A stretch of DNA of 64,000 nt from Escherichia coli. GTDB lineage: Bacteria; Pseudomonadota; Gammaproteobacteria; Enterobacterales; Enterobacteriaceae. How positions within the stretch are numbered: position 1 is the first letter of the stretch; the number at the start of each line of letters is the position of its first letter. The position numbers were made by a program, and so were the translations under genes. The notes beneath the pieces are model-generated. The model did no database searches. It saw only the letters and a list, made by a program, of their open reading frames with translations, and was not told where the DNA came from. The stretch is taken from NCBI RefSeq assembly GCF_016026235.1, contig NZ_CP065613.1; one strand, given 5' to 3'. This document shows positions 1 through 64,000 of this stretch, piece by piece.

Positions 1-36
1 TAACAGTACAATCAGTATGATGGCAAGTCGCATCAT
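1..36 (-). CDS. Ibs-family type I toxin, N-terminal 12 codons only (MMRLAIILIVLL); the rest lies beyond the window start
   Basis: Reverse complement of 1..36 reads ATG ATG CGA CTT GCC ATC ATA CTG ATT GTA CTG TTA; paralogous to the complete copy at 369..428. Confidence 0.5.
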   Translation of the reverse strand, partial: MMRLAIILIVLL

Positions 37-82
37 AACCCTTCTCCTTCAAGCCCTCGCTTCGGTGAGGGCTTTACCGTTA
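1..82 (+). ncRNA. Sib-type antisense sRNA (antitoxin), copy A, partial; 3' end approximate
   Basis: Fully antisense to the partial ibs ORF; ends at the GC hairpin GCCCTCGCTTCGGTGAGGGC (53..72) followed by TTT; inferred from family architecture. Confidence 0.3.
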
Positions 83-265
83 CAGCCCCATGCTGCCCAG
101 TTATCGTAAGCTCTCTTTAAATAACCGCAACGCATTGATCTACCTTTAAATCTTTTCTTCGAGCGCGCTCGAAAAACCCCATGCAAAACAGAGATAATTT
201 TTGGGAAAAAGGATCTATTACGGCAGTAAACGTGGGCGATGAAGTGGCTATCAAAAAGTTCGGTT

Positions 266-292
266 CAGGGCGATGCACCCCGCATCGCCCTG
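266..292 (-). terminator. Hairpin with 11-bp stem (CAGGGCGATGC / GCATCGCCCTG), possible terminator of the copy-B ibs transcript
   Basis: Perfect inverted repeat with 5-nt loop; on the minus strand a T-run follows after ~8 nt. Confidence 0.35.
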
Positions 293-334
293 ATTGACAT
301 CGTTGATTCTTTGACCTAATTTAGTGAGTAAGGG

Positions 335-474
335 TAAGGGAGGATGACTCCTCCCCTGAGACTGACTGTTAATAAGCTCCGAAACTTATCAGTAACAGTA
401 CAATCAGTATGATGACAAGTCGCATCATAACCCTTCTCCTTTAAGCCCTCGCTTCGGTGAGGGCTTTACCGTTA
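335..474 (+). ncRNA. Sib-type antisense sRNA (antitoxin), copy B; ends approximate
   Basis: Completely overlaps the ibs ORF on the opposite strand; 3' GC hairpin at 445..464 followed by TTT; candidate -35 TTGACC at 311..316; boundaries inferred, not measured. Confidence 0.4.
369..428 (-). CDS. ibsC: IbsC-like type I toxin, 19-aa hydrophobic peptide MMRLVIILIVLLLISFGAY
   Basis: Manual translation of the minus strand; AAGGAG Shine-Dalgarno 7-8 nt upstream of ATG; near-identical to my recollection of K-12 IbsC; below the ORF-track size cutoff. Confidence 0.75.
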   Translation of the reverse strand: MMRLVIILIVLLLISFGAY

Positions 475-533
475 CAGCCCCATGCTGTCCCGCCATCGTA
501 AATCCCCATTAAATAAACACAACGCATTGATCT
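393..533. repeat. Sib/Ibs repeat unit copy B
   Basis: Direct repeat of 1..141. Confidence 0.8.
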
Positions 534-602
534 GAGTTTGATTTATTTTCTGGAGCAGACTCGCAAAGTAGAATGCGCAACGCGGCAACGGTGTGGAGAA
601 GG

Positions 603-644
603 GATAAAAAAACGGGCAAGTCAGTGACCTGCCCGTTAATTTTC
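603..644 (-). terminator. Intrinsic terminator downstream of serA (bidirectional shape)
   Basis: Hairpin AACGGGCAAGTCAGTGACCTGCCCGTT flanked by an A-run and a T-run, immediately 3' of the serA stop. Confidence 0.6.
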
Positions 645-656
645 AGAGAAGGGGAA

Positions 657-1889
657 TTAGTACAGCAGACGGGCGCGAATGGTACCCGGAATAGCTTTCA
701 TTGCCTGCAGCGCTTTTTCGGCAACGTCTTCGTCAGCTTCAATATCAATAACTACATAACCCATCTGGGCGGAAGTTTGTAGATATTGCGCGGCGATGTT
801 GACGCCCTGCTCGGCGAAGATTTTGTTCAGCGCAGTTAGCACGCCCGGACGGTTTTCGTGGATGTGCATCAGACGACGACCACCATGCAGTGGCAGCGAG
901 ACTTCCGGGAAGTTCACCGCAGAGAGCGTTGAGCCATTGTCAGAATACTTGATCAATTTACCCGCAACTTCCAGGCCGATATTCTCCTGCGCTTCCTGAG
1001 TCGAACCGCCAATGTGTGGCGTCAGAAGGACGTTGTCGAATTCACACAGTGGAGAGGTAAATGGATCGCTATTGGTCGCCGGTTCCGTCGGGAATACGTC
1101 GATTGCCGCCCCCGCCAGATGTTTGCTCGCCAGCGCATCACACAGCGCCGGAATATCCACCACAGTACCGCGCGAGGCATTAATCAGCAGCGAGCCGGGC
1201 TTCATTAGCGAAATCTCTTTCGCGCCCATCATATTTTTGGTGGACGGATTCTCTGGTACATGCAGACTCACCACATCGCTCATATTCAGCAGGTCAGAAA
1301 GATGCTGTACCTGAGTGGCGTTGCCCAGCGGCAGTTTGTTTTCAATATCATAAAAGTAAACATACATTCCCAGCGATTCAGCCAGAATGCCCAATTGAGT
1401 ACCAATATGACCGTAGCCGATGATACCCAGCTTTTTGCCGCGCGCTTCAAAAGAACCCGCCGCCAGTTTGTTCCACACGCCACGGTGCGCTTTAGCATTG
1501 GCTTCCGGCACGCCGCGCAATAGCAGCAGCAGTTCGCCAATCACCAGCTCCGCAACAGAGCGCGTATTTGAGAACGGTGCGTTAAATACCGGGATCCCGC
1601 GCTTTGCCGCCGCATCCAGATCAACCTGGTTTGTTCCGATACAGAAACAGCCAATAGCGACCAGTTTTTCTGCGGCGTTGATCACGTCTTCAGTCAGATG
1701 GGTACGGGATCGCAGGCCGATGAAGTGGGCATCGCGGATGGATTCTTTTAATTGTTCATCATCCAGCGCGCCTTTGTGAAATTCGATGTTGGTGTAACCA
1801 GCTGCACGAAGGCTTTCCAGCGCCTTTTGGTGCACGCCTTCTACCAGCAGAAACTTAATCTTGTCTTTCTCCAGCGATACCTTTGCCAT
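657..1889 (-). CDS. serA: D-3-phosphoglycerate dehydrogenase
   Basis: 410-aa ORF; recognised SerA sequence with NAD-binding GxGxxG (GIIGYGHIGTQ). Confidence 0.97.
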   Translation of the reverse strand: MAKVSLEKDKIKFLLVEGVHQKALESLRAAGYTNIEFHKGALDDEQLKESIRDAHFIGLRSRTHLTEDVINAAEKLVAIGCFCIGTNQVDLDAAAKRGIPVFNAPFSNTRSVAELVIGELLLLLRGVPEANAKAHRGVWNKLAAGSFEARGKKLGIIGYGHIGTQLGILAESLGMYVYFYDIENKLPLGNATQVQHLSDLLNMSDVVSLHVPENPSTKNMMGAKEISLMKPGSLLINASRGTVVDIPALCDALASKHLAGAAIDVFPTEPATNSDPFTSPLCEFDNVLLTPHIGGSTQEAQENIGLEVAGKLIKYSDNGSTLSAVNFPEVSLPLHGGRRLMHIHENRPGVLTALNKIFAEQGVNIAAQYLQTSAQMGYVVIDIEADEDVAEKALQAMKAIPGTIRARLLY

Positions 1890-2144
1890 TTACCCAATCC
1901 TGTCTTTTGAAATGTTGTGTGCGGATTTGCATCCGCCTTTCAACATATCAAAAAATAATATTGCGGCAATATGAACGTTTGCGTCGCGATGTTGAGGAAA
2001 TATCACGCAAAGGTAATTCTTGGATGAATATGCTGGTTTAGAGGATTTATTTAGAGCAATCGACAATTGCCTGGTAAAAGCGTGACACATGTCACCAAAT
2101 TTAATGAAGAGAATTTTTTTAACGGGGGAGGTTCCCCCGTCAGA

Positions 2145-2804
2145 TCATTTCACAATGGTTTTGACACCGTCAGGTGTGCCAATCAGCGCAACGTCCGCGC
2201 CACGGTTAGCAAACAAGCCAACAGTCACCACGCCAGGAATCGCATTTATGGCGTTTTCCATCGCTATCGGGTCAAGGATTTCCATGCCGTGGACGTCGAG
2301 GATCACGTTGCCATTATCGGTCACCACGCCCTGACGGTATTCCGGACGACCGCCCAGTTTCACCAGCTGGCGCGCCACTGCACTACGTGCCATCGGGATA
2401 ACTTCTACTGGCAGCGGGAATTTACCCAGAATATCAACCTGCTTGGAAGCGTCTGCAATACAGATAAATTTTTCTGCAACCGAAGCAATGATTTTTTCAC
2501 GGGTCAGCGCCGCGCCGCCGCCTTTGATCATTTGCATGTGGCCGTTGATTTCATCTGCGCCATCAACGTAGATGCCAAGGCTGTCGACTTCGTTGAGATC
2601 AAAAACGTGAATGCCGAGGCTTTTCAGTTTTTCAGTGGAAGCATCTGAACTGGAAACGGCCCCTTCAATCTGGCCTTTCATTGTACCGAGCGCGTCAATA
2701 AAGTGTGCGGCGGTGGAACCTGTACCTACACCAACAATGGTGCCGGGCTGAACATACTGAAGTGCCGCCCATCCTACTGCTTTTTTCAATTCATCCTGCG
2801 TCAT
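2145..2804 (-). CDS. rpiA: Ribose-5-phosphate isomerase A
   Basis: ORF 2145..2876 trimmed to the internal ATG giving MTQDELKK... (219 aa). Confidence 0.95.
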
Positions 2805-3186
2805 GATCGTTTCGCCTGTGGTATGAAATTTCACACGCATTATATACAAAAAAAGCGATTCAGACCCCGTTGGCAAGCCGCGTGGTTAACTCATCCATAA
2901 AATATCGCGCAATGGCGGGCATCCCCTTTCGCCCCGCAAATAAAGCATACAACGGTCTGGGTATGCCGCTCCACGGTGCGAACAGAGGCAATAACGCCAC
3001 GCCATTCAACATAACCAGGGCGCGAAGTCGCTAAGCGAAATGCAATAGCGCAAATCCCTGATCTTTTAAGCTGCGCGTTTAACCATTGATACAAATGTTA
3101 CCCGCCGACGGCTGCGGTATATGCAACCTGACACAAAATTGTGTCATAGTGCAGGAAAAAGCATTTACTAGGAGCAGACAACAGCA

Positions 3187-4080
3187 ATGAAACGCCCGGA
3201 CTACAGAACATTACAGGCACTGGATGCGGTGATACGTGAACGAGGATTTGAGCGCGCGGCACAAAAGCTGTGCATTACACAATCAGCCGTCTCACAGCGC
3301 ATTAAGCAACTGGAAAATATGTTCGGGCAGCCGCTGTTGGTGCGTACCGTACCGCCGCGCCCGACGGAACAAGGGCAAAAACTGCTGGCACTGCTGCGCC
3401 AGGTGGAGTTGCTGGAAGAAGAGTGGCTGGGCGATGAACAAACCGGTTCGACTCCGCTGCTGCTTTCACTGGCGGTCAACGCCGACAGTCTGGCGACGTG
3501 GTTGCTTCCGGCACTGGCTCCTGTGTTGGCTGATTCGCCTATCCGCCTCAACTTGCAGGTAGAAGATGAAACCCGTACTCAGGAACGTCTGCGCCGCGGC
3601 GAAGTGGTCGGCGCGGTGAGTATTCAACATCAGGCGCTGCCGAGTTGCCTTGTCGATAAGCTCGGTGCGCTTGACTATCTGTTCGTCAGCTCAAAACCGT
3701 TTGCCGAAAAATATTTCCCTAACGGCGTAACGCGTTCGGCATTATTGAAAGCACCTGTGGTCGCCTTTGACCATCTTGACGATATGCACCAGGCCTTTTT
3801 GCAGCAAAACTTCGATCTGCCTCCAGGCAGCGTGCCCTGCCATATCGTTAATTCTTCAGAAGCGTTCGTGCAACTTGCTCGCCAGGGCACCACCTGCTGT
3901 ATGATCCCGCACCTGCAAATCGAGAAAGAACTAGCCAGCGGTGAACTGATTGACTTAACGCCAGGGCTATTTCAACGCCGGATGCTCTACTGGCACCGCT
4001 TTGCTCCTGAAAGCCGCATGATGCGTAAAGTCACTGATGCGTTGCTCGATTATGGTCACAAAGTCCTTCGTCAGGATTAA
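3187..4080 (+). CDS. argP: LysR-family transcriptional regulator ArgP (IciA)
   Basis: 297-aa ORF, N-terminal HTH, recognised sequence. Confidence 0.95.
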
Positions 4081-4283
4081 TCCATCAAATAATGCCTGAT
4101 AGCACATATCAGGCGTTATCCTCACTTCTTTTTGTATTCCTTGAATCACATCACAAAATAGACAAATCTCAGGCGGCAAAAAACGACGTCTGAATGCATT
4201 TTTTTTGCTGGCGACAAACCCACGTAAAAAGCTCACCGTAAGCGCAAATACCCTCATTTTGATTGCGTTTTACGGAGCAAATA

Positions 4284-6428
4284 ATGTCTAACGTGCAGGA
4301 GTGGCAACAGCTTGCCAACAAGGAATTGAGCCGTCGGGAGAAAACTGTCGACTCGCTGGTTCAGCAAACCGCGGAAGGGATCACCATCAAGCCGCTGTAT
4401 ACCGAAGCCGATCTCGATAATCTGGAGGTGACAGGTACCCTTCCTGGTTTGCCGCCCTACGTTCGTGGCCCGCGTGCCACTATGTATACCGCCCAACCGT
4501 GGACCATCCGTCAGTATGCTGGTTTTTCAACAGCAAAAGAGTCCAACGCTTTTTATCGCCGTAACCTGGCCGCCGGGCAAAAAGGTCTTTCCGTTGCGTT
4601 TGACCTTGCCACCCACCGAGGCTACGACTCCGATAACCCGCGCGTGGCGGGCGACGTCGGCAAAGCGGGCGTCGCTATCGACACCGTGGAAGATATGAAA
4701 GTCCTGTTCGACCAGATCCCGCTGGATAAAATGTCGGTTTCGATGACCATGAATGGCGCAGTGCTACCAGTACTGGCGTTTTATATCGTCGCCGCAGAAG
4801 AGCAAGGTGTTACACCTGATAAACTGACCGGCACCATTCAGAACGATATCCTCAAAGAGTACCTCTGCCGCAACACCTATATTTACCCGCCAAAACCGTC
4901 AATGCGCATTATCGCCGACATCATCGCCTGGTGTTCCGGCAACATGCCGCGATTTAATACCATCAGTATCAGCGGTTACCACATGGGTGAAGCGGGTGCC
5001 AACTGCGTGCAGCAGGTAGCATTTACGCTCGCTGATGGGATTGAGTACATCAAAGCAGCAATCTCTGCCGGACTGAAAATTGATGACTTCGCTCCTCGCC
5101 TGTCGTTCTTCTTCGGCATCGGCATGGATCTGTTTATGAACGTCGCCATGTTGCGTGCGGCACGTTATTTATGGAGCGAAGCGGTCAGTGGATTTGGCGC
5201 ACAGGACCCGAAATCACTGGCGCTGCGTACCCACTGCCAGACCTCAGGCTGGAGCCTGACTGAACAGGATCCGTATAACAACGTTATCCGCACCACCATT
5301 GAAGCGCTGGCTGCGACGCTGGGCGGTACTCAGTCACTGCATACCAACGCCTTTGACGAAGCGCTTGGTTTGCCTACCGATTTCTCAGCACGCATTGCCC
5401 GCAACACCCAGATCATCATCCAGGAAGAATCAGAACTCTGCCGCACCGTCGATCCACTGGCCGGATCCTATTACATTGAGTCGCTGACCGATCAAATCGT
5501 CAAACAAGCCAGAGCTATTATCCAACAGATCGACGAAGCCGGTGGCATGGCGAAAGCGATCGAAGCAGGTCTGCCAAAACGAATGATCGAAGAGGCCTCA
5601 GCGCGCGAACAGTCGCTGATCGACCAGGGCAAGCGTGTCATCGTTGGTGTCAACAAGTACAAACTGGATCACGAAGACGAAACCGATGTACTTGAGATCG
5701 ACAACGTGATGGTGCGTAACGAGCAAATTGCTTCGCTGGAACGCATTCGCGCCACCCGTGATGATGCCGCCGTAACCGCCGCGTTGAACGCCCTGACTCA
5801 CGCCGCACAGCATAACGAAAACCTGCTGGCTGCCGCTGTTAATGCCGCTCGCGTTCGCGCCACCCTGGGTGAAATTTCCGATGCGCTGGAAGTCGCTTTC
5901 GACCGTTATCTGGTGCCAAGCCAGTGTGTTACCGGCGTGATTGCGCAAAGCTATCATCAGTCTGAGAAATCGGCCTCCGAGTTCGATGCCATTGTTGCGC
6001 AAACGGAGCAGTTCCTTGCCGACAATGGTCGTCGCCCGCGCATTCTGATCGCTAAGATGGGCCAGGATGGACACGATCGCGGCGCGAAAGTGATCGCCAG
6101 CGCCTATTCCGATCTCGGTTTCGACGTAGATTTAAGCCCGATGTTCTCTACACCTGAAGAGATCGCCCGCCTGGCCGTAGAAAACGACGTTCACGTAGTG
6201 GGCGCATCCTCACTGGCTGCCGGTCATAAAACGCTGATCCCGGAACTGGTCGAAGCGCTGAAAAAATGGGGACGCGAAGATATCTGCGTGGTCGCGGGTG
6301 GCGTCATTCCGCCGCAGGATTACGCCTTCCTGCAAGAGCGCGGCGTGGCGGCGATTTATGGTCCAGGTACACCTATGCTCGACAGTGTGCGCGACGTACT
6401 GAATCTGATAAGCCAGCATCATGATTAA
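4284..6428 (+). CDS. scpA: Methylmalonyl-CoA mutase (Sbm/ScpA)
   Basis: ORF trimmed to MSNVQEWQQ...; GGAG RBS at 4274..4277; B12-binding DxHxxG region ([10 protein letters not shown]). Confidence 0.93.
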
Positions 6429-7416
6429 TGAAGCCACGCTGGCAGAAAGTATTCGCCGCTTACGTCAGGGTGAGCGTGCCACACTCGCCCAGGCCATGAC
6501 GCTGGTGGAAAGCCGTCACCCGCGTCATCAGGCACTAAGTACGCAGCTGCTTGATGCCATTATGCCGTACTGCGGTAACACCCTGCGACTGGGCGTTACC
6601 GGCACCCCCGGCGCGGGGAAAAGTACCTTTCTTGAGGCCTTTGGCATGTTGTTGATTCGAGAGGGATTAAAGGTCGCGGTTATTGCGGTCAATCCCAGCA
6701 GCCCGGTCACTGGCGGTAGCATTCTCGGGGATAAAACCCGCATGAATGACCTGGCGCGTGCCGAAGCGGCGTTTATTCGCCCGGTACCATCCTCCGGTCA
6801 TCTGGGCGGTGCCAGTCAGCGAGCGCGGGAATTAATGCTGTTATGCGAAGCAGCGGGTTATGACGTAGTGATTGTCGAAACGGTTGGCGTCGGGCAGTCG
6901 GAAACAGAAGTCGCCCGCATGGTGGACTGTTTTATCTCGTTGCAAATTGCCGGTGGCGGCGATGATCTGCAGGGCATTAAAAAAGGGCTGATGGAAGTGG
7001 CTGATCTGATCGTTATCAACAAAGACGATGGCGATAACCATACCAATGTCGCCATTGCCCGGCATATGTACGAGAGTGCCCTGCATATTCTGCGACGTAA
7101 ATACGACGAATGGCAGCCACGGGTTCTGACTTGTAGCGCACTGGAAAAACGTGGAATCGATGAGATCTGGCACGCCATCATCGACTTCAAAACCGCGCTA
7201 ACTGCCAGTGGTCGTTTACAACAAGTGCGGCAACAACAATCGGTGGAATGGCTGCGTAAGCAGACCGAAGAAGAAGTACTGAATCACCTGTTCGCGAATG
7301 AAGATTTCGATCGCTATTACCGCCAGACGCTTTTAGCGGTCAAAAACAATACGCTCTCACCGCGCACCGGCCTGCGGCAGCTCAGTGAATTTATCCAGAC
7401 GCAATATTTTGATTAA
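6421..7416 (+). CDS. argK: MeaB/ArgK-type G-protein chaperone for methylmalonyl-CoA mutase
   Basis: 331 aa; P-loop GTPGAGKST; start overlaps the scpA stop by 8 bp. Confidence 0.93.
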
Positions 7417-7426
7417 AGGAATTTTT

Positions 7427-8212
7427 ATGTCTTATCAGTATGTTAACGTTGTCACTATCAACAAAGTGGCGGTCATTGAGTTTAACTATGGCCGCAAACT
7501 TAATGCCTTAAGTAAAGTCTTTATTGATGATCTTATGCAGGCATTAAGCGATCTCAACCGGCCGGAAATTCGCTGTATCATTTTGCGCGCGCCGAGTGGA
7601 TCCAAAGTCTTCTCCGCAGGCCACGATATTCACGAACTGCCGTCTGGCGGTCGCGATCCGCTCTCCTATGATGATCCATTGCATCAAATCACCCGCATGA
7701 TCCAAAAATTCCCGAAACCGATCATTTCGATGGTGGAAGGTAGTGTTTGGGGTGGCGCATTTGAAATGATCATGAGTTCCGATCTGATTATCGCCGCCAG
7801 TACCTCAACCTTCTCAATGACGCCTGTAAACCTCGGCGTCCCGTATAACCTGGTCGGCATTCACAACCTGACCCGCGACGCGGGCTTCCACATTGTCAAA
7901 GAACTGATTTTTACCGCTTCGCCAATCACCGCCCAGCGCGCGTTGGCTGTCGGCATCCTCAACCATGTTGTGGAAGTGGAAGAACTGGAAGATTTCACCT
8001 TACAAATGGCGCACCACATCTCTGAGAAAGCGCCGTTAGCCATTGCTGTTATCAAAGAAGAGCTGCGTGTACTGGGCGAAGCGCACACCATGAACTCCGA
8101 TGAATTTGAACGTATTCAGGGGATGCGACGCGCGGTTTATGACAGCGAAGATTACCAGGAAGGAATGAACGCTTTCCTCGAAAAACGTAAACCTAATTTC
8201 GTTGGTCATTAA
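7427..8212 (+). CDS. scpB: Methylmalonyl-CoA decarboxylase (crotonase fold)
   Basis: ORF trimmed to MSYQYVNV...; 261 aa. Confidence 0.9.
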   Translation: MSYQYVNVVTINKVAVIEFNYGRKLNALSKVFIDDLMQALSDLNRPEIRCIILRAPSGSKVFSAGHDIHELPSGGRDPLSYDDPLHQITRMIQKFPKPIISMVEGSVWGGAFEMIMSSDLIIAASTSTFSMTPVNLGVPYNLVGIHNLTRDAGFHIVKELIFTASPITAQRALAVGILNHVVEVEELEDFTLQMAHHISEKAPLAIAVIKEELRVLGEAHTMNSDEFERIQGMRRAVYDSEDYQEGMNAFLEKRKPNFVGH

Positions 8213-8235
8213 TCCCTGCGAACGAAGGAGTAAAA

Positions 8236-9714
8236 ATGGAAACTCAGTGGACAAGGATGACCGCCGATGAAGCGGCAGAAATTATCCAGCATAACGACAT
8301 GGTGGCATTTAGCGGCTTTACCCCGGCGGGTTCGCCGAAAGCCCTACCCACCGCGATTGCCCGCAGAGCTAACGAACAGCATGAGGCCAAAAAGCCGTAT
8401 CAAATTCGCCTGCTGACGGGGGCGTCAATCAGCGCCGCCGCTGACGATGTACTTTCTGACGCCGATGCTGTTTCCTGGCGTGCGCCATATCAAACATCGT
8501 CCGGTTTACGTAAAAAGATCAATCAGGGCGCGGTGAGTTTCGTTGACCTGCATTTGAGCGAAGTGGCGCAAATGGTCAATTACGGTTTCTTCGGCGACAT
8601 TGATGTTGCCGTCATTGAAGCATCGGCACTGGCACCGGATGGTCGAGTCTGGTTAACCAGCGGGATCGGTAATGCGCCGACCTGGCTGCTGCGAGCGAAG
8701 AAAGTGATCATTGAACTTAATCACTATCACGATCCGCGCGTTGCAGAACTGGCAGATATTGTGATTCCTGGCGCGCCACCGCGGCGCAATAGCGTGTCGA
8801 TCTTCCATGCAATGGATCGCGTCGGTACCCGCTATGTGCAAATCGATCCGAAAAAGATTGTCGCCGTCGTGGAAACCAACTTGCCCGACGCCGGTAATAT
8901 GCTGGATAAGCAAAATCCCATGTGCCAGCAGATTGCCGATAACGTGGTCACGTTCTTATTGCAGGAAATGGCGCATGGGCGTATTCCGCCGGAATTTCTG
9001 CCGCTGCAAAGTGGCGTGGGCAATATCAATAATGCGGTAATGGCGCGTCTGGGGGAAAACCCGGAAATTCCTCCGTTCATGATGTATTCGGAAGTGCTAC
9101 AGGAATCGGTGGTGCATTTACTGGAAACCGGCAAAATCAGCGGGGCCAGCGCCTCCAGCCTGACAATCTCGGCCGATTCCCTGCGCAAGATTTACGACAA
9201 TATGGATTACTTTGCCAGCCGCATTGTGTTGCGTCCGCAGGAGATTTCCAATAACCCGGAAATCATCCGTCGTCTGGGCGTCATCGCTCTGAACGTCGGC
9301 CTGGAGTTTGATATTTACGGGCATGCCAACTCAACGCACGTAGCCGGGGTCGATCTGATGAACGGCATCGGCGGCAGCGGTGATTTTGAACGCAACGCGT
9401 ATCTGTCGATCTTTATGGCTCCGTCGATTGCTAAAGAAGGCAAGATCTCAACCGTCGTGCCAATGTGCAGCCATGTTGATCACAGCGAACACAGCGTCAA
9501 AGTGATCATCACCGAACAAGGGATCGCCGATCTGCGCGGTCTTTCCCCGCTTCAACGCGCCCGCACTATCATTGATAATTGTGCACATCCTATGTATCGG
9601 GATTATCTGCATCGCTATCTGGAAAATGCGCCCGGCGGACATATTCACCACGATCTTAGCCACGTCTTCGACTTACACCGTAATTTAATTGCAACCGGCT
9701 CGATGCTGGGTTAA
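8236..9714 (+). CDS. scpC: Propionyl-CoA:succinate CoA transferase
   Basis: 492-aa ORF, recognised sequence. Confidence 0.93.
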   Translation: METQWTRMTADEAAEIIQHNDMVAFSGFTPAGSPKALPTAIARRANEQHEAKKPYQIRLLTGASISAAADDVLSDADAVSWRAPYQTSSGLRKKINQGAVSFVDLHLSEVAQMVNYGFFGDIDVAVIEASALAPDGRVWLTSGIGNAPTWLLRAKKVIIELNHYHDPRVAELADIVIPGAPPRRNSVSIFHAMDRVGTRYVQIDPKKIVAVVETNLPDAGNMLDKQNPMCQQIADNVVTFLLQEMAHGRIPPEFLPLQSGVGNINNAVMARLGENPEIPPFMMYSEVLQESVVHLLETGKISGASASSLTISADSLRKIYDNMDYFASRIVLRPQEISNNPEIIRRLGVIALNVGLEFDIYGHANSTHVAGVDLMNGIGGSGDFERNAYLSIFMAPSIAKEGKISTVVPMCSHVDHSEHSVKVIITEQGIADLRGLSPLQRARTIIDNCAHPMYRDYLHRYLENAPGGHIHHDLSHVFDLHRNLIATGSMLG

Positions 9715-10607
9715 TGGTTTGTCCCGTCACGATCTTCAGCAATATGCTGAAGCATCGTGGCGGTATAACGATGATTTCTGATTGAATAAAGATATTCCTG
9801 CATATACATCGGCCTGTGCGGCGCATCAAAATATTTCAGCGTTGCCGGATTCACCAGTCGCCAGGCAAAATGCGGGATCACCGTCAGAAAATGTCCGCGC
9901 TCCACGGCGCTGATTTTGGCCATAAAACTGTAGGGACGATAAATAATGGTGGGATTGATCCCACAAGGTCGCATATTCGCATCAATCATTGCTTCGAAGT
10001 TAGCCCGGTTTTGAAAGCGCATTTGTAGCCAGGGCAGCTCCTGAAGCAGCTCTTGCTCTTGACGCTCTTCATAACGGCGAGAAACGAGAAAGCCCAATCG
10101 CAGCGGTGGTAATTCACTGATAGTCAGGTTTTCCAGTTCCTGAACTCGTGCAGATACATGCTGTGGGGAGATAATAAAATCTAACTGACGGTCAAAAAGA
10201 TTATCGATAACGCCGTTTTCGCTGAACTCAACTGGCTGGGCGGTCACGCCTTCATACTTATCTCCGAGACTAATCAACTGATCGAAAATAATTGTCGGAT
10301 AAGTATTATCTATGCCAATCACAATTTCTCGTGAACGACGCCCTGAGTTATGGATTTCATTATCAATCGCAGAAAGTCGTTGATAAACCGGGAACAGTTT
10401 TTGATACAGTTCCTGACCGGCTTTATTGAGGCTGATATTATTATCTTTGCGGGTAAATAGCGTATAGCCAATTTGTTCTTCCAGCGCGGCAATGCTTTTA
10501 CCAAATGGCGAAGCCGTCATATGGATTTTTTCTGCCGCCCGGGCAATATTATTGGTTTGCGCTAATAAAATGAAATTGCGCATCTTTTTCGAAATAAAAA
10601 TGTCCAT
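9711..10607 (-). CDS. ygfI: LysR-family transcriptional regulator
   Basis: ORF trimmed to MDIFISKK...; N-terminal HTH. Confidence 0.85.
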   Translation of the reverse strand: MDIFISKKMRNFILLAQTNNIARAAEKIHMTASPFGKSIAALEEQIGYTLFTRKDNNISLNKAGQELYQKLFPVYQRLSAIDNEIHNSGRRSREIVIGIDNTYPTIIFDQLISLGDKYEGVTAQPVEFSENGVIDNLFDRQLDFIISPQHVSARVQELENLTISELPPLRLGFLVSRRYEERQEQELLQELPWLQMRFQNRANFEAMIDANMRPCGINPTIIYRPYSFMAKISAVERGHFLTVIPHFAWRLVNPATLKYFDAPHRPMYMQEYLYSIRNHRYTATMLQHIAEDRDGTNH

Positions 10608-10773
10608 CCCCCCTCCCCGCATCCTTGTCCGCTTAACCGTTTCAGTCAGCCTATCCTTGATGAAACCGCGAGCAAAGATAGGTGATTACGTCATGGTTTT
10701 ACAGAAAATTACAGAAAAAGGAGGCAATATCGGGTAAAGGCATTAGCCCGACGAATACGTCGGGCTACAAGTA

Positions 10774-11514
10774 TTATTGTGCTGCAGGTGTTTTAGCGGG
10801 TTGTTGATCCACAGGTTCTAACTGGAAGACCACATCGACCTGATCATCAAACTGAATAGCGGCCTGCTCGTAAGTTTCCTGGGCAGACACCGGCGCGGCA
10901 TCGGCTTTCATCATCCGCACCATTGGGCTGGGCTGATAGTTGGAAACATGGTAGCGCACGCTATATACCGGCCCCAGTTTACGATGAAAGCCGTTCGCCA
11001 GTTCCTGCGCCTGATGAATCGCGTTATCAATCGCTGCCTTACGCGCTTTGTCTTTATAGGCATCCGGCTGCGCCACGCCCAGCGACACAGAACGAATTTC
11101 GTTAAGACCCGCCTTCAGCGCGCCATCCAGCAAGGAATTCAGTTTGTCTAACTGACGGAGCGTGACTTCCACCGTTCTCACAGCGCGGTAGCCTTTCAGG
11201 ATACTTTTACCATCCTGATAATCATAATCTGGCTGGGTGCGTAAATTCGCTGAGCTGATATCTTTTTTCGCGATCTGATTGAGTTCAAGGAAGGAAATGT
11301 ATTGTGCGACGCGCTCATCTGCCTGTTTCTTGGCTGTAGCGGCATCCTTCGCGGCCACGTTAACTTCAATCGCAAGAGTGGCAATGTCTGGCACCGCATC
11401 CACACTTGCCGTACCGGAGGTGACAATATGCGGTCCATCCGGCAATTCGTTAGCCTGCGCTGCCATCCCGCTAATACCCATTAATGCCGCCAGGGCGATA
11501 ACTTTGAACTTCAC
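10774..11514 (-). CDS. yggE: Periplasmic oxidative-stress defence protein (SIMPL/DUF541)
   Basis: 246 aa with signal peptide. Confidence 0.9.
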   Translation of the reverse strand: MKFKVIALAALMGISGMAAQANELPDGPHIVTSGTASVDAVPDIATLAIEVNVAAKDAATAKKQADERVAQYISFLELNQIAKKDISSANLRTQPDYDYQDGKSILKGYRAVRTVEVTLRQLDKLNSLLDGALKAGLNEIRSVSLGVAQPDAYKDKARKAAIDNAIHQAQELANGFHRKLGPVYSVRYHVSNYQPSPMVRMMKADAAPVSAQETYEQAAIQFDDQVDVVFQLEPVDQQPAKTPAAQ

Positions 11515-11606
11515 GTTAGTCTCTCCGTGTTAATTGACTTGCCCAAAACTCAGGACCTCTGGAGGCAAGCTTAGCGCCTCTGTTTTATTTTTCCATCAGA
11601 TAGCGC

Positions 11607-12242
11607 CTAACTGAACAAGGCTTGTGCATGAGCAATACCGTCTCTCGCCAGCTGCAAGGCTATAAACCACATGACACATCCCACTACCAGATTGATAATG
11701 CGCTGTGATTTTGCCGTGCGCAGGCGCGGTGCCAGCCAGGCTGCGAGAATAGCCAGACCAAAGAACCACAGGAAAGAGGCGCTAATTGTCCCGAGCGCAA
11801 ACCAACGTTTTGGTTCGACGTCAAGCTGCCCGCCAAGGCTGCCCAGTACAACAAAAGTATCCAGGTAAACATGCGGATTCAGCCAGGTCACTGCCAACAT
11901 GGTGGCGATAATTTTCCATCTGCCTTGCTTCAGGACTTCGGCACTAGCTAACTCAATATTACTACTCATCGCTGTTTTAAAAGCGCCAAAACCATACCAG
12001 AGCAAGAAGACTACGCCGCCCCAGGTGACCAGCGCCAGCAACCACGGCGACTGCATCAATAACGCGCTACCACCAAAAATCCCCGCGCAAATCAGGACCA
12101 AATCGCTGATAGCGCAAAGTAAGGCAATCATAATGTGGTACTGACGACGAATGCCCTGATTCATCACAAAAGCATTTTGTGGGCCGAGCGGCAGAATCAT
12201 AGCTGCCCCAAGAGCAAGACCTTGAAAGTAATAAGAAAACAC
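11607..12242 (-). CDS. argO: Arginine exporter, LysE family
   Basis: 211-aa polytopic membrane ORF. Confidence 0.9.
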
Positions 12243-12380
12243 GTTGGATATTCCGAATTAAGTATCTGATGCAGAGACTATATCGCGGGATTGTTATTAG
12301 CGGAAATTGATAATATTAATTGGCAATCAGAATAACTAATAAGAGAGAGGCCAGAGAGTATTATCTGGCCTCAGCGTTGA

Positions 12381-13241
<861 letters not shown>

Positions 13242-13435
13242 TCAATATTCCTTTTCAACTGACTCAAAATGGAGAAATACACTCCGCCGCCTTATGACGG
13301 GCAGTCTGACAAGGGTAAACAATAAAGCATAATTTTGCCAAATAGATCACAGATTTCTCATCTGAATCACCTTGCTTTTGGCGAAAAAATCCCCGCAGAG
13401 CGGGGCTCAGACAGATATCAATGTGCGCTTTGTCA

Positions 13436-13535
13436 TGCCGGATGCGGCGTGAACGCCTTATCCGGCCTACAAAAACCTGCAAATTCAATATATTGCAGGA
13501 TACGTGTAGGCCTGATAAGCGTAGCGCATCAGGCA
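13436..13535. repeat. BIME: two inverted REP elements with a central palindrome
   Basis: GCCGGATGCGGCGTGAACGCCTTATCCGGCCTAC ... GTAGGCCTGATAAGCGTAGCGCATCAGGC. Confidence 0.85.
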
Positions 13536-13548
13536 ATTTTGCTTTTGG

Positions 13549-13576
13549 CGAAAAAAAGACCCGCAGAGCGGGCCTT
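13549..13576 (-). terminator. Intrinsic terminator of fbaA
   Basis: GC hairpin (CCCGCAGAGCGGG) followed by a T7 run on the minus strand, directly 3' of the fbaA stop. Confidence 0.6.
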
Positions 13577-13598
13577 GAGATAAGCAGAAAGGAATATC

Positions 13599-14678
13599 TT
13601 ACAGAACGTCGATCGCGTTCAGTTCCTGGAATGCTTTTTCCAGACGAGCGATCATCGAAGTCTGACCGGCACGCAGCCATACGCGCGGATCGTAGTATTT
13701 CTTGTTCGGCTGATCTTCGCCTTTCGGGTTACCCAGCTGACCCTGCAGATAAGCTTCGTTCGCTTTGTAGTAGTTCAGAACGCCTTCCCAGGTTGCCCAT
13801 TGGGTATCGGTATCGATGTTCATTTTTACTACGCCGTAGCTTACGGAGTCTTTGATTTCCTGAGCAGTAGAACCGGAACCACCGTGGAATACGAAGTTCA
13901 GGCTGTTGTGCGGCAGGTTGTGTTTCTTGGAAACATATTCCTGAGAATCACGCAGGATGGTCGGAGTCAGAACCACGTTACCCGGCTTGTAAACACCGTG
14001 TACGTTACCGAAGGACGCTGCGATGGTGAAACGCGGGCTGATTTTGCTCAGTTCGGTGTATGCGTAATCAACGTCTTCCGGCTGGGTGTACAGTGCAGAA
14101 GCGTCCATGTGGCTGTTGTCCACGCCGTCTTCTTCACCACCGGTGCAACCCAGTTCGATTTCCAGAGTCATGCCGATTTTGGACATACGCTCCAGGTATT
14201 TAGAGCAGATTTCGATGTTCTCTTGCAGAGATTCTTCAGACAGGTCGATCATGTGAGAAGAGAACAGCGGCTTACCGGTAGCTGCGAAGTGTTTTTCACC
14301 CGCGTCCAGCAGACCGTCGATCCACGGCAGCAGTTTCTTCGCGCAGTGGTCAGTGTGCAGGATAACCGGAACACCATAATGTTCAGCCATCTGGTGAACG
14401 TGATGCGCACCAGAGATCGCGCCCAGGATAGCAGCACCCTGCGGAACGTCAGATTTCACGCCTTTACCAGCGATAAAGGAAGCACCACCGTTGGAGAACT
14501 GAACGATAACCGGCGCTTTAACTTTAGCAGCAGTTTCCAGTACGGCGTTGATGGAGTCAGTACCGACGCAGTTTACTGCTGGCAGTGCGAAGTTGTTTTC
14601 TTTTGCTACCTGGAAAACTTTCTGTACGTCATCACCAGTGATTACGCCAGGTTTTACGAAATCAAAAATCTTAGACAT
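13599..14678 (-). CDS. fbaA: Fructose-bisphosphate aldolase class II
   Basis: ORF trimmed to MSKIFDFVKPG...; 359 aa. Confidence 0.97.
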   Translation of the reverse strand: MSKIFDFVKPGVITGDDVQKVFQVAKENNFALPAVNCVGTDSINAVLETAAKVKAPVIVQFSNGGASFIAGKGVKSDVPQGAAILGAISGAHHVHQMAEHYGVPVILHTDHCAKKLLPWIDGLLDAGEKHFAATGKPLFSSHMIDLSEESLQENIEICSKYLERMSKIGMTLEIELGCTGGEEDGVDNSHMDASALYTQPEDVDYAYTELSKISPRFTIAASFGNVHGVYKPGNVVLTPTILRDSQEYVSKKHNLPHNSLNFVFHGGSGSTAQEIKDSVSYGVVKMNIDTDTQWATWEGVLNYYKANEAYLQGQLGNPKGEDQPNKKYYDPRVWLRAGQTSMIARLEKAFQELNAIDVL

Positions 14679-14892
14679 GTCTCTTGTCCTGTATCGTCGG
14701 GCCTTATACTCATCATACTTCAAGTTGCATGTGCTGCGTCTGCGTTCGCTCACCCCAGTCACTTACTTATGTAAGCTCCTGGGGATTCACTCTCTTGTCG
14801 CCTTCCTGCAACTCGAATTATTTAGAGTATGAAAAAATGCGTGCTCTGAAAGCGCGCTGAAACAAGGGCAGGTTTCCCTGCCCTGTGATTTT

Positions 14893-16056
14893 TTACTTCT
14901 TAGCGCGCTCTTCGAGCATCGCTACTGCAGGCAGTACTTTACCTTCCACGAATTCGAGGAATGCGCCGCCGCCAGTGGAGATGTAGGAGATTTTGTCAGC
15001 AATGCCGAACAGGTCGATTGCTGCCAGAGTGTCGCCGCCGCCAGCGATGGAGAACGCTTCGCTGTCTGCGATAGCGTTAGCCACGATTTCAGTACCTTTG
15101 CGGAAGTTCGGGAATTCGAACACGCCAACCGGACCGTTCCACAGAATGGTTTTCGCATTCTTCAGGATTTCAGCCAGTTCCTGAGCGGAAGCATCACCGA
15201 TATCCAGGATCTGCTCGTCAGCTTTCACATCGTTAACAGATTTCAGGGTAGCCGGTGCAGTTTCAGAGAACTCGGTTGCTACGCGAACATCAGACGGAAC
15301 CGGGATGTTGCAGGTGGTCAGCAGACGTTTAGCTTCGTCAACCAGGTCAGCTTCGTACAGGGATTTACCCACATCGTGGCCTTGTGCCGCGATAAAGGTG
15401 TTAGCGATACCACCACCAACAATCAGCTGGTCAGCGATTTTAGACAGGGAGTCCAAAACGGTCAGTTTGGTAGATACTTTAGAACCACCAACGATAGCCA
15501 CCATCGGGCGAGCAGGTTCTTTCAGTGCTTTACCCAGCGCGTCCAGTTCAGCTGCCAGCAGCGGGCCTGCGCACGCAACATCAGCGAATTTACCGATACC
15601 GTGAGTAGAAGCCTGCGCGCGGTGAGCAGTACCGAATGCGTCCATTACGAACACGTCACACAGTGCAGCGTATTTTTTGGACAGGGTTTCGTCGTCTTTC
15701 TTCTCGCCTTTGTTGAAGCGAACGTTTTCCAGAACAACCAGTTCACCTTCAGCAACGTCAACGCCGTCGAGGTAATCTTTAACCAGACGAACCGGGTTAG
15801 ACAGTTTGTCTTTCAGGTAGTTAACAACCGGCAGCAGAGAGAATTCTTCGTTGTACTCGCCTTCGGTAGGACGACCCAGGTGGGAAGTTACCATCACTTT
15901 TGCGCCTTGTTTCAGGGCCAGTTCGATGGTCGGCAGAGAAGCACGGATACGCGCGTCGCTGGTTACTTTCCCGTCTTTTACTGGTACGTTCAGATCCGCA
16001 CGGATAAATACACGTTTCCCAGCAAGATCCAGATCGGTCATCTTAATTACAGACAT
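14893..16056 (-). CDS. pgk: Phosphoglycerate kinase
   Basis: ORF trimmed to [11 protein letters not shown]...; 387 aa. Confidence 0.97.
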
Positions 16057-16105
16057 GGTGAATCCTCTCGTTGATTCTAAAAGTTTTGCAGACGCTGCTT
16101 GCGTC

Positions 16106-17125
16106 TTACCTGAAAGCAACAGTAGCCATAGCTAACGTCGTGTCGAGCATTCGGTTAGCAAAGCCCCATTCGTTATCGCACCAGACCAACGTTTTGATCA
16201 GGTGTGCGCCACTGACCCGGGTTTGGGTGCCATCGACAATGGCACTGTGCGGATCGTGGTTAAAATCTACAGAGACCAACGGCAATTCCGTATAGTCAAC
16301 TATACCATGAAATGCACCTTGTGCTGCTTTTTGCAGCAACAGGTTGACTTCATTGGCTTTTACAGGTTTCTTCACCGTCACGCTTAAATCGATTGCCGTC
16401 ACATTTATGGTTGGCACACGTACCGCAATCGCTTCAAAGCGATCGTTAAATTGCGGAAAAAATCGTGTGATACCGGCGGCCAGTTTAGTATCGACCGGAA
16501 TGATCGACTGGCTGGCTGCCCGAGTGCGACGCAGGTCAGGATGGTATGCATCAATAACCTGTTGATCGTGCATGGCGGAGTGAATTGTGGTCACTGTGCC
16601 GGACTCAATACCGTACGCATCATCTAACAATTTGATGACGGGAATTATGCAATTCGTGGTACAGGAAGCGTTAGAAACGATGCGGTGTTCCGCACGAAGT
16701 TGATCCTGATTGACGCCGTAAACAACGGTCGCGTCGAGATCGTTACTGCCAGGATGTGAAAAGAGCACTTTTTTGGCCCCAGCGGCAATATGCGCTTCGC
16801 CATGCTCGCGGGAGCCATATACGCCGGTGCAGTCGAGGACTACATCAACGCCAAGTTCACGCCAGGGGAGCGATTGCAGTGAACGTTCATGCAATACGCG
16901 GATGGCGTCATCACCAACAAAAAGTTGATCGCGTTCCTGTCGTACTTCCCATGCAAAACGGCCATGGCTGGTGTCATATTTCAACAAATGCGCCATGCCC
17001 GCAGCATCCGCCAGTTCGTTGATTGCCACCACGGTAATTTCCGCCCGGCGTCCGGATTCATACAAAGCACGAACCACATTACGCCCGATGCGACCGAAGC
17101 CATTTATCGCTACGCGTACGGTCAT
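16106..17125 (-). CDS. epd: D-erythrose-4-phosphate dehydrogenase
   Basis: ORF trimmed to [15 protein letters not shown]...; 339 aa. Confidence 0.95.
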
Positions 17126-17496
17126 AGATCTCCTGCAAGGTTTTCCCTGAGCAAATTTGCCAGACAGAGTAATCCAGCAAATCGTCCGGGGAAACCTTAC
17201 CTGTCGCAAACTGCGACTGATTGGTTAATTGTCGAACATTTAATCGACTGAAACGCTTCAGCTAGGATAAGCGAAACGTGGAATAAAAGGAATGATTGTC
17301 CAGTCAAAGAAAGCAATTATCTGACTTACGTCACGTTTTCAGCCCCGCCCCTGTGGAATTTATTCCACTTTGCAGAATCACGAATAAGCGTAGCAAAATC
17401 TTTTCGTTGTGCCGTCACAAACCCTGACTTATATCAGAATATGACTGATGCAGCGTCGATATTATCCGCAATACGTCCGAGTTTCGGAGTACTCCA

Positions 17497-17928
17497 ATGA
17501 TGACATTGCCCTACCCATATTCTTCCTCCGCACGCTTTTACGCACTGCGCCTCCTCCCTGGGCAGGAAGTTTTTTCCCAGCTACACGCTTTTGCACAGCA
17601 GCATCAACTTCATGCCGCCTGGATTGCAGGCTGTACCGGTAGCCTGACTGACGTCGCCTTGCGCTATGCCGGGCAAGAAGGCACCACGCTCCTGAACGGT
17701 ACATTCGAAGTGATCTCACTAAACGGCACGCTGGAACAGAGTGGTGAGCATCTTCATCTCTGCGTTTCCGATCCACACGGCACGATGCTTGGCGGTCATA
17801 TGATGCCCGGCTGTACCGTGCGGACCACGCTTGAACTGGTGATCGGTAGCCTTGAGGAACTGGCGTTTAGCCGCCAACCTTGCGCGCTTTCTGGTTACGA
17901 CGAGTTGCATATTTCCCCCGTTAAATAA
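17497..17928 (+). CDS. DUF296 / PCC-domain-like protein (about 143 aa), first gene of the accessory cluster
   Basis: Resembles PCC-domain proteins by my recognition; no HMM was run; GGAG 9 nt upstream of ATG. Confidence 0.6.
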   Translation: MMTLPYPYSSSARFYALRLLPGQEVFSQLHAFAQQHQLHAAWIAGCTGSLTDVALRYAGQEGTTLLNGTFEVISLNGTLEQSGEHLHLCVSDPHGTMLGGHMMPGCTVRTTLELVIGSLEELAFSRQPCALSGYDELHISPVK

Positions 17929-17950
17929 CTACTTTCAAAGAGGTTTTCTT

Positions 17951-18529
17951 ATGGCGCGTAGCCACTTTTCCAGTCAGGCACTGGTGTTGATCGTTATATC
18001 TATCGCCATCAATATGATCGGCGGGCAACTGGCCAGCATGGTCAAATTACCTATATTTCTCGACTCCATCGGCACACTTATTAGCGCGGTACTGCTTGGT
18101 CCGGTGATCGGAATGCTGACCGGCTTACTGACCAATTTACTCTGGGGATTGCTGACCGACCCGATCGCCGCCGCATTTGCACCCGTCGCGATGGTCATCG
18201 GCCTGGTCGCCGGTTGGCTGGCGCGAGCGGGTTGGTTTCGCACCCTGCCAAAAGTCGTTGTCAGCGGCGTGATTATTACGCTTGCGGTAACGGTCGTCGC
18301 TGTACCGCTGCGTACTGCGCTGTTCGGCGGTGTCACCGGTAGCGGAGCCGATTTGTTCGTTGCCTGGATGCACTCGATGGGGCAAAACCTGGTGGAGTCG
18401 GTGGCGATTACGGTGATAGGCGCGAACCTGGTCGATAAAATTCTTACAGCGGTGATTGTCTGGCTTTTACTGCGCCAGCTGCCGATTCGCACCACGCGCC
18501 ATTTTCCGGCAATGGCTGCCGTGCGCTAA
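17951..18529 (+). CDS. Small polytopic membrane protein, putative ECF-transporter substrate-capture (S) component
   Basis: ORF trimmed to ATG 17951 (AAGAGG RBS at 17936..17941); about 192 aa, very hydrophobic; sits immediately before the T component. Confidence 0.55.
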   Translation: MARSHFSSQALVLIVISIAINMIGGQLASMVKLPIFLDSIGTLISAVLLGPVIGMLTGLLTNLLWGLLTDPIAAAFAPVAMVIGLVAGWLARAGWFRTLPKVVVSGVIITLAVTVVAVPLRTALFGGVTGSGADLFVAWMHSMGQNLVESVAITVIGANLVDKILTAVIVWLLLRQLPIRTTRHFPAMAAVR

Positions 18530-19237
18530 ATGCATCCATTTACCTCATTAACACTGTGGGCATTGGCGGCCTGCACCACGCTTATCCTGCCCGCGCAGAC
18601 CATTTTGCCGATCTATAGCGCGGCGACCTTTTTCTGCCTTATTGCGCTAAAGGCCACGCGGCGGCGGGCAAAATATGTCGTCTGGCTGATGTTCTCGCTG
18701 GGAGCCGGGCTGTGGCTGGTACACGGTGGCTGGCTACCAGAATGGCTAAGCGGCACGCCACGCTCGCCAGAACGGTGGTCGCATGCTATTACGCTCTGGT
18801 TGCGGATTCTGGCGATTGTTTCAACCTCACAGTTGTGGATGCAGTACGTCCCCGTGCAATGTTTTATTCGCGCTCTGTTTGCTTCTCGCCTGCCGCCAGG
18901 CGTCGCTTATCTGTTTGCCGGGCCGTTATTGGTCGTTGAGCAGTTAAAACGGCAATTAGCGATTATTCATGAAGCGCAGCGTGCCCGCGGCGTGTCGCTG
19001 GATGAGGGCTGGTATCAGCGTTTACGTGCGATGCCCGCGTTAATTATTCCGCTAACACACAATGCGCTTAACGATCTGGCTGTCCGTGGTGCGGCGCTGG
19101 ATATGCGGGCATTTCGGATCCACAACCGACGAACAACGTTGTGGGCACCAGCCGATAGCACCCTACAACGCGTAGCGCGTTACACCATGATCTTGCTGAT
19201 GCTGACAGAATTCGGAGCGTGGATATGGTTACGTTAG
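18530..19237 (+). CDS. ECF-transporter transmembrane (T) component, CbiQ/EcfT-like
   Basis: 235 aa; Ala-Arg-Gly coupling motif in QRARGVS; start abuts the previous stop. Confidence 0.7.
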   Translation: MHPFTSLTLWALAACTTLILPAQTILPIYSAATFFCLIALKATRRRAKYVVWLMFSLGAGLWLVHGGWLPEWLSGTPRSPERWSHAITLWLRILAIVSTSQLWMQYVPVQCFIRALFASRLPPGVAYLFAGPLLVVEQLKRQLAIIHEAQRARGVSLDEGWYQRLRAMPALIIPLTHNALNDLAVRGAALDMRAFRIHNRRTTLWAPADSTLQRVARYTMILLMLTEFGAWIWLR

Positions 19238-19902
19238 AACAGTTCCGTTATTGCCCGACACACTCAACGCATCCTCCGTTCTGTTATGACTTTCACTATG
19301 TCAAACCGGGGATGGTCGCCATCTTTGGTGACAACGGCAGTGGCAAAAGTACGCTGGCACAGCTGATGGCGGGCTGGTATCCGGACTTTCTGCCAGGAGA
19401 GATAACAGGCACGGGGACGCTCCTCGGTACGCCCATTGGGCATCTCCCGCTTAATGAACAATCCGCCACCATCCAGCTCGTCCAGCAATCGCCCTATTTG
19501 CAGCTCTCCGGCTGTACCTTTAGCGTGGAAGAAGAAGTTGCCTTTGGGCCAGAAAATCTGTGTCTTGCTGAAGCAGAGATTATGGCGCGGATTGATGCCG
19601 CCCTGACTCTGACCGAGTGCCAGCCGTTGCGCCATCGTCACCTGGCAACACTCTCCGGTGGAGAGACACAGCGCGTGGTCATCGCCTGCGCCATCGCGAT
19701 GCAGCCAAAGCTCTTAATTCTTGATGAAGCCTTTAGCCGCCTGACTCCGCAGGCCAGCGAAATGCTGTTGCAGCGCTTACAACACTGGGCGTTTGAACGT
19801 GGTTCGCTGATTATTCTTTTTGAACGTCATCGCACACCTTTCCTGAACTACTGCCAGCAAGCGTGGCAATTGCAAAACGGAGCGCTCCAGCCACTATGTT
19901 AA
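19219..19902 (+). CDS. ABC ATPase (ECF A component) with canonical motifs
   Basis: Walker A GDNGSGKST, signature LSGGETQR, Walker B LLILDEA. Confidence 0.8.
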   Translation: MDMVTLEQFRYCPTHSTHPPFCYDFHYVKPGMVAIFGDNGSGKSTLAQLMAGWYPDFLPGEITGTGTLLGTPIGHLPLNEQSATIQLVQQSPYLQLSGCTFSVEEEVAFGPENLCLAEAEIMARIDAALTLTECQPLRHRHLATLSGGETQRVVIACAIAMQPKLLILDEAFSRLTPQASEMLLQRLQHWAFERGSLIILFERHRTPFLNYCQQAWQLQNGALQPLC

Positions 19903-20573
19903 CGTTAAATAAGATATCTTATCGCTGGCCTGGCGCGGCAACGGATTGTCTTTGCGACATTTCTCTGCAACTCAAACAAGGTGAATGGTTGGCGCTGACC
20001 GGCGACAATGGCGCGGGAAAATCGACGCTGTTACGAGTAATGGCAGGTCTTCTTACGCCCACAGCCGGTACGGTTATGCTGCAACAACAGGCGATGAAAA
20101 ACCTGAAAAACCGCCAGCGCGCGGCAAAGGTTGGCGTACTGTTTCAGGAAGCGGAAAACCAACTTTTTCACAGCACCGTCGCTGACGAGATCGCATTTGG
20201 TTTGAAACTGCAAAAATGCCCGGCGGATGAAATCACTCAACGTACCCATGCTGCCCTGCAATGTTGTCAGTTAGCAGACACTGCCAACTCGCACCCGTTG
20301 GATCTGCATAGTGCGCAGCGACGGATGGTCGCCGTCGCCTGCCTGGAAGCACTCTCTCCGCCACTATTACTGCTGGACGAGCCGAGTCGGGATTTTGACG
20401 AAAATTGGTTGAGCGTGTTTGAAAGCTGGCTGGAGAAGTGCCGCCAGCGAGGCACGAACGTGGTAGCAATCAGTCATGACGCCGCATTTACCCGGCGTCA
20501 TTTCTCTCGTGTGGTGCGACTGGAAGATGGTGTAATCAGGAACGTTAATCCACCAGACGATATTCACCCGTAG
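19896..20573 (+). CDS. ABC ATPase (ECF A' component) with degenerate signature motif
   Basis: Walker A GDNGAGKST, Walker B LLLLDEPS, H-loop SHD, but LHSAQRR in place of LSGGQ; ATG overlaps the previous stop (ATGTTAA). Confidence 0.75.
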   Translation: MLTLNKISYRWPGAATDCLCDISLQLKQGEWLALTGDNGAGKSTLLRVMAGLLTPTAGTVMLQQQAMKNLKNRQRAAKVGVLFQEAENQLFHSTVADEIAFGLKLQKCPADEITQRTHAALQCCQLADTANSHPLDLHSAQRRMVAVACLEALSPPLLLLDEPSRDFDENWLSVFESWLEKCRQRGTNVVAISHDAAFTRRHFSRVVRLEDGVIRNVNPPDDIHP

Positions 20574-21258
20574 CGGTCATCATTAAGGTCAAATTTGCAG
20601 GCAGACTCTCTTCCAGCACCCGGCGAACATTCGGCCCGTCGGTACGGTCATAAAAGGCTTCTGCATCTGCCAGCGATACCCCTCCCGCCAGCTTGCGCCC
20701 CACCAGACGCTCCCGCAACGCAGTAGCTGGCGCGTTGATAAAGATCGAGAAATCACAAAATTGCGCAAGCTGGCACCACTTCTCGTCGTCCAGCAACAAC
20801 CAGTTTCCTTCGACGATGACGAGTGGTGCGGTAACGTGCAACGCATCTTCAACAGGATCATGCTTTTGTCGATCGTACTGCGGCCACGTACAATCCCCTT
20901 CCACCACCTGGCGCAGATTTTCCGCCAGTTTCGCAACGTCAAATGTCTCTGGTGCGCCTTTGAAGGGGCGCAATTGATGCGCGTCCAGCCAGCTATTGTA
21001 ATGGTGAAAACCATCCATCGGGAGCGTCTGAATAGCGGGTAGTTCCGGGTCTTGTTGCGCGAGATATTCCCAGAAGGTGGTTAGGGTAGATTTACCCGTC
21101 CCCGGCGGAGCGCAAAGAAAAACTACCGTACGCCGCTGTGGATTTACCGTCTGTAAGGCCGCCAACATGCGCAGCAACGGTTTATGTACATTTTCTATTT
21201 CATCATCAGAGTACTGAGCCTGTACCTTTAGTCCATTCACCGTCAGTTCGATTTTCAC
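20545..21258 (-). CDS. yggC: P-loop kinase-like protein
   Basis: 237 aa, Walker A GTGKST. Confidence 0.9.
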   Translation of the reverse strand: MKIELTVNGLKVQAQYSDDEIENVHKPLLRMLAALQTVNPQRRTVVFLCAPPGTGKSTLTTFWEYLAQQDPELPAIQTLPMDGFHHYNSWLDAHQLRPFKGAPETFDVAKLAENLRQVVEGDCTWPQYDRQKHDPVEDALHVTAPLVIVEGNWLLLDDEKWCQLAQFCDFSIFINAPATALRERLVGRKLAGGVSLADAEAFYDRTDGPNVRRVLEESLPANLTLMMTATGEYRLVD

Positions 21259-21764
21259 GGCGTTAATTCCTTTAAGGTGGTCGTTACTGCCAGCGTCAGC
21301 GCCGTTTTGACCATTCCGCTAAAACGCGCCTCTGACCAGACGGCGAAATCGGCGAACTTCATCGCTTTCAACGCGTCATAGAGCGTCGCATTGCGGGTTA
21401 TGCTATTGACGTTGCTGATAAAATCCCAGGTCATGTCATCGGCAAATCCGGGCATTTCATCCTGTTCGTTCAGGTAATGCCAGAACTGGGAAAAATGCGT
21501 GATATCGGCGTACAGCCATTTATCCATTTTCCCCAGCGCATAAATCAAACGCAGCGCAACATCAATATCGTCAAGCGGGCCGCTTTGGGCGAGTAACGGC
21601 TTCACTGCATATTCGACGATCTCTTCATCGTTATCGACAAAGAGCGACGGCAGAAACTGGCGTATCCCCTGGAGCAAAATAGAATGCGCAGTTTTCATAA
21701 ATGAAAATAAATTGTCCTGTGCATCCAGTTGCTCAAGCACATCATCTTCTGTCAGCGTCGCCAT
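21255..21764 (-). CDS. yggD: MtlR-like transcriptional regulator
   Basis: 169 aa, recognised sequence. Confidence 0.9.
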   Translation of the reverse strand: MATLTEDDVLEQLDAQDNLFSFMKTAHSILLQGIRQFLPSLFVDNDEEIVEYAVKPLLAQSGPLDDIDVALRLIYALGKMDKWLYADITHFSQFWHYLNEQDEMPGFADDMTWDFISNVNSITRNATLYDALKAMKFADFAVWSEARFSGMVKTALTLAVTTTLKELTP

Positions 21765-21785
21765 TGGTCTTCCGATAGATCACCA

Positions 21786-33265: not shown

Positions 33266-33694
33266 TTACTGTTGTAATTGACGAATATGGGAGACGACGT
33301 CCAGGCAACTGTTGCGCCCAGCTTCCACCAGATCGGCCACGCAGGCGGTCAGTGGGCCATGTTCGCGCTTGTCCAGCGCCTCCAGCAGCAGCGAGGCATT
33401 AAGCCCGGAGATCACCGCCACCGGATAATCGGCGCTCAGCCGCGCCGCCACGTTAGAGGTGGTGCCGCCGATAAAATCGGTCACGATAAGCGAACCTTCC
33501 GGCATGGTTTTCACCACGGCTTCGACGCGCTGGTAAAACTCGCCCAGCGTATCGACGGGCATCAGCGCGATTTCCGTCACGCCTTCGATTTCGCCCATCA
33601 CCATGCGCAGACTGTTGCAGAGCTGCAGCCCCCAGCCGCCGTGAGTTAGCAGCAGAATTTCAGGTAACGGATGAATAGGTACAGTTGTGGTCAA
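33266..33694 (-). CDS. Mannose-family PTS EIIA component (DgaA-like), probable TTG start
   Basis: 142 aa; AAGGAGG Shine-Dalgarno 6 nt upstream of TTG; no in-frame ATG until codon 31. Confidence 0.75.
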   Translation of the reverse strand: MTTTVPIHPLPEILLLTHGGWGLQLCNSLRMVMGEIEGVTEIALMPVDTLGEFYQRVEAVVKTMPEGSLIVTDFIGGTTSNVAARLSADYPVAVISGLNASLLLEALDKREHGPLTACVADLVEAGRNSCLDVVSHIRQLQQ

Positions 33695-33732
33695 AATAGC
33701 CTCCTTTGCTCCAGTGTTTACATTTCATCAGG

Positions 33733-33748
33733 AGCAAAGGACGTGCCA
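33733..33748 (-). promoter_or_regulatory. Sigma-54 (-24/-12) promoter for the PTS operon
   Basis: Minus-strand TGGCACGTCCTTTGCT, a full match to TGGCACG-N4-TTGCW, about 40 bp upstream of the EIIA start and next to a sigma-54 activator gene. Confidence 0.75.
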
Positions 33749-33812
33749 GAATTTGTGTCACGCACAGAGGAAATGAGATTGGATGGGGCGTTAAGCCCCG
33801 TAAACCAGGGGA

Positions 33813-36611
33813 TCAGCTGTAGAGCAGTTCGTAGATATAAAAATATTCTGCGTCCGATAAACGGATAGCGTAAGCCTCTTCAATCGGCAAAAAGGAGGAT
33901 TTGATGACGCTAAAGGCACGAGCGTCCAGATCAAGCCGGTTTTCTAGCGCCATCTGTAACGGTTTGCGGTTAATCACGATACGCTCGACCATGCAGCAGC
34001 AGTGGATCAGAAAACGTAGTGTCACCTGGCGGCTCGGTTTCAGGGAGAGCGTGTTGGTTAAGTAGTTCAGAACATCCTCGATCTCTTTCAGAATTCGCTG
34101 CGGGTTGAGCACCGAAATATGGTTGATGATGCTCTCCATGGTCAGCGCGCTGATAAAGCGCATGGCGCTGCGCTCCATCTCCAGTCGGCGCTCGCTGCTT
34201 GAGAGATCCGGCGTCAGCAGGCTGAGCACCAGCTCCGGCCCTTGCTCGGAAAACAGTTCCTCCAGCGAGATAAACGGTATATCCGGCAGTCCCGGCTGGA
34301 AGGTGCCGACGATCCCTGCCAGCCGTTCACTGGCATTAAGCGCCTGCTGAATACGCTCCAGGCTGCGCACCTCGTTATAGTCGAGAATCACCATACGCGT
34401 GTCCTGCGACATCAGCTCGCCAAAGCTCTCCTCCAGCACCTTTTTGATCTTTTCCGCCGTCCCCATTCCGGTTATACATGAGATAACCAGCACTTTGCCA
34501 CCGCTCTCTTGCTGCGGCGTGCAGAGCCGACAAGGGATATTTTTACTCTGCATAAGCACAGCCAATTGCGATAGATCGCCAGTTTCGTAGCTTAAATCCA
34601 GCCCAACCTCCAGCAGGCTGGTCAGAGTGATATTTGGCAACAACAGAACGTCAATCTGGAACAGCTTGCTGATGGTGCTGCCAAAATGGACCAGCGATCC
34701 GATATCCACCATCAGTATCAGCCGCTGCCAGCACCGGTCCTGAATCATCCGGGTCAGGGTTTCCAGGGTGTCATGCACCGACTGCTCAAATGGCATATCA
34801 ATTGCGTAGAACAGATCGCGCTCCAGCACCCGGTTCACATATTGCGCCTGGCTCGTTGCGGTGGTCGCACCGTGAGCGATTAGAATCACGCCGCAATCCG
34901 GGCTGGTGTCGATGCGCTGGCGGTAGTGGCGACACTCTTTCAGGAACAGGCACAGCCAGACCACCTCCGTCGCCGGGCACTGAATATGCAACAACTCATT
35001 GATTTTGCGGCACAGAAGCGTGGCATTGTCATACTCATCTTTACAGCGATCCAGAATCAGGCTGGATGAATAGAGTTGAGGTATAAGCCCTCGCCGCACA
35101 TAGCCAATCAGCGCAAGAAAGTGTTTACGTAACGGGTTCGCCAGGTTTTCTGGCAATGTAAATCCTAATACCTGCTCCACGTAACCGATCAGCAGCGTCA
35201 CACGCTCCTCAATTTGATCGCCATAGCGCGGTGGATGCGCCGCACTATGGCGGCTATAAAGACCATATTCAAAAATCGAACTGAGTTTGTTTTTCAGGAT
35301 AGCCAGCGTTTCTGCGGGCGGCACGTTACTGTTGCGCAGATTGACATATTCACGAGTCAGGAAACTGTAAAACAGGTCGCTCTCTTCTATTTCCGCGCTG
35401 GTCGCCAACGAATTTTTTAACGCGGGCAACGTACGCGCATCCACGTTCAGACGATCTTTACCGCCAAACAACGCATCGACCAGCAGACGCTGCTCTGGCG
35501 TGGTATTAAACGACATCTCCGCCAGTCGTTTATCTAACTCTAGCGTATCATTACGCTCGGTCATTCCCGACGCCCACGCCTGCGCGCACAAGAACTGAAT
35601 ATCACTTTTAAGCTGGCCGATATTGCCTTCCAGGGGTTTACTTAACAACCAATGCAAGAGCGTTTTATCAAGGCTTATGGTACGTTCAATTTTACGACTT
35701 TCACGCTGAAAAAAGCTTACAATCAATTCGAGCTGCTCCTCGACCGAACGCTGGCGAATACCCGGTAAGTCAATACATACCTGGATACGCCGCTGGAAGG
35801 TACGCAATAGTGCCGAGTTGACCGACTCTGTAGTGGCGCAAATAAGGCGCACCGAAATTGAATATGTTGGCCCACTTGAACCAAGTGGGCGGTATTCACC
35901 TTTATCGAGAATAGAAAAGAGCTTCTCTTGTCCTTCGTACGGGAGGCGATGCACTTCATCCAGAAGTAAATAACCTCCGTCAGCTTGCTCCACCAATCCC
36001 GTTTTATTCTCACTTGCCCCGGTAAATGCCCCCTTATGGTGACCAAACAGATGTGAGGAAAGCAACTCCGGATTATGAGCATATTCGGCACAGTTAAAGT
36101 AAACCAACGGAGGTGGCGAACCTATGGTGTGCTTGCAAGCGAAGCAATGCATTAACTCAGCAAAGAATGTTTTGCCAACACCAGATGCACCGGTTAACAG
36201 CACATGTAGTCCGTGGGGATAAAGCACCGCTGCGCGGCCTTTTTCTACCGCATCACGGAGACTACGGTCGTATCCGATAAGTCCGGAAAACGGATCATCA
36301 TCTGTATATTTTTCTTTCTTTGGCAATAAACTAGCCACTGAATGAACTATGCATTCGCAATCATCCAGTTTTCGATTAATGAGCAATTCTAGTGCGTGAC
36401 GATGTAGAAAAAAAACAGGACGTCCCTGACTTTTTACCACCAGGCCTTCATTCCATAATTGATTAAGATCTTTACTAACCGAGTTGCGTGCCAGCCCAAG
36501 GTTAAAACCAATCGCCTCAGCAGTAAATGCTTTCTCCTTCGCTAAATCAGACAGTTCCAGCCCATACGTCAGCCGCTCCAGCTCCTTGTGAATAACATCA
36601 ATCCGTCTCAT
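33813..36611 (-). CDS. Sigma-54-dependent LevR-type transcriptional activator with PRD and PTS-regulatory domains (DgaR-like)
   Basis: ORF trimmed to ATG giving MRRIDVIHK...; AAA+ core with Walker A GASGVGKT and the GAFTGA motif. Confidence 0.85.
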   Translation of the reverse strand: MRRIDVIHKELERLTYGLELSDLAKEKAFTAEAIGFNLGLARNSVSKDLNQLWNEGLVVKSQGRPVFFLHRHALELLINRKLDDCECIVHSVASLLPKKEKYTDDDPFSGLIGYDRSLRDAVEKGRAAVLYPHGLHVLLTGASGVGKTFFAELMHCFACKHTIGSPPPLVYFNCAEYAHNPELLSSHLFGHHKGAFTGASENKTGLVEQADGGYLLLDEVHRLPYEGQEKLFSILDKGEYRPLGSSGPTYSISVRLICATTESVNSALLRTFQRRIQVCIDLPGIRQRSVEEQLELIVSFFQRESRKIERTISLDKTLLHWLLSKPLEGNIGQLKSDIQFLCAQAWASGMTERNDTLELDKRLAEMSFNTTPEQRLLVDALFGGKDRLNVDARTLPALKNSLATSAEIEESDLFYSFLTREYVNLRNSNVPPAETLAILKNKLSSIFEYGLYSRHSAAHPPRYGDQIEERVTLLIGYVEQVLGFTLPENLANPLRKHFLALIGYVRRGLIPQLYSSSLILDRCKDEYDNATLLCRKINELLHIQCPATEVVWLCLFLKECRHYRQRIDTSPDCGVILIAHGATTATSQAQYVNRVLERDLFYAIDMPFEQSVHDTLETLTRMIQDRCWQRLILMVDIGSLVHFGSTISKLFQIDVLLLPNITLTSLLEVGLDLSYETGDLSQLAVLMQSKNIPCRLCTPQQESGGKVLVISCITGMGTAEKIKKVLEESFGELMSQDTRMVILDYNEVRSLERIQQALNASERLAGIVGTFQPGLPDIPFISLEELFSEQGPELVLSLLTPDLSSSERRLEMERSAMRFISALTMESIINHISVLNPQRILKEIEDVLNYLTNTLSLKPSRQVTLRFLIHCCCMVERIVINRKPLQMALENRLDLDARAFSVIKSSFLPIEEAYAIRLSDAEYFYIYELLYS

Positions 36612-36869
36612 TTCTTTACCGCTTAAAAAACAATAGTTGTTCAGAACATACACTATTTGTAAACGTAAGAATGAGAACTATCGGGAAGAATTAATGTTCC
36701 TTGTGGCAATCTGGTTTCTGAATATTCGTGTTTTAAATATTACTTATGGTCTGAAACAACCAGGCAGGTGAACAGAGCTAAGAAAAAGTAGCGTAGAAAT
36801 ATAAAAACATATATCGCACTGATGAATGTTTCCCGGCATGACTATGCACACCGGGAAATATTTAGTAAA

Positions 36870-37790
36870 TTACTCGCCCTTTTTCGCCGCCTGAATATAC
36901 AGCATCTCCAGCGCCAGCGTCGCCGCAGCCAGAGCGGTGATTTCCGACTGATCATATGCCGGAGCCACTTCCACTACGTCCATCCCAACGATGTTGAGAT
37001 CTTTCAGGCCGCGTACCAGTTTAATAGCGCGATCGGAGGTCAGGCCGCCAATCACTGGCGTACCGGTGCCTGGTGCAAAAGCAGGATCCAGGCAGTCGAT
37101 ATCAAAGGTCAGGTAAACCGGCATATCACCCACAATCTGTTTCACCTGGGCGATAACGTCATCCACGCTGCGATCGTTCACCTGGCAGGCGTCCAGTACG
37201 GTAAAGCCGTTGTCTTTATCAAACTCGGTACGAATACCAATCTGCACGGAATGATTCGGGTCGATCAGACCTTCTTTCGGCGCGGTATAGAACATGGTGC
37301 CGTGGTCAAATTCACAACCGTTCGCGTAGGTATCGGTGTGGGCGTCGAAGTGTACCAGCGCCATTTTGCCGAAATGCTTAGCATGAGCACGCAGCAGCGG
37401 CAGCGTAACAAAGTGGTCACCACCGAAAGAGAGCATACGCTTACCGGCAGCCAGCAACTTCTCGGCGTGTGCCTGCAGTTTTTCGCTCATCTCACGGGCA
37501 TCGCCGAAGGCATATACCAGATCACCGCAGTCCACGACGTTCAGGCGCTCACGCATGTCGAAATTCCACGGGAAGCGGTTGTGTTCCCAGGCCAGATTCG
37601 TCGAAACCTGACGGATCGCTGCCGGACCGTGACGACCACCGGCACGGCCAGAGGTGGCCATGTCGAACGGCACGCCGGTGATCACCCAGTCGGCATCGCT
37701 GTCATACGGCTGGAAGTTCATCGGCAGGCGTAAAAAACCAAAGGCGTTGGAAACCAGTGAGTTATCGTATTGATGACCTAAGGTGCTCAT
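36870..37790 (-). CDS. speB: Agmatinase
   Basis: ORF trimmed to [13 protein letters not shown]...; 306 aa. Confidence 0.95.
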
Positions 37791-37924
37791 GGATGGACTC
37801 CTATTACAAAGTCGATATAAAAAACCCTTCCGCGTCGTTAGGCCCGACGAGGAAGGGTTGGATTTGCGAAACACAAGTTTGTGCTAATTATCGCCTTAAA
37901 TGGGCGAGGCATCAAGCGAGGTTG

Positions 37925-38656
37925 CTATTTCCGACACGGTGGCGGCGCATAGCCATTGTTATCTGCCGGAAAGGCTTGTCCAGAGCACGGCGGCAGCGCG
38001 TTTTGCGCTGGGCCTTGTAATTCAAAGGCGGCAAAGCCGATTACCCCGGTATTACGCACATCGCCTTGCGCCGAATTGGCTGCGTAGGAATCAGCAACGT
38101 TGGCGAACTGAAAAGCCGCTTCGGTATGTTTATCTTTGCGGAATCCTTTAATCGCTAACGAATCTCCGGCATTCACAATATAGCCGTTGTTATTCAGCGA
38201 ACCTTGCTTGCCGTTCAGCACATCCATGCCATCAACCGTAGCAACGATCTCGTAGTTGGTGTTACGACTGTAATTACGGACATATAATTGATAATTCATT
38301 CCGACTCTGGCATGGACAATATAGCGTGGTTCATTATTGGATGAATCATAAACACGCGTAATAGGTAGAGAATTAAAATTACCATCGCGAATAGCATATT
38401 CCAGTTCGTTAATACGAATGCTATAAACGCGGTCATAGCCGGAAGGAACATTAGTCGAATAACTAATAACGATCATCTCTGCAGGATCGCGCCAGGCTCG
38501 TTCAGCAGATACGCCCTGGACCGATGAGTGCACATCCCCACCCCAGGCGGTGCCGACATTGCCCGATGCACTGCTATTATACTGCGCATTACTGGAACAA
38601 CCGGCCAGCAGCACGATTAATGCCACCAACGCGCTACGTACTTTCCATTTTTTCAT
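37925..38656 (-). CDS. Hypothetical lipoprotein (243 aa), no family recognised
   Basis: Signal peptide with lipobox LLAGC (MKKWKVRSALVALIVLLAGCSS); lies between speA and speB. Confidence 0.6.
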   Translation of the reverse strand: MKKWKVRSALVALIVLLAGCSSNAQYNSSASGNVGTAWGGDVHSSVQGVSAERAWRDPAEMIVISYSTNVPSGYDRVYSIRINELEYAIRDGNFNSLPITRVYDSSNNEPRYIVHARVGMNYQLYVRNYSRNTNYEIVATVDGMDVLNGKQGSLNNNGYIVNAGDSLAIKGFRKDKHTEAAFQFANVADSYAANSAQGDVRNTGVIGFAAFELQGPAQNALPPCSGQAFPADNNGYAPPPCRK

Positions 38657-38739
38657 AACCGTTCCCTCTGCATTTAATTAATGCAGCGATTGTAGGGAGA
38701 TTATTTAATAAGAAAAGCAGCCAGATTATTTTTAAGAAT

Positions 38740-38785
38740 ATATAAAAAGAAAGCGGGCCGATTTACGTAAATAAATCGACCCGCC
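38740..38785 (-). terminator. Intrinsic terminator downstream of speA
   Basis: 13-bp stem hairpin (GCGGGCCGATTTA / TAAATCGACCCGC) followed by a T-rich tract on the minus strand. Confidence 0.55.
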
Positions 38786-38801
38786 AGCGGAATAATCTTA
38801 A

Positions 38802-40778
38802 TTATTCATCTTCAAGATAAGTATAACCGTACAAACCTGCCTCGAACTCTTCAAGGAACTGTTGTTGCAGTTCAGCATCAAGATCGGTTTTCTTCACTTG
38901 ATCGCGGAACTGGGTTAACAGCGTTTTCGGATCGAGCTGTACATATTGCAGCATGTCCGCCACGGTATCGCCTTCGTCAGACAGTTCTACTTCTACGCTA
39001 CCGTCAGGGAACACGAACACGTCAACCGCTTCGGTATCACCGAACAGGTTGTGCATATTGCCAAGGATCTCCTGATATGCGCCGACCATAAAGAAACCGA
39101 GCATCGGCGGATTCTCTGGATCGTACTCCGGCATTGGCATTGTCGTGGCAATACCATCACCATCAATATAGTGGTCGATAGCACCGTCAGAGTCACAGGT
39201 AATATCCAGCAGCACAGCGCGGCGTTCCGGCACTTGATCCAGCCCTTCCAGCGGCAGAACCGGGAACAACTGGTCGATCCCCCACGCATCCGGCATCGAC
39301 TGGAACAGCGAGAAGTTGACGTACATTTTGTCTGCCATACGTTCCTGCAGCTCGTCGATAATCGGACGATGAGCACGGTTTTGCGGATCCAGTTGCTTCT
39401 GCACTTCATGGCACATGCTCAGATAGAGTTGTTCTGCCCATGCACGTTCTTGCAGGCTAAAGGTGCCGGAAGAGTAGCCGATATGAATGTCGTGCAGATC
39501 CATCTGGCTGTCGTGTAACCATTCACGCAAAGAACGGCGAGTTCCCGGTTCGTGCATCTCCTGCCAGGTTTCCCACATGCTTTGCAGCGCGCGCGGCGCA
39601 TCTTCTGCGGGCGCGGTCGGCACCGTATATTCGTTACGTTCCACGCCGATGATATTCGATACCAGCACGGTGTGATGCGCAGTTACCGCACGACCCGATT
39701 CGGTGATTACCGTCGGATGCGGCAGACCATTTTCTTCACACGCATCACCAATCGCCCAGATGATGTTGTTGGCGTATTCATTGAGGCCATAGTTTACGGA
39801 GCAGTCAGACTGCGAACGGGTGCCTTCATAGTCCACGCCCAGACCGCCGCCGACGTCGAAGCACTGAATATTGACGCCCAGCTTGTGCAGTTCCACATAG
39901 AAACGCGCGGATTCACGAACGCCTGTCGCGATATCGCGAATATTCGCCATCTGCGAACCGAGGTGGAAGTGCAGTAGTTGCAGGCTGTCGAGACGCCCGG
40001 CTTCACGCAGGGTTTCAACCAGTTGCAGTACCTGAGTCGCAGCCAGGCCGAACTTCGATTTTTCCCCGCCGGAGGACTGCCATTTACCCGAGCCCTGCGA
40101 GGCCAGACGTGCACGCACGCCCAGACGAGGAACGACATTCAGACGTTCTGCTTCATCCAGCACAATGGCGATTTCTGACATCTTCTCAATGACCAGATAG
40201 ACCTTGTGCCCCATCTTCTCGCCAATTAATGCCAGGCGGATATATTCGCGGTCTTTATAACCGTTGCAGACGATGACGCTACGGGTCATGCCAGCATGTG
40301 CCAGCACCGCCATCAACTCTGCTTTGGAACCGGCTTCCAGACCCAGCGGTTCGCCCGAATGAATCAGGGACTCGATCACGCGGCGGTGCTGGTTAACTTT
40401 GATCGGATAAACAAGGAAGTAATCGCCGTTATAGCCGTAGGATTCCCTCGCACGTTTGAACGCGGCGTTAATGGAACGCAAACGGTGCTGCAGGATCTGT
40501 GGGAAACAGAACAGTGCAGGCAGACGCTGACCCTGTGCTTCACGAGTTTTCACTAACTGCGCGAGATCGACGCGAGCTTCCGGGACGTCCGGGTCTGGGC
40601 ACACGCTGATGTGGCCCAGCTCGTTAACGTCATAGTAGTTATTGCCCCACCAGGCAATATTGTAAGTACGCAGCATCTTGCTGGCTTCCTGGGAGCTCAT
40701 TGCAACCTCCTGCATGGAGCGTAGTACACCGTGTTCGCCCGCTGACGAAGGCAAACCCATAGACATGTCGTCAGACAT
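38802..40778 (-). CDS. speA: Biosynthetic arginine decarboxylase
   Basis: ORF trimmed to [17 protein letters not shown]...; 658 aa. Confidence 0.97.
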
Positions 40779-40786
40779 AGCGAACC

Positions 40787-40918
40787 TCAAATTATTTTAT
40801 TAAGTGTAAAACAGTTAACGACTATCGCAGCCTGGAACTGCGATAACAACCCATAAGCACATGGATTTTCCAGCAGTGTATGCTGACGCTCCGACTGCGC
40901 AACCGGTTTCTTTTTCAT
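40787..40918 (-). CDS. yqgB: Small protein YqgB (43 aa)
   Basis: Manual translation [43 protein letters not shown], directly upstream of speA; below the ORF-track cutoff. Confidence 0.7.
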
Positions 40919-41053
40919 AACATTATTAAGCACATAACCGAACGTAAGTGTGACAGTTCGGCGAAACCACGAGAAAACTCTTGTTTTTACAAGAGCGCCC
41001 TTGTTCAGTCCTCAGTAACTGTAACCAGCTCTTGAATCCTGAGAAGCGCCGAG

Positions 41054-41269
41054 ATGGGTATAACATCGGCAGGTATGCAAAGCAGAGATGCAGAGTGCGG
41101 GGAACGAATCTTCACCAGAACGGTGAGACAGGTTAAGCAGCAGACAACGGTTCATTATTTCGTATCACCTCCACGGCCGCCTGTTAAGACGAACCCACAA
41201 GCCAAAACTCTGATTTCAACCCGGCTGGAAGTGGCAACACGAAAGAAACGTCGTGTGCTTTTTATTTAA
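41054..41269 (+). CDS. Small hypothetical protein; position and 71-aa length consistent with yqgC
   Basis: ORF track only; positional argument. Confidence 0.35.
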
Positions 41270-41572
41270 GCCGCGCGCCGCGTTTTATACCCCACAATGG
41301 CAGAAAATTGCAAAAGATAAATACGCAGAATGCCGGCATTGTCAGGAAAAATTTCCAGCCACGTTTTTAACAGAATGAGACACGATTCAAAAAAAAGTGG
41401 AAATCGGGTGAAGAATTGACCTAAAATAGCCATCCAGATGTTAATCCATCCATACCGATTAACACTCAGACTGCCAGTGTTTTTAACTTGCAGAGTCGTG
41501 GTAGGATCCGCTACCACAGAAAATCCACACAACAGTTTGAGCTAACCAAATTCTCTTTAGGTGATATTAAAT

Positions 41573-42727
41573 ATGGCAAAACACCTTTTTACGTCCGAGT
41601 CCGTCTCTGAAGGGCATCCTGACAAAATTGCTGACCAAATCTCTGATGCCGTTTTAGACGCGATCCTCGAACAGGATCCGAAAGCACGCGTTGCTTGCGA
41701 AACCTACGTAAAAACCGGCATGGTTTTAGTTGGCGGCGAAATCACCACCAGCGCCTGGGTAGACATCGAAGAGATCACCCGTAACACCGTTCGCGAAATT
41801 GGCTATGTGCATTCCGACATGGGCTTTGACGCTAACTCCTGTGCGGTTCTGAGCGCTATCGGCAAACAGTCTCCTGACATCAACCAGGGCGTTGACCGTG
41901 CCGATCCGCTGGAACAGGGCGCGGGTGACCAGGGTCTGATGTTTGGCTACGCAACTAATGAAACCGACGTGCTGATGCCAGCACCTATCACCTATGCACA
42001 CCGTCTGGTACAGCGTCAGGCTGAAGTGCGTAAAAACGGCACTCTGCCGTGGCTGCGCCCGGACGCGAAAAGCCAGGTGACTTTCCAGTATGACGACGGC
42101 AAAATCGTTGGTATTGATGCTGTCGTGCTTTCCACTCAGCACTCTGAAGAGATCGACCAGAAATCGCTGCAAGAAGCGGTAATGGAAGAGATCATCAAGC
42201 CAATTCTGCCCGCTGAATGGCTGACTTCTGCCACCAAATTCTTCATCAACCCGACCGGTCGTTTTGTTATCGGTGGCCCGATGGGTGACTGCGGTCTGAC
42301 TGGTCGTAAAATTATCGTTGATACCTACGGCGGCATGGCACGTCACGGTGGCGGAGCATTCTCTGGTAAAGATCCATCAAAAGTGGACCGTTCCGCAGCC
42401 TACGCAGCACGTTATGTCGCGAAAAACATCGTTGCTGCTGGCCTGGCCGATCGTTGTGAAATTCAGGTTTCCTACGCAATCGGCGTGGCTGAACCGACCT
42501 CCATCATGGTAGAAACTTTCGGTACTGAGAAAGTGCCTTCTGAACAACTGACTCTGCTGGTACGTGAGTTCTTCGACCTGCGCCCATACGGTCTGATTCA
42601 GATGCTGGATCTGCTGCACCCGATCTACAAAGAAACCGCAGCATACGGTCACTTTGGTCGTGAACATTTCCCGTGGGAAAAAACCGACAAAGCGCAGCTG
42701 CTGCGCGATGCTGCCGGTCTGAAGTAA
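41573..42727 (+). CDS. metK: S-adenosylmethionine synthetase
   Basis: ORF trimmed to [18 protein letters not shown]...; 384 aa. Confidence 0.97.
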
Positions 42728-42748
42728 TCTTTCTTCACCTGCTTTCAA

Positions 42749-42777
42749 AGGCCAGCCTCGCGCTGGCCTTTTTCTTT
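42749..42777 (+). terminator. Intrinsic terminator of metK
   Basis: Hairpin GGCCAGCCTCGCGCTGGCC followed by TTTTTC. Confidence 0.7.
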
Positions 42778-43162
42778 TACCTCACCGCGGTGGATAGGCA
42801 TTCACGCCGCATCCGGCAAAAAGCTGCCCGCACAATAACATCATTCTTCCTCAACACGTTTTATCGCAAATTATCATCACTACTGAAACCGATTACACCA
42901 ATAACACCAGCCAAATATTTGTAATATTTTCATATTATTATTCAGTTTTCACAGTTGTTACATTTCTTTTCAGTAAAGTCTTAATTGCAGATAACAGCGT
43001 TTAATCTATGATGATATAACTCAATTATTTTCATGCACTTAAACCATAACTAAGATAAATGTTAGTGTAAGCGATTACACTGATGTGATTTGCTTCACAT
43101 CTTTTTACGTCGTACTCACCTATCTTAATTCACAATAAAAAATAACCATATTGGAGGGCATC

Positions 43163-44557
43163 ATGCCTGACGCTAAAAAACAGGGGCGGTCAAACAAGGC
43201 AATGACGTTTTTCGTCTGCTTCCTTGCCGCTCTGGCGGGATTACTCTTTGGCCTGGATATCGGTGTAATTGCTGGCGCACTGCCGTTTATTGCAGATGAA
43301 TTCCAGATTACTTCGCACACGCAAGAATGGGTCGTAAGCTCCATGATGTTCGGTGCGGCAGTCGGTGCGGTGGGCAGCGGCTGGCTCTCCTTTAAACTCG
43401 GGCGCAAAAAGAGCCTGATGATCGGCGCAATTTTGTTTGTTGCCGGTTCGCTGTTCTCTGCGGCTGCGCCAAACGTTGAAGTACTGATTCTTTCCCGCGT
43501 TCTACTGGGGCTGGCGGTGGGTGTGGCCTCTTATACCGCACCGCTGTACCTCTCTGAAATTGCGCCGGAAAAAATTCGTGGCAGTATGATCTCGATGTAT
43601 CAGTTGATGATCACTATCGGGATCCTCGGTGCTTATCTTTCTGATACCGCCTTCAGCTACACCGGTGCATGGCGCTGGATGCTGGGTGTGATTATCATCC
43701 CGGCAATTTTGCTGCTGATTGGTGTCTTCTTCCTGCCAGACAGCCCACGTTGGTTTGTCGCCAAACGCCGTTTTGTTGATGCCGAACGCGTGCTGCTACG
43801 CCTGCGCGACACCAGCGCGGAAGCGAAACGCGAACTGGATGAAATCCGTGAAAGTTTGCAGGTTAAACAGAGTGGCTGGGCGCTGTTTAAAGAGAACAGC
43901 AACTTCCGCCGCGCGGTGTTCCTTGGCGTACTGTTGCAGGTAATGCAGCAATTCACCGGGATGAACGTCATCATGTATTACGCGCCGAAAATCTTCGAAC
44001 TGGCGGGTTATACCAACACCACAGAGCAAATGTGGGGGACAGTGATTGTCGGCCTGACCAACGTACTTGCCACCTTTATCGCAATCGGCCTTGTTGACCG
44101 CTGGGGACGTAAACCAACGCTAACGCTGGGCTTCCTGGTGATGGCTGCTGGCATGGGCGTACTCGGTACAATGATGCATATCGGTATTCACTCTCCGTCA
44201 GCGCAGTATTTCGCCATCGCCATGCTGCTGATGTTTATTGTCGGTTTTGCCATGAGTGCCGGTCCGCTGATTTGGGTACTGTGCTCCGAAATTCAGCCGC
44301 TGAAAGGCCGCGATTTTGGCATCACCTGCTCCACCGCCACCAACTGGATTGCCAACATGATCGTTGGCGCAACGTTCCTGACCATGCTCAACACGCTGGG
44401 TAACGCCAACACCTTCTGGGTGTATGCGGCTCTGAACGTACTGTTTATCCTGCTGACATTGTGGCTGGTACCGGAAACCAAACACGTTTCGCTGGAACAT
44501 ATTGAACGTAATCTGATGAAAGGTCGTAAACTGCGCGAAATCGGCGCTCACGATTAA
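43163..44557 (+). CDS. galP: Galactose:H+ symporter (MFS)
   Basis: ORF trimmed to [12 protein letters not shown]...; 464 aa. Confidence 0.95.
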
Positions 44558-44633
44558 TCTCCTCAGGCTTCCTCCCGTCGCGGAGGAAGCCGCCTCTTGC
44601 AGTCATCTTTTCTTCGCTCTATCCTCTGCCGCT

Positions 44634-56648: not shown

Positions 56649-56677
56649 TTTGCATTTGTCATCGCCCGTATGCTTTC

Positions 56678-57004
56678 TTAGTCCCACCAAACGTCGAAAA
56701 GTTCGCTGGTGCGTACCTCATCCAGTTTGCGCTCTTCCAGCCACTTACGCACAATCGCCTGATGTTCTTCGGTGCATTTGCCGATTTCCTGCATGCAGAT
56801 CAGACCTTCCCAGGCCAGATAACCGCTGCCGTCAAAGGCCAGTTTGTTCGGTTCGATAACCTCGTTAATAAAATCATCAACGGTTTTATCAATCTGTTCT
56901 TCCGATGTACCTTCCGGGAATCGCCATGCCACCGAAAATCCTAATTCCTGGAATTCGTCGATGTGCATTTTTTTACGCAGACGACGGCTACGGTTCTTTG
57001 CCAT
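56678..57004 (-). CDS. yggL: DUF469 protein YggL
   Basis: ORF trimmed to [12 protein letters not shown]...; 108 aa. Confidence 0.88.
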   Translation of the reverse strand: MAKNRSRRLRKKMHIDEFQELGFSVAWRFPEGTSEEQIDKTVDDFINEVIEPNKLAFDGSGYLAWEGLICMQEIGKCTEEHQAIVRKWLEERKLDEVRTSELFDVWWD

Positions 57005-57723
57005 TATTTCACCCTCTCGAACATTAAGTCCCATACTCCGTGACCAAGACGATGACCACGTTGTTCAAATTTCGTCACCGGACGTGATGCCGGACGCGGT
57101 ACGTAATCATTGCTCTCTGACAGGTTTTTATAACCGTCAATAGAAGACATCACTTCAAGCATATGTTCCGCATAAGGTTCCCAGTCGGTCGCCATATGGA
57201 ATACGCCCCCCAGCTGCAGTTTGCTTTTTACCAGTTCGGCAAACGGCACCTGTACGATACGGCGTTTATTATGGCGCGCTTTGTGCCACGGGTCAGGGAA
57301 AAAGAGCTGCGCCATGCGCAATGAATTGTCAGGAATCATTTTATGCAGCACTTCAACCGCATCATGACACATCACTCGCAGGTTGCTTAAACCTTCTTCA
57401 TGCGCAGAAGCCAGGCACGCACCAACGCCCGGTGAATGCACTTCAATGCCGAGGAAGTCCTGCTCAGGGCGATCTTTAGCCATTGCCACCAGCGACGCCC
57501 CCATGCCAAAACCAATCTCAAGCGTCACCGGCGCTTCACGGCCAAAAAGCGCGGGGAAATCCAGCATATCTTCGCTGAACTCAACGCCCATCACCGGCCA
57601 GTAGTTTTCCAGCGCATGTTCCTGGCCTTTGGTCAGTCGCCCCTGGCGGCGCACAAAACTACGGATACGGCGCAGTGGGCGGCCGTTTTCATCAAATTCC
57701 GGTGAAATGACGTCGTTTTTCAT
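57004..57723 (-). CDS. trmB: tRNA (guanine-N7)-methyltransferase
   Basis: 239 aa. Confidence 0.93.
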
Positions 57724-57883
57724 AAAGATTTAGTCGCTTGTGAAAGTGTTCTGAAAACGGGCATTATCCAAAGTTAGTTGCCGGATGCAAGCATGATAAG
57801 GCCGTGGCTGCGGAAAGTTCCGGTTTACACCCTGCCGTCGCTGTGCTGCAATCTTGCCCCCAACAACAGTGAATTCGGTGACC

Positions 57884-58936
57884 ATGCAAGCGTCGCAATT
57901 TTCAGCCCAGGTTCTGGACTGGTACGATAAATACGGGCGAAAAACGCTGCCCTGGCAAATTGACAAGACGCCCTACAAAGTATGGCTCTCAGAAGTGATG
58001 TTGCAACAAACTCAGGTTGCGACCGTTATCCCCTATTTTGAACGCTTTATGGCGCGCTTCCCGACGGTGACCGATCTCGCCAATGCGCCGCTCGACGAAG
58101 TTCTCCACTTGTGGACCGGGCTTGGCTATTACGCCCGCGCGCGCAATCTGCATAAAGCGGCACAACAAGTGGCGACCTTACACGGCGGTAAATTCCCGGA
58201 AACCTTTGAAGAAGTCGCGGCGTTACCGGGCGTCGGGCGTTCCACCGCAGGCGCGATTCTCTCGCTTTCTCTGGGTAAGCACTTTCCGATTCTCGACGGT
58301 AACGTCAAACGCGTGCTGGCGCGCTGCTATGCTGTAAGCGGCTGGCCTGGGAAAAAAGAGGTCGAGAATAAATTATGGAGTTTAAGCGAGCAGGTGACGC
58401 CCGCGGTCGGCGTGGAACGGTTTAATCAGGCGATGATGGATTTGGGCGCGATGATTTGTACGCGCTCGAAACCGAAATGTTCGCTCTGTCCGCTACAAAA
58501 CGGATGTATTGCCGCCGCCAACAATAGCTGGTCGCTTTATCCGGGCAAAAAACCGAAACAGACGCTGCCGGAGCGCACCGGCTACTTTTTGCTATTACAG
58601 CACGAAGATGAAGTATTGCTGGCGCAGCGTCCGCCGAGCGGATTGTGGGGCGGTTTATACTGTTTCCCGCAGTTTGCCGACGAAGAAAGTTTGCGGCATT
58701 GGCTGGCGCAACGGCAGATTGCTGCCGATAACCTGACGCAGCTGACCGCGTTTCGCCATACTTTCAGCCATTTCCACTTAGATATTGTGCCTATGTGGCT
58801 TCCCGTGTCGTCATTCACCGGCTGCATGGATGAAGGCAATGCGCTCTGGTATAACTTAGCGCAACCGCCGTCAGTTGGCCTGGCGGCTCCCGTGGAGCGT
58901 TTGTTACAGCAGTTACGCACTGGCGCGCCGGTTTAG
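57884..58936 (+). CDS. mutY: Adenine DNA glycosylase
   Basis: ORF trimmed to [20 protein letters not shown]...; 350 aa; four-Cys Fe-S cluster loop. Confidence 0.93.
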
Positions 58937-58960
58937 CGCGTGAGTCGATAAAGAGGATGA

Positions 58961-59239
<279 letters not shown>

Positions 59240-59276
59240 AAACAGTGCCGGAGCACGCCTCCGGCAACTTGCATAA

Positions 59277-60383
<1,107 letters not shown>

Positions 60384-60584
60384 TTCCATTAACCGCCCCT
60401 GACGATGCTCAGGGGCAAAAATGTTATCCACATCACAATTTCGTTTTGCAAATTGGGAATGTTTGCAATTATTTGCCACAGGTAACAAAAAACCAGTCCG
60501 CGAAGTTGATAGAATCCCATCATCTCGCACGGTCAAATGTGCTTTTTCAAACACTCATCCGCATCACGATGTGAGGAAATTAAC

Positions 60585-61841
60585 ATGAATCTTAAGCTGC
60601 AGCTGAAAATCCTCTCTTTTCTGCAGTTCTGTCTGTGGGGAAGTTGGCTGACGACCCTCGGCTCCTATATGTTTGTTACCCTGAAGTTTGACGGTGCTTC
60701 TATTGGCGCAGTTTATAGCTCACTGGGTATCGCAGCGGTCTTTATGCCTGCGCTGCTGGGGATTGTGGCCGACAAATGGTTAAGTGCGAAATGGGTATAT
60801 GCCATTTGCCACACCATTGGCGCTATCACGCTGTTCATGGCGGCACAGGTCACGACACCGGAGGCGATGTTCCTTGTGATATTGATTAACTCGTTTGCTT
60901 ATATGCCAACGCTTGGGTTAATCAACACCATCTCTTACTATCGCCTGCAAAATGCCGGGATGGATATCGTTACTGACTTCCCGCCAATCCGTATCTGGGG
61001 CACCATCGGCTTTATCATGGCAATGTGGGTGGTGAGCCTGTCTGGCTTCGAATTAAGCCACATGCAGCTGTATATTGGCGCAGCACTTTCCGCCATTCTG
61101 GTTCTGTTTACCCTGACTCTGCCGCATATTCCGGTTGCTAAACAGCAAGCGAATCAGAGCTGGACAACCCTGCTGGGCCTCGATGCATTCGCGCTGTTTA
61201 AAAACAAGCGTATGGCAATCTTCTTTATCTTCTCAATGCTGCTGGGCGCGGAACTGCAGATTACCAACATGTTCGGTAATACCTTCCTGCACAGCTTCGA
61301 CAAAGATCCGATGTTTGCCAGCAGCTTTATTGTGCAGCATGCGTCAATCATCATGTCGATTTCGCAGATCTCTGAAACCCTGTTCATTCTGACCATCCCG
61401 TTCTTCTTAAGCCGTTACGGCATTAAGAACGTAATGATGATCAGTATCGTGGCGTGGATCCTGCGTTTTGCGCTGTTTGCTTACGGCGACCCGACTCCGT
61501 TCGGCACCGTACTGCTGGTTCTGTCGATGATTGTTTACGGCTGTGCGTTCGACTTCTTCAACATCTCTGGTTCGGTGTTTGTCGAAAAAGAAGTTAGCCC
61601 GGCTATTCGCGCCAGTGCGCAAGGGATGTTCCTGATGATGACCAACGGCTTCGGCTGTATCCTCGGGGGCATCGTGAGCGGTAAAGTGGTTGAGATGTAC
61701 ACCCCAAACGGCATTACCGACTGGCAGACCGTATGGTTGATTTTCGCTGGTTACTCCGTGGTTCTGGCCTTCGCGTTCATGGCGATGTTCAAATATAAAC
61801 ACGTTCGTGTCCCGACAGGTACACAGACGGTTAGCCACTAA
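60585..61841 (+). CDS. nupG: Nucleoside:H+ symporter
   Basis: ORF trimmed to MNLKLQLKILSF...; 418 aa. Confidence 0.93.
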   Translation: MNLKLQLKILSFLQFCLWGSWLTTLGSYMFVTLKFDGASIGAVYSSLGIAAVFMPALLGIVADKWLSAKWVYAICHTIGAITLFMAAQVTTPEAMFLVILINSFAYMPTLGLINTISYYRLQNAGMDIVTDFPPIRIWGTIGFIMAMWVVSLSGFELSHMQLYIGAALSAILVLFTLTLPHIPVAKQQANQSWTTLLGLDAFALFKNKRMAIFFIFSMLLGAELQITNMFGNTFLHSFDKDPMFASSFIVQHASIIMSISQISETLFILTIPFFLSRYGIKNVMMISIVAWILRFALFAYGDPTPFGTVLLVLSMIVYGCAFDFFNISGSVFVEKEVSPAIRASAQGMFLMMTNGFGCILGGIVSGKVVEMYTPNGITDWQTVWLIFAGYSVVLAFAFMAMFKYKHVRVPTGTQTVSH

Positions 61842-61851
61842 TTACGCAAAG

Positions 61852-61888
61852 AAAAACGGGTCGCCAGAAGGTGACCCGTTTTTTTTAT
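61852..61888. terminator. Bidirectional intrinsic terminator shared by the convergent nupG and speC
   Basis: Hairpin ACGGGTCGCCAGAAGGTGACCCGT flanked by an A-run and a T8 run. Confidence 0.7.
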
Positions 61889-61890
61889 TC

Positions 61891-62205
61891 TTACTTCAAC
61901 ACATAACCGTACAACCGTTTCATGCCATCCGCATCGGTTTCGCTATAAACACCTTGCAGCTCCGGCGAAAATCCCGGCAACAAATACACCCCTTCTTCCA
62001 GTGCAAGGAAATAACGTTGAACCGCCCCACCCCAGACTTCCCCGGGTACCACGCAAAGCACGCCAGGTGGATAAGGCAACGCCCCTTCTGCCGCAATTCG
62101 CCCTTCGGCATCACGAATCCGCACCAACTCCACGTCACCGCGAATATAAGGCAGTATGACTTTCCGTGAGACAGATGCTGGCCAACGTGGGATATTTAAC
62201 GCGGG
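61891..62205 (-). pseudogene. speC: 3' fragment of ornithine decarboxylase speC (about 80-100 C-terminal codons); upstream part displaced by an IS element
   Basis: Frame ends ...RIRDAEGRIAAEGALPYPPGVLCVVPGEVWGG...YGYVLK; native SpeC is about 711 aa; going upstream the frame hits a stop at 62206..62208 next to the IS. Confidence 0.65.
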
Positions 62206-63667
62206 TTAACATCGTTGTCAGAGCCGCATGGGTGAGCTGTTGCTACACCCCGGTATTTCCACCACGGAGGCCAGCATGAACAACAATAACACATTGTACG
62301 TCGGGTTAGATGTTCACAAAGAATCGATTACTGTCGCTTATGCTATCAATTCAGAACCTGTTGAACTGATGGGTAAAATTGGCACATCACCTACTGATAT
62401 TCAGAATCTTTGTAAACGTCTCAGGTCAAAGTCATCGCAGGTCAGTATCGTTTATGAAGCGGGGCCCTGTGGTTATGGACTTTATCGTCGGCTGGTGAAA
62501 TCCGGTTTTGACTGCATGGTCTGCGCCCCCTCACTTATCCCGAAAAAACCGGGGGAGCGGGTTAAAACCGATCGCCGTGATGCCATCAGACTTGTGCGTT
62601 CACTGCGTGCAGGAGATCTTTCTGCTGTCTACGTACCCGGCATTGAAGATGAGGCATTCCGGGATTTGGCCCGGGCATGGGCATCTGCCCGCGATGATTT
62701 ACGGCATGCAAGGCAACGTCTGAAATCGTTTCTTCTGGTTCATGGGGTCCATTATGTCGGGCGAGCAGATTGGGGCCCTGCACACCGACGCTGGCTCAGC
62801 AAATACTCATTCGAAAGTCCCTGGCGACAATTAGCTTTTGACGAACACCGTCGTACAATAGAAGACCGGCAGGCACAATGTGAACGGCTGGAATCCGCCC
62901 TGAAGGAGGCCGTTACCGAATGGAGGCTGTATCCGGTAGTAGAGGCGCTGCAAGCCATGCGAGGGATTCAGTTTATTACTGCGGTTGGATTAATTTCTGA
63001 ACTGGGTGATCTGACCCGTTTTGAACATCCACGACAACTGATGTCATGGTTTGGTATCACGCCATCAGAATATTCATCGGGTGGAAGCAGACATCAGGGC
63101 AGCATTACCAAAGCCGGAAACAGCTATGCCAGAAAGCTATTGGTCGAGGCAGCGTGGAGTTACCGTCATCCGGCACGCATCAGTCCGGCAATACAAAAAA
63201 GGCAGGAAAATTTACCCCGCCCCGTCATTGACAGAGCATGGGATGCTCAACTCAGGCTTTGTAAGAGGTATCGAAAACTTCAGGCCAAAGGAAAGAATGT
63301 CAATATTACAATTGTTGCTGTTGCACGTGAGCTGGCGGGTTTTATCTGGGATATGGGCCGAATAGCAATGTCTGTCGCACAACAACCACAATGTCACAAA
63401 TAAAAAATGAGAATAACCAGTTCCCTGAAGGCGACGTAGCCCGGTACAAGAGTAACCCACGTTAGCGCTTGGCGACGGCGGAACAAAGCTGATTCGCGAC
63501 GTAAGAAAGTGGCAGGCTCATATGACGGACCTCTGTAATGCGGTATCCAACCCGCGAATATCAGCGTGATTCACCGTCGGATTTACTGCTACGTCGCCCT
63601 CAGGGAATTAAACCTAAAAAGAAAATCGTCAAAATTAGAGATTCCGGTTTGACACGGAAAGTCATAT
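62206..63667 (+). mobile_element. IS110-family insertion sequence; both ends are approximate
   Basis: DEDD-type transposase ORF with no terminal inverted repeats; left junction lies between 62134 and 62227; right end not determinable from the sequence. Confidence 0.4.
62276..63403 (+). CDS. IS110-family (DEDD) transposase/recombinase
   Basis: ORF trimmed to ATG giving MNNNNTLYVGLDVHKESITVAY... (375 aa), GGAGG 6 nt upstream; typical IS110 N-terminus. Confidence 0.85.
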   Translation: MNNNNTLYVGLDVHKESITVAYAINSEPVELMGKIGTSPTDIQNLCKRLRSKSSQVSIVYEAGPCGYGLYRRLVKSGFDCMVCAPSLIPKKPGERVKTDRRDAIRLVRSLRAGDLSAVYVPGIEDEAFRDLARAWASARDDLRHARQRLKSFLLVHGVHYVGRADWGPAHRRWLSKYSFESPWRQLAFDEHRRTIEDRQAQCERLESALKEAVTEWRLYPVVEALQAMRGIQFITAVGLISELGDLTRFEHPRQLMSWFGITPSEYSSGGSRHQGSITKAGNSYARKLLVEAAWSYRHPARISPAIQKRQENLPRPVIDRAWDAQLRLCKRYRKLQAKGKNVNITIVAVARELAGFIWDMGRIAMSVAQQPQCHK

Positions 63668-64000
63668 CAGCATTACCAAAGCCGGAAACAGCTATGCCAG
63701 AAAGCTATTGGTCGAGGCAGCGTGGAGTTACCGTCATCCGGCACGCATCAGTCCGGCAATACAAAAAAGGCAGGAAAATTTACCCCGCCCCGTCATTGAC
63801 AGAGCATGGGATGCTCAACTCAGGCTTTGTAAGAGGTATCGAAAACTTCAGGCCAAAGGAAAGAATGTCAATATTACAATTGTTGCTGTTGCACGTGAGC
63901 TGGCGGGTTTTATCTGGGATATGGGCCGAATAGCAATGTCTGTCGCACAACAACCACAATGTCACAAATAAAAAATGAGAATAACCAGTTCCCTGAAGGC
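63668..64000 (+). mobile_element. Second, 5'-truncated copy of the same IS (3' third of the transposase gene plus 3' flank), running to the window edge
   Basis: 63668..64000 is identical to 63100..63432 (offset 568 bp); ORF 63708..63971 repeats the transposase C-terminus. Confidence 0.7.

What the first reader, a model, noticed from the sequence alone, without database searches (positions are those of the whole stretch)
61891..63403. IS110-family element replaces all but the 3' end of speC
Only the last 80-100 codons of ornithine decarboxylase are present (ending ...YGYVLK) before the frame breaks at about 62140-62208. A 375-aa DEDD-type IS110-family transposase gene begins 70 bp further on with its own RBS. 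Any upstream remainder of speC would lie beyond the window. Ornithine-to-putrescine conversion is probably lost, leaving putrescine synthesis to the intact speA-speB route, whose operon is itself altered by the lipoprotein insertion.
Basis: partly seen in the sequence, partly recalled or inferred. Interest (0 to 1): 0.6.

Follow-up and report, generated by a model that had tools for sequence, protein, structure and literature searches.

The report
ISSso6 insertion sequence splitting speC
A known, RNA-guided mobile element (ISSso6, common in Shigella) has landed inside the ornithine decarboxylase gene speC and split it at codon 626; this is an ordinary gene knock-out, not a replacement of the gene.

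Summary
Window 61891-62150 (- strand) is the last 85 codons of speC. A 1520-bp element follows at 62151-63670, with an intact 375-aa DEDD transposase gene at 62276-63403. The element is ISSso6, at 99.9-100% identity to copies named so in RefSeq.

"Replaces" is not supported. Intact speC reads ...CGCGAATATA-AG-CGCTATGCG.... Four near-identical assemblies carry the IS exactly between these bases, with nothing lost, and the 5' 626 codons follow directly.

The window has an extra feature. At the right IS terminus the last 568 bp of the IS begin again (63671-64000 = 63103-63432), so the 5' part of speC lies beyond the window.

The 3' non-coding region (63420-63607) folds as a bridge/seekRNA-type RNA. 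Its two guide blocks covary with the flanks in six Burkholderiales relatives. The usual target is GTA-AG-CGCTAAC, the tip of IS66-family inverted repeats. The speC site, ATA-AG-CGCTATG, is a near-match, so this is an off-target RNA-guided insertion.

speA and speB are full length.

Two points are unresolved: whether the partial repeat is recombinase-made or an assembly artefact, and why intact speC matches a conserved part of the RNA gene at 14 of 15 bases.

Known element, known mechanism; low interest.

The parts
61891..62150 (-). 3' fragment of speC (85 codons + 2 nt + stop). Its last two bases, 62149-62150 (AG), are the crossover core at the left junction.
   Evidence: Homology to intact E. 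coli speC (L001 3192-3451) ends at 62150.
62151..63670 (+). ISSso6, 1520 bp counting one copy of the AG core (63669-63670). This is the DNA inserted between speC ...ATATAAG and CGCTATGCG....
   Evidence: Intact speC compared with the left junction and the right junction in L007. 99.9-100% identity to ISSso6 copies in E. coli and Shigella records.
62155..62168 (+). Left subterminal inverted repeat TATGACTTTCCGTG, 4 nt from the terminus.
   Evidence: I5, 14 nt, 100% complementary; 2 matches in the window against 0.02 expected.
63653..63666 (+). Right subterminal inverted repeat CACGGAAAGTCATA, 4 nt from the terminus including the core.
62276..63403 (+). Transposase/recombinase gene, 375 aa, intact, transcribed convergently with speC.
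   Evidence: The exact protein is listed in 2016 blocks of the public collection. The motif GITPSEYSSG fits G--P----SG (motif from PMC11187229).
63420..63607 (+). Non-coding region predicted to give a bridge/seekRNA-type guide RNA: a closing stem (63421-63440 / 63588-63607) and two arms.
   Evidence: I1. MFE -76.5 kcal/mol, z = -4.65; consensus fold of 7 homologues, 49 pairs, 7 with compensatory changes. No Rfam family matches.
63462..63470 (+). Guide block 1 (TTAGCGCTT), complementary to the target top strand A-AG-CGCTAA. It sits on the 5' side of the internal loop of arm 1.
   Evidence: The block varies among relatives and matches each element's own target at 7-9 of 9 bases in 6 of 7 elements (BspSFA1: 4 of 9). 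It matches other elements' dissimilar targets at 2-5 of 9. speC scores 8 of 9.
63498..63505 (+). Guide block 2 (GACGTAAG), same sense as the target's left flank plus core. It sits on the 3' side of the same loop.
   Evidence: Over its last 7 nt it matches the element's own left flank at 5-6 bases in the 7-element comparison. For speC it is 5 of 7 in that scoring, with 4 contiguous (TAAG).
63552..63566 (+). Conserved segment CCGCGAATATCAGCG. ATATCAG equals the right IS terminus plus core, so it may be a donor-side guide. It is also 14 of 15 identical to intact speC across the insertion point.
   Evidence: D3; nearly invariant in all relatives; 0 of 3000 random 40-mers reach 14 of 15.
63649..63654 (+). 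Outward-facing TTGACA in the right end. In a circle junction it would sit 17 nt upstream of CAGTAT in the left end, forming a possible junction promoter.
   Evidence: Read. The analogy is to junction promoters of ISEc11 and ISEc21 (PMC11187229). Not tested here.
63671..64000 (+). Partial second copy of ISSso6, a repeat of 63103-63432 that starts exactly at the right terminus. If complete, the repeat unit is 568 bp (63103-63670) and would end near 64238.
   Evidence: (D1, 100%). The junction reads GTCATATC-AG-CATTACC and the internal partner reads GGGC-AG-CATTACC.

Best explanation
ISSso6 is an IS110-family element with IS1111-type anatomy: subterminal inverted repeats and a guide-RNA gene downstream of the transposase. 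One copy inserted by RNA-guided, conservative site-specific recombination into codon 626 of speC. Nothing is deleted or duplicated, and the AG crossover dinucleotide flanks both ends.

An RNA made from the 3' non-coding region carries two short guide blocks in one internal loop. These normally direct the element to GTA-AG-CGCTAAC-like sites, the outermost bases of IS66-family terminal inverted repeats.

The speC sequence ATA-AG-CGCTATG matches guide block 1 at 8 of 9 bases and guide block 2 at its TAAG. speC was therefore hit as a pseudo-target. The insertion separates the last 85 codons from the rest, so SpeC is very probably inactive.

The insertion is inherited. At least five other assemblies carry the same left junction.

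In this genome a later event added a 568-bp tandem repeat of the IS right part. It probably arose when the same recombinase joined the right-end junction to an internal AG pseudo-site, either by sister-chromatid exchange or by re-insertion of a partial circle.

Shown here: the junctions, the element's identity, the target consensus, the guide-target covariation, and the intactness of speA and speB. Inferred: that the RNA is made and used, that enzyme activity is lost, and how the partial repeat arose.
For: Junctions. Intact speC reads CGCGAATATA-AG-CGCTATGCG. The window's left junction reads ...ATATAAG|GCAGTATGAC. The L007 right junction reads GTCATATCAG|CGCTATGCG.

Inheritance. The same left junction is in L006/L017, L007, L011 and L021. 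The same right junction is in L006/L017, L007, L013 and L021. A 648-aa 5' speC ORF follows the IS in L006/L017, L007 and L021; in L013 the called 5' speC product is 482 aa.

Identity..

Target. Twelve other junction sets all have G-TA-AG, 11 of them followed by CG. They include several independent sites beside IS66-family genes, one annotated ISEc22.

Guide RNA. The scaffold is conserved and two blocks vary with the flanks of each of 7 homologues. The first block's own-target identity is 9, 8, 7, 4, 8, 8 and 7 of 9, against 2-5 for unrelated targets. The consensus fold places both blocks on opposite sides of one internal loop. Single-sequence fold z = -4.65. The block order, with the top-strand match 5' of the bottom-strand match, and the downstream non-coding region are as described for IS1111-type seekRNAs (PMC11187229).

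Partial repeat.. Similar right-end-anchored repeats with AG junctions occur in L006 and L018.
Against: No experiment shows that ISSso6 makes or needs this RNA, and Rfam has no matching family. One relative (Burkholderia sp. SFA1) matches its own target at only 4 of 9 bases with guide block 1. A 9-mer such as TAAGCGCTA should occur some tens of times in a 4.6-Mb genome by chance. The guide match alone therefore does not explain why speC in particular was hit and kept. What follows position 64000 in this genome was not seen. The exact window junction was not found in any other collection. L006 and L018 come from one assembly, so support for the recombinase origin of partial repeats rests on two assemblies in all.
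Confidence: 0.85

Rival explanations
1. One reading: the IS came with, or caused, a deletion that removed the 5' 626 codons of speC, so only the 3' stub is left in the genome.
For: Within the window no 5' speC sequence is visible. The IS right end is followed by IS sequence, not by speC.
Against: Four near-identical assemblies with the same junction carry the 5' part directly after the IS, with no base lost. The sequence after the right end is a tandem repeat of the IS's own last 568 bp. A second right end, and then speC, is therefore expected about 240 bp past the window end.
Confidence: 0.06
2. The partial second copy (63671-64000) is an assembly artefact. The real locus is the plain insertion seen in L007.
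For: The exact junction was found nowhere else. IS copies are classic sites of mis-assembly. The only other examples of such repeats come from one assembly, GCA_031665325.1.
Against: All four such junctions (window, two in L006, one in L018) begin exactly at an IS terminus and have the AG core on both partners. That is expected of the recombinase, not of an assembler. IS110-family elements are reported to form alternative circles and to use direct strand transfer (PMC12288879; bioRxiv 10.1101/2025.10.25.684509; abstracts read).
Confidence: 0.25
3. The speC site was chosen because its left flank mimics the IS right end. Intact speC looks like a right-end/target junction (a pseudo-attR), and the donor-side part of the RNA helped to capture it.
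For: Intact speC CCGCGAATATAAGCG is 14 of 15 identical to the conserved RNA-gene segment 63552-63566, in register with the AG core. None of 3000 random 40-mers from the window reaches 14 of 15. ATATCAG in that segment equals the right terminus plus core.
Against: In the consensus fold CCGCG is base-paired within the RNA, which leaves 7 of 8 effective matches. None of the other 12 junction sets has such a left flank. The product is a normal insertion, which needs no such mimicry. This was a post-hoc observation.
Confidence: 0.15

Closest known systems
ISSso6 (ISfinder name; IS110 family), as annotated in Shigella sonnei 53G, S. boydii, S. dysenteriae and enteroinvasive E. coli
   Same: 99.9-100% nucleotide identity over all 1520 bp. 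The protein is the same 375-aa transposase. ISSso6 is listed among the IS of S. sonnei 53G, S. boydii Sb227 and EIEC in Hawkey et al. 2020 (PMC7373316 and its supplement).
   Different: Nothing in the element itself differs. Only the site (speC rather than an IS66-family end) and the attached 568-bp partial repeat are unusual.
IS1111-type elements with a seekRNA (ISEc11, ISKpn4, ISPa11; Siddiquee et al. 2024, PMC11187229)
   Same: Subterminal inverted repeats. A long non-coding region downstream of tnp. Two short target matches in the RNA, with the top-strand match 5' of the bottom-strand match, overlapping at the insertion point. No target duplication. A possible junction promoter.
   Different: The transposase is 375 aa, against 330-350 aa given for IS1111-type. 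Its place in the family tree was not tested here. No RNA or transposition data exist for ISSso6.
IS621 bridge RNA recombinase (Durrant et al. 2024, from my own knowledge; Hiraizumi et al. 2024, PMC11208158)
   Same: A DEDD/RuvC domain plus a Tnp domain with a serine. A guide RNA with an internal loop that reads both strands of the target around a 2-nt core. The core AG is the reverse complement of IS621's CT.
   Different: The RNA gene lies 3' rather than 5' of tnp. Subterminal repeats are present. A donor-binding loop could not be assigned with confidence, because the candidate segments never vary among the relatives.
[quoted passage not shown]
   Same: The preferred target is a conserved sequence of another mobile element. 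For ISSso6 it is the GTAAG|CG tip of IS66-family inverted repeats.
   Different: The target family differs. The speC insertion is an off-target event in a housekeeping gene.

Membership tests
IS110 family (RNA-guided DEDD transposases) | N-terminal DEDD/RuvC-like domain (Pfam PF01548) | tested here: met
   residues 9-153, E = 6.7e-11.
IS110 family (RNA-guided DEDD transposases) | C-terminal Tnp domain (PF02371) with the G--P----SG serine motif | tested here: met
   residues 223-297, E = 1.6e-23. GITPSEYSSG is read in the translation. The motif definition is from PMC11187229.
IS110 family (RNA-guided DEDD transposases) | Score above the curated cut-off of NCBIfam NF033542 | tested here: met
   273.9 bits against a cut-off of 140, profile positions 1-339 of 343.
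IS110 family (RNA-guided DEDD transposases) | Conservative insertion with no target-site duplication beyond a shared core dinucleotide | tested here: met
   Intact speC compared with both junctions. Only AG is present at both ends.
IS110 family (RNA-guided DEDD transposases) | Sequence-specific target that matches short segments of a structured RNA encoded in the non-coding region | tested here: met
   Target consensus. Guide-flank covariation in 7 homologues. Fold. That the RNA is expressed and required is not testable here.
IS110 family (RNA-guided DEDD transposases) | Circular intermediate with abutted ends | not testable with these tools
   Only a sequence-compatible junction promoter is seen: TTGACA, 17 nt, CAGTAT.
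IS1111 subgroup | Subterminal inverted repeats with short terminal extensions | tested here: met
   I5: 14 nt, perfect, 4 nt from each end.
IS1111 subgroup | Long non-coding region downstream of tnp, with the top-strand match 5' of the bottom-strand match | tested here: met
   267 bp lie after the stop codon. The criterion is from PMC11187229.
IS1111 subgroup | Transposase related over its full length to that of IS1111, 330-350 aa | tested here: inconclusive
   The length is 375 aa, outside the stated range. No phylogeny or comparison with IS1111 itself was run.
ISSso6 (named element) | Near-identity over the full length to reference copies | tested here: met
   99.9-100% over positions 1-1520. 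The name is as RefSeq annotates those copies; ISfinder itself was not queried.
speC (biosynthetic ornithine decarboxylase) | Full-length ORF of 711 codons | tested here: not met
   Only CDS nt 1877-2136 lie left of the IS. The fragment covers profile positions 640-719 of 720.

The most novel reading that the evidence does not exclude
The right-end-anchored partial repeats in the window, L006 and L018, all joined at AG, are natural footprints of a bridge/seekRNA recombinase acting on pseudo-sites inside or beside its own element. The speC site was captured because it resembles a right-end/target junction that the donor-side part of the RNA can read. If so, donor-side guides would contribute to off-target choice and to local rearrangements in wild genomes.
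Probability: 0.15. Interest if true: 0.5.

Novelty: already known. Interest (0 to 1): 0.2.

Why it matters
As a gene knock-out it matters little. An IS-interrupted metabolic gene is the rule in Shigella-type genomes, and the arginine route to putrescine (speA, speB) is intact in the window.

Two by-products may be useful to specialists. First, a sequence-level assignment of the ISSso6 guide blocks and its normal target, the GTAAG|CG tip of IS66-family inverted repeats, supported by covariation in distant relatives. Second, a natural off-target event with a known mismatch pattern, plus possible recombinase-made partial repeats. These bear on how specific bridge/seekRNA recombinases are in real genomes.

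Tried and rejected
Rfam scan of 61800-64000 at E <= 1 gave only two chance-level hits at the nupG/speC terminator and nothing for the IS non-coding region.

I looked for the window's own IS-to-IS junction in several places.
- Exact look-up of two ORFs spanning or following it. One is not on record; the other occurs only on contigs of 303-515 bp.
- Megablast of a 70-nt junction probe against RefSeq E. coli genomes and PLSDB. The 'full' hits are two pieces 572 bp apart, that is, ordinary copies.
- Exact scan of JGI metagenomes: 0 hits.

The speC/IS left junction gave 0 hits in the GTDB species representatives, so the organism could not be named that way.

Literature searches for speC with Shigella and insertion sequence, for ISSso6, and for the assembly accessions found no paper describing this insertion. 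The ISSso6 site table for S. sonnei in Hawkey et al. could not be mapped to speC.

I first took CCGCGAATAT at 63552 for the left-target guide because it matches the speC flank. I rejected that when the relatives showed the segment is conserved whatever the target.

A donor-binding loop could not be assigned. ATATCAG and TACTGC match the two termini but never vary, so covariation cannot test them.

The organism is probably a Shigella, possibly S. sonnei or a close relative. This rests on where ISSso6 occurs and on the 5.03-Mb size of CP032523.1; it is an inference, not shown.

Full report
WHAT IS IN THE SEQUENCE

The gene order yggX, mltC, nupG on the + strand, then speC on the - strand, is that of E. 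coli. After the shared nupG/speC terminator (61849-61886), the - strand carries the end of speC at 61891-62150, ending ...YGYVLK.

Megablast of 61700-62200 against 5,426 complete E. coli genomes finds this stretch in 5,424 of them. No hit extends past 62150-62158, so none of those genomes has the junction seen here.

In intact speC the sequence continues ...CACCGCGAATATAAG CGCTATGCGCATCC... (L001 3436-3465). In the window it continues ...CACCGCGAATATAAG GCAGTATGACTTTCCGTG.... With speC at L001 3192-5327, the break lies after CDS nucleotide 1876, inside codon 626 of 711. That leaves 85 codons and 2 nt to the left of the break.

THE ELEMENT

The ORF at 62276-63403 encodes 375 aa and has GGAGG 6 nt upstream of its ATG. 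It has the two Pfam domains of IS110-family enzymes, PF01548 and PF02371. It passes the NCBIfam model 'IS110 family RNA-guided transposase' with 273.9 bits against a cut-off of 140.

The DNA from 62151 to 63670 is 99.9-100% identical to copies that RefSeq annotates as 'IS110-like element ISSso6'. These lie in enteroinvasive E. coli chromosomes and plasmids and in Shigella sonnei, S. boydii and S. dysenteriae plasmids. ISSso6 is listed among the IS of S. sonnei 53G, S. boydii Sb227 and EIEC by Hawkey et al. 2020 (PMC7373316).

A perfect 14-nt inverted repeat lies 4 nt inside each end, at 62155-62168 and 63653-63666. The element has a further 267 bp.

INSERTION, NOT REPLACEMENT

An exact look-up of the window's NupG protein returned assemblies that are 99.95-100% identical to the window over 11-13 kb.

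- In L007 (GCA_901482675.2) the window sequence is matched without a gap up to 63671, and then reads ...GTCATATCAG CGCTATGCGCATCC.... This is speC resuming at exactly the next base after the break. A 648-aa ORF follows: 626 speC codons plus 22 read into the IS end. yqgH and yqgA come next.
- The same right junction is in L013, L021 and L006/L017. The same left junction is in L011, L021 and L006/L017.

The inserted DNA is therefore 62151-63670. No speC base is lost. The only bases present at both junctions are AG...ATATA-AG-GCAG... on the left and ...ATATC-AG-CGCT... on the right. This is the signature of conservative recombination at a 2-nt core, as described for IS621 with its CT core (PMC11208158). 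AG is the reverse complement of CT.

THE END OF THE WINDOW

In the window the right terminus is followed by CATTACCAAAGCC..., not by speC. This is the IS's own sequence from 63103 onward, and 63671-64000 equals 63103-63432 at 100% identity. The internal partner reads GGGC-AG-CATTACC, so AG is again shared.

If the repeat is complete, a second right end lies near 64238 and speC resumes there. That is an expectation, not an observation.

Similar repeats anchored exactly at an IS terminus occur elsewhere:
- in L006, a 205-bp unit at the right end, with partner CGTT-AG-CGCTTGG;
- also in L006, a 302-bp repeat of the speC 3' end at the left end, with partner GCAA-AG-AAAAACG;
- in L018, a 161-bp unit, with partner GAA-AG-TGGCAGG.

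L006 and L018 belong to one assembly. The window's junction was not found in any other collection. I consider recombinase action on internal pseudo-sites the better explanation, because the breakpoints sit exactly at the termini and always at AG. An assembly artefact is not excluded.

HOW THE SITE WAS CHOSEN

Twelve other ISSso6 junction sets were read. All have G-TA-AG on the left, and 11 have CG on the right. Examples are GACGGCTGTA-AG-CGCTAACGGG, GCACGTA-AG-CGTACAGCCTG and GTTCGTA-AG-CGTCAACGGAG.

Several lie directly outside IS66-family genes (TnpA, TnpB, DDE_Tnp_IS66). One of these is annotated ISEc22, and one sits at the far end of another IS66-family element in the opposite orientation. 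IS66-family terminal repeats start with GTAAGCG (example in PMC12888890). The normal target is therefore the tip of IS66-family inverted repeats. The speC site, A-TA-AG-CGCTATG, differs at the G and at the last two positions shown.

THE GUIDE RNA

Full-length relatives of 67-71% identity occur on Burkholderia, Cupriavidus, Variovorax and Paraburkholderia plasmids. Aligning their 3' non-coding regions with 63420-63607 shows a conserved scaffold and two variable blocks.

- The first block follows AACCCRCG. It is the reverse complement of each element's own target, core plus right flank. Identity in a fixed register is 9, 8, 7, 4, 8, 8 and 7 of 9, against 2-5 for dissimilar targets.
- The second block precedes GYGGCAGGCT. 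It repeats each element's own left flank plus core, with 5-6 of 7 matching.

RNAalifold puts the two blocks on opposite sides of one internal loop, closed by a distal hairpin. Seven of the 49 predicted pairs keep pairing through changes on both sides. The ISSso6 sequence alone folds with z = -4.65.

The position of the non-coding region, the subterminal repeats and the order of the two matches are those reported for IS1111-type seekRNAs (PMC11187229). For ISSso6 the blocks are TTAGCGCTT (63462-63470) and GACGTAAG (63498-63505). speC matches the first at 8 of 9 bases and the second at TAAG. The insertion is thus best read as an off-target, RNA-guided event.

No Rfam family covers this RNA. Its expression was not tested.

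AN UNEXPLAINED MATCH

Intact speC, CCGCGAATATAAGCG, is 14 of 15 identical to 63552-63566, CCGCGAATATCAGCG, in register with the core. None of 3000 random 40-mers from the window reaches 14 of 15 against the non-coding region.

The segment is conserved in all relatives, so it is not a target guide. Its ATATCAG equals the right terminus plus core, and TACTGC at 63584-63589 is complementary to the left terminus GCAGTA. Both may be donor-side guides, but they never vary, so this cannot be tested by covariation. Whether the resemblance of speC's left flank to the IS right end helped capture the site is open.

CONSEQUENCES

The 5' ORF lacks the last 85 residues. The 3' stub has no promoter of its own that I could identify. 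SpeC is very probably inactive, which is an inference.

speA and speB match their family profiles from end to end, so the arginine route to putrescine is encoded. Whether speF or a second speC exists elsewhere cannot be told from this window.

I found no paper describing speC::ISSso6. The organism is probably a Shigella, inferred from where ISSso6 occurs. The junction is absent from complete RefSeq E. coli genomes and from the GTDB representatives.

VERDICT

This is a known element using a known mechanism to make an ordinary pseudogene.

Noticed in passing
window 63671-64000 (repeat of 63103-63432): A partial second copy of ISSso6 starts exactly at the right terminus of the first. The junction is GTCATATC-AG-CATTACC. 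It would carry a second copy of the guide-RNA gene if it is complete beyond the window.
   Followed up: partly
L006 11265-11868 and 13384-13591; L018 2892-3052: One related assembly (GCA_031665325.1) has three more short tandem repeats anchored at ISSso6 termini, of 302, 205 and 161 bp. Each is joined at an AG.
   Followed up: partly
window 63552-63566 compared with intact speC (L001 3439-3453): 14 of 15 identity between a conserved segment of the IS non-coding region and the uninterrupted speC target, in register with the core. No random 40-mer of the window does as well.
   Followed up: partly
window 37925-38656 (- strand): A 243-aa ORF with a lipoprotein signal peptide (…LLAGC) lies between full-length speA and speB and has no NCBIfam match.
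   Followed up: no
L032 9523-13441 and 23019-26156; L014, L015, L019: ISSso6 copies sit at the outer tip (GTAAG|CG) of IS66-family elements such as ISEc22, at either end. One IS family therefore uses another's terminal repeat as its landing site.
   Followed up: yes
L020 2892 onward compared with L014 2892 onward: One ISSso6 copy is followed by CCTGAACCG... instead of CGTACAGCCTGAACCG.... Seven bases of the adjacent IS66-type repeat are missing next to the right terminus.
   Followed up: no

What the first reader, a model, noticed from the sequence alone, without database searches (positions are those of the whole stretch)
63404..64000. 3' flank of the IS: 20-bp inverted-repeat pair and an immediately following 5'-truncated second copy
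Eighteen bp after the transposase stop, TTCCCTGAAGGCGACGTAGC (63421..63440) is matched in inverted orientation by GCTACGTCGCCCTCAGGGAA (63589..63608), one mismatch, 148 bp apart. Sixty bp later a second copy of the element begins abruptly in mid-gene: 63668..64000 is identical to 63100..63432. IS110-family elements are known to encode a structured guide RNA (bridge RNA / seekRNA) in a non-coding end, and the ~260-bp flank here is a candidate region. The partial copy is not a simple head-to-tail dimer.
Basis: partly seen in the sequence, partly recalled or inferred. Interest (0 to 1): 0.55.

Follow-up and report, generated by a model that had tools for sequence, protein, structure and literature searches.

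The report
ISSso6 bridge-RNA end, tandemly duplicated
The flank is the non-coding right end of the known insertion sequence ISSso6; the 20-bp inverted repeat is the closing stem of its guide ("bridge"/seek) RNA, and the "second copy" is a 568-bp tandem duplication anchored exactly at the element's recombination point.

Summary
Both observations are real, with coordinates off by one base for the second repeat arm. The element is ISSso6 (IS110 family, IS1111 group), inserted in speC at window 62151..63670. Empty-site comparison shows a 2-nt AG core and no target duplication, so the inverted repeat lies inside the element. The repeat is the basal stem of a ~190-nt structured RNA (63419..63609). 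This RNA is conserved in 45 relatives, shows compensatory changes, and has G-U pairs that fit only the transposase strand. One internal loop carries two guides matching opposite strands of the target GTA-AG-CGCTAACG, and these guides track the targets of relatives. A second region repeats the right-end sequence AATATCAG. Durrant et al. 2024 already list ISSso6 as having a bridge RNA in its right end, so the kind is known. The truncated copy is a tandem duplication of the last 568 bp. Other assemblies carry the same speC insertion without a duplication, or with a different one followed by intact speC. All five ISSso6 duplication joints analysed sit next to an ectopic AG. The mechanism of these duplications is unresolved.

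The parts
61891..62150 (-). 3' fragment of speC (ornithine decarboxylase), cut by the IS. Its last bases ATA-AG (62146-62150) are the left half of the target plus the AG core.
   Evidence: ORF translation. Intact speC reads ...CGCGAATATAAG|CGCTATGCGCATCC (L082).
62151..63670 (+). ISSso6, 1520 bp. The boundary is ambiguous by the 2-nt AG core. There is no target-site duplication.
   Evidence: Megablast to annotated ISSso6 copies at 99.9-100%. Empty sites in speC and upstream of nhaA. The same ends occur at over 10 other sites.
62155..62168 (+). Left sub-terminal inverted repeat, TATGACTTTCCGTG.
   Evidence: 100% complementary to 63653-63666. The two arms co-vary in relatives.
62276..63403 (+). 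Transposase/recombinase, 375 aa.
   Evidence: NF033542 'IS110 family RNA-guided transposase', 273.9 bits. PF01548 and PF02371. 46% identical to the ISCARN28 transposase.
63404..63670 (+). Non-coding right end, 267 nt.
63419..63609 (+). Structured core of the bridge/seek RNA.
   Evidence: Alignment A1 columns 1-202 are 78.9% identical to relatives, against 68.7% for tnp DNA and 29.8% for the spacer. 96.8% of cells are paired, 11 pairs show compensatory change, and 0 of 500 shuffles reach this. Pairing is 96.8% on the + strand and 89.9% on the - strand.
63419..63440 (+). 5' arm of basal stem P1.
63588..63609 (+). 3' arm of basal stem P1.
63460..63470 (+). Right-target guide, CGUUAGCGCUU (5' strand of loop A). 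It is complementary to the top strand A-AG-CGCTAACG.
   Evidence: 11 of 11 match to the site upstream of nhaA and 8 contiguous to speC. In relatives the guide tracks the right flank: mean run 3.18 against 0.76+-0.19 in 10,000 permutations.
63472..63497 (+). Hairpin capping loop A (P5/P5b).
   Evidence: Compensatory changes at pairs 63:86, 66:80, 71:79 and 72:78.
63501..63505 (+). Left-target guide, GUAAG (3' strand of loop A). It is identical to the top strand (G)TA-AG, so it pairs with the bottom strand.
   Evidence: Nearly every ISSso6 left flank read ends GTA-AG; speC has ATA-AG. In relatives, mean matched run is 4.63 against 2.76+-0.21. Columns 59 and 94 covary, TA:15 and AT:21.
63557..63565 (+). 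Donor (right-end) guide, AAUAUCAG, plus one handshake-like base (C).
   Evidence: Identical to the right end ...ATATCAG and nearly invariant. The following base equals the first base of the right target in 34 of 38 elements, against 16.7+-2.8 in permutations. Columns 56 and 156 covary.
63584..63589 (+). Candidate left-end donor guide, UACUGC, complementary to the left end GCAGTA. Tentative.
   Evidence: Sequence match only. It overlaps the top of P1 and does not track the G/T/A variation at the first left-end base.
63649..63654 (+). Invariant TTGACA, a candidate -35 of a circle-junction promoter. With CAGTAT at 62152-62157 it would give a 17-nt spacer.
   Evidence: Invariant in A1 and coordinates read. 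Promoter function is inferred from the families described in PMC11187229.
63653..63666 (+). Right sub-terminal inverted repeat, CACGGAAAGTCATA.
63101..63102 (+). Ectopic AG inside tnp, where the duplication starts. Context is GGC-AG|CATTACCA.
63668..64000 (+). Second, 5'-truncated copy, which is a tandem duplicate of 63100-63432. The joint shares CAGC with the right end. The repeat unit is 568 bp, so the second right end is predicted at ~64238.
   Evidence: Analogous structures in L001, L101 and L102.

Best explanation
Window 62151..63670 is ISSso6, an IS110-family (IS1111-group) element inserted at a target look-alike in speC. Its 267-nt right end encodes a bridge/seek RNA on the transposase strand, probably processed from the transposase transcript; no internal promoter was detected. 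Above the stem, an internal loop capped by a hairpin carries two guides. CGUUAGCGCUU pairs with the top strand of core plus right target. GUAAG pairs with the bottom strand of left target plus core. The multi-loop carries AAUAUCAG, which matches the element's right end plus core, followed by one base that matches the first base of the right target. The recombinase would use this RNA to align the donor junction RE-AG-LE with GTA-AG-CGCTAACG-like targets and exchange strands at AG. The preferred natural target appears to be the terminal repeat of IS66-family elements. The truncated second copy is a tandem duplication of the last 568 bp of the element, joined exactly at the right-end core to an ectopic AG inside tnp. 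I think it most likely comes from a one-ended reaction of the recombinase, or repair of its nick, at the RE-AG junction with a sister copy. Shown here: the ends, core, target, RNA conservation and covariation, guide-target tracking, and the duplicated anatomy. Inferred: expression, protein binding, the promoter, and the duplication mechanism.
For: Identity and ends. RNA structure: 96.8% of cells are paired against 31-43% for slid controls. 11 pairs have compensatory change, with 0 of 500 shuffles reaching this. G-U pairs favour the + strand. The core is more conserved than the coding DNA. Guides: 11 of 11 complementarity to the empty site upstream of nhaA. Guide-flank tracking across Burkholderiaceae relatives is far above permutations. 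A handshake-like base matches in 34 of 38 elements, and columns 56:156 and 59:94 covary. Literature: Durrant 2024 Supplementary Table 5 lists 'ISSso6 RE IS1111'. The same paper notes that IS1111 bridge RNAs lie in the right end and often have donor guides in a multi-loop. The order found here, top-strand match 5' of bottom-strand match, is the IS1111 order of Siddiquee 2024. Duplication: L097 and L105 carry the same speC insertion without a duplicate, with RE|CGCTATGCGCATCC. L101 carries it with a 205-bp right-end-anchored duplicate followed by speC, plus a 302-bp duplicate of the left flank. L102 and L001 have 161-bp and 339-bp duplicates at other sites. For L001, uninterrupted relatives of its IS66-family target read continuously across the junction, though only about 21 nt of the left flank matched. 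All five joints overlap the ectopic site by at least 2 nt, always AG.
Against: No expression or binding data exist for this RNA, and Rfam gave no hit. Donor recognition rests on invariant sequence, so it has no covariation support. The left-end guide is weak. Helices P6 and P7 never vary on both sides. The window stops at 64000, so the right side of the duplicate is not seen here. The ectopic sites match the target guide only modestly: they fall in the top 10%, 32%, 2% and 32% of 82 AG sites. Microhomology-primed repair without the recombinase joining step would fit equally well.
Confidence: 0.85

Rival explanations
1. The partial copy is an assembly artefact: contigs with untrimmed overlap were joined at a repeat boundary, or a repeat was mis-resolved.
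For: Every duplicate is 100% identical and anchored at an IS boundary, which is also a repeat/unique boundary in assembly graphs. Two of the cases (L101, L102) come from one assembly. The exact junction was not found in metagenome contigs.
Against: The duplicate lengths all differ (568, 339, 205, 161 and 302 bp), so they are not a fixed k-mer overlap. All five joints share 2-6 nt with the ectopic site, always including AG; simple concatenation would give about (1/16)^5. The structures occur in at least three assemblies: the window, the E. coli VL40 pINV plasmid, and GCA_031665325.1.
Confidence: 0.1
2. The duplication arose without strand transfer by the recombinase. The route would be microhomology-mediated template switching or unequal exchange, possibly started by a recombinase nick at the core, or homologous re-integration of an aberrant partial circle.
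For: Microhomology is short and variable at 2-6 nt. Several ectopic sites match the guide poorly. ISPpu9 is reported to form several kinds of circles.
Against: Random microhomology events would not all be anchored at the AG core of an IS junction, on both the right-end side and the left-flank side. The best guide look-alike among sites actually used is GTT-AG-CGCT at 63464, which ranks in the top 2% and was used in L101.
Confidence: 0.3
3. The inverted repeat is a DNA-level feature rather than an RNA stem. Candidates are a protein-binding or cruciform site, a transcription terminator for tnp, or the ends of a small nested MITE.
For: Both strands fold with similar z-scores, -4.4 and -4.7. Most stem pairs are Watson-Crick.
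Against: G-U pairs (2:201, 18:186, 42:107, 158:170, 161:167) would be A-C on the other strand or in DNA. The arms are 147 nt apart with no U-tract, and no + strand terminator was found there. The enclosed sequence is conserved in all 45 relatives at the same place and carries guides that track targets, which a nested MITE would not do.
Confidence: 0.03

Closest known systems
ISCARN28 and other IS1111-group bridge RNAs predicted by Durrant et al. 2024 (PMC11208160, Fig. 6, Extended Data Fig. 10, Supplementary Table 5)
   Same: The transposase is 46% identical to ISCARN28. The RNA lies in the right end, the sub-terminal repeats are long, and the donor-matching bases sit in a multi-loop. ISSso6 itself is listed as 'RE / IS1111'.
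   Different: In the papers searched, I found no published structure, guide map or target for ISSso6. The assignments here (AG core, GTA-AG-CGCTAACG target, handshake-like base) are my own.
seekRNAs of ISEc11, ISPa11 and ISKpn4 (Siddiquee et al. 2024, PMC11187229)
   Same: The non-coding region is downstream of tnp. [quoted passage not shown] No internal promoter is evident.
   Different: The transposase is only locally similar to TnpEc11, 25% over 129 aa, and is 375 aa rather than 330-350 aa. ISSso6 and ISCARN28 are about 20-24% identical to the core IS1111 set in that paper's identity matrix. There are no RNA-sequencing or functional data for ISSso6.
IS621 bridge RNA (IS110 group; PMC11208160, PMC11208158)
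   Same: It uses two-loop logic (target and donor), has a 2-nt core shared by donor and target, places guides on both DNA strands, and has handshake bases that pair with the non-cognate partner.
   Different: The IS621 RNA is in the left end upstream of the gene, has its own promoter, and uses a CT core and simple internal loops. Guide order and strand are reversed here, and the donor loop is a multi-loop.
IS4321/IS5075 (IS1111 family, which target the terminal repeats of Tn21-family transposons; cited in PMC11208160 ref. 10)
   Same: These are IS1111-type elements that insert at a fixed position inside the terminal inverted repeat of another mobile element.
   Different: ISSso6's recurrent target is the end of IS66-family elements, GTAAG|CGTCAACGG. 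This is my observation, not a cited one.
CazIS110-1 'direct-transfer' pathway (bioRxiv 10.1101/2025.10.25.684509)
   Same: In that pathway, top-strand transfer from an LD-RT or LT-RD junction to a new site produces LD-nRT type joints. That is the joint type seen here, RE-AG-ectopic sequence.
   Different: That work used designed targets and an IS110-group element. Here the evidence is only genomic footprints, with tandem duplications as the outcome.

Membership tests
IS110 family, IS1111 group | N-terminal DEDD (RuvC-like) transposase domain | tested here: met
   PF01548 over residues 9-153, E=6.7e-11. NF033542 at 273.9 bits against a cutoff of 140.
IS110 family, IS1111 group | C-terminal Tnp domain (PF02371) with the G..P....S/T-G motif | tested here: met
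   PF02371 over residues 223-297, E=1.6e-23. The sequence FGITPSEYSSGG is present.
IS110 family, IS1111 group | Sub-terminal inverted repeats of 7-17 bp | tested here: met
   A 14-bp perfect pair at 62155-62168 / 63653-63666, lying 4 bp inside each end.
IS110 family, IS1111 group | Longer non-coding region downstream of tnp (right end longer than left end) | tested here: met
   Right end 267 nt (63404-63670) against left end 125 nt (62151-62275).
IS110 family, IS1111 group | Site-specific insertion without target-site duplication | tested here: met
   Empty against occupied sites in speC and upstream of nhaA. GTA-AG|CG.. flanks at most of the ISSso6 sites read; one orthologous site (L004, L093, L094) has a non-matching right flank.
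IS110 family, IS1111 group | Transposase clusters with the core IS1111 clade | tested here: inconclusive
   Only 25% identity over 129 aa to TnpEc11. 46% to ISCARN28 and 45% to ISEc45. Durrant's table calls both ISSso6 and ISCARN28 IS1111. No tree was built here.
IS110 family, IS1111 group | Circular intermediate with a promoter formed at the abutted ends | not testable with these tools
   Only TTGACA-N17-CAGTAT can be read across a virtual RE-LE junction.
Bridge RNA / seekRNA | Conserved structured RNA in the non-coding end, on the transposase strand | tested here: met
Bridge RNA / seekRNA | Target-binding loop with two guides that pair with opposite strands of the two target halves and overlap at the core | tested here: met
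Bridge RNA / seekRNA | Donor-binding guides matching both element ends | tested here: inconclusive
   The right-end side, AAUAUCAG, matches but is invariant, so covariation cannot test it. The left-end side, UACUGC, is a 6-nt match that overlaps P1.
Bridge RNA / seekRNA | Same core dinucleotide in donor and target | tested here: met
   AG occurs at both junctions and in the empty sites. Some copies in relatives read AA or GG at the right junction.
Bridge RNA / seekRNA | Handshake bases pairing with the non-cognate partner | tested here: met
   The donor-loop base after the core equals the first right-target base in 34 of 38 elements. The reciprocal base in the target loop matches the first left-end base in only 9 of 27.
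Bridge RNA / seekRNA | RNA is expressed, binds the recombinase and is required for transposition | not testable with these tools
   Needs RNA sequencing, RNP purification and transposition assays.
Rfam families | Match to a curated covariance model | tested here: not met
   No hit in 62151-64000 at E<=10 or at gathering threshold.

The most novel reading that the evidence does not exclude
The ISSso6 recombinase repeatedly makes one-ended, core-anchored strand transfers from its own junctions (RE-AG and LT-AG) to ectopic AG sites on a sister copy. This leaves tandem duplications of 161-568 bp on either side of the element, and these sometimes duplicate the whole bridge-RNA gene. They would be natural footprints of the top-strand-only or 'direct-transfer' chemistry so far seen only in reconstituted systems. 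They would also be a record of the enzyme's off-target spectrum in Shigella and enteroinvasive E. coli genomes.
Probability: 0.35. Interest if true: 0.5.

Novelty: already known. Interest (0 to 1): 0.33.

Why it matters
The main feature is a textbook example of a known class, the IS1111-type bridge/seek RNA. ISSso6 is already catalogued as having one, so it adds little on its own. Three things were not found in the papers searched here. The first is an explicit guide map: AG core, target GTA-AG-CGCTAACG, and a handshake-like base. The second is the apparent preference for the ends of IS66-family elements. The third is the recurrent tandem duplications anchored at the core. If these duplications are made by the recombinase, they give a natural read-out of off-target and one-ended reactions of a bridge recombinase. 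That is relevant to how these enzymes behave as genome-editing tools and to IS-driven genome decay in Shigella-like lineages.

Tried and rejected
- **Rfam.** Neither the E<=10 search on 61800-64000 nor the gathering-threshold search on the whole window gave a hit in the IS.
- **Single-sequence folding.** Both strands gave similar z-scores, so it could not decide the strand. The strand was decided from G-U pairs in the alignment.
- **Sequence past 64000.** Exact-protein look-ups for the 87-aa truncated transposase returned only contigs under 520 bp. Look-ups for the 131-aa junction ORF and the 80-aa SpeC fragment found nothing.
- **Metagenome scans.** Scans for the RE|internal junction and for the RE|speC junction both found nothing.
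- **Junction searches in E. coli genomes.** These were uninformative because the tool joins the two halves of the query from ordinary copies.
- **Right end near 63420.** Rejected on the empty-site evidence.
- **TAAG as part of the IS.** Rejected, because TAAG is present in the empty sites.
- **Nested MITE or terminator.** Rejected; see the rival explanations.
- **The internal site ACATCAGGGCAGCAT as a donor-junction mimic.** Rejected, because the breakpoint is 3-5 nt away from where that model predicts.
- **A guide matching the variable part of the sub-terminal repeats.** None was found.
Full report
**Observation.** The window end reads mltC (59301-60383), nupG (60537-61841), a bidirectional terminator, then the 3' end of speC on the minus strand, which is cut at ~62150. 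TTCCCTGAAGGCGACGTAGC at 63421-63440 pairs with GCTACGTCGCCCTCAGGGAA at 63588-63607, with one mismatch and 147 nt between the arms. The direct repeat is also real: 63668-64000 equals 63100-63432 over all 333 nt, and the bases just before each copy differ.

**What the element is and where it ends.** Megablast names the element ISSso6, with 99.9-100% copies in enteroinvasive-type E. coli chromosomes and pINV plasmids. The 375-aa protein hits NF033542 'IS110 family RNA-guided transposase' and Pfam PF01548 plus PF02371.

Two empty sites fix the ends. Intact speC reads ...CGCGAATATAAG|CGCTATGCGCATCC. The intact region upstream of nhaA reads ...GACGGCTGTAAG|CGCTAACGGGTGACC. The occupied sites read ...TAAG|GCAGTATGAC...GTCATATCAG|CGCT....

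So the IS is 62151-63670 (1520 bp). The ends are ambiguous by a shared AG, and there is no target duplication. The TAAG that looked like the first IS bases is target sequence. The 14-bp perfect sub-terminal repeats (62155-62168 / 63653-63666) lie 4 bp inside each end. The inverted repeat therefore lies well inside the element, in a 267-nt non-coding right end.

**The RNA.** A genome scan with the transposase gave 77 related loci, nearly all in Burkholderiaceae, at about 64-88% amino-acid identity over the best segment (most 70-81%). I aligned 46 right-end non-coding regions as alignment A1.

- Columns 1-202 (window 63419-63609) are 78.9% identical to the window on average. The transposase DNA is 68.7% identical and the following spacer 29.8%.
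- Helices P2-P4 lead from P1 to an internal loop (loop A), which is capped by hairpin P5.
- The structure then has a multi-loop carrying two small hairpins.
- It pairs in 96.8% of cells, against 31-43% when partners are slid.
- 11 pairs show compensatory change, with 0 of 500 shuffles reaching this. One example is 30:116, with CG in 21 sequences and UA in 21.
- Frequent G-U pairs make the structure fit the transposase strand better: 96.8% against 89.9%.
- No promoter-like site lies in front of the RNA and no + strand terminator follows it. This agrees with processing from the transposase transcript, as reported for IS1111-type elements.
- P6 and P7 are invariant, so they are untested by covariation.

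**Guides.**

- *Right-target guide.* The 5' strand of loop A, CGUUAGCGCUU (63460-63470), is the exact reverse complement of A-AG-CGCTAACG in the empty site upstream of nhaA. It matches speC over AAGCGCTA.
- *Left-target guide.* The 3' strand contains GUAAG (63501-63505). This is identical to the top strand (G)TA-AG, so it would pair with the bottom strand.
- *ISSso6 flanks.* Left flanks end GTA-AG (ATA-AG in speC). Most right flanks begin CG, as CGCT.., CGTTAACG, CGTCAACGG or CGTA... The exceptions are one orthologous site with TGAATGTG (L004, L093, L094) and L104 (CCTGAACC), described under the passing observations.
- *Relatives.* Both loop strands vary and follow each element's own flanks. 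The mean matched run into the right flank is 3.18, against 0.76+-0.19 in permutations with a maximum of 1.76. For the left flank it is 4.63 against 2.76+-0.21. Loci are related to one another, so these are not independent trials, but the effect is large.
- *Overlap at the core.* The two guides overlap at the core, and columns 59 and 94 covary. The top-strand match lies 5' of the bottom-strand match, which is the IS1111 order of Siddiquee et al..
- *Donor side.* In the multi-loop, AAUAUCAG (63557-63564) equals the right end plus core. The next base equals the first base of the right target in 34 of 38 elements, against 16.7+-2.8 in permutations. It also covaries with the right-target guide position. 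This resembles the handshake guides of IS621.
- *Left-end guide.* The candidate UACUGC (63584-63589) is only a 6-nt match and overlaps P1, so I leave it as tentative.
- *Possible promoter.* The right end also carries an invariant TTGACA (63649-63654). In a circle it would sit 17 nt from the invariant CAGTAT of the left end. A junction promoter is inferred, not shown.

**Comparison with what is known.** Durrant et al. 2024 predicted bridge RNAs in 93% of IS1111 elements, located in the right end and often with donor bases in a multi-loop. Their Supplementary Table 5 lists 'ISSso6 / RE / IS1111'.

The ISSso6 transposase is 46% identical to ISCARN28, one of their inspected examples, and 45% identical to ISEc45. 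It is only locally similar to TnpEc11, the experimentally studied IS1111 seekRNA system. In Siddiquee's identity matrix, ISSso6 and ISCARN28 are about 20-24% identical to the core IS1111 set. ISSso6 therefore sits in a deep branch that has the IS1111 anatomy.

The kind is known and this member is catalogued. The explicit guide map is mine.

**The truncated second copy.** The left junction is a normal insertion at a speC look-alike of the target, so the complete copy is in place. An exact-protein look-up of the transposase returned the same locus from other assemblies.

- L097 and L105 carry the speC insertion with a single right end, followed by CGCTATGCGCATCC. That is, speC continues.
- L101 carries the same insertion with a 205-bp tandem repeat of the right end. 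The joint is RE-AG|CGCTTGGCGACGG, and the ectopic site is GTT-AG|CGCT at 63464. A second right end follows, and then speC.
- L101 also has a 302-bp tandem repeat of the left flank. The joint is ...GAATATAAG|AAAAACGGG, and the ectopic site is CAA-AG|AAAAACGG at 61850.
- L102 and L001 have 161-bp and 339-bp right-end-anchored repeats at other sites. L001 is a pINV plasmid, where uninterrupted relatives of the IS66-family target read continuously across the junction, though only about 21 nt of the left flank matched.
- One Paraburkholderia relative, L046, shows the same kind of joint.

The window therefore most likely holds a 568-bp tandem duplication (63103-63670 repeated). A second right end is predicted near 64238, followed by speC.

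In all five ISSso6 joints the ectopic breakpoint is preceded by AG, with an overlap of 2-3 nt on the left and 0-4 nt on the right. The duplicate lengths all differ. This argues against contig concatenation. It places the events at the point where the recombinase cuts.

The ectopic sites resemble the target only modestly, falling in the top 10%, 32%, 2% and 32% of 82 AG sites. I cannot separate three routes:

- strand transfer by the recombinase to an ectopic AG on a sister copy. This gives the LD-nRT joint type of the 'direct-transfer' pathway described for CazIS110-1;
- repair primed from a recombinase nick;
- homologous re-integration of an aberrant partial circle (compare).

**Verdict.** The main feature is ordinary for this family and already catalogued, so interest is modest. 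The recurrent core-anchored duplications, and the apparent targeting of IS66-family ends, are the only parts that may be new.

Noticed in passing
L089 61-90; L090-L092, L095; L098, L099, L103 (right flanks): Many ISSso6 copies sit 5 bp inside the end of IS66-family elements. The uninterrupted end reads GTAAG|CGTCAACGGAGCACC, and the left flanks differ between copies. ISSso6 therefore seems to target the terminal repeat of IS66-type elements, much as IS4321 targets Tn21 ends. The speC, nhaA-upstream and sopA sites are look-alikes.
   Followed up: partly
window 63460-63471 (- strand) and 63464-63469: The DNA encoding the right-target guide is itself a near copy of the target: CAAG|CGCTAACG on the minus strand, with one mismatch. 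Because AGCGCT is a palindrome, a pseudo-target GTT-AG-CGCT also lies on the plus strand. That plus-strand site is the one used for the 205-bp duplication in L101.
   Followed up: partly
L101 1775-2375 (equivalent to window 61849-62150): In another assembly with the same speC insertion, 302 bp of the left flank (the nupG terminator to the speC fragment) is tandemly duplicated. The joint lies at the left-junction AG core.
   Followed up: yes
L046 1553-1671: In a Paraburkholderia relative, the right end is followed directly by the element's own right-end sequence, starting just after the internal ATATCAG that encodes the donor guide. This may be another core-anchored duplicate. The contig is short.
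   Followed up: partly
L090, L091 (right junction); L010, L011, L013, L025 and others: Some copies read GG or AA instead of AG at the right junction, while the left junction keeps AG. In the AA group the guide has UUU. This suggests core mismatches between donor and target that segregate to one junction.
   Followed up: no
L004, L093, L094: These are orthologous ISSso6 copies next to a caiF/grlA-like gene. They have a frameshifted transposase, a one-base guide variant (CGCC) and a right flank (TGAATGTG) that does not match the guide. This is an old off-target insertion or a later deletion.
   Followed up: no
window 1-175, 294-444, 393-567: An 85% direct repeat lies at the window start. One unit is a Sib antitoxin RNA (Rfam RF00113, 134 bits), so this is a tandem ibs/sib toxin-antitoxin pair. 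Rfam also finds naRNA4 at 53335-53405 (-) and ES036 at 13471-13513 (+).
   Followed up: partly
window 61849-61886: A 17-bp stem with T and A runs on either side lies between the convergent genes nupG and speC. It looks like a bidirectional terminator and produced weak chance hits to several sRNA and leader families.
   Followed up: no
window 61891-62150: speC (ornithine decarboxylase) is inactivated by the insertion. The same insertion is present in at least three other assemblies, so it is inherited within a lineage rather than private to this genome. No complete E. coli genome in the collection has it.
   Followed up: partly
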